Shown here in pieces: positions 1-64,000 of a DNA stretch of 64,000 nt; position 1 is the stretch's first letter; the number at the start of each line of letters is the position of its first letter. The stretch covers positions 544,001 through 608,000 of the forward strand of contig CAVZMH010000016.1 in assembly GCA_963776345.1 (NCBI GenBank), written 5' to 3'. This stretch comes from an uncultured delta proteobacterium. GTDB lineage: Bacteria; Myxococcota; Myxococcia; Myxococcales; Myxococcaceae. Under the pieces are notes generated by a model. That model made no database searches. It had not been told where the DNA came from and saw only the letters and a list, made by a program, of their open reading frames with translations. The position numbers and the translations under genes are program-made.

Positions 1-14
1 AACTTCTTCGCCGG

Positions 15-536
15 CTACTCGAAGATGTAGGTCCGGAGCTGGATTCCCCCGAGGATCGCCCCGGAGATCCGGATGCCCTGCCCCGCCGTCACCTCGGCCG
101 CGCCGCCCAGGTAGAGCCCGAAGGTGGGAAGCAGCTCGTACTGCACCCCGAACCCGAGCCGCGGGCCGGCGGTCACGTTCGGGGTGACGTGCATGGCGAC
201 CTCGGCGGTGAGGTAGGTCTTGAAGCGCTCGTCGCCGAAGTACGCCCGGAGCCCGCCCGCCACCGCCACGTCCACCGAGGGGCCGCCGAAGCCGGTGCGC
301 GCGCCGAGGGTCCACTCGTTGCCCGAGACGCCGAGCGGGAAGGTGAGCATCGTCTCGAGCAGCGCCCGCCGCCCCTCCTCGGTCTCGCCGCCCGCCTTCA
401 CCTCACGCTTGAAGTCGATGCCGCCGCCGAGGAGAAGCCCGAGCGCGCCGCGGTGATCCCAGCGCTCCTCCTCCTCCGCCCCGGCGACGGCCGGCACGAG
501 GAGCAGGGCGGCGAGGAGGCAACCCCGCGCGCTCAG
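15..536 (-). CDS. Hypothetical exported protein, outer-membrane beta-barrel-like (start uncertain)
   Basis: Signal-like LLAALLLVPAVAGA, then alternating hydrophobic beta-strand pattern ending IQLRTYIFE; 3' part of ORF 15..1169. Confidence 0.6.
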   Translation of the reverse strand: MSARGCLLAALLLVPAVAGAEEEERWDHRGALGLLLGGGIDFKREVKAGGETEEGRRALLETMLTFPLGVSGNEWTLGARTGFGGPSVDVAVAGGLRAYFGDERFKTYLTAEVAMHVTPNVTAGPRLGFGVQYELLPTFGLYLGGAAEVTAGQGIRISGAILGGIQLRTYIFE

Positions 537-537
537 T

Positions 538-583
538 CCCCCGCACCAGGGGGACGCCTGTCGAGCCCCCCGCACCAGGGGGA
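538..583. repeat. 17-bp direct repeat CCCCCGCACCAGGGGGA x2 (538-554, 567-583), each copy able to form a small hairpin
   Basis: Read directly from the sequence between larE and the beta-barrel gene. Confidence 0.6.
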
Positions 584-652
584 GGCCCGTGGAGCCGCGC
601 AGCGGCGCGGCGCGTCCAGGCTCACCGTCGCTCGAGCGCCGCGCCTTGAGGC

Positions 653-1516
<864 letters not shown>

Positions 1517-1538
1517 GGCTGCCGGCCCCCGCCCGCGG

Positions 1539-2213
1539 TCAGCGCTTGCCCTTGCGGGCCTTGCGCGGCTTCGCCACCCGGGCCGCCCGGGCGGCGCGGG
1601 CCACCGGACGGGCGCGCGCACCCTTCTTCGCCGGCGGGCTGGCCTTCATGCGCTTGCCGGTGATGACCTTGAGCTCCTCGGTCGTGACGTGGCCCATGTC
1701 CAGGAGCGCCTGGAAGATGCGCAGCGCGCCCGACTCCACCGTCTCCACGTCCGAGCGGATGGTCACCTCCGGAGAGGAGGGCGGCTCGTACGGCTCGGTG
1801 ATGCCGACGAAGTTGGGGATCTCCCCGGCCAGCGCCTTCTTGTACTTGCCGGTCGAGTCGCGCTGGATGAGCCTCTCCGTCGGGCAGTCGACGTAGACCT
1901 CGAGGAAGCGGCCGATGAGGCGCCGGTTGTCCTCGCGCGCACCCTTGTACGGGCTGACCGAGGCCACCAGGGTCGCGACCTGGTTACGGGTCAGGAGGTT
2001 GGCCACGAGCCCGAGTCGGCGCACTCCGATGTTGCGCTCCTCCTTGGTGTCGGCCGTGCCGCCCCAGAAGTCCTCGGCGAGGTCGTTCTCGTCCAGCACC
2101 TCGACGGCGCGGGCCACCTGGCGGAGCCGGGCGGCGATGTAGTCGACCAGGGTCGTCTTGCCGGCGCCGGACATGCCGGTCAGCCAGAGGGTGAAGCCTT
2201 GGGTGGGTGCCAT
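1539..2213 (-). CDS. cysC: Adenylyl-sulfate (APS) kinase-family protein with basic C-terminal tail
   Basis: WLTGMSGAGKTT P-loop, VSPY, EVYVDCP, FVGITEPYEPP; ATG at 2213 preceded by GGAG. Confidence 0.82.
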   Translation of the reverse strand: MAPTQGFTLWLTGMSGAGKTTLVDYIAARLRQVARAVEVLDENDLAEDFWGGTADTKEERNIGVRRLGLVANLLTRNQVATLVASVSPYKGAREDNRRLIGRFLEVYVDCPTERLIQRDSTGKYKKALAGEIPNFVGITEPYEPPSSPEVTIRSDVETVESGALRIFQALLDMGHVTTEELKVITGKRMKASPPAKKGARARPVARAARAARVAKPRKARKGKR

Positions 2214-2235
2214 GAATACTCCGCGGGTGCGGGGC

Positions 2236-2251
2236 CGCAAAATTCGTACCA
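2236..2251 (-). promoter_or_regulatory. Sigma54 (-24/-12) promoter upstream of cysC-larE
   Basis: Minus strand TGGTACGAATTTTGCG: GG-N10-GC spacing, close to consensus TGGCACG-N4-TTGC. Confidence 0.72.
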
Positions 2252-2365
2252 GCGCGCGAAACATGAGGCGCTGCGCAGACTTGTGTGTACACGAAGTCGC
2301 CGTTCTTGACAATTGTAACTGCGGAGACGGACGGCCTGTGTGAGGACGCAAGCGCCTGGATCGAC

Positions 2366-3364
2366 TCAGGATTGACTCGGAAGCGGACAGTCCCACTCCA
2401 CGAAGTCACCCTCGCTCCACACGGCCCAGACGGCGCTCGGTGGACGGCTGGCACAGAAGGCCACCACCAGGTGGGCCACGCCGGGGTGGAGGGGCTGTCC
2501 GTCGGGGGCTGCCCAGCCTCGGTCCTCGGCCGAGAAGTCCTTCCCGCCATCGGGATGCGAGTGGGCGATGGCGAGGACCCGCTCCCCCGCCGCGTCGGCC
2601 GCCCGGAGCAGGGCGAGCCAGGCGCGCGGGTCGAAGCTGAAGGCGGTCCGGGGCGAGCGAGGAAACGCCGCGGGGTCGCGTGCGTGGTGGGCGCCCTGTG
2701 CGTTCTCCATCGGGACCAGCCGGACGGTGTCCTCGCGTCCGAGGAGCACGGCGCAGCCTTCGTCCGGCAGCGCCGCGGCGAGATGGCGCAGGAGCTCGGC
2801 CATCACCGCCTCCGGCACGGCGGGAGGTCGATGGATGCAGGCGGGAGCGGCGAGCGTCGAGAGGCTGCCGGTCGCCGAGACCTCCGCGCCCTCCATCCCC
2901 GCAGCGAGACCGAGGGCCCGGCGCTGCACCAGCAGGGCGACGAGGCTCCCGACCTGGACGCTCGCCCTCCCTGCTTCCTCCGGAGGCCCGAGCTCTCCCG
3001 CCGCGAGACGGAGGCACGCTCTGCAGCCGCCCTCCTCGATGGACCACAGGACGTGAGCCCCCGCCCGGGTTCCCACCACCACGACGCCCCCTCCTTCCGG
3101 CACCGTGGGAGGGGCGATGACCCGGAGCAGGCGCCCCGGAGCCGCCCCGAGGAGCGGCGGCGTGCGCGCCCAGGCCGCCGTGGCCTCGCCCTCGAGGTCC
3201 ACCTCGGTCCCCCCCGCCCGGAGGTACGCGGCGGCGGCGAGCGCGGCCTCGCCCCCGAAGGCGAGCTCGACCCGCACGGCGCCGAGCGCCTCTTGCCCGC
3301 GCTCGCCGACGTCACGGAGCAAGAGCTGACGGGCGTAGCGCTGGATCTGTGGCTCGCTCAGCAC
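2366..3364 (-). CDS. Fusion of a degenerate ThiF/MoeB (E1-like) domain and a JAMM/MPN+ (Mov34) metalloprotease
   Basis: N-terminal QIQRYARQLLLRDVGERGQEAL, internal CRAC; C-terminal PDEGCAVLLG and AHSHPDGGKDFSAED (JAMM HxH..S..D); GTG at 3364 overlaps the tusA stop. Confidence 0.8.
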   Translation of the reverse strand: MLSEPQIQRYARQLLLRDVGERGQEALGAVRVELAFGGEAALAAAAYLRAGGTEVDLEGEATAAWARTPPLLGAAPGRLLRVIAPPTVPEGGGVVVVGTRAGAHVLWSIEEGGCRACLRLAAGELGPPEEAGRASVQVGSLVALLVQRRALGLAAGMEGAEVSATGSLSTLAAPACIHRPPAVPEAVMAELLRHLAAALPDEGCAVLLGREDTVRLVPMENAQGAHHARDPAAFPRSPRTAFSFDPRAWLALLRAADAAGERVLAIAHSHPDGGKDFSAEDRGWAAPDGQPLHPGVAHLVVAFCASRPPSAVWAVWSEGDFVEWDCPLPSQS

Positions 3365-3600
3365 GGCGGCGCCTCTCGCCGGAGGAGCAGCCGCCAGGTG
3401 CCGTCCTCCAGCGCCTCGAGCCCGAGCACGGTGTGCCCGGCGTCGCGCGCGCTCTCCGGCACGTTCCTCAGCGGCTCGTCGCCCCTGAGCCGGACCTCGA
3501 GGACCCCACCGACCGGGAGGCGCTCCAGCGCGATCTTGGTCCGGACGAAGGTCATGGGACAGACCTCGGCGGTGATGTCGATCCGCGCGTCCGGCCTCAC
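3358..3600 (-). CDS. tusA: TusA/SirA-family sulfur carrier
   Basis: IDITAEVCPMTFVRTKIALERL (CPx motif), 80 aa; GTGA overlap with the upstream gene. Confidence 0.85.
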   Translation of the reverse strand: MRPDARIDITAEVCPMTFVRTKIALERLPVGGVLEVRLRGDEPLRNVPESARDAGHTVLGLEALEDGTWRLLLRREAPPC

Positions 3601-4257
3601 GCCCGTCCTCCGCACCCGGGGCAGCCGGGCGCTCGCCGGACGGTGAGCGTCCGGAAGCGCAGGGTCCGCCCGTCGACCACGTGGAGCGTGCTCTGCCCCG
3701 CGGGCGACGGCGGCCCGAGCGCGAGGGAGGCCTGCAGAGCGCCGAGCACACCGGCGAGCGAGCCGAGCACGCCCGCGCGGGCGCAGGTGGGCACCTCGTC
3801 TTCCCTCGGCGCGGTGCCGTACAGGCAGCGGAGGCACGCCCCGCCGGGGTCGATGCGCATCGCCTGCCCGCCCCACTGGACCACGCCTCCGGACACCAGC
3901 GGCGTCCCGGTGCGGGCGACCGCGTCGGACATCTGGAATTTGGCCCCCACCGAGTCGGTCCCGTCGATGGCCAGGGCGTGGCGTGAGAGGAGCGCTTCGA
4001 CCTCCTGGGGGGCCGATGCGCTTCACCCAGGTCTCCACCTCGAGCCCGGGGAAGGCACGGACGAGCCGCTCGCGCGCGACCGCAACCTTGAACCGCCCCA
4101 CGTCCTCGGGCCCGTAGAGCGGCTGGCGATGGAGGTTGGAGGTCTCGACCACGTCGCCGTCGACGAGCGTGAGGCGGCGCGCCCCGACCCCGGCGAGCGC
4201 GACGGACGCCGGACACCCGAGCCCGCCCATGCCGATGATCACCGTCGCGCCCAGCAT
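3597..4257 (-). CDS. MoeB/ThiF-family adenylyltransferase; apparent extra base in the G6 run at 4007-4012
   Basis: GMGGLG, DGDVVETSNLHRQ, DGTD, CLRC, PTCARAGVLG, CPGC spread over two frames; removing one base restores IGPQEVEALL. Confidence 0.82.
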
Positions 4258-4279
4258 CGCCGGCGCTAGGGTACGTCAC

Positions 4280-4656
4280 ATGCGCCCTGCCCTGCTCCCG
4301 GTCCTGCTGCTCGCCGCGGCCGCGTGTCCTCCCCCCCCTCGCACCAGGCGAGCGCGCCCACGCCGGCCCAGCCCGCGGCGCCTGCGGCCCGACCGGGGCC
4401 GGCCACGGAGCGGTCCGCTGTCCCTGCGCCGGCACCCGCGCCCGCCATCCGGCTCGATGCCCGGCAGACCGAGTGCGTGGAGAAGTGGCTCAAGGGGCAC
4501 GGCCTGGACGCGTACGGCAACCCGGCGGGCACGATGTACGCCGGCGGGACGCCCACCTTCGACGAGGCCACGGGTCGCTCGGTGGACCGCTGGACGCTGG
4601 TGGCGAAGAACCGGCCCGAGGCGCTCCAGAGCTGCGGGGTCCCCCTCCCGCCCTGA
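4280..4656 (+). CDS. Putative lipoprotein of unknown function; apparent frameshift in the C8 run at 4331-4338
   Basis: MRPALLPVLLLAAAAC lipobox in one frame; Pro/Ala linker and domain LDAYGNPAGTMYAGGTPTFDEATG in ORF 4324..4656. Confidence 0.65.
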
Positions 4657-4671
4657 GGGGCGGTGCAGCGC

Positions 4672-5139
4672 TCAGGCCGGCGCTGCGGCACCGACCCGTC
4701 GCTCCAGTGCGGCGATGACGTCGTCCAGGTGCCGCCAGACCTGGCGCTCGTGCTGGATGACGTCCTCGATCCGCCCGTCGGGCGAGACGACGAACGTCAC
4801 CCGGCGGCTGATGCGCACCAGGGGCCAGAGCACGCCGAACTTCTCGCTGATCTTCCGCTCGCTGTCGCCGAGCAGCGGGTACTCGATCTTCTCGCTCCGG
4901 GCGAACTCGCACTGGACCTCGGGCCGGTCCACGGAGACGCCGACCAGCTCGCCGCCGAGCGCACGGATGCGGGCCTGGTTGTCGCGGAAGTGGCGGATCT
5001 CCTCGGTGCACCCCGCGGTGAACGCCTTGGGGAAGAAGAAGAGCACCAGCCGCCGGCCGCGGAAGTCACCGAGGCGGACGGTCTGTCCCTGACAATCGCG
5101 CGCCTCGAACTCCGGCGCCGTGTCACCCACCGCGAGCAT
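4672..5139 (-). CDS. bcp: Peroxiredoxin (BCP/PrxQ family)
   Basis: FFPKAFTAGCTEE (PxxxTxxC), RRVTFVVSPDGRI. Confidence 0.88.
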   Translation of the reverse strand: MLAVGDTAPEFEARDCQGQTVRLGDFRGRRLVLFFFPKAFTAGCTEEIRHFRDNQARIRALGGELVGVSVDRPEVQCEFARSEKIEYPLLGDSERKISEKFGVLWPLVRISRRVTFVVSPDGRIEDVIQHERQVWRHLDDVIAALERRVGAAAPA

Positions 5140-5212
5140 GAAAACCTCCGGAACGCCCCTCTTTGCCACGAAACGGCGTCCGAGGGCACCCCGGGAGCCG
5201 GTACGGCAGCGG

Positions 5213-5926
5213 TCAGTGGAAGCCCAAGACAGTCCAGCTGATCCAGTGGGCCAGGGCCGGTGACACCAGCCGGCCCGTCCGGTCCCGGAGAATCCCGAAT
5301 ACCAGTCCGAACGCGGTCTTCCCGAGGAGTCCCCAGAGGGAGAAGCGCAGGTGGTAGGCGGCGAAGACCAGGGCGCAGAGCAGTACCCCGGCCCCTCGCC
5401 CGAGGCTCGCCTGGAGGGTGGGCTGGAGGTCGCCCCGGAACAGCGTTTCCTCTGTCAGAGCGGCCTCCACGCCGACGAGCAGGATGAGGAGCCGCGCCAG
5501 CGGCGGGGTGGACCACCAGCCCTGGAGCACCTCCGCCGCGCTCGCCCCGGCGCTCATCTGGATGAGCAGGACGATCCCGCAGCACGCCAGCCCGCCGAGG
5601 AGCCCCCGGGCGAGGTCCGGCCCGAGCCGTGCGGCACTCCACCCGAGGTCGGCGACCGAGAGGCGTCCCCAGACGATGAGCCCGAGCCCGATGACCCCGC
5701 CGAGCGAGAGCACGCTCGTCCCGAGGAGCACGGCGAAGGTCCAGCCGTCGATCGTCTCGAGGCCCTCGCGCCCCGTGATGCGCTCGAGCAGGACGAAGCC
5801 GAGGATCCGGGTCATCGCCAGGAGCGCGACGAGCAGGAGCGCGTGCCCGAGCCGGGCTCCGCTCCCCAGCGGCCAGCGGGCGGCGCTCGACGTGGTCGGC
5901 GCGGCGACGGCTCCGGAGAGTTCCAC
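5213..5926 (-). CDS. CPBP/Abi-family intramembrane metalloprotease
   Basis: EETLFRG, FAAYH and HWISW motifs; several TM segments. Confidence 0.85.
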   Translation of the reverse strand: MELSGAVAAPTTSSAARWPLGSGARLGHALLLVALLAMTRILGFVLLERITGREGLETIDGWTFAVLLGTSVLSLGGVIGLGLIVWGRLSVADLGWSAARLGPDLARGLLGGLACCGIVLLIQMSAGASAAEVLQGWWSTPPLARLLILLVGVEAALTEETLFRGDLQPTLQASLGRGAGVLLCALVFAAYHLRFSLWGLLGKTAFGLVFGILRDRTGRLVSPALAHWISWTVLGFH

Positions 5927-5967
5927 TGGCTCTCAGCCTAGCGGGCAGTACCGACCCTCGTCGGCCC

Positions 5968-6375
5968 TCACTGCCGGAGCAGCCAGAGGTGGCGCGCCGG
6001 CGTGACGAGGTGATGGAGGAGCAGTGCGACCACGAAGGCAATCAACGCAGCGGATCGGTGCAGGGCCGCGAGCGCCGCCGCGCCCCCGAGGAAGACCGCC
6101 AGCTCCAGCAACAGCCGCACCCAGCCCGGCACTGGCACCGGCGCCCGACCCGAGCGACTCGGGTCTCCAGGGACCGCGAACGTCACCCAGGCGGCAGCGG
6201 CGATGGCCGGAAGCCCGAGCCCGGCGAGCCACGCAGCGGCGCCCGGCGGCGCCGTCTGGAACGCCCAGTTCCCCATCGCCACGAGTGAACCGACCTCCAG
6301 AACGAACCGGATGGCCAGCTGCCAGGCGGGAATTCTCGGGATTTCTGCGCCTCCTGTATGACTCGTTGTCTCCAT
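5968..6375 (-). CDS. YrdB/DUF2568-like membrane protein
   Basis: LAIRFVLEVG...WVTFAVPGDP...RLLLELAVF; about four TM segments. Confidence 0.75.
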   Translation of the reverse strand: METTSHTGGAEIPRIPAWQLAIRFVLEVGSLVAMGNWAFQTAPPGAAAWLAGLGLPAIAAAAWVTFAVPGDPSRSGRAPVPVPGWVRLLLELAVFLGGAAALAALHRSAALIAFVVALLLHHLVTPARHLWLLRQ

Positions 6376-6433
6376 CGGGCCCCACGCTGCCTGGCCTGCC
6401 GCGGCAGGTCCAGGAGCAAGCTCCGAGCGCTCA

Positions 6434-10765
<4,332 letters not shown>

Positions 10766-10856
10766 TCACGTCCGGCCGGAGTCGCGCGAGGCGCGGTCTG
10801 CCAGCCACTCGAATCCGAAGTAGGCGGCGCCCCCCATGCTGCGGGGCGCCGGCAGG

Positions 10857-15068
<4,212 letters not shown>

Positions 15069-15159
15069 TCGGTCTCCCTGACGACGGGAAGCTTGGTTTC
15101 TCAAAAGGGCGATGCCGGCGCCCCTCGCTTCGGAGGAGGACGCCGGCACGCCTGACACG

Positions 15160-15222
15160 GAAAAGCGCGGAGCGACCGTGCCGGGGGACGTGGGCCCCGG
15201 CACGACGCCCAATCCGCTCGCC
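15160..15222 (-). terminator. Hairpin with short U tract between rplL and rpoB (attenuator-like)
   Basis: Stem GTGCCGGGG/CCCCGGCAC, then GCGCTTTT on the minus strand. Confidence 0.5.
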
Positions 15223-15224
15223 GA

Positions 15225-15602
15225 TTACTTGATCTCGACGGTGGCACCAGCCGCGGTGAGCTGGTCCTTGATCTTCTTGGCGTCGTCCTTGTTGACGCCT
15301 TCCTTCACCGTCTTGGGAGCACCCTCGACCAGGTCCTTGGCCTCCTTCAGGCCCAGGCCAGTGATGGCGCGGATCTCCTTGATGACGTTGATCTTGTTCG
15401 CGCCCGCGTTGGCGAGGACGACCGTGAACTCGGTCTTCTCCTCGGCCGGAGCGGCGGCCACCCCCGCACCGGCGCCAGGAGCGGCGACGGCGACGGCGGC
15501 GGCGGAGACGCCCCACTTCTCCTCGAGCTTCTTCACGAGCTCGGCGGCCTCCATCACGGTGAGGGAGGACAGCGAGTCGACGATGTGATTCAGGTCTGCC
15601 AT
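15225..15602 (-). CDS. rplL: 50S ribosomal protein L7/L12
   Basis: [32 protein letters not shown]. Confidence 0.98.
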
Positions 15603-15686
15603 GGCGGAATTCAGCCTCTTAACGGGACTTGACTCTGTGCGGCAGAGCGGTCCCAGGTGAAAGGGTTAGTAAACTTATCGCTTCAA

Positions 15687-16211
15687 TTAAGTTATCTTCT
15701 CCAGCGCCTCCGCCCTGGCCTTGATCAGGCGGGCGAGGCGGCTTCCTGGCTCGGCCAGCGTCCGGGCAAGCTTGCCCGCCGGCTGGTTGAGCATCCCGAG
15801 GATCCTTGCCCGGAGCTCCGGCAGCCCCGGCATCTTCGCCAGCGCAGCCACACCCGCGGCATTGACCTTCTTGCCCTCGACGACCGCGCTCCGGACCTTG
15901 ATGGTCTCGAGGTCCTTGATGAACTCCTGGAGGATCTTCGCCGGGACGACCACGTCGTCGTAGCCGATGGCGATGGCCACGGGACCCGTGAAGTCGTCGC
16001 TCACCACCTCGACGGGCGTCCCCTTGGCAGCCCGCCTGGCGAGCGTGTTCTTCAGGACCCTGTAGTCCACCCCGGAGTCGCGGAGCTTCTTCCGCAGCCG
16101 GGTGACCGTCTCGACGTTGAGCTTCGAGAACTCCGCCACGATGGCCGTCCGGGCCCGGGCGAACTTCTCGTTCAGCTCTTTGATCATCACTTCCTTCTCG
16201 CTCTTCTCCAC
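15687..16211 (-). CDS. rplJ: 50S ribosomal protein L10
   Basis: YRVLKNTLARRA, FTGPVAIA; synteny; GGAGG RBS. Confidence 0.96.
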   Translation of the reverse strand: MEKSEKEVMIKELNEKFARARTAIVAEFSKLNVETVTRLRKKLRDSGVDYRVLKNTLARRAAKGTPVEVVSDDFTGPVAIAIGYDDVVVPAKILQEFIKDLETIKVRSAVVEGKKVNAAGVAALAKMPGLPELRARILGMLNQPAGKLARTLAEPGSRLARLIKARAEALEKIT

Positions 16212-16349
16212 TCTGTCTCACCTCCCATCGTGCCGGCCTTGACGGCCTGGCGTGCTGCCCTGAGCCAGAGTGGCAGAGCGAGAGGGACACCTCGCGGCGT
16301 CCTCTTGTGCGGGGGGGCCCCGCATCCTGGGCCCCGCGTCCGGGTCCCA

Positions 16350-16440
16350 GCGCTCCCTTCGTCTCGGCAGGGCCGGAGGTCGGGCCGTCGCCAGCCTCCA
16401 TTTCGACGGGGGTCGCACCCGTCCCTGCGGTCTTGGACCA
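16350..16440 (-). promoter_or_regulatory. L10 leader autoregulatory RNA element
   Basis: Minus strand CCAAGACCGCAGG ... CCTGCCGAGACG, as in L10-leader elements, in the rplJ 5' UTR. Confidence 0.75.
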
Positions 16441-16479
16441 GGGGGTTGCCGGGGGCTGTCGCTCCCGGCGGAATCGGCG

Positions 16480-16508
16480 CATCTAGCAAGGGCCGGGCCG
16501 GATGTCAA
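16480..16508 (-). promoter_or_regulatory. Sigma70-type promoter of rplJL
   Basis: TTGACA-N17-TAGATG with TG just upstream of the -10, directly before the L10 leader. Confidence 0.72.
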
Positions 16509-16913
16509 AGCCCTGCCGGGTGGCCGGTTTGAGACGCCATGCCGATGCCCAGCCAGCTCGCCCGTAGGGAGGACCGGGCCGGCTCAATTCCGTTGTCCAA
16601 GCCCGTTCCCGCCCTGGCCTCGAGCTTCGAACGCTGGCGGGTCGCCACGGCCCAGGAGTTCGCCATGGATGGAAATGACTCCGAGGCCTGGTTGGGGGAA
16701 CAGTTTGGGACGGTCTCCCCGGGAGGAGGTCGCAAGGTCCCGTTTGCCGTTCGAAAATGGTTCCCAGACGGGGTTGGGGAAACCGCTCCGCTGTCACTGA
16801 AGCAGGCAGGGCAGCTCCTGAGGCCTCCCCAAGGGGCATTCGGCACCCGTTTGGGACGCCCGGAGACGCGCGTGGGCCGGTGCGCGCCCGGCCGAGGGCT
16901 CGCGGACCAGCGT

Positions 16914-17630
16914 CTACCGGTACCGGGCGCCAATCTCCTGCACGTCCAGCTTGATGCCGGGGGTCATCGTCGCGCTGATGGTCGCGCTCTTCAGATAGAC
17001 GCCCTTCGCCGAAGACGGCTTGAGCTTCATCACCAGCTCGATGAGCGCGTTGAAGTTCTCCGTCAGCTTCTCGGCGGGGAACGACGCCTTGCCCACCGGG
17101 GCGTGCACGATGCCCGCCTTCTCGGCGCGGAACTCCACCTTGCCGCCCTTGGCCTCGCGGATCGCCTTGCCCACGTCAGCGGTCACCGTCCCCACCTTCG
17201 GGTTCGGCATCAGGCCGCGGGGACCGAGCACCTTCCCCAGCCGGCCCACCACGCCCATCATGTCCGGGGTGGCGATGACGGTGTCGAAGTCCATGAAGCC
17301 TTCTTCGATCCGCTTCGCCAGATCCGCCTCGCCCACCACGTCGGCGCCGGCGTCCTGGGCCTCGCGCTGCTTCTCGCCCTTGGCGAACACCGCCACCCGC
17401 ACCGTCTTCCCGATGCCGTTGGGCAACACCACCGCGCCACGCACCATCTGGTCGGCGTGCTTCGGGTCCACCCCGAGGTTGATCGCCACGTCCACCGTCT
17501 GGTCGAACTTCACCCCGCGCTTGGAGACCGTCTCCTTGAGCAGCTTGAAGGCCTCGTCCACTGTGTAGCGCTTGTTGCGGTCCACCAGCTCGGCTGCCGC
17601 ACGGAACTTCTTCGCAGTCTTGGTCGTCAT
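16914..17630 (-). CDS. rplA: 50S ribosomal protein L1
   Basis: [35 protein letters not shown] at 17630. Confidence 0.98.
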
Positions 17631-17653
17631 GTCAGGAGTCTCCGGGGCAGCCG

Positions 17654-18100
17654 TCAGTCGACGATGTCGATGCCCATCGAGCGGGCCGTTCCGGCGATGG
17701 TGGCCATCGCCGCCTCGAGCGAGCCGGCGGTCATGTCCGGCATCTTCAGCCGGGCGATGTCCTCCAGCTGCTTGCGCTTCACCTGACCGACCTTCTCCTT
17801 GCCCGGCTTGTGCGCCCCCGAGCCCTTCTTCTTCTCGGTGTGCAGCCCGGCCGCCTTCTTCAAGAGCACCGCCGCCGGAGGCGTCTTCAGCACGAAGGTG
17901 AAGGAGCGGTCCTGGTACACGGTGATGATCACCGGGATGATCAGGCCTTCCTTCGCCTGCGCCTGCGTCGCGGCGTTGAACTGCTTGCAGAACTCCATGA
18001 TGTTGACGCCCTGCTGGCCGAGCGCCGGCCCGATGGGCGGGGCCGGGTTGGCCTTGCCCGCAGGGATCTGCAGCTTCACCTGTCCGGTGACCTTCTTCAT
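17654..18100 (-). CDS. rplK: 50S ribosomal protein L11
   Basis: [35 protein letters not shown]. Confidence 0.98.
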
Positions 18101-18207
18101 CGTCTGACCTCACCGTGGTGCATGCGGGCGGGCTGCCCTCCCACGGCCGAACACGCTGTCGGAGCAAAGGCGCTCCGCAGGGCCCACTTCACTTCTTCGA
18201 GCGCCGG

Positions 18208-18753
18208 CTAGGTGCTCGTCTTCTCCACCTGCATGAAGTCCAGCTCCACCGGGGTCGCCCGGCCGAAGATGGACACCAGCACCTTCACCCGGCCCTTGTC
18301 CGGGTTCACCTCTTCCACCGTCCCGTTGAAGTTGCTGAACGGACCGTCGATCACCCGGACGGTGTCGCCCTCCTCGAACTGCACCTTCGGCTTGGGCTTG
18401 AGCGTCCCCTCGGAGATCTGGGTGGTCAGCCGCTCCATCTCCCGGTCGGGAATCGGCGGGGGCTGCTCGTTCGCCGCCGCCCCGATGAACCCGGTCACCT
18501 TCGGCGTGTTCTTCACCAGGTGCCAGGTCCGGTCGTTCATCTCCATCTGCACCAGGATGTAGCCGGGGAGGAACTTCCGCTTGGAGGTCTTCTTCTCCCC
18601 CTTCACCATCTCCACCACCTGCTCCACCGGGATCAGGATCTCGCCGAACGAGTCCTGGAGACCCTCCATCCGGATCTTCTCCTCGAGGCTCTTCTTCGCC
18701 TTGTTCTCGAAGCCCGAGTAGGTGTGGACCGCGTACCAGCGCTTGTCGGCCAT
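18208..18753 (-). CDS. nusG: Transcription termination/antitermination factor NusG
   Basis: [40 protein letters not shown]. Confidence 0.97.
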
Positions 18754-19196
18754 CACAGCTTCCCCCACAGGGCGGGCAGCCACTCCACCATCAGCTTGTA
18801 GGACAGCGTGTCGATGGCGAAGAGCACCACGCCCGCCACCAGCGAGGCCACCACCACCGCCACCGTCGAGACCCGCGTCTCCGCGAGGCCGGGCCAGGTC
18901 ACCCGCATCAGCTCCGAGGCGGTCTCGAACGCCAGGTGCCGCACCTTGGAGCTCGCCCAGGCCGCGCCGAGCAGCGCCCCGGTGATCGCCACCGCCACCA
19001 GCGAGCTGTAGGTCCACTCCTCCGCGCCCTCGATCAGCGGCCGGTCCGGCAGCCCCACCGCCACCCAGACCGGGCCGATGACGTGCTTCAGGAACAGCAC
19101 CAGCACGATCGCCAGGCAGAGCGTGAAGATGACCACCAGCCGCTCGGGGGTCATCGCCGAGCGGTTGGCTACCGTCGTTGCGTCGTTGGCTGCCAT
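18753..19196 (-). CDS. secE: Preprotein translocase SecE (3-TM form)
   Basis: ELMRVTWP motif followed by a TM segment; located between tRNA-Trp and nusG. Confidence 0.92.
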   Translation of the reverse strand: MAANDATTVANRSAMTPERLVVIFTLCLAIVLVLFLKHVIGPVWVAVGLPDRPLIEGAEEWTYSSLVAVAITGALLGAAWASSKVRHLAFETASELMRVTWPGLAETRVSTVAVVVASLVAGVVLFAIDTLSYKLMVEWLPALWGKL

Positions 19197-19227
19197 GGCG
19201 TCTTTGGTCCCGTGCGGGTGCTCGAAA

Positions 19228-19303
19228 TGGCAGGCCAGGAGGGATTCGAACCCCCAACACGCGGTTTTGGAGACCGCTGCTCTACCATTGGAGCTACTGG
19301 CCT
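19228..19303 (-). tRNA. tRNA-Trp(CCA)
   Basis: Cloverleaf AGGCCAG...CTGGCCT-G-CCA, anticodon loop CTCCAAA, TTCGAAT T-loop. Confidence 0.96.
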
Positions 19304-19317
19304 AGAACTGCCCTGCG

Positions 19318-19482
19318 TCAGACCTTTCCTTCCTTGTGGTCCGTGTGCTTCCGGCACCAGGGGCAGAACTTGCTCAGCTCGAGCTTGTCCTGGCTCTTCC
19401 GCCGGTTCTTGGTCGTCGAGTAGTTCCGGCGCTTACACACCGGGCACTCGAGCGAGATGATGCTCCTGTTTCCCTTCGGCAT
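19318..19482 (-). CDS. rpmG: 50S ribosomal protein L33, zinc-ribbon (C+) form, 54 aa; absent from the ORF track
   Basis: Manual translation [54 protein letters not shown]. Confidence 0.95.
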
Positions 19483-19594
19483 GACTTCCTCGTTCTCCTG
19501 AACGGCACGGAGGGGAAAGCCACCTGCTCACGCGGTGGCCCTCCCCTCCGAGAGGCCAGACAGCCCCGGCTTCCCGGGGCCGGACATCCTACTC

Positions 19595-20785
<1,191 letters not shown>

Positions 20786-20814
20786 TGTGCTCCTCTATCT
20801 CCTCGAACCTCGAA

Positions 20815-20890
<76 letters not shown>

Positions 20891-20921
20891 TTGCTGCTGG
20901 TCTGTCGCTCCGCCTTCGTGT

Positions 20922-20997
<76 letters not shown>

Positions 20998-21018
20998 CTG
21001 CTGCTCCTCGTGCCTGGT

Positions 21019-21102
<84 letters not shown>

Positions 21103-21165
21103 ATGACTGGTCTCGTACGCCGGCTGCTGCCGCTCTCCTCTCCTACGCCGTCCTGATCGCCTCCT

Positions 21166-21238
21166 GGCCGGCGGCGGGGGTCGAACCCGCGACCTACTGA
21201 TTACAAATCAGTTGCTCTACCTGCTGAGCTACACCGGC
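21166..21238 (-). tRNA. tRNA-Thr(TGT)
   Basis: GCCGGTG...CGCCGGC, anticodon loop TTTGTAA; CCA not encoded in register. Confidence 0.93.
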
Positions 21239-21295
21239 AAGCAGCTCGCCGTGGCCCCCAGGGTACACTTCGCCAGGGCCCCGGAAGGGCTGGGC

Positions 21296-21325
21296 CTTTT
21301 ATGGGACGGACTTGGCCGGAGTCAA
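21296..21325 (-). promoter_or_regulatory. Putative sigma70 promoter of the tRNA-tuf operon
   Basis: TTGACT with CATAAAAG starting 16 nt later (-10 at N16 or N18), about 60 nt before the first tRNA. Confidence 0.5.
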
Positions 21326-22086
21326 GGCGAACGCCCGGGCGCCGCCCGCTGCCGGGCCACCTCGTACAGCACCAGCGCCGCGGACACCGAGGCGTTCAGT
21401 GACGCCACCCGTCCGGCCATCGGAATGCGCAGGCGCAGGTCGCAGTGCTTCAGCACTCCGGGTCGCACCCCCGACCCCTCCGCCCCGATGACCACGGCCA
21501 GGGGGCCGTCCAGCCGGGCGTCCCACAGCGCCTGGTCCCCCTCGGGGTCCGCCGCCGCCACCCAGAGCCCCGCCGCCTTGAGCTCCTCCAGCGCCCGGGA
21601 GAGGTTGGTGACCCGCACCACCGGCACGTGCTCCACCGCCCCGGCCGAGGCCCGCGCCACCGTGGCCGTCACCCCCACGGAGCGGTCCTTCGGGAGCACC
21701 ACCCCGTGCACCCCCAGCGCGTCCGCCGAGCGGATGACGGCGCCCAGGTTGTGCGGGTCCTGGACCCCATCCAGCACCACCACCAGCGGCGGACGCCCCG
21801 AGGCATTCGCCGCGGCAAGCAGGTCCTCGAGCCCGGCGTAGGCGAACTCGCGCAGCCGCGCCGCCACGCCCTGGTGCACCCCACCCTCCACCATCGCCTG
21901 GAGCCGCTCGCGGGGAACGCGTTCCACCTTCACCTGCGCCTCGCGGGCCCGGGAGAGGATCTCCGCGGCGGCACGCGGCGGCACGCTCCCCTCCAGCACG
22001 TAGATCCGCTCCACGTCGCCCGGGTGCGCGCGCAGTGCCTCCAGCACCGGGTGGATGCCGTGCACCGTCCGGCTCTCCCCCGGCAT
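21322..22086 (-). CDS. rlmB: 23S rRNA Gm2251 methyltransferase (SpoU/TrmH family)
   Basis: HQGVAA, LDGVQDPHNLGAVIRSA, GAEGSG, SLNASVSA. Confidence 0.93.
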   Translation of the reverse strand: MPGESRTVHGIHPVLEALRAHPGDVERIYVLEGSVPPRAAAEILSRAREAQVKVERVPRERLQAMVEGGVHQGVAARLREFAYAGLEDLLAAANASGRPPLVVVLDGVQDPHNLGAVIRSADALGVHGVVLPKDRSVGVTATVARASAGAVEHVPVVRVTNLSRALEELKAAGLWVAAADPEGDQALWDARLDGPLAVVIGAEGSGVRPGVLKHCDLRLRIPMAGRVASLNASVSAALVLYEVARQRAAPGRSP

Positions 22087-22094
22087 CGGCTGGG

Positions 22095-22532
22095 CTACTC
22101 CGCCGTCACCGGGACCGAGAGCGTCTTCTGCTGCCGGAGGCAGGCCTCCGCGGTGCAGACGAAGAACGTCAGCTTCGCCTCCACCGTCCCCGCCCCCTTG
22201 CCCTGGACCGCGAGCGGCACCTCGAAGCGCGGGTCGGGGTACTTCACGGCGGGCGAGGCCTTCCGCACCGAGTCGCCGTAGACGAGCTGGGTCTTCTCCG
22301 GCATCACCGGGCCGGTGCCCGAGAGCTGGATCCGGAGCGGCGCCTCGTCCGAGACGTGCGCGCCCTTGAGGCTCTGGATCTCCAGCACCAGGGTGCCCTT
22401 CTTGCCCGCCGCCACGCGCGCCGTCGTGCCCTCGGTGGTCAGCCGGTAGAGCGTGGTCGGATCCACCTCGGCGGCCAGCGCCAGCGAGGCGACGAGCGCT
22501 CCAGCCATCAGGGTCAGTCTCGAAAGCCGCAT
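22095..22532 (-). CDS. Secreted protein resembling a stand-alone DsbD N-terminal (Ig-like, CxxxxC) domain
   Basis: Signal peptide ending ALA; C-terminal LTFFVCTAEACLRQ. Confidence 0.6.
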   Translation of the reverse strand: MRLSRLTLMAGALVASLALAAEVDPTTLYRLTTEGTTARVAAGKKGTLVLEIQSLKGAHVSDEAPLRIQLSGTGPVMPEKTQLVYGDSVRKASPAVKYPDPRFEVPLAVQGKGAGTVEAKLTFFVCTAEACLRQQKTLSVPVTAE

Positions 22533-22547
22533 CGACCGGTCACCCTA

Positions 22548-23513
22548 TCAAGAAGCCCCGGCCCGCTTCATCGCGCGAGGCGCCGGGTGCGCCCGCCTGG
22601 ACATCGCCGGCAGCGGGGAAGGGTCGAGCGCCGGGGGCCGCTCTCGGGCCAGCTGCTCGGCCCGGACGATGACCGGGGTGGCGAGGTCCTCCCCCACCGC
22701 TTTCTCCATCTCGGCCAGGCCGGGGCTGGAGTGCACCTCGAAGATCTTGAGTCGCCCCCGCACGTCGAGCATGTCCACCGCCGCCACCTCGAGGCCGATC
22801 AGCCGCGCGGCCTCGGTCGCCACCCGCCGCTGCGCATCGGTCAGGGGGATGCGCTCGAACCGCGCGCCCCGGTTCAGGGTGTGGGCGAGGCGGTTCATCC
22901 GCGGCCGGCGCCGCACCGCCGCCAGCGGCGTCCCGCCGACGACCAGCACCCGCACGTCCCGGCCCGCCTTCCGCACGTACTCCTGGATCAGGAGGTTGTG
23001 GCCGAGCCCGAGGATGGCCTCCAGCGCCGCCTCCAGCGAGTTGAGCGTCTCGCAGACCATCACCCCGCGCTCGTCGCCGCCGCCGAGCAGCTTCACCAGG
23101 ACCGGCACCCCGCCGACGAGCTGCACCATCGCCTTGAGGTCCCCGGCGCTCCTCGCCATCACCGTGGCCGGGACCGAGATGCCGTGCGCCGACAGCAGCT
23201 GCAGGCAGCGCATCTTGTTCCGTGCCTGCGCGATGGCGGCGGCGGTGTTCATCACCGGCACGCCCAGCATCCCGTACTGGTTCACCACCGCCAGGCCGTA
23301 GCTGGTGATGGACTGGGCGATGCGCGGGAGCACCACGTCCGGGAGCGCGAGCCGTCGCCGCCGGTAGAGAAGGTGTCCGCGCGCCCCGTCGAGGTGCATC
23401 TCCACCTGCACCGGGTCCAGCACCCGCACCGAGTGCCCGCGCGCCCGCGCCGCGGCCACCAGCCGGGCGGTGGACGGCACCGAGACGGAGCGCGAGAGGA
23501 TCGTCAGTCGCAC
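22548..23513 (-). CDS. RimK-family ATP-grasp ligase
   Basis: VLPRIAQSIT, QARNKMRCLQLL, IQEYV...DVRVLVVG, EVHSSPG. Confidence 0.85.
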   Translation of the reverse strand: MRLTILSRSVSVPSTARLVAAARARGHSVRVLDPVQVEMHLDGARGHLLYRRRRLALPDVVLPRIAQSITSYGLAVVNQYGMLGVPVMNTAAAIAQARNKMRCLQLLSAHGISVPATVMARSAGDLKAMVQLVGGVPVLVKLLGGGDERGVMVCETLNSLEAALEAILGLGHNLLIQEYVRKAGRDVRVLVVGGTPLAAVRRRPRMNRLAHTLNRGARFERIPLTDAQRRVATEAARLIGLEVAAVDMLDVRGRLKIFEVHSSPGLAEMEKAVGEDLATPVIVRAEQLARERPPALDPSPLPAMSRRAHPAPRAMKRAGAS

Positions 23514-23614
23514 GACGCCGGCGACGGTATGACCCGGGCGCCCGCGGCGGCAAGCAGCGGGTGGAGGGTGACCGGCCCGGGGCCCGGATCAGCGGGGCGC
23601 TGCGTCGACGGCAC

Positions 23615-24949
23615 TCAGATGACGTTCAGGACCCGGATCTGCACGTTGACCGGGTTCGCCGCGGTCGACGCCTTCAGCTGCTCGCAGATCGGCTTCCCCG
23701 CCACGAACTCGACCGCGGGGCCGGGCTGGCCCGTCACCGAGGTCGTCTGCCCGGGCGGGACGTAGACCCAGGTGTCCGCGCCAGGCTGGATGGACTGACC
23801 GTTCACCAGCACGCTGAGGAGCGAGACGTCGGTCGGGATCTGGGTCAGGGGCCGCTCGCACACCCCCGCCACTGGCGCGGTGATCTGCTTCAGGACCTGT
23901 CCGAGACTCGAAGCGTCGTTGGCCTGGTAGTACTGCTTGGTGCACAGGCCGGTCGCCAGGTCGCAGGGGTTGTCGGACCCGCAGGGCTGGTTGGGCGTCG
24001 GGTCCTGCGCCGTCCCCGGGCACACCCGCGGCCGCTTGAAGGCGCCGGCCACGGCGATCCGCTGCAGGGTGTCGCGCGCCGAGGCAGTTCCCGTCTCCGC
24101 GCCGAACCCCACGACAAACGTCTGCACCTTTTCCCCGGCGAGGAACTGCACCGCCTTCACGGAGTTGTCGACGTCGAGGCAGCCCGCCCCGGCAAACGGG
24201 GGGATGTTTGCCGCGCAGTCGTCCACCGCGGGGCCGAACGTGCACTGACAGGCGAGCGTGCCAGCCAGGCTTGCCAGGGCCGCGTCGCAGTTGGGCAGCC
24301 CGTCGGTGAAGAGGATGACGATCTCCTCGCGCGTCTGGTCGTTCACCAGCTCCTGGACCGTCCCCAGGAAGGCGAGGCTCGCGGCCGTCGGTGTCCCGCC
24401 ACCCGTCCCCGTGGGCCCGGGCGGGTTGCTGCTCTGGATCGTGTCCAGGCCGGCCTTGGTCGCATCGGCGGCGGCCTGCAGGGTCGCGTCGTCGTCCGAG
24501 CTCGTGGTGGGCAGCGGGCTGGTCTGCTTCGTGGCCGGGCCGCAGCCGGCGTTGTTCTCCGGCTCGGGGAAGAGCGAGAGTCCGTAACGGCCGATCAGCG
24601 GGAAGTCGGTGATGTACTTGTCGAGCGCCTTGACGAGCTCGCTCCACCGGGTGGGGCACACCGAGGTGTTGCAGGGGTTCGTCTTCTGCGGATCGCCGCA
24701 GAGCGGGCCGTTGATGCCGCCGACGTGGCAGGCGGCGATCGTCGGATCGACCGGCTGGTCCATCGACCCCGACTTGTCCACCAGCAGCATGAAGTTCGGC
24801 TTGTTCGCCACGGCCTGCACGTCCACGCTGGTCTGGGTCTGCCCGATGGAGAGCGGCTTGACCGGCTCGAAGTCGTAGGTCTGGCAGGCGCTGGCTGCGA
24901 GCACGAGCGCGAGGACGGCGGCACCACGGAGGACGGGCGAGGTGGGCAT
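23615..24949 (-). CDS. cglB: Adventurous gliding lipoprotein CglB-like (vWA), copy 1
   Basis: Lipobox ASA-CQTYDFEPV, KPNFMLLVDKSGSM (MIDAS), GGTPT, TDGLPNC, Cys-rich. Confidence 0.85.
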   Translation of the reverse strand: MPTSPVLRGAAVLALVLAASACQTYDFEPVKPLSIGQTQTSVDVQAVANKPNFMLLVDKSGSMDQPVDPTIAACHVGGINGPLCGDPQKTNPCNTSVCPTRWSELVKALDKYITDFPLIGRYGLSLFPEPENNAGCGPATKQTSPLPTTSSDDDATLQAAADATKAGLDTIQSSNPPGPTGTGGGTPTAASLAFLGTVQELVNDQTREEIVILFTDGLPNCDAALASLAGTLACQCTFGPAVDDCAANIPPFAGAGCLDVDNSVKAVQFLAGEKVQTFVVGFGAETGTASARDTLQRIAVAGAFKRPRVCPGTAQDPTPNQPCGSDNPCDLATGLCTKQYYQANDASSLGQVLKQITAPVAGVCERPLTQIPTDVSLLSVLVNGQSIQPGADTWVYVPPGQTTSVTGQPGPAVEFVAGKPICEQLKASTAANPVNVQIRVLNVI

Positions 24950-25113
24950 GCGCGAGGCCCGAGCATACCCGCTCGGGCGTCCGGCAGCCCATTTCGGCGC
25001 ACATCCCACATCCGCCGACCGTGCCCTTCAGCGCGCCGGTCCGACAGGGCTCGGCCCAGTCCCGAGACGCCCCGGGCTCGGGCGCCGGAGGCGGGGGGCG
25101 CCACGGCTCCAGC

Positions 25114-26388
25114 TCAGAGCACGCGGAGGATGCGGAGGTCGAGCTGCACCGGAGCCTGGGCCGTGGAGTCCTCGATGGCGGTGCACAGCGGTCCGAGGAA
25201 GCGGATCGCCGGGCCGCCATCGGCCGGGGCCACGTACTGCCAGGTGTCCGGGCCCGGCTGGTACCGGGTGCCGTTCAGCGTGAGGAGGATCAGGTCCTCG
25301 GAGGTGGGGGCCGGCGAGATGGCCCGCAGGCACGGCTCGCGGTCGAGGTTCGCGGTGATGTCTGCGAGCGCCGCGCCGAGCTCGGTGCTGTCCTCCGCCT
25401 GGTAGTACTGCCGGAGGCACACCCCGCCCTGGCACGGGTTGCTCGGCCCGCAGGGCTGGTCGTGCTGTGGACCGGGGCAGCGCCGCGGGTAGGCCCCGGC
25501 GAGCGCCAGGTCCTGGAGCACGATGGGCGCCTGCACCCCGCCGTCGCTGCCGCCCCGGGTCTCGTCCCCGAAGCCGATGACCACGAGGTGGACGCCGCGC
25601 GAGGAGAGGTCCTGCACCGCCTGCACCGTCCGGTCCTTGTCCAGGCAGTCGAAGCTCACGCTGGAGGCCGGCGGACAGCTGTCCGCCGTGGTGGTGCAGA
25701 CGCAGCTCGCCGTCGGGATGGAGCCGTTGCAGTTGGGGAGGCCATCGGTGAGCAGCAGGACGAGGTCGAGCCGGAGCGGGTTCAGCAGCGGCGTGTAGGT
25801 CGAGAAGAACTGGAGGCTCGGTCCCGTCGGCGTCGCTCCGCCGGTCCCCACGGGCCCGGGCGGGTTCTGGCTCTTCACCGAGGCCAGCGCCGTCCGCGCC
25901 GCCGTGGAGAGCGTCGAGAGGGTCGCCGCCGAGTCGTCGTTCGGGTCGGCCGGGAGGTCCACCCGCGCCGCGGTGGTGGGGACGCAGTTGGGCTGATCCA
26001 CCCCCGTGACCGGCTCGGGGAAGAAGGAGAGGCCGAACCGCACCGTCTGCGCCTGCGCCTGAAGGAACGAGTCGAGGGCCAGGCTCAGCTCGCTCCAGCG
26101 CGTCGGGCAGGTCGTCACGTTGCAGGGATTGCTCTTGGCGGTGTCACCCGAGCCGCACAGCGTCCCGTTCTGGGTGCAGGCCGGCAGCGACGGAAGGACG
26201 GGCAGATCCATCGAGCCCGACTTGTCCACCAGCACCATGACGTTCGGCTTGAACTTCTTGACCACGATCGGCGTGCTGCTCTGCTCCTGCGACACCGAGA
26301 GCGGCTCGACCGGGATGAAGTCGTAGCTCTGGCAGGCGACGGCCATGAGCAGGCAGGCGACGACGAGGGCGGACGAGCGGAAACGCAT
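25114..26388 (-). CDS. cglB: CglB-like vWA lipoprotein, copy 2
   Basis: AVA-CQSYDFIPVEP, KPNVMVLVDKSGSM, GATPT, TDGLPNC; colinear with copy 1. Confidence 0.8.
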   Translation of the reverse strand: MRFRSSALVVACLLMAVACQSYDFIPVEPLSVSQEQSSTPIVVKKFKPNVMVLVDKSGSMDLPVLPSLPACTQNGTLCGSGDTAKSNPCNVTTCPTRWSELSLALDSFLQAQAQTVRFGLSFFPEPVTGVDQPNCVPTTAARVDLPADPNDDSAATLSTLSTAARTALASVKSQNPPGPVGTGGATPTGPSLQFFSTYTPLLNPLRLDLVLLLTDGLPNCNGSIPTASCVCTTTADSCPPASSVSFDCLDKDRTVQAVQDLSSRGVHLVVIGFGDETRGGSDGGVQAPIVLQDLALAGAYPRRCPGPQHDQPCGPSNPCQGGVCLRQYYQAEDSTELGAALADITANLDREPCLRAISPAPTSEDLILLTLNGTRYQPGPDTWQYVAPADGGPAIRFLGPLCTAIEDSTAQAPVQLDLRILRVL

Positions 26389-26427
26389 CGCTGGAACGGC
26401 ACCAGCGTACCAGGCAACACCGAGGTG

Positions 26428-26820
26428 TCAGAAGGTGAGCACGCGTGCGCCCTCGGTGAGCCGCCACAGCGCTGCCAGGCCCAGCACCTCGTCCAGCACC
26501 CGCTCGGCCTCGGCCAGCGAGACGCCGGCGAGCTTGAGCATGGTGTCGCAGGCGATGCACCGGGCCCCGAGCCCGCGCGCCTCGGACAGGAGCTGCGCCG
26601 GCGGAGGCACCCCCACCCCCTCGGCCCGCGCCCCCTCGGCCATCTCGCGGTCGGACTGGGCGCGCCCGAGGTCGCCGCGGCAGAGCTGCCGCAGGGCCTC
26701 GAAGGCGAAGACGAACACCACCTCGTCCCCCAGCGCCGCCGCGGTGATGCCCATGGACGCCGCCTGGTAGGCCGGCTCGTATCCGCCGCGCTGCACGATG
26801 AACATCACCCGTCCGGCCAT
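26428..26820 (-). CDS. DsrE/DsrF-like family protein
   Basis: AAALGDEVVFVFAFEAL, ARGLGARCIACDTM; 130 aa, 3' end of ORF 26428..29496. Confidence 0.7.
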   Translation of the reverse strand: MAGRVMFIVQRGGYEPAYQAASMGITAAALGDEVVFVFAFEALRQLCRGDLGRAQSDREMAEGARAEGVGVPPPAQLLSEARGLGARCIACDTMLKLAGVSLAEAERVLDEVLGLAALWRLTEGARVLTF

Positions 26821-26854
26821 GTCCCGCCCCGAGGGTACACTCCGGCGCCATCCG

Positions 26855-27403
26855 ATGTCCCGGCTCGCTCCCGCCCTGCTGCTCGCCTGCCTCTGCACCC
26901 CGGGGTGTGCGCGCTCGGTCGGTCCGGCGCGCTCGAGCGAGGAGGCGCGGGCGCGCGTCGCCGCGCTCCTGGACGCGCCGGACGCGGGCCCACCCGAGTT
27001 CGCCGGCGTCGGCCCCGAGGCCGTCCCGGCGCTCCAGGCCGAGCTGCTGGATCCGCAGACGAGCCAGGCCCGGCGCCTCGCCGCTGCGCGCGCGCTGGCC
27101 GGGCTCCCGGGCGGGGCGGGCCTCGCCGCCCTGGGCGACGCGGTGGCCTCGCCCCGGCTCGACCCGGGGCTGCGCGACGCGGTGGCCGAGGAGCTCGGTT
27201 CGCACGATCGGGACCAGGCCGTGGCCCGTCTCGGGCCGCTGCTCGGCGCGACGGATCCGTCGATCCGGTCGGCCGCGGCGCGGGGCCTCGGGCGCGCCGG
27301 CGGGGCCGCGGCTCGCAAGTCGCTCGAGGACCGGTTAGAGCGCGAGGAGGACCCGGGGGTGCGCGAGCGGCTCCAGGCGTCCCTTGCCCAGTCCCAGCCC
27401 TGA
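26855..27403 (+). CDS. HEAT-repeat lipoprotein
   Basis: Signal with TPG-C; repeats RRLAAARALA, LRDAVAEELG, IRSAAARGLG. Confidence 0.7.
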   Translation: MSRLAPALLLACLCTPGCARSVGPARSSEEARARVAALLDAPDAGPPEFAGVGPEAVPALQAELLDPQTSQARRLAAARALAGLPGGAGLAALGDAVASPRLDPGLRDAVAEELGSHDRDQAVARLGPLLGATDPSIRSAAARGLGRAGGAAARKSLEDRLEREEDPGVRERLQASLAQSQP

Positions 27404-27405
27404 AC

Positions 27406-28104
27406 ATGCGACCCACCGTCCTCCTCTTCGACGTCGATGGCACCCTGGTCACCACCGGGGGCGTCGGCCGCCGCGCGCTGGAGATCGCCTTCGAGCGCTC
27501 CTTCGGCCGGCGCGACGCCTGCCGGAGCTTCCGGCTCGACGGGATGACCGACCGGGCCATCGTCCGGACCGGGATGCGGGCCATCGAGGTGGAGCCGACC
27601 GAGGCGCTGATCGACCAGGTGCTGGCCGACTACCTCCTGGTGCTCGCCGAGGAGGTCGCCGCCGCGCCCGACGCCTCGTACCGGGTACACGCCGGCATGG
27701 GCGAGACGCTCGACGCGGCCGGCGGGCGTCGCGAGATCGCGGTGGGCCTCGGCACCGGGAACATCCGCCAGGGCGCGCGCATCAAGCTCGAGCGGGTGGG
27801 CATCTACCACCGCTTCGCCTTCGGCGGCTTCGGGTGCGACGCCGAGGACCGCATCGCGCTCATCCGCCGTGGCGCCGAGCGCGGGGCGGCCCTGCTCGGC
27901 GCGCCGACCGAGGCGTGCCGGGTGGTCGTCATCGGCGACACCCCCAAGGACGTCGCGGCGGCGCAGTCCATCGGCGCCGAGTCCATCGGCGTGGGGACCG
28001 GGAGCTTCTCCGCCGAGCAGCTGCTCGCCGCCGGAGCGACCCGCGCCTTCGCGACACTCGCCGCCGCCGGGGCGCTCGCGGCGGTGCTCGGAGACGCCCG
28101 CTGA
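27406..28104 (+). CDS. HAD-family hydrolase
   Basis: LFDVDGTL motif I, TGN, VIGDTPKDV motif IV. Confidence 0.9.
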   Translation: MRPTVLLFDVDGTLVTTGGVGRRALEIAFERSFGRRDACRSFRLDGMTDRAIVRTGMRAIEVEPTEALIDQVLADYLLVLAEEVAAAPDASYRVHAGMGETLDAAGGRREIAVGLGTGNIRQGARIKLERVGIYHRFAFGGFGCDAEDRIALIRRGAERGAALLGAPTEACRVVVIGDTPKDVAAAQSIGAESIGVGTGSFSAEQLLAAGATRAFATLAAAGALAAVLGDAR

Positions 28105-29246
28105 CCCCGCCGCCGTCGGTCCGCGCCGCGTGGACGCTCCTCGGGAACGTGGAGGGGCTCGCCGCCCGGCTGCGCGCGGCCGCCGACGCGCTCGACGCGG
28201 GCTCCGACATCGAGGCCGGCTGGCTCCGCGGGGCGGCGGCGCTGCTCGAGCGCGGCGCGGCAGCGCGGACCTCCGCCCGGACGAGCGCGGTGTGGCTCGA
28301 GGAGCTCGGCCCGGAGGCCCGGGCCCGGAAGGCCGCGCTCCTCTCGGCCTGGGTCGCCGCGGCCGAGGCGCTCCGCGCGGCGGTGCACCTCCACGAGTCG
28401 GAGCGGGGCCCCCTGGTGGAGGCGCTGTTCCCGGAGTGGCGCGCGCCCTCGCTGCGGAGGCACGCCGACCAGGCGCTCGAGGCGGAGGCAGATCTCCAGC
28501 GCCGGCTCTGCTCCGCCTACGTCGTCCGACGGCTCGACGAGCGCGCCACCGAGACGGCGCTCCGCCCCGCCCTCGAGGCGCTCGAGGCGGCGCGCGCGGC
28601 CTGGGCGGCGGAGCGTGACCGCCTTGCCCTCGCCGGCCCGGAGGCGGACCAGGTCCGGAGCCAGCTGCTGGCGGTCGCCGTGGAGAGCGCCCGCACGCTG
28701 GACCGCGTGCGCTGGGTCGTGCGCGGCGCGCTGGCGGGCCGGCCGGAGCTTGTCGAGGCCGTGTTCCCGGGACGGGCCCGTGCGCCGGCGCCCGCCTCGG
28801 ACCCGAGCTCGGGGGACCTCGTCGAGCCGACCACACCCTCGGCGGAGGCGGACGCTCACCCGGCGCCCGGGGCCGAGGCGCCGCCGGCGCGCCCCGAGGC
28901 CGCTGGCTCCACGCCCGCGAGCCTCGCGCCGGAGCCGACGCACGTGCCTCCCCGGGTGAAGCGGCCTCGCCGCGCCCGGCCCGAGCGCTCCACGGACGCG
29001 CACTCCGTTCCCCGGCCACCGGAGGCCGCGGCGGCCGAGCCGGAGAAGGCAGCCCCGGCGACCCGCCCAGCTCGCTCCGGGCCGCCGGCGCTCGCCTCTC
29101 GCGAGTCCGGAGGCGGGCGCCGTCGGGCGGCGCGTCCCGAGAAGGGCACACCCCCGGCGCAGGACACTCCCTCGACGGCACCCGCCCGGCGCGCCTCCCC
29201 CAGGACGGGGTCTCCCGGAGGCTCGCCGCCGGCCCGCCGGAGCTGA
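28101..29246 (+). CDS. Hypothetical helical protein with Pro/Ala/Arg-rich tail (start uncertain)
   Basis: Protein-like segment of ORF 27384..29246 (GPLVEALFPEWRAPSLRRH...) filling the gap between the HAD gene and hrpB. Confidence 0.55.
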   Translation: MTPPPSVRAAWTLLGNVEGLAARLRAAADALDAGSDIEAGWLRGAAALLERGAAARTSARTSAVWLEELGPEARARKAALLSAWVAAAEALRAAVHLHESERGPLVEALFPEWRAPSLRRHADQALEAEADLQRRLCSAYVVRRLDERATETALRPALEALEAARAAWAAERDRLALAGPEADQVRSQLLAVAVESARTLDRVRWVVRGALAGRPELVEAVFPGRARAPAPASDPSSGDLVEPTTPSAEADAHPAPGAEAPPARPEAAGSTPASLAPEPTHVPPRVKRPRRARPERSTDAHSVPRPPEAAAAEPEKAAPATRPARSGPPALASRESGGGRRRAARPEKGTPPAQDTPSTAPARRASPRTGSPGGSPPARRS

Positions 29247-29251
29247 GGGCG

Positions 29252-31753
29252 ATGGCGCTCTCGCCGTTGCCCATCGACCCCCTCCTCCCGTCGGTGGTGG
29301 AGGCGGTGAAGACCCGCGGCGCGCTGGTGCTCCAGGCCGCGCCCGGCGCCGGGAAGACCACCCGCGTCCCCCGCGCGCTCCTCGACGCGGCGGCGTTCGA
29401 CGGCGAGCTGTGGGTCCTCGAGCCGCGCAGGCTCGCCACCCGCCTCGCCGCGGCCCGGGTGGCCGAGGAGCTGGGAGAGCCGCCCGGCCGGCGCATCGGC
29501 TACCAGATCCGGTTCGAGGAGGTGGCCTCGCCCGCGACGCGGGTGCGCTTCGTCACCGAGGGCATCCTCACCCGCCGGCTCCTGTCCGACCCGGAGCTGC
29601 GCGGCATCGGCGCGGTGGTCCTCGACGAGTTCCACGAGCGGCACCTCCCGACCGACCTGGGCCTGGCGTTGCTCCGGCGGCTGCGCGAGCGGCGCCCCGG
29701 CCTCCGGGTGGTCGTCATGTCCGCGACCTTCGACCCAGGGCCGGTGGCGCGCTTCCTCGGCGACGCGCCGGTGCTCACCTCCGAGGGCCGGGTCTTCCCG
29801 GTGGACATCGAGCACCTCCCGGCCGCCGACAGCCGCCCGCTCGAGGCCCAGGTGCTCGCCGGCCTGAAGCGCCTCGCCCCGCGGCTCACGGACGGGCACG
29901 TGCTGGTCTTCCTACCCGGAGCGGCGGAGATCCGCCGGGCCCAGGAGGCCTGCGCCGAGTACGCAGAGCGCCACGGGCTCCGCATCCTCCCGCTCCACGG
30001 TGACCTCCCGGCGGACGCGCAGGACCGGGCGGTGCGCCCATCGAGGGAGCGGAAGCTCATCCTCTCCACCAACGTCGCCGAGACCTCGGTCACGGTCGAC
30101 GGCGTCGCCGCGGTCATCGACTCGGGCCTCGCCCGCGTGGCCACCCACTCGCCCTGGAGCGGCCTGCCGTCGCTGCGGGTCCAGCCCATCAGCCGGGCGA
30201 GCGCGGCACAGCGGGCCGGCCGCGCCGGGCGCACCCGCGCGGGCGTCTGTCTCCGCCTCTACACGCAAGGGGACCTCGAGCGCCGGCCCGAGCGCGACGC
30301 GCCGGAGATCTCCCGCGCCGACCTCGCCGAGACGGTGCTCGCCCTCGCCGCGGCCGGCGTCCCGGACCCGCGGTCGTTCGGCTGGTTCGAGCCGCCTCCC
30401 TCCGCCTCGCTCGAGGCGGCCGAGGAGCTCCTCTCCCAGCTCGGCGCCCACGCGCCCGACGGGACGCTCACCGCTCTCGGACGCCGGCTCCTCTCCTTCC
30501 CGGTCCACCCTCGCCTCGGCCGCATCCTGGTGGAGGGCGAGCGGCGCGGCGTCGCCCCGGAGGCGGCCCGGGCGGCGGCGGTCCTCTCCGAGCGCCCGTC
30601 GCGCCCTGCCCCGCTCGGCGACGCGCGGCGCACCGGCCCCACCCTCAGTGGCCGCTCGGATGTGCTGGAGCAGATGGAGGCGCTCGGCTCGGGCGAGCGG
30701 GTGCGGAGCGGAGCCGGACAGGCCGTGGAGCGCACCGCCCGTCAGCTCGCGCGCGCGGTGCACGGGAAGCACCGCGCCGCGCCAGCCGAGCGGGAGGACG
30801 CGCTGCTCATCGCGCTGCTCGCCGGGTTCCCCGATCGGGTCGCACGTCGACGCCGCCCGCATGCGCCGGACCTCGTCCTCTCCGGAGGCGGCAGCGCCGT
30901 GCTCGACCCGGTGAGCGTGGTGCAGGAGCCGATGCTCCTCCTCGCCCTCGACGCCGAGCAGCGCACCGGCCCCCGCGGTCCAGAGGTGCGGGTGCGCGTG
31001 GCCAGCGCCCTCGAGCCCGAGTGGCTCCTCGACCTCTTCCCCGAGCGGCTCACCGACGAGGACCGCCTCGTCTTCTCCGACGACTCGGGCCGGGTGGAGC
31101 GGCTGACACGGCTGGCGTACGGCGCGGTCACCCTCGAGGAGCGGCGCACGCCGGCCGAGCCGTCGGAGCAGGTCGAGGCGGTGCTGGCCGAGGCCATCCG
31201 GGCGCGCGGGCTCGGCAACGCGGTCGACACCGAGCGGCTCGACGCGCTCCGGGCGCGGCTGGCCCTGGCCCGCACGCTGTTCCCCGAGCAGCACTGGCCC
31301 GAGCTCGACGAGGCCGGTCTCGCCTCGGTGCTGGCCCGGGGCCGGAGGAGCCTGGCCGAGGTCCGCGAGGCAGACCCCGCGGCGGAGCTGCTGGGCGCGC
31401 TCTCGCCCGAGGCGGCCCGCCTCCTCGCCCGCGAGCTCCCCGAGCGGGTGGCGCTCCCCGGCGGTCGCTCGGTCCAGGTCCACTACGTCTCCGGCCAGCC
31501 GCCGTGGATCGCCTCGCGCCTCCAGGACTTCTTCGGGCTACAGGACGGGCCCTCGCTGGCCCGCGGACGGGTGCCGCTGGTCCTGCACCTGCTCGCACCC
31601 AACCAGCGGGCGGTCCAGGTGACCCAGGACCTCGCCGGATTCTGGAGCCGCCACTACCCTTCCCTCCGGCGCGAGCTGGGACGCCGCTACCCTCGGCACG
31701 CCTGGCCGGAGGACCCCCTCCGCGCCTCGCCCCCGGCGCCGCGGCGCGGATGA
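29252..31753 (+). CDS. hrpB: ATP-dependent helicase HrpB
   Basis: APGAGKTT, DEFHER, MSAT, STNVAETS, QRAGRAGR, C-terminal YPRHAWP. Confidence 0.95.
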   Translation: MALSPLPIDPLLPSVVEAVKTRGALVLQAAPGAGKTTRVPRALLDAAAFDGELWVLEPRRLATRLAAARVAEELGEPPGRRIGYQIRFEEVASPATRVRFVTEGILTRRLLSDPELRGIGAVVLDEFHERHLPTDLGLALLRRLRERRPGLRVVVMSATFDPGPVARFLGDAPVLTSEGRVFPVDIEHLPAADSRPLEAQVLAGLKRLAPRLTDGHVLVFLPGAAEIRRAQEACAEYAERHGLRILPLHGDLPADAQDRAVRPSRERKLILSTNVAETSVTVDGVAAVIDSGLARVATHSPWSGLPSLRVQPISRASAAQRAGRAGRTRAGVCLRLYTQGDLERRPERDAPEISRADLAETVLALAAAGVPDPRSFGWFEPPPSASLEAAEELLSQLGAHAPDGTLTALGRRLLSFPVHPRLGRILVEGERRGVAPEAARAAAVLSERPSRPAPLGDARRTGPTLSGRSDVLEQMEALGSGERVRSGAGQAVERTARQLARAVHGKHRAAPAEREDALLIALLAGFPDRVARRRRPHAPDLVLSGGGSAVLDPVSVVQEPMLLLALDAEQRTGPRGPEVRVRVASALEPEWLLDLFPERLTDEDRLVFSDDSGRVERLTRLAYGAVTLEERRTPAEPSEQVEAVLAEAIRARGLGNAVDTERLDALRARLALARTLFPEQHWPELDEAGLASVLARGRRSLAEVREADPAAELLGALSPEAARLLARELPERVALPGGRSVQVHYVSGQPPWIASRLQDFFGLQDGPSLARGRVPLVLHLLAPNQRAVQVTQDLAGFWSRHYPSLRRELGRRYPRHAWPEDPLRASPPAPRRG

Positions 31754-31829
31754 GGAGAGGACCGCCGATGCGCACTGGCGACCGTCGTCGCGGGATGTTA
31801 CTGCCCGGCACCTTGCACCGGGACCCCCG

Positions 31830-33080
31830 ATGACCCGCCGCGTCCTCCTCGCCTCGCTCAACGCCGGGGGCGGCCATCACGCGCTGCGCGACTCGTTCGC
31901 CGCGGCGCTCGCCCGCGTGGAGCCGGAGCACCAGCCTCTGCGGCCCGTCGTCTGGAATTCCGCGGATCGCTTCATCGACTGGTTCTACTCGATGTGCGTG
32001 CGCTTCCTCCCGCGGTTCCAGGGAAAGATCGTCGAGCTGAGCAGCAAGCCCTGGGCGCTGAGGACCGCGATGGCGCTCAGTCCACAGCTGCACACCGAGG
32101 GGACCGCGCTCCTCCGGGCGCAGCCGTACGACTTGCTGGTCACCACGCACCCGATGCAGTCCATCATGTTCGCCCGCGTTCGCCGCGCGCTCGGGCTGGG
32201 CACGCCGCTGGTCATCGCGGTGCCGGACTACGGCGTCCCGGCCTCCGGATACTACCCGCCGCTTCCCGAGTTCCGTGCCGACGCGCTCATCGTCATGGAG
32301 GAGAGCACGCTCGAGCACTACCGCTCGCTCGGCCTCCCCGAGGACCGGCTGCACCTCTCCGGGTTCCTCACCCGCGAGCCATTCGTCCGGGTCGGCGCCC
32401 GGGTTCGCGCCGAGGGAAAGGACACCGCGCGCGCCACGCTCCGGGCCGAGGTGGTCGCTGCGCACCCCGAGTTCGCGGAGTTCCAGCTCCAGCGCCCCAC
32501 GCTCCTCTTCCTCGGCGGCTCGGGCTGGACCTACAAGACCGAGCCGGTGCTGGACGGCGTGCTCGCCGACCCCGCGCTGCGCGACGCGGCGAACGTGGTG
32601 GTCGTGGCCGGACGTGACCGGGCCTTCGAGACGCGGCTCCGCGCGCGTCCCCGCGAGGGCCTGCACGTCTTCGGCTTCGTCGCGCCCGAGGTCCTCGCGG
32701 CGCTGATGGGCCTGGCCGACGTGCCGGTGCTCGGGAGCCTCGCCCCGGCCACCCTTCAGGAACTGCTCGAGGTCGGGCTCGGTCCGCTGCTCCTCTTCCA
32801 CTTCATCCCCGGGAGCGAGCGGGCACACGTGGGCTACATCGAGAGCCAGCGGCTGGGCGTCTACGCGCCTCGCCCCGAGGACATGCTCCGGAGCATCCGC
32901 GAGCTGCTGGGGCTCGAGCCCGCGTCCGGGCAGCTCGCGCTCGCCCGGGACGGGTTCCGCGAGCGCGCGCGGCTCCTCCGCTCCCGCAGCGTGGAGCGGG
33001 CGCTCCAGCTGCCGCGCTTCCTCGAGCGGTTGATGGAGACCCCGCGGGTCACCCGCGGCGGAGCGCGCGCCGTCGGCTGA
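31830..33080 (+). CDS. MGDG-synthase/UgtP-like GT-B glycosyltransferase
   Basis: AGGGHH, VTTHP, VPDY, LFLGGSG, IPGSERAH. Confidence 0.72.
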   Translation: MTRRVLLASLNAGGGHHALRDSFAAALARVEPEHQPLRPVVWNSADRFIDWFYSMCVRFLPRFQGKIVELSSKPWALRTAMALSPQLHTEGTALLRAQPYDLLVTTHPMQSIMFARVRRALGLGTPLVIAVPDYGVPASGYYPPLPEFRADALIVMEESTLEHYRSLGLPEDRLHLSGFLTREPFVRVGARVRAEGKDTARATLRAEVVAAHPEFAEFQLQRPTLLFLGGSGWTYKTEPVLDGVLADPALRDAANVVVVAGRDRAFETRLRARPREGLHVFGFVAPEVLAALMGLADVPVLGSLAPATLQELLEVGLGPLLLFHFIPGSERAHVGYIESQRLGVYAPRPEDMLRSIRELLGLEPASGQLALARDGFRERARLLRSRSVERALQLPRFLERLMETPRVTRGGARAVG

Positions 33081-33098
33081 CGACAGCCGCCGCCAGGC

Positions 33099-33569
33099 TC
33101 AGAGACGCTTGCGGGCCTCGACGTGATCGATGCCCGCCTCCTCGAACACCGGGCCCACCGGCCGGTACCCGTGCCGCTCGTAGAACCCGAGCGCGTACAG
33201 CTGCGCGTGGACCATGATCCCGGCCAGGCCCCTCCGGCGCGCCTCGGTCTCCAGCGCGTTCAGGAGCAGGGTACCGACGCCGTGCTCGCGGTTGGACTGG
33301 AGCACCGCCATCCGGCCCACCTGCCCCCACGCTCCCGTCTCGCCCGCGGGAGGCGCGGGCAGCACGACCAGCCGCCCGGTGCCGATGGCGTGGCCCCCAG
33401 CGAAGGCGAGCACGTGGTAGGCGCGCGCGTCCTCGGCGTCCCGCTCGATCGTCTCGGGGACGTGCTGCTCCTCGATGAAGACGACCTCGCGGATGGCCAG
33501 CGCCTGGAGGAGCTCGGCCTCGTCCTTCACCTGGGCGATGACGAGCTTGGTGTCCGCAGAGGCCGTCAT
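33099..33569 (-). CDS. GNAT N-acetyltransferase (ElaA/YjcF-like)
   Basis: IREVVFIEEQ, GRMAV, HAQLYALGFYERHGY, FEEAGIDH. Confidence 0.88.
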   Translation of the reverse strand: MTASADTKLVIAQVKDEAELLQALAIREVVFIEEQHVPETIERDAEDARAYHVLAFAGGHAIGTGRLVVLPAPPAGETGAWGQVGRMAVLQSNREHGVGTLLLNALETEARRRGLAGIMVHAQLYALGFYERHGYRPVGPVFEEAGIDHVEARKRL

Positions 33570-33805
33570 TCCGGGCCGAAACCTACCGCATCCGACTGTC
33601 CTGCCAACACGACGGCCGCCAGCGGCGTGCGGCAGGCCCGGTGCGAAATGACCTGCGCACCCGGGCACCCCACCGCGCACGCCTGCGTGCCGCGCTGCGG
33701 GACCCGAGACCGCGCGTCCGGACGGTCGTCTCGCCGGGAGGATGGACCGTGCCGGCGCTTCACTGGGAAGCCGGGTCGGCACGAACCTTGTCTTGCGGGG
33801 AGCAC

Positions 33806-34576
33806 ATGCAGCCCGAGCGCGTCGACCCGACACCGACCGAACAGCCGCGAGCATCACCTCGCAAGCGCTTCGAGGAGCTGCTCCGGGCGCGGACCGACCG
33901 TCCGGTTCGCGAGGGGCCGGCGCCACCCCGCCGCCGGCCGACCGCGGCGCCCGCGCGCGGAGCCCGCTCCGGCGGCCCGGTTCCTGGGGGCTTCCGGGCA
34001 ACCGAGCTCCGGGCGAAGGCACGGCTGGGGATGGATGCCTCGGCCCGCCAGCGGCTCGACGATGGCGCGCTGGCGACGACGCAGGCGACGGCGCGGCTCG
34101 ACGCGCGGGCGGCCGAGCTGCTCCGCGCGTCGCTACGCACCGAGGAGGCAGCGCGCAGGGAGGACCGGGCGGCCTCCGGCCCTGGGGCCCGGACGACCCC
34201 GGAGCGCGCCGCCGAGGGACCCGCGCCGCCGCCCGGCGTCCAGACATCCCGGGTAGGCGGGAGCGGCGGAGCGGGCGCACTGCGCGGCGACCGGGTGGAA
34301 CGGGCGCTTGCGCTGGTGGAGCGCATCGAGCGCTTCGTCCGGAGCGGGCGGCCCTCGCTCGCGCTCACCCTGCGCGGTGGGCTCCCCGGTCGGCTCGAGC
34401 TCCAGCGCGTCGGCCCCGGCGCGATCTCGATCCGGCTCTCCTCGACCCGCCCGCCGTCGTCCGGCGAGCTGGGCGAGCTCCGTCAGGCGCTCGAGGCCCG
34501 CGGGCTCTCCGTCCGGAGCCTCGAGACGCGCCCCCTCACAGCTTCAGCAGGGGACGCTTGTTCTCCTTGTCCTTGA
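33806..34576 (+). CDS. Hypothetical protein; C-terminal domain loosely FliK/T3S4-like
   Basis: ATG at 33806 with GGGGAG RBS; disordered N-terminus; C-terminal [30 protein letters not shown]. Confidence 0.5.
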
Positions 34577-34859
34577 ACTCCTCCGCCTCGGGGAGCGGGT
34601 CCTTCTTCACGGAGATGTTGGGCCACGACTTGGAGTAGGTGGCGTTGATCTCCTTGTACTCGGCCCACTTCTCGGGGAGGTCCGCCTCGGGGAAGATCGC
34701 CTTGGTCGGACACACCGGCTCGCAGGCGCCGCAGTCGATGCACTCGTCCGGGTGGATGACGAGGATGTTCTCCCCCTCGTAGAAGCAGTTGACGGGGCAG
34801 ACCTCCACGCAGTCGGTGTACTTGCACTTCACGCAAGGGTCGGCAACGACGTAAGCCAT
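34536..34859 (-). CDS. fdxA: 7Fe/8Fe ferredoxin
   Basis: [26 protein letters not shown]. Confidence 0.93.
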
Positions 34860-34951
34860 GGCGGCGAATCTCCGCGGTGAGCGCTCGACTCGTGGGAGCG
34901 CGGAGCGGAACTGAGCGCATCCGCCTCCCCGGGGCAAGCAGGGAAAAGGGC

Positions 34952-36022
34952 CTACCTCCCGAGGAAACCTCTGGCTCGCATCAGCTCCGCGACGAGCACC
35001 GCGCCCTTCGCCGCGCCCATCTTGGTGTTGTGCGAGACGAGCACCAGCTTGACCCCGTTCTCCAGCACCGGGTCCTCGCGGAGCCGGCCCACGCTGGTGG
35101 CCATGCCGCCGTGGGTGTCGCGGTCGAGACGGGGCTGGGGCCGGTCCTGGGCCTCGAGCACCTCGATCCACCGGGGCGCGGACGAGGGGAGGTCGCGGGC
35201 CTCGGGGCTTCCCTCCCAGCCCCGGAGCGCGTCCCTCACCTCGTCGAGGCTGGCCGGACGGCCGAGGCCCACGGAGACCACCTCGGTGTGCCCGTCCCGG
35301 ACCGCGACCCGGGTGCAGGTGGCGGAGACCTTGAGCGCCAGCGGCTCGACCGAGGGCGCCCCGGACGTCCAGCGGCCGAGGATCTTCCGCGTCTCCGCCT
35401 CGACCTTGCCCTCCTCCTTGGCGATGTAGGGGATGACGTTGTCCAGCACGTCGAGGGCGGCGACGCCGGGCGAGCGGCCGGCCCCGGACACCGCCTGGAG
35501 TGAGGTCATCATCACCGAGCGGATGCCAAAGCGCTCGGCGAGCGGGGCCAGCACCACCGCGAGGCCCGTGGTGGTGCAGTTGGGGATGGGCGCCACCGAG
35601 CCTCGCCAGCCCCGGGCGCCCTGGGCGGCGAGGAGTCCCACGTGGCCGGCGTTGACCGGCGGGATCAGGAGCGGGACGTCCGGCTCCATCCGGAAGGTGC
35701 TGGCGGCGCTGATGACCGGGAGCTCGGCCGCGAGCCGCGGCTCGAGCTCGCGCGCCACGTCCGACTCCACCGCCGAGAAGACCAGGTCCACGCCGCGGGC
35801 CGGCTGGCCGGGATCCTGGAGGCGGAGCGCGGCGATCTCCGCAGGGATGGGCTCGGCGAGGAACCAGCCCCCGGCCACCGCCTCGTCGTAGCGCTTGCCG
35901 GCGTTGCGCGGCGAGGCGGCGATCGCGCCGATCTCGAACCACGGGTGGTCACGGAGCGCGGAGACGAACTGCTGACCGGCAACGCCGGTGGCGCCGACCA
36001 GCAGGGCGCGGAGCTTGGCCAT
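34952..36022 (-). CDS. asd: Aspartate-semialdehyde dehydrogenase (archaeal/fungal-like subtype)
   Basis: [38 protein letters not shown]. Confidence 0.92.
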
Positions 36023-36041
36023 GGGAGTATCCTGCCATTCC

Positions 36042-36071
36042 TTGACCCGTACAGCGGCGGTGCCCTACAAA
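36042..36071 (+). promoter_or_regulatory. Putative sigma70 promoter for tRNA-Cys
   Basis: TTGACC-N18-TACAAA ending 12 nt before the tRNA. Confidence 0.5.
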
Positions 36072-36083
36072 CCACGCCTCTCC

Positions 36084-36155
36084 GGCGCCATCGCCAAGTG
36101 GTAAGGCAAGGGTCTGCAAAACCCTCATTCCCCGGTTCGAATCCGGGTGGCGCCT
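36084..36155 (+). tRNA. tRNA-Cys(GCA)
   Basis: GGCGCCA...TGGCGCC-T, anticodon loop CTGCAAA, no encoded CCA. Confidence 0.95.
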
Positions 36156-36168
36156 CTTCCCTTTCCTC

Positions 36169-37896
36169 GTGAGTCGGCAGAGCGGCCAAGCGGTAGCAGG
36201 GGTGCGGCTCCTCGCCCTCGCCCTGTCCGCATGCGCCGGCCCGCGCCCGGCGGCACCGCCACCGCCGCCCCCCCCGGTGGTGACCGTCACTCCGGCGTCC
36301 GAGACGCCCGATGCCGGACCGCCGCCGCTCGACGTTCCGCCGCCGCCGTCCTCACGCCGGCTGGACGTGCGGGCAGGCGAGCCCACCGTTCCGGTGCGGC
36401 TGATGGAGAACCGGCGCGAGGTGACCTTCGTCCCGCGCGGACGGGTGCGGCTCGTCCTGCCCGGGGCGCCGGAGAAGGTGGTCGAGGCTCCCCCGGGGAC
36501 TCCGCTGATCGTCCGCTGGATCGACGGCGCTGCGGCGGACCGGAGATTCCGCGTCCAGGTGTCCGAGCTCGCCTGGGCGGACAAGGAGGGGATCGCCGCC
36601 GAGCGCAGCACCTGGGAGGGCCGCGGGTTCCAGGTGCGGCTGGAGCAGCTCGGTCAGGTCTACGGCATCGTCGGGAAGATCCTCGACAACCGGAAGGTGC
36701 TGGTGCTCCTCGAGCCGGCGCTCGAGGCCAGGGAGGCGGCGGCACGCCAGGCGGAGCTCGTCCGCACCTGGGGCACGCGGACCACCCTCGCCGAGGAGGT
36801 GCGCACCCCGGCGCGGGTGCGCCTGCAGCTGGACATGGCGGACGGGCCGCCGCTCGGCACGAGCGACGGACCCATTCGCGCCGAGACGCCCGGCGGCGAG
36901 GGCTTCGAGGTCCGCTCGGTCGAGTTCGCCGTGGGCTACCCGAGCCACGGCTTCGAGACGCGGACCTACCGGGGCGGGCTGTCGTTCGCCGCCGACGCCG
37001 CGGGCACCATCGCAGTGGTGAACCTGGTCTCGCTCGAGGACCTGCTCCGCGGGCTGGTCCCCTCCGAGATCTTCTCCGCCGCGCCGGCGGAGGCGCTGAA
37101 GGCGCAGGCGGTCACCGCCCGGGGCGAGGTGCTCGCCAAGATCGGCACCCGCCACCTCGCCGATCCGTACCTGCTCTGCTCCGAGCAGCACTGCGCGGTT
37201 TACCGGGGCCGCTCCGGCGAGGCGCCGTCGACCAACGCCGCGGTGGAGGCCACCCGGGGCCTCGCCCTCTTCTCGACCGAGGGCCGCCTGGTGGACTCGG
37301 TCTACAGCGCCGTCTGCGGCGGCCATACCGAGGACAACGACGCGGTGTGGGGCGGCGTGGCGGACCCGGCCCTGCGCGGTCGACCCGACGTGCTCGAGCC
37401 GGTCGCCGGGATGCCCGACCCGCGCCTCGAGCCCGACCGGTTCCTCGCCTTCGACTTGCCCGCGGCCTGTCGCCGCGGCCGCTTCGCGCAGCCTTCGAGG
37501 TACCGCTGGGAGAAGCGGTTCACCGCTTCGCAGCTGGACACCCTCCTCGAGCCGCTCGGCGTCGGGTCGGTCCGCCGCCTCGAGCCGCTCGACCGCGGCG
37601 CCTCGGGCCGCGTGCGCCTGCTCCTCGTCTCCGGGACCCGCGGCGCGACCGAGCTCCGCGGCGAGCTGACCATCCGGAGGCAGCTGGGGATGCTCAACAG
37701 CGCCCTCTTCACCGTGGCCGAGGAGCGGGATACCCGGGGCAACCCGGTGGCGTTCGTCTTCCGGGGGGGCGGCTGGGGCCACGGGGTGGGCCTCTGTCAG
37801 ACCGGCGCGATCGGCCGGGCCGAGGCTGGACAGGACTACCGGGCGATCCTCCGGCATTATTTCAATGGCGCCGAGGTGGCGCGCATCTACGAGTAG
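36169..37896 (+). CDS. SpoIID/LytB-domain lipoprotein (lytic transglycosylase-like)
   Basis: LSA-C lipobox; LRGLVPSE, LKAQAVTAR, YSAVCGGHTE, GHGVGLCQTGA, ILRHYF. Confidence 0.88.
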   Translation: MSRQSGQAVAGVRLLALALSACAGPRPAAPPPPPPPVVTVTPASETPDAGPPPLDVPPPPSSRRLDVRAGEPTVPVRLMENRREVTFVPRGRVRLVLPGAPEKVVEAPPGTPLIVRWIDGAAADRRFRVQVSELAWADKEGIAAERSTWEGRGFQVRLEQLGQVYGIVGKILDNRKVLVLLEPALEAREAAARQAELVRTWGTRTTLAEEVRTPARVRLQLDMADGPPLGTSDGPIRAETPGGEGFEVRSVEFAVGYPSHGFETRTYRGGLSFAADAAGTIAVVNLVSLEDLLRGLVPSEIFSAAPAEALKAQAVTARGEVLAKIGTRHLADPYLLCSEQHCAVYRGRSGEAPSTNAAVEATRGLALFSTEGRLVDSVYSAVCGGHTEDNDAVWGGVADPALRGRPDVLEPVAGMPDPRLEPDRFLAFDLPAACRRGRFAQPSRYRWEKRFTASQLDTLLEPLGVGSVRRLEPLDRGASGRVRLLLVSGTRGATELRGELTIRRQLGMLNSALFTVAEERDTRGNPVAFVFRGGGWGHGVGLCQTGAIGRAEAGQDYRAILRHYFNGAEVARIYE

Positions 37897-38057
37897 GGCC
37901 GGACCCGGCCATTGGCCCAAGGACGCACGCCGCCCGTCCTGGCTGGAACAGCAGTCCCTTTCCGGGGTTATGTCAGGGCCACGGCGGTTGGTGGCGCAGG
38001 AGCCCCGGGGCGTCGGATAGGTCCGGGCCGCGGCTTCAAGTTATGTAGGACCGTCAC

Positions 38058-39293
38058 GTGAGCCTGCCCGGTGCCAGCCCCCGACGACGCCGCCGCCGTT
38101 CGGCGACGACCCCGCTCCTCGCGGTGCTCCTGGCGCTCCTGTTCCATGTCGGGGTCCTCGGACTGCTCCTGGTCGCGAATTACGTGTCGGTGAAATGGCC
38201 CGGCGGTGACCGGCCACGCCCCAGGCCGCAGGCGGTCACGCTCCGGAACATCGACCCACGCGCCTGGGCGAAGAACCGTGCGCTGGCTCGCGAGCAGGAG
38301 CGCCCCGAGGCGCAGCGCCGCGCCGAGGCGAAGAAGCCCGAGCCGAAGGCCGAGAAGAACCCCAGGGGCCAGGTGGTCGACGTCGCGCCGGGCAACGAGC
38401 AGGAGTCGCCCGATGCGAAGTACCTCGCCGAGAAGAACAACCGGGTCGAGAAGGAGAGCAAGGCCCGGGACCAGACCCCGTTCTACCGGAACGCGATGCC
38501 CCGGCAGACGGCGACCGAGGAGCGCAGGACCACCGGCAAGGACGACGCGGCCCAGCTGGTGGTCCAGGGGAACAACGGCACCGGCCAGGATGCGCGGCCC
38601 GCGCAGAAGGGCGGTGGCCAGCGTCCGGTGTTCGACGTGCCGACCATCAAGCAGCGCGACCAGATCGCCCTCAAGGAGCAGTCGAGCAACGGGCCCGGCG
38701 CGCGCGTCAGCAACCAGGGCGAGAGCGCACCGGTGCAGGGCAACGCCGCGAAGCTGCGGATCGACCCGGGCAAGCCGGGGGAGGAAGGCGACCAGGGCAG
38801 CAGCGGCAGGGTGGGCCTCCCCACCCTCTCGCAGCTGATGCCCAGCAGCGCCGCGCTGGACAAGATCATCGGCGCCGCGCCCAACGACCACCTCAAGGAC
38901 GTCGACCAGGGCGAGGGCACCTTCCTCAACACCCGCGAGTGGAAGTACGCGACGTTCTTCAACCGGGTGAAGCAGGCGGTGGGCCGCAACTGGGACCCCA
39001 ACGAGCCGCTCCGCCAGCGCGACCCGACCGGGGAGATCTACGGAGGCCGCGATCGTTACACCATCCTCGACATCACGCTCGGCGGCGACGGGCTGGTGAA
39101 GGACATCAAGGTGCAGCGCTCGAGCGGGGTGGACTTCCTCGACGAGGCGGCCATCGTCAGCTTCCGGCGGGCCCAGCCGTTCCCCAACCCGCCGCCGGGC
39201 CTGATGAGCAAGGACGGCACGGTCACCTTCCCCTTCGGGTTCTACCTCGAGACCGGCGGCCGCCCGCTGATGCGGATCTTCCGGAACAACTGA
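38058..39293 (+). CDS. TonB-family protein (N-terminal TM, TonB-C domain)
   Basis: TM with ALLFHVG; C-terminal VQRSSGVDFLDEAAIVSFRRAQPFPNPP. Confidence 0.85.
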   Translation: MSLPGASPRRRRRRSATTPLLAVLLALLFHVGVLGLLLVANYVSVKWPGGDRPRPRPQAVTLRNIDPRAWAKNRALAREQERPEAQRRAEAKKPEPKAEKNPRGQVVDVAPGNEQESPDAKYLAEKNNRVEKESKARDQTPFYRNAMPRQTATEERRTTGKDDAAQLVVQGNNGTGQDARPAQKGGGQRPVFDVPTIKQRDQIALKEQSSNGPGARVSNQGESAPVQGNAAKLRIDPGKPGEEGDQGSSGRVGLPTLSQLMPSSAALDKIIGAAPNDHLKDVDQGEGTFLNTREWKYATFFNRVKQAVGRNWDPNEPLRQRDPTGEIYGGRDRYTILDITLGGDGLVKDIKVQRSSGVDFLDEAAIVSFRRAQPFPNPPPGLMSKDGTVTFPFGFYLETGGRPLMRIFRNN

Positions 39294-39347
39294 GCCTGCC
39301 GCGGGCGCCGGAGCGGGCCGACGGCCGAATGCAGCGGCCGGCCTCTT

Positions 39348-42221
<2,874 letters not shown>

Positions 42222-42376
42222 CGAGGCGTGAATTCCTGGCGGGAGGGCGGCCGTGCCGGCGCCTCCGACGGTCGTGAGAAGCGCCCGGTTTAACAGGCCC
42301 GGGCCACGCTGGCTCGCGTCGACTTCGAAGCGCCCCTTTTCGCCCCCATTCCCCCGGGGCGGGGGTGCCCCCGGCC

Positions 42377-42769
42377 TCAGGTCGCGGTCTTCGCCAGCAG
42401 CTCGCCGTAGGCGTCGGCGTCCATCAGCCCGTCGAGCTGGGCGGGGTCCGAGGGCTGGACCTCGACGATCCACCCGGCCCCGTAGGGGTCGGAGTTGATG
42501 GTGGCGGGCTCGTCCGAGAGGGCCGTGTTGACCTTGGTCACCTTGCCGGAGATGGGGGCGAAGAGCTCGCTCACCGCCTTGGTGGACTCCACCACTCCGA
42601 ACGGGCTTCCGGCGATCAGCGTGTCGCCGATCTTGGGCAGCTCGACGTACACCACGTCCCCGAGCGCCTCCTGGGCGTGCGCGGTGATCCCCACCACCAC
42701 GCCGCCGCCGTCGCGACGGGCCCACTCGTGGTCCTTGGTGTAGCGGAGGTTCTTCGGATTGTCGGCCAT
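42377..42769 (-). CDS. gcvH: Glycine cleavage H protein
   Basis: [15 protein letters not shown] (lipoyl Lys), NSDPYGAGW. Confidence 0.97.
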
Positions 42770-42785
42770 TGCTCTCGTGCCTTCC

Positions 42786-43877
<1,092 letters not shown>

Positions 43878-43981
43878 GGAGAGCTCGGGTGCCGGACTAC
43901 CCCACCCTCCGGAGCACGATCAAGGCTTTGAGGAGGGCACGGCGGCCGCGCCCTGACTAGAGTGGCCCCCGAAGACGCGCG

Positions 43982-44869
43982 ATGAAGATCAGGAACCGGC
44001 TCAACCCCTCCGACCCGTGCTTCTCCTTCGAGTTCTTCCCCCCGAAGACCGAGGACGGCCGGCGCGCGCTCCTCCGGACGCTCGAGGACCTGCGCCCGCT
44101 GGAGCCGGGCTTCGTCTCGGTGACCTACGGCGCGGGCGGCAGCACCCGGGACCGGACGGTGGACCTGGTGCGGGAGATCCGGGCCACCGGCCTCGAGACC
44201 ATGGCCCACCTCACCTGCGTGGGGCACACCCGCGAGGAGCTGGGCGACCTGGTGGAGCAGCTCGTCGCCACCGGCGTGGAGAATCTCCTGGCCCTCCGCG
44301 GCGACCCCCCGGCCGGCGAGCGCGAGTTCCACGCCCCACCGGGAGGCTTCCGCTACGCCTCGGAGCTGGTGCGCTTCATCCGCGAGCGGGACCACACGCT
44401 GTGCATCGGGGGCGCCGGCTACCCCGAGGGCCACGTGGAGACGCCGCTCCGGGACGACGACCTCCGCCACCTCAAGCTCAAGGTGGACGCGGGGCTGGAC
44501 TTCATCATCACCCAGCTCTTCTTCGATAACGCCTTCTACTTCGACTTCGTCGAGCGGGCCCGCCGGGTGGGGATCAACGTCCCCATCGTCCCGGGCATCA
44601 TGCCCATCACCAACATCGAGCAGCTGGAGCGCTTCGTCCGCCTCTGCGGCGCCACCGTGCCGATGCGGCTGGTGCTGCAGCTCGAGCGGTACCGGAACGA
44701 CCCGGACGCCGTCGTCCAGCTCGGGGTCGCGCACGCCACCGTGCAGTGCATGGAGCTGCTCGCCCGCGGCGTCCCGGGCATCCACTTCTACACCCTGAAC
44801 AAGAGCCCCGCGACGCGGCTCATCGTCGGCGCGCTGAAGGGGCGCGGAGCGGCCGGCACTCCCGCCTGA
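43982..44869 (+). CDS. metF: 5,10-methylenetetrahydrofolate reductase
   Basis: SFEFFPPK, SVTYGAGG, LALRGD, ITQLFFD, HFYTLN. Confidence 0.96.
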   Translation: MKIRNRLNPSDPCFSFEFFPPKTEDGRRALLRTLEDLRPLEPGFVSVTYGAGGSTRDRTVDLVREIRATGLETMAHLTCVGHTREELGDLVEQLVATGVENLLALRGDPPAGEREFHAPPGGFRYASELVRFIRERDHTLCIGGAGYPEGHVETPLRDDDLRHLKLKVDAGLDFIITQLFFDNAFYFDFVERARRVGINVPIVPGIMPITNIEQLERFVRLCGATVPMRLVLQLERYRNDPDAVVQLGVAHATVQCMELLARGVPGIHFYTLNKSPATRLIVGALKGRGAAGTPA

Positions 44870-44872
44870 GAG

Positions 44873-45700
44873 CTACCGCCCTCTCTGACCGACCGGCTCC
44901 CCCGGGGCAGCGGTCTCGAACGAGGACTCGGGCCGTACCCGGCCGGCGGTCACCAGGAGATAGACGCCCGCCGCCGCGAGCACCGGGGTGATCCACTGCG
45001 CCGGGGTGAGGCCGAGGATGCGGCCGTCCACGAACGAGAGGTCGGTCGCCCGGAAGAAGTCGAGGAAGAAGCGCGGCACCGAGTAGGAGATGGCGAGGAC
45101 GGCCATGATCGTCCCCTCCGGCCTCTTCTTCCGCGCGAGCAGGTAGAGCACGAGGGTGATGACCGCGAGCACCACGCAGTCGACGAGCCCCATGTCCAGC
45201 CGCGGGCCGTCGGGGAAGGCCACCGCGAACCAGGCGTTGCTCCGGACACCGGGATGGTCGTGCACCACCGCGCAACCGATGCGGGCGATGGTCCAGCCCG
45301 GCGCGGTCCCCAGCGCCAGGGCGTCCCAGTAGGGCCGGATGCGGAGCCCGCGCCGCCAGAAGTAGGCGGCGATGCCCGCCATGCCGCCGAGGACTCCGCC
45401 CATCGACGAGACCCCGTCCCAGAACTTGAGCAGCACCAGCGGACCCTGGGTGCGGAGCAGCTCCTGGTGGTAGCCGAGGACGTGGAGCAGGTGCGCGCCG
45501 AGGAGCCCCCCGAGCAGCGCCCAGGTGAAGACCTCCGAGAGCGACTTGGTGTCCCCTGGCCCGTACACCCTGCCCCCCCGGACGGTGAGCACCGCACCGG
45601 TGTAGACGCCGATGGCGGCGAAGATCCCGAACGGGTGGACGGTCAGCCCGAAGAGGTGGATGTCCGGAAGCTCCACGTAGGGGAGCACGAGCGCGAGCAT
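44873..45700 (-). CDS. Prolipoprotein diacylglyceryl transferase-family protein (divergent Lgt)
   Basis: GLTVHPFG, FWDGVSSMGG, ARIGCAVVHDHPG, RFFLDFFR, GLTPAQW; 3' end of ORF 44873..48160. Confidence 0.8.
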   Translation of the reverse strand: MLALVLPYVELPDIHLFGLTVHPFGIFAAIGVYTGAVLTVRGGRVYGPGDTKSLSEVFTWALLGGLLGAHLLHVLGYHQELLRTQGPLVLLKFWDGVSSMGGVLGGMAGIAAYFWRRGLRIRPYWDALALGTAPGWTIARIGCAVVHDHPGVRSNAWFAVAFPDGPRLDMGLVDCVVLAVITLVLYLLARKKRPEGTIMAVLAISYSVPRFFLDFFRATDLSFVDGRILGLTPAQWITPVLAAAGVYLLVTAGRVRPESSFETAAPGEPVGQRGR

Positions 45701-45768
45701 GTGGCCTGCCTCATAGCAGCCCGAGGCCGCCATGCGGTGGCAGCTCGCCGGGGCAGCCGTGAACGGCG

Positions 45769-46623
45769 TCAGGCGCCGAGCAGCGCGCGGGCGTTCCGGA
45801 GGGTGTTGGAGAGCAGCATGGCGATGGTCATCGGCCCCACCCCGCCCGGCACCGGGGTGATGAACGACGCCCGCTCGGCGGCCGCGGCGAACTCCACGTC
45901 TCCCACCAGCTTGCCGGTGGGGAGGCGGTTGATGCCCACGTCGATCACCACCGCGCCGGGCTTCACCCAGGCGCCCTTGATCAGCTCGGGCACGCCCACC
46001 GCGGCGACCAGGATGTCCCCCCGGGCGACCTCCTCGGGGAGGTTGCTCTTGCGGTGGCAGACGGTCACCGTCGCGTCGGCGTTGAGGAGGAGCAGCGCCA
46101 TCGGGCGGCCGACCAGGATGCTGCGGCCCACCACCACCGCGCGCTTGCCGGCGGGCTTGCAGTCGATCTCCTGCAGCATCCGCATCACGCCCCAGGGGGT
46201 GCAGGCCACCGTGGCCTCCCGCCCCTGAGCCAGGAGCCCCGCGTTGACCGCGTGCAGCCCGTCGGCGTCCTTCTCCGGCCGCAGCACCCGGAGCAGCACC
46301 TCGGAATTCACCTGCTTCGGGACCGGGAGCTGGACGAGGATGCCGTGCACGCCCGGGTCCGCGTTGAGCGCCTCGAGCCGCGCCTGGACCTCGGCGTGGG
46401 TCGCCGTCTCCGGAAAGTGGTGCTCGCTGGACTCGAACCCGACCTCGGCCGCGGCCTTCTGCTTTCCAGTCACGTAGATCTTGCTCGCCGGATCCTCGCC
46501 CACTCGGATGACCGCCAGCCCGGGGACCCGGCCGGTGCGGGCCTTCAGCTCGCGCGTACCCTGGGCCACCTCCTGCCGCACCTTCTGGGCGATGGCCTTT
46601 CCGTCGATGAGTGTCGCCGCCAT
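45769..46623 (-). CDS. folD: Methylene-THF dehydrogenase/cyclohydrolase
   Basis: [42 protein letters not shown]. Confidence 0.96.
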
Positions 46624-46708
46624 GTCGCGGCACACTACACGAGCCCGCCGACCGGGGAAGGGTCGCTCGACGCCGGACGCCGACCGCGCGTAGCCTCGTT
46701 GGGGAACC

Positions 46709-47701
46709 ATGTCGCGCGAGCTCATCGACCTGCACATCCACGTGGGCGGCGCGGTGGCCCCGCACGTGCTCTGGTCGCTGGCCCACAGCCAGGGCTTCAA
46801 GCTCCCCACCAAGAACTACTTCGAGTTCGTGGAGATGATCACCGCCCGGCCGGACAACGTCTCCAACCTCGACGACTACCTCCGCATCATGCACACCTGG
46901 ACCGAGAAGATTCAGAGCTCGCCCATGGCCATCGAGCGGAGCGTGTACGAGGTCATCGGCAAGGAGTTCCGCGGCAGCCGGGTGACGCAGATCGAGCTGC
47001 GCTTCAACCCCATGAAGCGCAACCTCGACTCCACCCTGGACCTGGACCACATCATCCACGCCGCGCTCCGGGGGATGGACCGAGCGATGCTCGAGTACGG
47101 CGTCCGGGCGGGACTCATCTTCTGCCTGGCCCGCGAGTTCGACCACCGGCTCAACTCCATCATCCTGGAGAAGGCCATCAAGTACCGGCACCGGGGGGTG
47201 GTGGGCATCGACCTCGCCGGCACCGAGACCCGGGCGCTGGAGCTGGACCACGAACAGGTCGGGGCGTACGAGGACCTCTTCCAGCGGGCCCGGGCGGCGG
47301 GCCTCAAGACCACCGTGCACACCGGCGAGACCCTCGGCACCGGGGCCGAGGGGGTGATCGCGGTGGTCGACCGGCTCCGGCCCCACCGCATCGGCCACGG
47401 CATCCGCGCGGCCTACGACGAGGCGGCGATGAAGCTGCTCCGGGAGCAGGACGTGGTGCTCGAGCTCTGTCCCACCTCCAACCTCCACACCCACGCGGTG
47501 AGCGGGGTGGACGAGCTGAAGCACATCGTCCAGACCTTCCTCGACCGAGGGGTGAAGGTGACCCTGAACACCGACGGGCCCTACCTCCTCGAGACCGACA
47601 TGCAGTCCGAGGTGGCGCTGGTGGAGAAGCACGGGATCATGACCCCCGAGCAGGTGGACCAGGCCCTGGCCTGGGCGCGCGAGTACTCCTTCATTCCCTG
47701 A
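46709..47701 (+). CDS. add: Adenosine deaminase family
   Basis: [29 protein letters not shown]. Confidence 0.88.
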
Positions 47702-47705
47702 AGCC

Positions 47706-48803
47706 GTGGTAGGCGCGGGGGGCGTGTACCGGCTCCTCAAGCGCGGGCTGTTCCTCCTCTCGCCCGAGCTGGCGCACGCGCTCGGCATGTCGGCGCTCCG
47801 GGCGCTGGGGACGTTTCGCTCCGCGCCGTCGCTTCCCGCGGGCGGCCCCGACCTGTCGGTGACCAGCGCGGGACTCCGCTTCGCGCACCCGGTGACGCTG
47901 GCGGCCGGGTTCGACAAGGACGCCGAGGCGGTGGCCGGCTTCTTCGCCGTGGGCTTCTCCGCGGTCGAGGTGGGGACGGTCACCCCGCGGCCCCAGCCGG
48001 GGAATCCGGCGCCGCGGCTGTTCCGGATTCCCGAGGCGCGGGCGCTCGTCAACCGGATGGGCTTCAACAACCACGGCGTGGACGCCATGGCGGCCCGCCT
48101 CCGGGCCCTCGGCCGTCGCCCCGGGCCGGTGGGGGTGAACCTGGGGAAGAACAAGGACACCCCGCTCGAGCGTGCGGTGGAGGACTACCTGGCCGGGGTG
48201 GAGCGGCTCGGCGCCCTGGCCGACTACGTGGTCGTCAACGCCAGCTCGCCCAACACGCCCGGGCTCCGCCGGCTCCAGCAAGCGGAGCCGCTCCGGGAGC
48301 TGCTCTCCAGGGTCCGCGCCCGGCTCGAGGCCGTCGCCCCGGGGAAGCCCCTGTTCCTCAAGATCGCCCCGGACCTCGGGCCCGAGGAGGTCGACGCCGT
48401 CGTCGACGTGGCGGTCGAGGTCGGCATCGCCGGGCTCATCTGCACCAACACCACCCTCACCCGCCCCGGAGTGTCGGGGCCGGTGGCCGCGGAGGCGGGA
48501 GGTCTCTCCGGGGCCCCGCTCGCCCCGCTGGCGCTGGAGACGCTGCGCCGCGCGGCAGCCCGGGCCCGGGGCCGGCTCGCGCTCTGGGCCTCGGGAGGGG
48601 TGTTCACCGCCGACGACGTGCTGCAGCGCCTCGAGGCCGGCGCGGATCTGGTCCAGGTCTACACGGCCTTCGTCTACGAGGGACCGTTCTTCGTCCCGAG
48701 GGTACTTTCGGAGCTCCGGGCCCGGCTGAGGGCGCGCGGGCTCGACACCCTCTCCGGGCTGCGCTCGGCGTCGAACCCGGGGAAGGCCCGGCAGCCGGGT
48801 TGA
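47706..48803 (+). CDS. pyrD: Quinone-dependent dihydroorotate dehydrogenase (class 2)
   Basis: AAGFDKD, NRMGFNN, NASSPNT, KIAPD, TNTT, GGLSG. Confidence 0.95.
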   Translation: MVGAGGVYRLLKRGLFLLSPELAHALGMSALRALGTFRSAPSLPAGGPDLSVTSAGLRFAHPVTLAAGFDKDAEAVAGFFAVGFSAVEVGTVTPRPQPGNPAPRLFRIPEARALVNRMGFNNHGVDAMAARLRALGRRPGPVGVNLGKNKDTPLERAVEDYLAGVERLGALADYVVVNASSPNTPGLRRLQQAEPLRELLSRVRARLEAVAPGKPLFLKIAPDLGPEEVDAVVDVAVEVGIAGLICTNTTLTRPGVSGPVAAEAGGLSGAPLAPLALETLRRAAARARGRLALWASGGVFTADDVLQRLEAGADLVQVYTAFVYEGPFFVPRVLSELRARLRARGLDTLSGLRSASNPGKARQPG

Positions 48804-48807
48804 CCGC

Positions 48808-51405
48808 TCAGCGCGAGCGCCGGGGCAGCCCGCGCACGATGTACAGGTGGCCGAGGAAGCGATTGAAGACGTAGGCGACATCACGCCCCTCGCCGGTGAC
48901 CTGGACCGAGGCGAGGCTCGAGGCTCCGGCGGGATCCGGGGGCCCGAACATCCGCTCCTCCAGCACCTTCCCGCTCTCGATGTCGACCCGGAACAGCCGC
49001 GTCGCAGCGGGGAAGTCTGCGCCCTGGGTGAGCCAGAGTTCTCGGGGCGAGGCCCAGCCCCGGGGCCAGGCGCCGAGCTGCAGCCCGGGAACCCGCCTCG
49101 GCTTTCCGTCGGAGAGCGAGACGATCACCACCCGTTCCTCGACGTCGATTGCTGCGGCGAGCTGGCCGTCCGGCGAGACCGAGAACGCCGGTCGGCCAGA
49201 GAGGGGGAGCTGCTCCGACACCCGCCGCGCGGGCCCCCGATCTGGGTCGAGCTCGAAGAGCTCGAATGGCCCGCCGGCGACACGGCCCACGAAGACGATC
49301 CGCTTTCCGTCGGGCATCCAGCGGGCACTCCTTACACTGAGCCCGGCCAGAGGGTATCGACGCGCCTGACCCGGCCCCGTGGGGAGAGCCCCGAGGGTGT
49401 CGCCGGAAGGGGTCTTGACAAGCGCCCAGCGCCCATCTGGCGAGAGATCCAGCGCCTCCCCTTCTCCCAGCACCTGCGCGGGGGATCCGTCCACGCTGCG
49501 GAGAACGGCCAGCGAGGGCTGGACGCCTGCCAGGGTCGGCACCGGGCTCGCCACGCTGAAGAGGACCTTGCGGTCGCGCGAGACCGCCGCGGTCGAGTTC
49601 GTCCAGTCCGTCCAGGAGAGGAGAGTCTGGTGTCCGTCCACGTCGACGGTCTGCACCTCGTTCCGTTCGAACTGGTTGCTCAGGAGGACGCTGCCGTCCG
49701 CAGCAATGTCATCCAGGTGGATGTCGGAGGGCGTTCGGTAGACCTCCCGCGCCCTCCCCTGGAGGTCGACCGCCCGGACCAGATTGCGCTGGAGCTCTCC
49801 CGAGGTGAACCAGAGCTCCTCGTCCGCCGGAGCCCACGCCAGGCCCTGGAGGGCGGTGAACCGTGGGCTGAGCGTCCGCGTCGAGCCCCGGAGATCGACC
49901 ACCATCACCTCGCCCATGCTGTCTGCGTAGATGGGATGGTGGACGAAGGCGATGAGGTCGCCGCGGCCCGAGACGCGAGGATCGCTGAGCCATCCCTCGG
50001 TCCGGAAGAGGACCTTTCCTGGTGGAAATTCCAGGGCCCGGGCGGGGCCCCGCACGGTCACCAGCGCGAGCTCTCCGCCCGGTGACCAGTCGGCATACTC
50101 GACGTCCTCGGCCACCTCGCGCGGGGTTCCGCCGACCCCGGGGACCCGGGCGAGCGTCCCATGCGCGGTGAACAGCACAGAGAACCGGGGGGCGAGGAGC
50201 ACGGCCAGCTCCCCAGTGCGCGAGACGGCCAGGAGCCGTGCGGGCGGGAGCCCGAGCGGCTGCGACATGGCGCTCCCCACGGGACGGGTGAAGACCTCCT
50301 CCGGTCGGCCCTCGAACGTCGCGCTGTAGAACACCCGGCCGTCCGGTGCGAAGCGGGCTCCCCGCACTGCTCCCCACCGAAAGGTGACCTGCTCGACCGT
50401 GGGAAGCGAGACCAGGACGGAGGAATGGGTGCGCGACCAGGCGATGGCCCCCACAGCGAACCCCAGGGCGAGCAAGGCCGCGCCTGCGAGCGACAGCCAT
50501 GACCGGCGAGCACCTGCCCGCGGCCTCGCGGGCCCCGAGCGGGGGCTGCCCCGCAGCACGTCGAGCGCGAAGGCGAGATCGCTCGCCGACTGGAACCGGC
50601 GGCCCGGCTCCTTCTCCAGGCACCGCAGGACGACCTGCGCCACCTGCGCCGGCAGCTCGGCTGGGAGCGGCGTGGGGTCGTTGTGGAGGATGGCGTAGCC
50701 ACTCTCGACGAACGAGCTGCCCGGGAAGGCGCGGGCGCCCGAGAGGAGCTCGTGCAGCACTACCCCGAGGCTGAACAGGTCCGACCGCGCGTCCAGCGGC
50801 TCGCCCCGCAGCTGCTCGGGGGACATGTAGCCGGGAGTGCCGAGCACGGCCCCGGTCCGGGTGCCGCCTCCGCTCGGCGTCACCGTCGCGTCCATCAGCC
50901 CGTGAGGTCCGGCGCGCTCCGCCGCCTCGGCGAGCTTGGCGATGCCGAAGTCCAGGAGCTTCAACTGCCCATCGGGACTGACGAACACGTTGTCGGGCTT
51001 CACGTCTCGGTGGATGACCCCGCGCGCGTGCGCAGCGGCGAGGCCCCGGGCGAGCTGAGCGCCCCACTCGAGCGCGGTCTGGAGCGGGATGCGCCCGCGG
51101 GTGAGCCGCTGGCGGAGCGACTCGCCCTCCAAGAGCTCGGTGACCAGGTACGGCACGCCCTCGTGCTGACCCACGTCGTAGACCGCCACGACGTTCGGGT
51201 GCTTCAACGACCCGGCCACCCGGGCCTCGTGCTCGAAGCGCCGGATCAGCTCCGGGTCCCCGGCCAGCGCGGCGTTCACCACCTTGAGCGCCACCTCGCG
51301 GCCGAGACGGGTGTCTCGCGCCCGGTAGACCTCGGCCATGCCGCCGGCCCCCAGGACCGAGAGCACCTGGTAGGGGCCCACCTGGAGGCCGGGTGTCAGC
51401 TGCAC
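48808..51405 (-). CDS. Hanks-type Ser/Thr kinase with TM and TolB/WD40-like beta-propeller
   Basis: GAGGMAEVY, VALK, HRDVKPDN, DFG, GTPGYMSPE; repeated (W/L/V)SPDG units. Confidence 0.92.
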   Translation of the reverse strand: MQLTPGLQVGPYQVLSVLGAGGMAEVYRARDTRLGREVALKVVNAALAGDPELIRRFEHEARVAGSLKHPNVVAVYDVGQHEGVPYLVTELLEGESLRQRLTRGRIPLQTALEWGAQLARGLAAAHARGVIHRDVKPDNVFVSPDGQLKLLDFGIAKLAEAAERAGPHGLMDATVTPSGGGTRTGAVLGTPGYMSPEQLRGEPLDARSDLFSLGVVLHELLSGARAFPGSSFVESGYAILHNDPTPLPAELPAQVAQVVLRCLEKEPGRRFQSASDLAFALDVLRGSPRSGPARPRAGARRSWLSLAGAALLALGFAVGAIAWSRTHSSVLVSLPTVEQVTFRWGAVRGARFAPDGRVFYSATFEGRPEEVFTRPVGSAMSQPLGLPPARLLAVSRTGELAVLLAPRFSVLFTAHGTLARVPGVGGTPREVAEDVEYADWSPGGELALVTVRGPARALEFPPGKVLFRTEGWLSDPRVSGRGDLIAFVHHPIYADSMGEVMVVDLRGSTRTLSPRFTALQGLAWAPADEELWFTSGELQRNLVRAVDLQGRAREVYRTPSDIHLDDIAADGSVLLSNQFERNEVQTVDVDGHQTLLSWTDWTNSTAAVSRDRKVLFSVASPVPTLAGVQPSLAVLRSVDGSPAQVLGEGEALDLSPDGRWALVKTPSGDTLGALPTGPGQARRYPLAGLSVRSARWMPDGKRIVFVGRVAGGPFELFELDPDRGPARRVSEQLPLSGRPAFSVSPDGQLAAAIDVEERVVIVSLSDGKPRRVPGLQLGAWPRGWASPRELWLTQGADFPAATRLFRVDIESGKVLEERMFGPPDPAGASSLASVQVTGEGRDVAYVFNRFLGHLYIVRGLPRRSR

Positions 51406-51458
51406 GGGCGGCAGCCTAACCGACCCCAGATGCCGGGATGGTCACTGCCGGCCGGCGT

Positions 51459-53096
51459 CTACCGCGCGGCCGACCAGGGCAGCGTCGTCTGCACCTCGAC
51501 CGGCAGCGGGCCGGCGAGGAGGGCCGGGCCGAGCTGGTCCGCCAGATGGTCGAGGACCCGGCGCACCAGCCGCTCGGGCTCGTCTCCGGGAGTCACGGCC
51601 CGGAGCGCGGCCGCCGCCCGCTCCACCGCCTCGGGCCTGACGGTCGGCGCCGCGCCGGGGACCAGGAAGGCCCGGCCCAGCTCCTGGGTGCGCGCGGCCG
51701 GCACCGGCGCGACCCGGGGTCTGCCCTCGAGCAGCGCGTGGGCCACCGCCGCCGCGAGCACCGCCGGCGTGCCCCCGGCCGGCCACGCCGGACCGAGCGA
51801 ATCCAGGGCCGCGCGGGCATGCTCCTCGCTGGCGCCGAGCAGGGCCGCGAGCAGCGTCTGCTGCGCCTCGGCGCGCCCCAGCTCCTGCTCCGTGTGGTGA
51901 ATCTCGGCCACCGAGCGGAACGGCACCGGCTCCGCTCCCTCCACCGGGAGCGCACGCAGCGGCCGCGCCCGCCGGAGCGCAGCCACCACGGCCGCCTGCT
52001 CGGGCCAGAGCATCCACTCCCCGTCCACCCGGGCCAGCGGACGGGCCGCGAGCCGGTCGGCGCGGTGACGGAGCCGCAGGCCGAGCGAGAAACCGGTCTG
52101 GAACACCTGGCGGAACGGCGTCTCGCGCACCACCTCGGGGGCACGGCGCGGGTCTCCCCCGGTGAGGTACTCGAGCCCGAGGCCGAGCGTGTCCCTCGCC
52201 CGCTCCGCCGAGGCCCGCAGCGCGTCCAGGTCGCCCGGGTCGGCGCCGTCGGCGACCAGCGCCGCGTTGTACACGCCCCGGAGCTCCTCGCGGGCGTTCT
52301 CCGCCTCCACCGGGTCGAGCCCCTCGAGCACCGCCTGCACGAAGTCCACCCGCCGGCCGCCGCTCCGGGCGAGGCCCGCCCCTGCGCTCGACGGTGGAGC
52401 GGGGGCCAATCGCACCGCCGCGTAGAGCCCGGCCGCCGCCTCCCGGTCCGGAAAGCCGAGGTCCGCGAGCCGCGCCCAGCGGAAGCGCAGCGCCACCTCC
52501 TCGAGCTCGCTCGGGCTCTCCCAGCGTATCGCCTCGATGAACCGGCTGAGCCCGAACGGGTCCTCGGCCATGAGGTCCATGAGAAGCGCCCGGAGCGCCG
52601 CCTGCTCCTGGCCCTCGACCTTCATCTCGACGCGGTAGCGGCGGTCGGCGGAGTCGAGCGTGACGCCCTCCACCGAGGGGTCCGGATTCTCCTCGAGGTC
52701 GTGCACCACGGTGAAGGAACGGAGCATGGACTCGAGCAGCTCGAGGTCGATGCCGTGCAGCTTCTGGAGGAACCCTTCGGCCTCGTCTCCCCGGGCGGCG
52801 CCCAGCCACTCGAGCAACCCATGGGGATCGAGCGTGTCGTGCCTCCAGGCCCCGAGGTCGACCAGCGCCTGGAACTGCCCGGGCGAGGCGAGCTGGACCA
52901 GCTCGGTGGCGTCCGCCAGACCCACCTCGGCCACGGTGGCGTAGAGCTGCTCGGGCGGGAGCGCCCGCACCAGCGCCGCCGCATCCGGGGACGCGAGGAG
53001 CGCGTCCATGCGCGCCCGGGCGGGCAGCGCCCCGATACGCTGGAGCGCCGCGGCTCGCTCGGAGGCCACGTCTCGTCCGTTTCCGCCGGAAGCCAC
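51459..53096 (-). CDS. DUF6178-like conserved protein
   Basis: LVRALPPEQLY..VGLADATELVQLASPGQFQALVDLGAW; RLADLGFP; start uncertain. Confidence 0.7.
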   Translation of the reverse strand: MASGGNGRDVASERAAALQRIGALPARARMDALLASPDAAALVRALPPEQLYATVAEVGLADATELVQLASPGQFQALVDLGAWRHDTLDPHGLLEWLGAARGDEAEGFLQKLHGIDLELLESMLRSFTVVHDLEENPDPSVEGVTLDSADRRYRVEMKVEGQEQAALRALLMDLMAEDPFGLSRFIEAIRWESPSELEEVALRFRWARLADLGFPDREAAAGLYAAVRLAPAPPSSAGAGLARSGGRRVDFVQAVLEGLDPVEAENAREELRGVYNAALVADGADPGDLDALRASAERARDTLGLGLEYLTGGDPRRAPEVVRETPFRQVFQTGFSLGLRLRHRADRLAARPLARVDGEWMLWPEQAAVVAALRRARPLRALPVEGAEPVPFRSVAEIHHTEQELGRAEAQQTLLAALLGASEEHARAALDSLGPAWPAGGTPAVLAAAVAHALLEGRPRVAPVPAARTQELGRAFLVPGAAPTVRPEAVERAAAALRAVTPGDEPERLVRRVLDHLADQLGPALLAGPLPVEVQTTLPWSAAR

Positions 53097-53153
53097 GGCC
53101 GCCGTGCGTCGCACAGCGGACCGCGGGAACGCAACCCCGGTGTCAGGTGGCCG

Positions 53154-55133
53154 CTACTGCAGCGGCGTCAGGCACTTGGAGGCGACGTTGAAGTCCAGGA
53201 GGTACGGCTGGCTGACGCCGTCCTTCGAGGTGAGGAGGAACTTCAGCAGGAGGTACTTGAACTGGGGCACCGGTCCGGGGGCCGCCTGGAGGTTCGCCGG
53301 CGAGCTGGTGAACGGCCCGTACTCCTGCGAGACGGTGAAATCGAGGTTGTTCGACCCGCGGACGAAGAGAACGACCGAGGTGTTGGGCGGGGTGATGGCG
53401 TCCCAGGTGACGGTGTCCCACTCGGCGTACCGCGAGCAGCCCTGCACCGTCTGGCTGAAGCTGCCCTGGTTCAGCGTGATGTGCCGCAGCTGGTACCCGG
53501 TGAAGTCCGAGTAGGTGTACAGCGCGCCGGCCTGGTTGGCGGAGGTGATGACCCCGCCGGTCGCCCGGTCGATGCGCATCACGTTCCCGGTCGAGTTGTT
53601 CACCCAGAGGTTCTTGTTCTGGTCCAGCCCGATGCCGATGCTGGTCTTGCTGAAGGTCGTGGTGGCGTCGATGAGCCCGGTCGGGGTGCCCGCGCTGGGG
53701 AACATTCGCACCCCGCCGTCGTTGATGTCGGCGCCCCAGACCAGGGCGGCCGACCCGAGGTTGTTCCGGTCGCCGCTGAACCAGACGAACCCGTCGTCGT
53801 CCACCGTCACGCCCCGGCCCTGACCGATCTTGGTGCCGCTGGGCGACGCGAGGGCGCTGAAGTTGAACAGGTCCCAGGTGCCGGCATCGATCGGTCCGCT
53901 CGCGGGCGGGGTGTACCGGGTGGCGGTCGGGCCCGAGCCCCAGTTCGGGACCCAGACCCGTCCCTGCTTGTCCACCGCGATGCCGTAGCCGCCGCGGGGG
54001 AAGCCGGTGGGCGGGGCGATCGCCCCGGCGAGCAGCGACTGGGTGTTGGTGTCGATGACCGCCACGGTGTTCTGCACGCGGTGAACGACCCAGAGCCGGT
54101 TCCTGCTGTCCACCGCCGACCCATAGGGCTCGATCGAAGGCACCCCGATGTACTGCCCGCCGCCGTCCGGAAGCGAGCCCACGTTCGTCCCTGGCGGGAT
54201 GGGCTTGGGCACGCCGGTGAACGGATCGAGCCGCCAGACCCGCCGGTCGATCCAGGTGCCGACCCACACGTCACCGGGGCCGCCCTCGGGCGCGGCGGCG
54301 ATGGAGATGGAGCCCTCACCGAACGCGCCGTTGGGGTTGATGTTGCCGAGCTCCTGCGTGAAGAGCACGCACTCGTCGTAGAGCAGCGGGTTGGTCGGGT
54401 CGGCGCTGGGGTTCAGGTACTCGTTCGGCTCGATGACGCCGTAGGTCCCGGTGTTCGGATCGTCGACGCTGGTGTCGATCTTCCCGTTCCCGTTCCGGTC
54501 GACGCAGTTGAAGGGGCTGCCGGCGATCTTGGTCACGCTGAAGTACTGGCCGGCGTGCGAGGCGAAGTTGGCGACCCACATGTCGCCGTTGATGTCGATG
54601 GCGGTGCGGCTCGGGTCGTAGACGCTGGCGGCCGAGCTGTGGTTGCGCCGCCCGAGGCCATCCAGCGGGAAGACGCTGATGTACCGGCCCACCTCGTGGA
54701 TGCCGCCGTCCTGGAGGAGATTCTTGGTGTCGTACTTGGACACCGTTCCCATCTTCCAGTTGGCGATCCAGGCGTAGTTGATCTCGATGTCCTGGCTGTT
54801 GAGGGTAATGCGCCCGAGCGGGTCGACCGTCACGCCGTCGCCGGTGCTGCCCTCGCCGCCATCGAGCACGAAGCCGCCGTCCGGCGGGAAGTCGATGGTG
54901 CCGCTGAAGCCGCCGTCCACCGCCGGCACGCAGGCGATGATCTTGCAGGGGTCGACCACCCCGGGACCGCCGTCCGGTCCTCCGCCGCCTCCGTCCGTGC
55001 CCCCGCCACCGCCGTCGCCCCCCGGCTGGCCGATGACGACGGGGAAGCGCGAGACGTCTCCGCTGCAAGTACAGCCGGAGACGGCGGTGATCGCGGCGGC
55101 GACCATCAGGAAGGGCAACGCCCGGCGGGTCAT
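53154..55133 (-). CDS. Large lipoprotein with Vgb/NHL-like beta-propeller
   Basis: Lipobox VSG-CTC; PSRTAIDINGDMWVAN, DRNGNGKIDTS, repeated G(I/S/V)(A/T/G)(V/L)DxxxxxW blades, YTYSDFTG. Confidence 0.78.
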   Translation of the reverse strand: MTRRALPFLMVAAAITAVSGCTCSGDVSRFPVVIGQPGGDGGGGGTDGGGGGPDGGPGVVDPCKIIACVPAVDGGFSGTIDFPPDGGFVLDGGEGSTGDGVTVDPLGRITLNSQDIEINYAWIANWKMGTVSKYDTKNLLQDGGIHEVGRYISVFPLDGLGRRNHSSAASVYDPSRTAIDINGDMWVANFASHAGQYFSVTKIAGSPFNCVDRNGNGKIDTSVDDPNTGTYGVIEPNEYLNPSADPTNPLLYDECVLFTQELGNINPNGAFGEGSISIAAAPEGGPGDVWVGTWIDRRVWRLDPFTGVPKPIPPGTNVGSLPDGGGQYIGVPSIEPYGSAVDSRNRLWVVHRVQNTVAVIDTNTQSLLAGAIAPPTGFPRGGYGIAVDKQGRVWVPNWGSGPTATRYTPPASGPIDAGTWDLFNFSALASPSGTKIGQGRGVTVDDDGFVWFSGDRNNLGSAALVWGADINDGGVRMFPSAGTPTGLIDATTTFSKTSIGIGLDQNKNLWVNNSTGNVMRIDRATGGVITSANQAGALYTYSDFTGYQLRHITLNQGSFSQTVQGCSRYAEWDTVTWDAITPPNTSVVLFVRGSNNLDFTVSQEYGPFTSSPANLQAAPGPVPQFKYLLLKFLLTSKDGVSQPYLLDFNVASKCLTPLQ

Positions 55134-55249
55134 CGAAGCTGTCTCCACGAGAGGCGGCACGGGCGCGTTAGCTGTGACAGGCGCAGCAAGAGCCTTCAGA
55201 GGAGGAATCATCGGTGGGCCTCCCCGGTCGGTCAACACTCGAGCACCGG

Positions 55250-55855
55250 TCACGACGTGGCGATCCAGAGCGCCTCCCACACTTCAGGCACGCCCAGCTT
55301 TTCCGTTGCCGAGAAACCGAGCACGGTGTCACGCGGGACCGACAGGCGCTCCGCCGTCGCGGCGAGACGTGGTTTCCGGTGCGCCTTGCCGAGCCGATCG
55401 ACCTTGGTGGCGGCGACCAGCACCCGGCGGCCGGCGGAGACGAGGTAGGTCAGTGTGCGGACGTCGTCCTCGGTCGCTCCCACCTCGGCGTCGACGATGG
55501 CGACCACCCCCCGCAGGGACACACGTCGCTGGAGGTAGGAGGTGATCATCCCCTCCCAGCTCGACCGTTCGGCCTTGGACACCTTGGCGAAGCCATACCC
55601 TGGCAGGTCGGCGAGCCGCACCGTGCGACGCTCGCCGTCCCGCTCGAGCACCACATCGAAGAAGTTGAGCGTGCGCGTGCGGCCGGGCGTGTTCGACACC
55701 CGCACCAGCTTCCGCCGCCCGGTGAGCGCGTTGATCATCGACGACTTGCCCACGTTGCTCCGGCCGACGAAGGCGATCTCCGGGACGTCGCCCGGGGGCC
55801 AGCCGCCCTCCTCCACCGCGGTGGTGAGGAACCGGGCGTCGAGGACGCGGATCAC
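55250..55855 (-). CDS. engB: Ribosome biogenesis GTPase YihA/EngB
   Basis: GRSNVGKSS, TPGRT, DLPGYG, TKVD; GTG at 55855. Confidence 0.94.
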   Translation of the reverse strand: MIRVLDARFLTTAVEEGGWPPGDVPEIAFVGRSNVGKSSMINALTGRRKLVRVSNTPGRTRTLNFFDVVLERDGERRTVRLADLPGYGFAKVSKAERSSWEGMITSYLQRRVSLRGVVAIVDAEVGATEDDVRTLTYLVSAGRRVLVAATKVDRLGKAHRKPRLAATAERLSVPRDTVLGFSATEKLGVPEVWEALWIATS

Positions 55856-56337
55856 CGCTCGGCGTGGGGGGACGGCGAGGCGCCGCGCTTCTGCCGCTCG
55901 GCGCTCCAGTGGTCCATCGCCTTCAGCTTCTCGGCGAACTGGAAGGGGCGGAGCGAGGGCGAGCTGGGCTCGTGGCAGCTCCGGCAGGACTTCTCGGACG
56001 GGTCCACCAGCCCCACCAGCCGCGCCAGCTCCGGGTCCTTCATCACGTACGCCGGCGCGTAGTACTGGCCGCCGCCGTGGCAGGTCTCGCAGCCGATGCC
56101 GGCCATGGACTGGTCCGCCAGGTTCGGCGCGTGGCAGATGGTGCAGCGGGCCTCCCGCTGCTGGTCGGCGGTGAGCGACTCCATGGAGCGGGCGTGCTTG
56201 GAGGCCCTCCAGGCCGCGTAGGCGTCCGGGTGGCAGCCCTTGCAGCTCTCGGAGCCGAGGAAGTCCGCGCCGGCCGCCACCGCGGAGCCCAGCACGGCCA
56301 GCGCCAGGGCCCAGCGGGATGCGGGAGGGAGGGTCAT
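55852..56337 (-). CDS. Tetraheme cytochrome c (c554-like)
   Basis: Signal peptide; CKGCH, CTICH, CETCH, CRSCH. Confidence 0.88.
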   Translation of the reverse strand: MTLPPASRWALALAVLGSAVAAGADFLGSESCKGCHPDAYAAWRASKHARSMESLTADQQREARCTICHAPNLADQSMAGIGCETCHGGGQYYAPAYVMKDPELARLVGLVDPSEKSCRSCHEPSSPSLRPFQFAEKLKAMDHWSAERQKRGASPSPHAER

Positions 56338-56405
56338 CGCGCACAGGGAAATACCAGAGTCCATGTGCCCTCTGGCAAGCGGCACGGTATAGGTTCGCGC
56401 TGCAG

Positions 56406-56930
56406 ATGCGCTCCTCCTCACCGAGGCGACTGGCGATCCTCACCCTGCTGGTGACGGCGGCCGCGGCCCAGGCCAAGGCCTGGAACGGGGTCGAGCCCGG
56501 CGTGTCCCGGCGGGACGAGGTGGTGAAGCGGTTCGGCCCCCCGAGCAAGACGCTCACCGTGTCGGGCAAGGAGGTGCTGGCCTACACCGACGCGGCGGCG
56601 ATGAAGGGAACCTCGCAGGCGCAGTTCCGGGTGGACCCGCCGACCGGGCTGGTGGAGCGCATCGACGTCTTCCCCTCGACGGCCATCGACCACGACACGG
56701 TGGAGGCGACGTTCGGCCCGCCCTGCCCCAAGAGCGGCGCCCCGCAGCCGGCGGCGTGCTTCCAGAAGAAGCTCACCGACGACTTCCGCACCTACTACGT
56801 CTACGCCCGGCTCGGGCTGGCGGTGTTCTTCGACGAGACCGACGACCGGGTGCAGTCCTTCGTCTACACCGCGCCCCGTCCGCCGACGGCCCCGGCACCC
56901 GCGCCCGCTCCGGCAGCCGCCCCTCGCTGA
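56406..56930 (+). CDS. Hypothetical secreted protein
   Basis: Signal ending AQA-KAW; GVEPGVSRRDEVVKRFGPP; TGATG overlap with coaE. Confidence 0.7.
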   Translation: MRSSSPRRLAILTLLVTAAAAQAKAWNGVEPGVSRRDEVVKRFGPPSKTLTVSGKEVLAYTDAAAMKGTSQAQFRVDPPTGLVERIDVFPSTAIDHDTVEATFGPPCPKSGAPQPAACFQKKLTDDFRTYYVYARLGLAVFFDETDDRVQSFVYTAPRPPTAPAPAPAPAAAPR

Positions 56931-57526
56931 TGCGGGTGGTGGGGCTCACCGGCGGCATCGCCTCGGGCAAGAGCACGGTGAGCGTGATGTTCCGGGAGCT
57001 CGGGGCCCAGGTCATCGACGCCGACCAGGTGGCCCGGGAGGTGGTCGAGCCCGGGACCCCGGCCCTCGAGGAGATCGCCCGCCGCTTCCCCGGGGTGGTG
57101 GATGCCGCGGGGCGGCTGGACCGGGCGGCCCTGGGCGCGCGCGTCTTCTCCGATGCCACCGAGCGGCGGGCGCTGGAGGCCATCGTGCACCCGCGCATCC
57201 GCGACGAGGTGGCGCGGAGGACCGAGGCGCTCGCCCGCGCCGGAATACACGTCTTGCTCTACGACGCGGCGCTGCTCATCGAGAACGGGCTCCACCGCGG
57301 CATGGACGGAGTGATCCTCGTCTCGGCGCCGGAGGCGGTGCAGCGGGCCCGGCTCGCCGCCCGCGACGGGCTGGACGACGCCGCCATCTCCGCGCGGCTC
57401 GCGGCGCAGCTGCCCCTGGCCGACAAGCGGGCGCACGCCACCTGGGTGGTGGACAACGGGGGCACGCTGGACGAGACGCGGGCCCAGGTCCGGCGAATCT
57501 GGGAGGAGATCCGCGGGAGCGGCTAA
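56930..57526 (+). CDS. coaE: Dephospho-CoA kinase
   Basis: VGLTGGIASGKST, IDADQVAR, LDRAAL, HPRI. Confidence 0.95.
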   Translation: MRVVGLTGGIASGKSTVSVMFRELGAQVIDADQVAREVVEPGTPALEEIARRFPGVVDAAGRLDRAALGARVFSDATERRALEAIVHPRIRDEVARRTEALARAGIHVLLYDAALLIENGLHRGMDGVILVSAPEAVQRARLAARDGLDDAAISARLAAQLPLADKRAHATWVVDNGGTLDETRAQVRRIWEEIRGSG

Positions 57527-57547
57527 GGTCCCCCGGGCAGGAGCTCC

Positions 57548-58672
57548 ATGTCCTCGAACGACGGCGCCACGCTGGTCACCGGCTATCCGGGCTTCATCGC
57601 GAAACGCCTGGTGGAGCACCTCGCGCAGGAGGGCCAGGGGCGCATCTACACCCTGGTGCAGCCCCGCTTTCTCGAGCAGGCGAAGGCGAGCGCCGCGCGG
57701 GTAAAGGGCGCGCCGGTGGAGGTGCTCGCCGGCGACGTCACCGACCTGCACCTCGGGCTCTCGGGCGAGGAGGTGGAGCGGGTGGCGAGCAGCGTCAGCC
57801 GGGTGTTCCACCTGGCGGCGCTGAACCAGCTCACCGTCTCGCGAGAGGTGGCCTGGCGGACCAACGTGGACGGCACGCGCAACGTGCTGGACATGGCGCG
57901 CGAGTGCCGCCGGCTGGAGCGCCTGGTGCACTTCAGCACCTGCCACGTGGCCGGGGCGCGCGAGGGGGTCATCGCCGAGGACGAGCTGGACAAGGGCCAG
58001 GAGTTCCGCAACGCCTGGGAGGAGACCAAGTTCCACGCCGAGAAGGCGGTGGTCCGGGCGGCGGAGTCGCTCCCGATCGTCATCCTGCGTCCCTCCACCG
58101 TGGTGGGCGACTCACGGACCGGGGAGATCGACCGCTTCGAGGGGCCCTACGCGCTGGGCATCCTCCTGGTCGCGAGCCCGCTGGTCGTTCCGCTGCCGCT
58201 TCCGGGCAACGGCATCGCCCCGCTGAACGTCGTCCCGGTGGACTTCGTGGTCCGGGCGGCGGTGCAGCTCGCCGGCGACCCACGGGCGAAGGGCCAGACC
58301 TTCCACCTGGTCGACCCCAGCCCCATGAGCGTGGCCCGGGTCTACGAGCTCATCGCCGAGCGCGCCCACCGCCGCATCCCGAAGCTCACCTTCCCCGCCC
58401 GCGCCGCCGAGGCGGTGCTCCGGCTGCCGCTGCTCGAGCGGGTGACCCGGCCGCAGCGGGCGGCGCTGGGGTACATCAACCAGCTGGCCTGGTTCACCAG
58501 CGCCAACACGCTCGAGCTGCTGGAGGGCACCGGCATCCGCTGCCCCCGGCTGTCGACCTACCTGGACACGCTGATGGCCTACGTCCGCGAGGACTACGCG
58601 CGCCGGCAGGCGGCCGAGGCCGAGACGCTGGTCGAGGACCCCCTGGACGAGACGGCGAAGGCGAACGGGTGA
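57548..58672 (+). CDS. Extended SDR oxidoreductase (fatty acyl-CoA/thioester reductase-like)
   Basis: TGYPGFIA, FHLAA, NVDGT, WEETK (at the YxxxK position), RPSTVVGDS. Confidence 0.82.
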   Translation: MSSNDGATLVTGYPGFIAKRLVEHLAQEGQGRIYTLVQPRFLEQAKASAARVKGAPVEVLAGDVTDLHLGLSGEEVERVASSVSRVFHLAALNQLTVSREVAWRTNVDGTRNVLDMARECRRLERLVHFSTCHVAGAREGVIAEDELDKGQEFRNAWEETKFHAEKAVVRAAESLPIVILRPSTVVGDSRTGEIDRFEGPYALGILLVASPLVVPLPLPGNGIAPLNVVPVDFVVRAAVQLAGDPRAKGQTFHLVDPSPMSVARVYELIAERAHRRIPKLTFPARAAEAVLRLPLLERVTRPQRAALGYINQLAWFTSANTLELLEGTGIRCPRLSTYLDTLMAYVREDYARRQAAEAETLVEDPLDETAKANG

Positions 58673-59703
58673 GCATCGTCGCGGGACAGACCTTCTCGCT
58701 GGTCCGCGAGTGCGACCGCTACCGGTCGCTGTACTACGCGGGCGCGAGCGGAGACTTCAATCCCATCCACCTCGACCCCGAGGCGGGCCAGGCCGCCGGG
58801 CTGGGCGGGGTCATCCTCCAGGGGCTGTGCACGCTGGCCTGGGCGACCGACGCCTTCGCCCGCTTCCTCGGGGACCCGGGCCTGGTGACCGGGGTGAAGG
58901 CCCGCTTCAGCAGGCCGGTGCGCCCCGAGGACACGGTCCGGTTCGAGGGGACGGTGACCGAGGTCTCGAACGGCGTGGTGAAGGCCACCGTCGTCGCCCG
59001 GAACCAGGGCGGGGAGGAGGTGCTGAAGGCCGTGCACCTCGAGGGGCGGGAGCGCGCGTCCGGGCCGGAGGCCACCTCCTCCGGAGGGTTGCCCGGCATG
59101 ACTCCCCAGGTGGCCCAGGCGGCGGAGGTGCTGCGGATGTCTCGCCCCGAGTTGCTCGAGGATGCGCGCATGCCGCCGGCGTCCGGGCCGACCTCGTCCG
59201 CGGCGGGCGGGGCGACAGCTGCCGCCCGCGGTCCGGGTCGCAGCGCGATCGGCCGGAGCTGGGGCCCGTTCCGCTACGTGATGGGTGCGGAAAAGATGCG
59301 CGAGTACGCGGTGGCTATCTCCGGGGGCGTGCCCTCGTACGTCTCGACCGGGCTTCCCGAGGACCTGCACCCGGTGCTTCACGACGAGGTGGCGGCGGCC
59401 CGGTCGCCCTGGGGCTCGATGATCGCCTTTCCGATGTTCGCCGTGCTGTTCTCCATCTCCCCGGCGCAGGCCGCCCTGCTCGACCCGGCGCTGGAGGTGG
59501 ACGTCTTCCGGGTGCTGCACGGCGAGCAGGAGTTCGAGTTCCGCGAGGTGCTCCGGCCGGGGGACGTGCTCCAGACCACCGGGACGCTCGAGTCGCACTC
59601 CACCCGCGGGAGCAACGAGCTGTTCGTCATCCGCACCGACTCGGTGAACCAGCACGGCCGGCTCGCGGTGCGGGGCCGCTTCACCGCGTTCGTCCGCGGC
59701 TGA
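58669..59703 (+). CDS. Double hot-dog MaoC dehydratase fusion (HadB-like + HadA-like)
   Basis: YAGASGDFNPIHLD catalytic motif, then a linker, then VLHGEQEFEFREVLRPGD; GTGA overlap with the SDR gene. Confidence 0.82.
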   Translation: MSIVAGQTFSLVRECDRYRSLYYAGASGDFNPIHLDPEAGQAAGLGGVILQGLCTLAWATDAFARFLGDPGLVTGVKARFSRPVRPEDTVRFEGTVTEVSNGVVKATVVARNQGGEEVLKAVHLEGRERASGPEATSSGGLPGMTPQVAQAAEVLRMSRPELLEDARMPPASGPTSSAAGGATAAARGPGRSAIGRSWGPFRYVMGAEKMREYAVAISGGVPSYVSTGLPEDLHPVLHDEVAAARSPWGSMIAFPMFAVLFSISPAQAALLDPALEVDVFRVLHGEQEFEFREVLRPGDVLQTTGTLESHSTRGSNELFVIRTDSVNQHGRLAVRGRFTAFVRG

Positions 59704-59731
59704 CGTCGAGGCGGCTTCAGCGGCTCGGCCG

Positions 59732-61330
59732 TCAGCTCACGATGACCCGCTGGTCGAGCAGCTGGGCGAGGATGCGCGCGGTGTCCAGGCGCGACATGCC
59801 CGACACCGAGAACAGGTCCTCGAAGCTGAGGGTCCCGTCGATCTGGGCCAGCATGAAGCCGGCGCGGTGGTCGAGGTTCAGCCAGATGACCTCGTCCTCC
59901 TTGAGACGCACCCGCGGCACGGCGCTCAGCTTGCCGAGCTTCGACTCGTAGATGGTCTGGAGCTTCGTCTCGCTCCGTGCCAGGGCGTCCGCCAGACCGG
60001 TGAGCTCGGGGTGGAGCGACTGCGCCTGCAGCAGCAGCTCGCGCGCGCCGCTGTGGTCGTCGAGGTTCTGCAGCTCCCGGGACCTCTCGAACAGCCGCAC
60101 CGCCTCGGAGCGCGGGTCCCGGGGCGCGGGAAGAGGCGTGAGCCCCGACACGCCGCGCGGCTCGGCGAGGAGCTCGAGTGCACCCGGCCCCTCGGGCGCG
60201 AGCAGCGTGGGCCCTTCCCCCTCGCCTCCCCAGGCGTCGCTCGGGAACGGGTGGCCGCCGGCCGCGGGCGACACCGCGCCGAAGCTGGCGGTCGTCGTGG
60301 GAGGGGGCGCGGCGGCACGCGGCGTGGCTTGCCCGCGTCCGGGTCCGGCGGGAGGAAGAGGAATCGCGCCGACGCCCTTCGATGGGGTCGTCGCCGGCGC
60401 CGATCCCCCGCTCGCGGGCATCGACCAGGGAACCGGCTCCTGCGGCGGCGAGGGATCCGGGGCGGCGGGGGCGGACTGCGCTCGCGCCGCGGGAAGCGGG
60501 ACGGGACCCGTCGTCCGGGATGGCTCCGCCGTCGCGTCCGGACCCGCCACGCGCGCCCGGGAAGGCGTTGCCGGCGCGGGGGTCGCGTGGAGCGGCGCGA
60601 CGGCGGGAGGCAGGGGGACGGGACCCGTCGTCCGCGGTGGAACGCTCCCCTCGGCGGGCGTCGGCTCGCGGGCCGGGGCCGGCGGGGGCGGGCCGAGCAC
60701 CGGACCGGTCGCGCCCGGGCCCAAGGCCGAAGGCAGGGGGATGGCACCCGTGGTCCGCGACGGCACGGCCTCCGCACCGGAGCGGCCCTGCCGGGCCGGC
60801 GTGCCCTCCATCAGCTCGAGCCCGAAGTCGTCCCCGCTCTCACCGAGGTCGTCGCCCTGGAAGTCCTGGTCGTGCGCCGGCGACGCCGCCCGGGGCGACT
60901 CGGCCGGCGAGCCAGCGGCGCGGGGCGGGAGCGGGGAAGGACCCCAGGGGATGGTGTGCATCGGCGCCGGCGCCCCGCCGGACCCGGCCGGCTCCGCCGT
61001 CCGGACGAAGAAGCGCGAGGTGTTCCCCATCGCGTCCGAGGGCGGAGCGTTCCACCACTCCTCGGGCATCGACGCCGGCGCGGGGGGCTCGTCCTGGAAG
61101 AGGCGGGGCAGCGGCACCGAGAAGAGGTCGCTCCGGGTGACGGGGACGTCGCGCAGCTCCTGCGGGACCGCCTCCGCCTCGGGAACCGAGTGCCCCAGGA
61201 GCTCCCGGGCGCGGATGCTCTCGGGGTCGAGCCGCAGCGCCTGCTCGAACAGCCGCCGCGCACCTTCCACGTCGCCGCTCATCTTCAGCCACAGCCCGGC
61301 CTCGAGCAGCTGGTTGGTCCGCGCGCTCAC
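59732..61330 (-). CDS. Protein with N-terminal TPR, long Pro-rich linker, second TPR-like helix pair and C-terminal winged-helix-like domain
   Basis: GARRLFEQALRLDP; LNLDHRAGFMLAQIDGTLSFEDLFSVSGMSRLDTARIL; GTGA overlap with the dnaK-like gene. Confidence 0.72.
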   Translation of the reverse strand: MSARTNQLLEAGLWLKMSGDVEGARRLFEQALRLDPESIRARELLGHSVPEAEAVPQELRDVPVTRSDLFSVPLPRLFQDEPPAPASMPEEWWNAPPSDAMGNTSRFFVRTAEPAGSGGAPAPMHTIPWGPSPLPPRAAGSPAESPRAASPAHDQDFQGDDLGESGDDFGLELMEGTPARQGRSGAEAVPSRTTGAIPLPSALGPGATGPVLGPPPPAPAREPTPAEGSVPPRTTGPVPLPPAVAPLHATPAPATPSRARVAGPDATAEPSRTTGPVPLPAARAQSAPAAPDPSPPQEPVPWSMPASGGSAPATTPSKGVGAIPLPPAGPGRGQATPRAAAPPPTTTASFGAVSPAAGGHPFPSDAWGGEGEGPTLLAPEGPGALELLAEPRGVSGLTPLPAPRDPRSEAVRLFERSRELQNLDDHSGARELLLQAQSLHPELTGLADALARSETKLQTIYESKLGKLSAVPRVRLKEDEVIWLNLDHRAGFMLAQIDGTLSFEDLFSVSGMSRLDTARILAQLLDQRVIVS

Positions 61331-63174
61331 TGCGGTCTCGCCCCCAGTCGTTCGAGCACGCCGACGAACAGCACCCGGGTCCGCTCCAGCTGGTCCACCC
61401 AGTCGGTCAGCGCGGCCAGGTCCTCGCCCTCGGCGGCGGCGCGGGCCGAGGCGATGACCTCCTCGGCGCGGCGCAGCGCCTCGCGCCCGAACTCGCTGCT
61501 CCCGGTGAGCTGGCGCACCCGGGGGATGAGCGCCGAGACCTCGGCCGCCGCGGCCGACAGCGCGTTCCGCTTCTGCTCCACCTCGGACGAGATCCGGGCC
61601 TCGAGCAGGCTGTCCGCCTGGTCCTCGAGGATGCCCTTCAGCTCCTCGGGGGTGAGGCCGCCCGAGGCGGTGACGGTGATGGACTGCTCGAGCCCCGTCT
61701 CCTTGTCCCGGGCCGAGACCGAGACGATGCCCTCGGAGTTGATCTCGAAGGCGACCTCGATCTCCACGTCGCCCCGCGGCGCGAGGCGGAGCCCGGAGAG
61801 GATGAACTCGCCGAGCAGCTCGTTCTGGTGGGCGAGCTCGCTCTCGCCCTGCAGGACCATGATCTTCACCGTGGTCTGCCCGTCGCGGCTGGTGTGGAAG
61901 GTCTCGGTGGTGGAGGTGGGGACGGTGGTGTTCCTGGGGATGAGCACCCGGTTGTAGCCGCCGGCGATCGCCACCCCGAGGCTCTGGGGCGTCACGTCCA
62001 GGAGCAGCACCTGGCTGGAGGGCTGCATCAGCGCGTCCGCCTGGAGGGCCGCCCCGAGCGCCACCACCTCCTCGGGGTGCACGCCCTTGGAGGGGTCGCG
62101 TTGGAAGTGGCGCCGCACCGCGGCCTGCACCGCCGGCATGCGCGTCATCCCGCCGACCAGGACGATCTCCCGGAGCTCGTCCGGGTGCACCCGGGCCTCC
62201 GCCAGCACCTTGTCGGCGATCTCCACCGTCCGCTCCACCAGGTCCTGGGTGAGTTCCTCGAGGCGTCCGCGGGAGAGGCTGGCCTGGAGGTGGATGGCGG
62301 AGGTGCCGCCGGGCGGGGTGTAGAGGAACGGCAGGTTGACGTTGGTCTCGTGCAGCTCGGAGAGCTCGATCTTCGCCCGCTCCGCGGCGTCCTTCAGGCG
62401 CTGCAGCGCCATGCGCTCCTTGCGCAGGTCGACGCCGTGCTCCTTGGCAAAGTTCATCACCAGCATCTCGATGATTCGGTTGTCGAAGTCCTCGCCGCCC
62501 AGGTAGGTGTCCCCGCCGGTCGCCACCACGTCGAAGACGCCCTTGGCCACCTCGAGCACGCTGACGTCCAGCGTGCCGCCGCCGAGGTCGAAGACGGCGA
62601 TCTTTCCGGTCACCTGCCTGCCGAAGCCGTAGGCCAGCGCCGCCGCGGTGGGCTCGTTGAGGATGCGGAGCACGTCGAGGCCGGCGATGCGGCCCGCGTC
62701 CTTGGTGGCCTGGCGCTGACCGTCGTTGAAGTAGGCGGGGACGGTCACCACCGCCTTGCTCACCGGCTTGCCCAGGAACGCCTCGGCGTCGAGCTTCAGC
62801 TCCCGGAGCACCGCGGCGGAGATCTCGGGCAAGGAGACCGCCTTGTCCCCCATCTGCACCCGGACGTCGTCGTGCTCGCCGCAGACGATGCGGTAGGGCA
62901 GCGTCTCGCGCGCCCGCCGGATCTGGTCCGAGCTGAACTTCCGGCCGATGAGCCGCTTGCTGGCGTAGACCGTGTTCTCTGGATTGGTGATGGCCTGGCG
63001 CTTGGCCAGCTGGCCCACCAGCCGCTTTCCTGCGCTGGTGACCGCCACCACCGAGGGGGTCAGCGTCTGCCCGGTCCGGTTGCGGATGACGTGCGGCTGA
63101 CCGCCCTGGACGATGCCCACCACGCTGTTGGTGGTGCCAAGGTCGATGCCGATGACGGGCTCTTGTTCTGCCAT
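61327..63174 (-). CDS. Hsp70/DnaK paralogue
   Basis: [46 protein letters not shown], linker VLLLDV. Confidence 0.93.
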
Positions 63175-63184
63175 TCCTCTGGGT

Positions 63185-64000
63185 TCAGCGTACCTGACGG
63201 AGGAGCACCTTGGCCTCCGAGTTCCGGGGATCCAGCTTCAGCGCCGCCTCGAGATGTCGGCGCGCCACCGAGCCCATCCCCATCCGGAGGCAGATCTCCG
63301 CCAGGACGAGGAGCGACGGCAAGTGGTCCGCCCGGAGCGACACCGCCCGCTGGGCGAGCGTGCGGGCCTCACCGAGCGCGTGACCGGCCCGTAGCATCCA
63401 GCGCGCGCCCTCGAAGGCCGCGTCGGCACGCGAGGGGTCCAGCGACGAGGCGCGGGCATAGGCGTGCGCGGCGGTCTTGGTGTCCCCCAGCATCGCGGCG
63501 TCGCCCGCCCGCTGCATCTCCTCCTCGGCGCGCTGGGTCGCCAGCTGCTGCTTCGCCTCGGCCTCCAGCTCGGGCGCGCGGTCCTTCCCCAGGTTGCCCC
63601 CGAGCGACTTGGCCTTCTGGAGGAGGTGGAGCGCCTTGTCCGGCGCGGTGCGGAGCTGGCGCTGCGCCTCGTCGACCAGCGCGGTGGCCTGCGCCTTCCG
63701 GGCCAGGTACGGATGCCGCGCCAGCCGCGCCCGGCGCTCCTCGGCCCGGGGGTCCACCGCCGCGGTGTTGCCGGTGGCGCTCGAGCGGGTCGCGCTCGAC
63801 GGCGGCGGCGCCTGGCGATGCGCCTCGATGAGGGCCTCGTGCGCCTCGCTCAGCCGCTGGAAGATGCGGTCCAGCCGGGCCCGGTAGCTGCCCAGGTTCT
63901 TCCCGTAGTACCGGTCGGGGTGGAAGACGCGGCTGGCGTCGAAGTAGGCCAGCTTGACCGCCTCGGCGCTCGCCCCGGGCTTCAGGCCGAGCACCGTCCA
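63185..64000 (-). CDS. J-domain + TPR co-chaperone (5' end outside the window)
   Basis: LGLKPGASAEAVKLAY..FHPDRY..RLSEAHEAL; C-terminal TPRs ending LKLDPRN. Confidence 0.88.
   Translation of the reverse strand, partial: WTVLGLKPGASAEAVKLAYFDASRVFHPDRYYGKNLGSYRARLDRIFQRLSEAHEALIEAHRQAPPPSSATRSSATGNTAAVDPRAEERRARLARHPYLARKAQATALVDEAQRQLRTAPDKALHLLQKAKSLGGNLGKDRAPELEAEAKQQLATQRAEEEMQRAGDAAMLGDTKTAAHAYARASSLDPSRADAAFEGARWMLRAGHALGEARTLAQRAVSLRADHLPSLLVLAEICLRMGMGSVARRHLEAALKLDPRNSEAKVLLRQVR

Follow-up and report, generated by a model that had tools for sequence, protein, structure and literature searches.

A MoeB/ThiF-type E1 gene in the window (the whole stretch of DNA analysed here, 64,000 nucleotides in length) lacks the N-terminal segment that carries the Arg finger, and a second gene two places downstream begins with such a segment and has lost the catalytic motifs. 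The question raised by this locus is whether the two genes encode the halves of a single enzyme. The best reading of the gene and fold comparisons set out below is that they do: truncated MoeB and its inactive partner would form a heterodimeric E1 with one active site, a reading to which we give a probability of about 0.75. MoeB and ThiF are described as homodimers with two active sites (PMC12355090), and the step from such a two-site homodimer to a one-site pair of active and inactive subunits is central to the evolution of E1 enzymes; the locus offers a minimal version of that step (219 plus about 180 residues).

Two E1-type genes with complementary losses

The putative catalytic subunit is encoded on the minus strand at 4257-3597, and its protein starts with MLGATVIIGMGGLG. 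Upstream there is an in-frame TGA at 4276-4278 and, at 4280, the divergent ATG of a small lipoprotein-like gene (4280-4656, plus strand) that is conserved beside the operon. The stop, six codons 5' of the truncated E1, is not conserved within the genus, where the open upstream frames extend from 1 to 107 codons; no RYxRQ segment was found in those open frames. The gene product corresponds to a MoeB/ThiF protein without its first 27 or so residues, and it keeps the P-loop, SNLHRQ, K57, DGTD, two zinc-binding CxxC pairs (CLRC and CPGC) and the loop cysteine in PTCARAG. Residues G9, G11, G14, N41, R44, K57, D101, C141, C144 and C212 are invariant in 61/61 truncated E1s. Positions 24-100 and 102-237 of the Pfam ThiF profile are matched, in two frames, and the protein scores under every NCBIfam cut-off for MoeB/ThiF. 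An Arg-finger segment of its own is absent, the Pfam match beginning at position 24 of 238 and the structure aligning from MoeB residue 28. In the predicted model of an intact orthologue from genome G003 (pLDDT 95.1) the adenylation fold spans the whole 219-residue subunit from end to end, with no catalytic Cys domain or UFD; this model superimposes on E. coli MoeB 28-248 with Z 28.7 and rmsd 1.6 over 204 residues, and residue 1 of the truncated-E1 model falls opposite SAE2 residue 14 in the structure alignment.

The partner gene (3364-2366, minus strand) starts with (V)LSEPQIQRYARQLLLRDVGERGQEAL and runs in frame into a Prok-JAB domain. Its inactive E1-fold domain, residues 1-177 (2834-3364), was assigned by profile, AF2 model and Foldseek; it keeps the RYARQ segment, a helix tyrosine (Tyr47) and the zinc ligands, and is without the P-loop GxGxxG, SNLxRQ and DxxD. 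The helices that it keeps are those that form the dimer interface in MoeB. A profile built from 23 partners matches E. coli MoeB from residue 4 to 225 (E 2.6e-18) as well as ThiF, and SAE1 weakly (E 0.004), so that the partner is a whole E1 domain and not a mere N-terminal fragment. Alignment to 1jw9 places the codon of Arg12, the equivalent of MoeB Arg14, at 3329-3331; Arg14 has been named as the Arg finger (PMC13139853). Arg12 is invariant in 23/23 partners, and in 120/120 of a larger set that was itself gathered with an Arg-bearing profile; it is the second arginine of the RYxR motif that does not vary, the first being variable. Among the best 150 profile matches in 1.84 billion representatives, RYxR and CxxC are each present in 146, SNLxRQ in none and a P-loop-like string in three. 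A tyrosine in the helix after the P-loop position shows the same division: 28 of 36 full-length matches and 102 of the 120 partners have it, whereas it is missing from all 61 truncated copies. The AF2 model of the G003 partner domain (pLDDT 90.8) has ThiF and MoeB as its top Foldseek matches, and its VIA Z scores of 12.0-12.7 are tied between SAE1, APPBP1, ThiF and MoeB. The family is widespread and mostly labelled 'hypothetical' in databases, and would gain a putative function.

Between the two lies a gene for a TusA/SirA-type persulfide carrier (3358-3600, minus strand; CPMT motif; PF01206, E 3e-19), and the three genes (4257-3597, 3600-3358 and 3364-2366) overlap at both junctions. All that the original prediction reported of them, from coordinates and motifs to the TGA, the ATG and the overlaps, holds.

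Frame and gene order in the assembly

The break in the catalytic frame, previously attributed to an indel at 4007-4012, is due to one extra base near this G run. With that corrected the frame is single, as it is at 9/9 same-genus loci that carry both halves, and there is one base fewer at 4006-4008 in the contigs of three of four sequencing runs, from three studies; the contigs of the fourth stop there. Most probably the frameshift is a fault of the assembly, and a biological frameshift was rejected on the intact frames of the relatives and the near-identical contigs that lack the extra base. It had also been asked whether the fusion of the partner to a JAMM domain might be an artefact. A single contig covers positions 1500-4700 of the window unbroken, so neither the fusion nor the gene order arises from the assembly, and a chimeric origin was rejected. 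In the lipoprotein-like gene the window is one base short near 4330, where four runs have that base. The minus-strand gene at 6431-10744 / 6526-8262, which by its sequence encodes the RNA polymerase beta-prime subunit, changes frame near 8250, where the assembly probably has a further indel.

Co-occurrence of the two halves

If the two genes encode halves of one E1, as originally predicted, truncated MoeB should be found with an RYARQ-bearing partner. Loci were tabulated at one row per genome, with a score above 150 bits against a custom MoeB profile and at least 1200 bp of downstream sequence, six edge rows being dropped. An adjacent partner accompanies 90 of 91 truncated E1s (46 genera, 12 families) and 0 of 25 full-length E1s; the genomes are related and the counts not independent, and they are given as a pattern with no significance level. 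Eighty-six of the 90 partners pass the Arg pattern, and two more (G029 and G103, the G103 gene being frameshifted) keep the arginine on inspection. The remaining two, G186 and G193, have lost it; there both halves have decayed together, the catalytic copy also being without SNLxRQ. A counter-example is G047, whose N-short E1 lies in the operon without a partner and has kept a short N-terminal stretch with an arginine. A broader tally (274 of 301 genomes, the unpublished G205 among them) mixes partners with ordinary MoeBs and is not used for any conclusion here.

Most of the 91 truncated loci had been found via the partner, and two partner-independent tests were therefore carried out. In 90 genomes that do not belong to the order, a partner-blind search with the Pfam ThiF profile yielded nine MoeB-type sequences among 20 N-short matches examined, and all nine (9/9) have an adjacent Arg-bearing partner; the other 11 belong to different E1-like families. 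Thirty-six genomes in which the partner scored weakly were searched for MoeB; two were left out, and the others gave 14 pairs, one locus cut by a contig end, one unsplit operon and 18 genomes with only full-length E1s among the copies examined. Unsplit operons, in which a full-length E1 stands without a partner, occur in G148, G278 and G284 in the order Rrf2-cysK-full E1-TusA-Ubl-cysM-JAB-cysC-larE. Eighty metagenome loci collected with a Binatia-like alignment comprise 20 with truncated E1 and partner, 15 with full-length E1 only, none with full-length E1 and partner, 42 with partner only (mostly on short contigs) and three others; a metagenome scan with P0133 as query gave no match. On two related metagenome contigs, L300 and L305, a partner-like gene occurs without a truncated or catalytic E1 within about 4 kb; this inactive E1-like gene, at 3995-4657, lies downstream of an era-like GTPase gene.

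A locus scan with a single-protein query detected the pair in Myxococcus, Corallococcus, Pyxidicoccus, Hyalangium and Archangium. Myxococcus xanthus AM003 carries the locus at a contig end, with the partner partial; this species is genetically tractable, and the unsplit operons offer natural controls. On the strength of these relatives the window itself would belong to the Myxococcales. Partner clusters occur also in Candidatus Binatota/Binatia. In quick trees the partners lie on one side of a branch, the branches are long and the origin of the truncated copies may have taken 2-3 changes; these trees omit rows dropped by a motif filter (19 and 6 missed), and no order of events was drawn from them.

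Taken with the unsplit operons that lack a partner and with the fold comparison, the co-occurrence strongly supports a split E1 with complementary halves. The foremost alternative, an unlikely one, is that the truncated E1 works by itself as a homodimer, and that the partner is a co-inherited, non-catalytic adaptor, for example a carrier scaffold for CysM or JAMM, which leaves the active site as it is. The Arg finger is reported to be non-essential in MoeB and ThiF and to be absent from E. coli TcdA (PMC13139853), G047 lacks a partner, and there are 12 genomes with a partner-JAMM fusion and one, G178, in which Ubl and partner are joined, all of which would suit an adaptor. It leaves unexplained, however, that the best-kept residues of the partner, Arg12 and Tyr47, are the very ones that the truncated copy has lost, that no full-length copy (0/25) has a partner, and that the pair persists at loci without JAMM (11 of 59), Ubl (32) or cysM (41).

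The operon and the JAMM fusion

The fullest operon has the order [Rrf2]-cysK-E1-TusA-Ubl-partner-cysM-like-JAB-cysC-larE. Among 59 loci with at least 4 kb of downstream sequence, TusA is present in 44, Ubl in 27, a cysM-like gene in 18, JAB in 48, CysC in 45 and LarE in 53, and nine have the partner-JAMM fusion. In the window the JAMM/MPN+ protease domain (2366-2833, minus strand), an in-frame fusion in this genus, matches Prok-JAB with E 1.4e-18 (PF14464, 67 bits against a cut-off of 25) and contains the motif E...HxH-x7-S-x2-D, its residues E202, H268, H270, S278 and D281 being invariant in 15/15 aligned fusions. Further along the minus strand are genes for the APS kinase CysC (1539-2213), a conserved operon member, and for a LarE-family sulfur insertase (653-1516) with SGGxDS and CxxC-C motifs, scoring 309.6 bits with TIGR00268 (cut-off 150). 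The CxxC-C arrangement of LarE is of the [4Fe-4S] type (PMC9283937).

In the fuller operon of relatives a carrier, a cysteine synthase, a JAB protease and an E1 stand together, a combination known from the mycobacterial CysO/CysM/Mec pathway (PMC3227635); the PALP gene of the operon has cysM as its best match, at a score under the cysM cut-off. In gene content this operon corresponds to a sulfur relay of the CysO/CysM/Mec kind, extended by TusA, CysC and LarE and showing no sign of protein conjugation; TusA probably supplies the sulfur, as a rhodanese domain does elsewhere. The original prediction listed three genes correctly and missed the Ubl and cysM-like genes of the fuller operon, which this genus has lost. 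It also over-weighted the JAMM fusion, which was rejected as a defining trait since no more than 12 of 91 genomes have it and 11 of 59 loci have no JAMM nearby. The 12 fusions come from three genera and lack both Ubl and cysM in 12/12, and Myxococcus and Corallococcus show an intermediate state in which cysM has gone while partner and JAB are adjoining and separate; the fusion is for these reasons best read as a late read-through that would have followed gene loss, the E1 pair being the stable core.

The original prediction had left open a Ubl or a sulfur carrier as the object of the pair. The operon, with TusA, a CysO-like carrier, cysteine synthases, CysC and LarE, argues for the sulfur relay. 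A sampylation-like system, in which Ubl would be attached to proteins and removed again by JAMM, is improbable. The operon Ubl of G015 scores just above the SAMP1 cut-off (62 bits against 60), and, while many operon Ubls end in GG plus one or two residues, those of Myxococcus and Corallococcus end in plain GG and JAMM is kept there although cysM is gone. On the other hand, no E2- or E3-like gene was found among 42 neighbours scanned, the neighbours are sulfur-metabolism genes, and the genus offers other plausible JAMM substrates in ThiS and MoaD-MoaE.

Likely substrates in this genus

The locus in the window has neither carrier nor cysM, and a profile of ten operon carriers found no CysO-type carrier in the genome concerned (G000, 98% complete). 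This genome encodes two ThiS-family proteins and one full-length rhodanese-MoeB, and the fused JAMM is its sole JAB above the Pfam cut-off. A ThiS ending in GGGA lies beside thiG (C15:45037) and a linear MoaD-MoaE fusion is encoded at C1:178670, both arrangements being genus-wide: ThiS ends in GGG plus A or V in 13/13 cases and MoaD is fused to MoaE in 10/10, a 24th ThiS-family match being unclassified. JAMM is reported to cleave MoaD-MoaE in Deinococcus (PMC8832034). By their sequences ThiS and MoaD-MoaE would both need JAMM trimming in the genus, and hence JAMM would be kept. The same gene content suggests that the pair may now charge ThiS and/or MoaD in trans, in which it may be redundant with the full-length rhodanese-MoeB. 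Gene adjacency makes LarE a candidate downstream sulfur acceptor of the pair; a larB-larC pair (C17:271381-273161) and a LarA-type gene (C22:498656) elsewhere in the genome complete a nickel-pincer cofactor pathway with the larE of the window. A Sat-type ATP sulfurylase (PF01747) was not found in G000.

The presence of a full-length MoeB in the same genome would fit a partner that acts as a regulator, switching or dampening either the truncated E1 or the rhodanese-MoeB, and a role of this kind has been speculated for the inactive yeast protein Tcd1 (PMC13139853). This is very unlikely: an inhibitor would have no need of an Arg finger, and, as the genes overlap and are strictly adjacent, partner and truncated copy are probably produced 1:1. 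That the locus is a decaying relic in this genus, with a frameshift, a lost carrier and an accidental fusion, has in its favour the loss of carrier and cysM and the true decay in G186 and G193, but is largely refuted, and of the four alternatives the least credible, given the intact frames at 9/9 same-genus loci, the near-identical contigs without the extra base and the retention of every catalytic motif.

Comparison with known E1 systems

Both subunits share the fold of E. coli MoeB and ThiF, and the truncated copy has all the catalytic motifs; the difference is that MoeB and ThiF are two-site homodimers, whereas here complementary halves lie on two genes. Heterodimeric E1s are known in eukaryotes (PMC12355090, PMC11354881). 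SAE1-SAE2 and NAE1(APPBP1)-UBA3 likewise combine an inactive and an active adenylation subunit, from separate genes and with complementary motifs, a likeness read here from the genes; the Z scores of the partner model against SAE1 and APPBP1, 12.4-12.7, are level with those against ThiF/MoeB. In contrast to these eukaryotic enzymes, no Cys domains, UFD or E2 were found with the myxobacterial pair. This looks like a parallel origin and not shared descent, because in sequence the partner matches MoeB/ThiF (E about 1e-18) far better than SAE1 (E 0.004).

The bacterial BilD, of the Bil antiphage ubiquitination system, is also a pseudo-dimer of inactive and active adenylation domains, with Arg9 supplied by the inactive domain (PMC10557695). 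It differs in being a single chain with a Cys domain, an E2 and a place in a defence operon, where the present system has two genes in a sulfur-metabolism operon; according to the same preprint every other bacterial E1-like protein known so far forms a homodimer. The closest mechanistic precedent is yeast Tcd1-Tcd2, of the ThiF family, in which one subunit depends for its stability on an inactive paralogue, from which it also receives an Arg finger that is non-essential (PMC13139853). That pair is eukaryotic, acts on tRNA and is described as showing single-residue losses, whereas here a whole N-terminal segment has gone.

In gene content the nearest systems are CysO/CysM/Mec/MoeZR and the types 4c and 4e of Iyer et al. 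2006 (PMC1779556), which share a ThiS/MoaD-like carrier, a cysteine synthase, a JAB protease and an E1; type 4e adds SirA(TusA) and APS kinase, and its E1 is without rhodanese. As described, these have one full-length E1, where here it is split. The accessible text of PMC1779556 makes no mention of a split E1, and 'heterodimer' occurs 0 times in its main text. No two-gene bacterial E1 heterodimer appeared in the literature searched by titles and the beginnings of abstracts; subscription work, for example Burroughs et al. 2009 on the E1 superfamily, may already note such pairs.

Proposed origin and mechanism

The heterodimeric E1 could have arisen as follows. An ancestral MoeB/ThiF gene of a sulfur-relay operon would have been duplicated and the copies would have divided the work, one keeping the ATP site, carrier-binding site, zinc sites and loop cysteine and losing the N-terminal helices, the other keeping the N-terminal Arg-finger segment, helices and zinc site and losing everything catalytic. 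The product would be a pseudo-symmetric heterodimer with one active site, like SAE1-SAE2 and NAE1-UBA3, in which both the missing part of the fold and the Arg12 that reaches the ATP phosphates would come from the partner; the role of the partner is more likely structural than chemical, in that it is probably needed for stability above all. As the Arg finger of MoeB/ThiF is reported to be non-essential, we regard the odds that the heterodimer is obligate as about even; the pair also allows one to ask why an arginine reported to be dispensable is so strictly kept.

With a full operon, and by analogy with the mycobacterial pathway, JAMM would trim the CysO-like carrier to Gly-Gly, the E1 would adenylate it, and TusA persulfide would convert it to the thiocarboxylate, on which the CysM-like enzyme would build cysteine for release by JAMM. 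This genus has lost the carrier gene and cysM; with these gone, the genes of partner and JAMM will have lain side by side before they fused, and the enzyme would now most likely serve ThiS and/or MoaD and may feed sulfur to LarE.

A more general proposal, which on the gene comparisons has even odds of being right, is that Myxococcota and Binatia possess an ancient E1, encoded by two genes, obligately heterodimeric and marked by reciprocal loss in both subunits, with an origin separate from that of the eukaryotic E1s. The unsplit, split, JAMM-fused and decayed states would then form a living series from homodimeric MoeB to a one-active-site E1, and the reduced form (E1 pair, TusA, JAMM and LarE) would serve several carriers as a general hub for maturation and sulfur loading.

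Divergent loci

Several loci depart from the arrangements described above. One genome has a second E1/partner pair (L137, G150:C1:3603063) with no further operon gene detected, the 'catalytic' copy of which has altered P-loop and SNL motifs. In L238 (G078) and L250 (G093) a MoeB domain without RYxRQ is fused behind what looks, by its motif, like the C-terminus of MoaE, and no partner was seen nearby. Two Magnetococcales proteins, P0226 and P0243, have RYSRQ without SNLxRQ, one of them being fused to TusA, and are possible partners from another phylum. Other in-frame fusions within the operon join E1 to Ubl, E1 to TusA (three genomes) and Ubl to partner (G178); the loci concerned are L055 (G028), L050 (G018), L063 (G025), L131 (G069) and L144 (G178). 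In family f7 (L075, L133, L134, L136 and L144) DsrE-like genes take the place of cysK upstream of the E1 pair.
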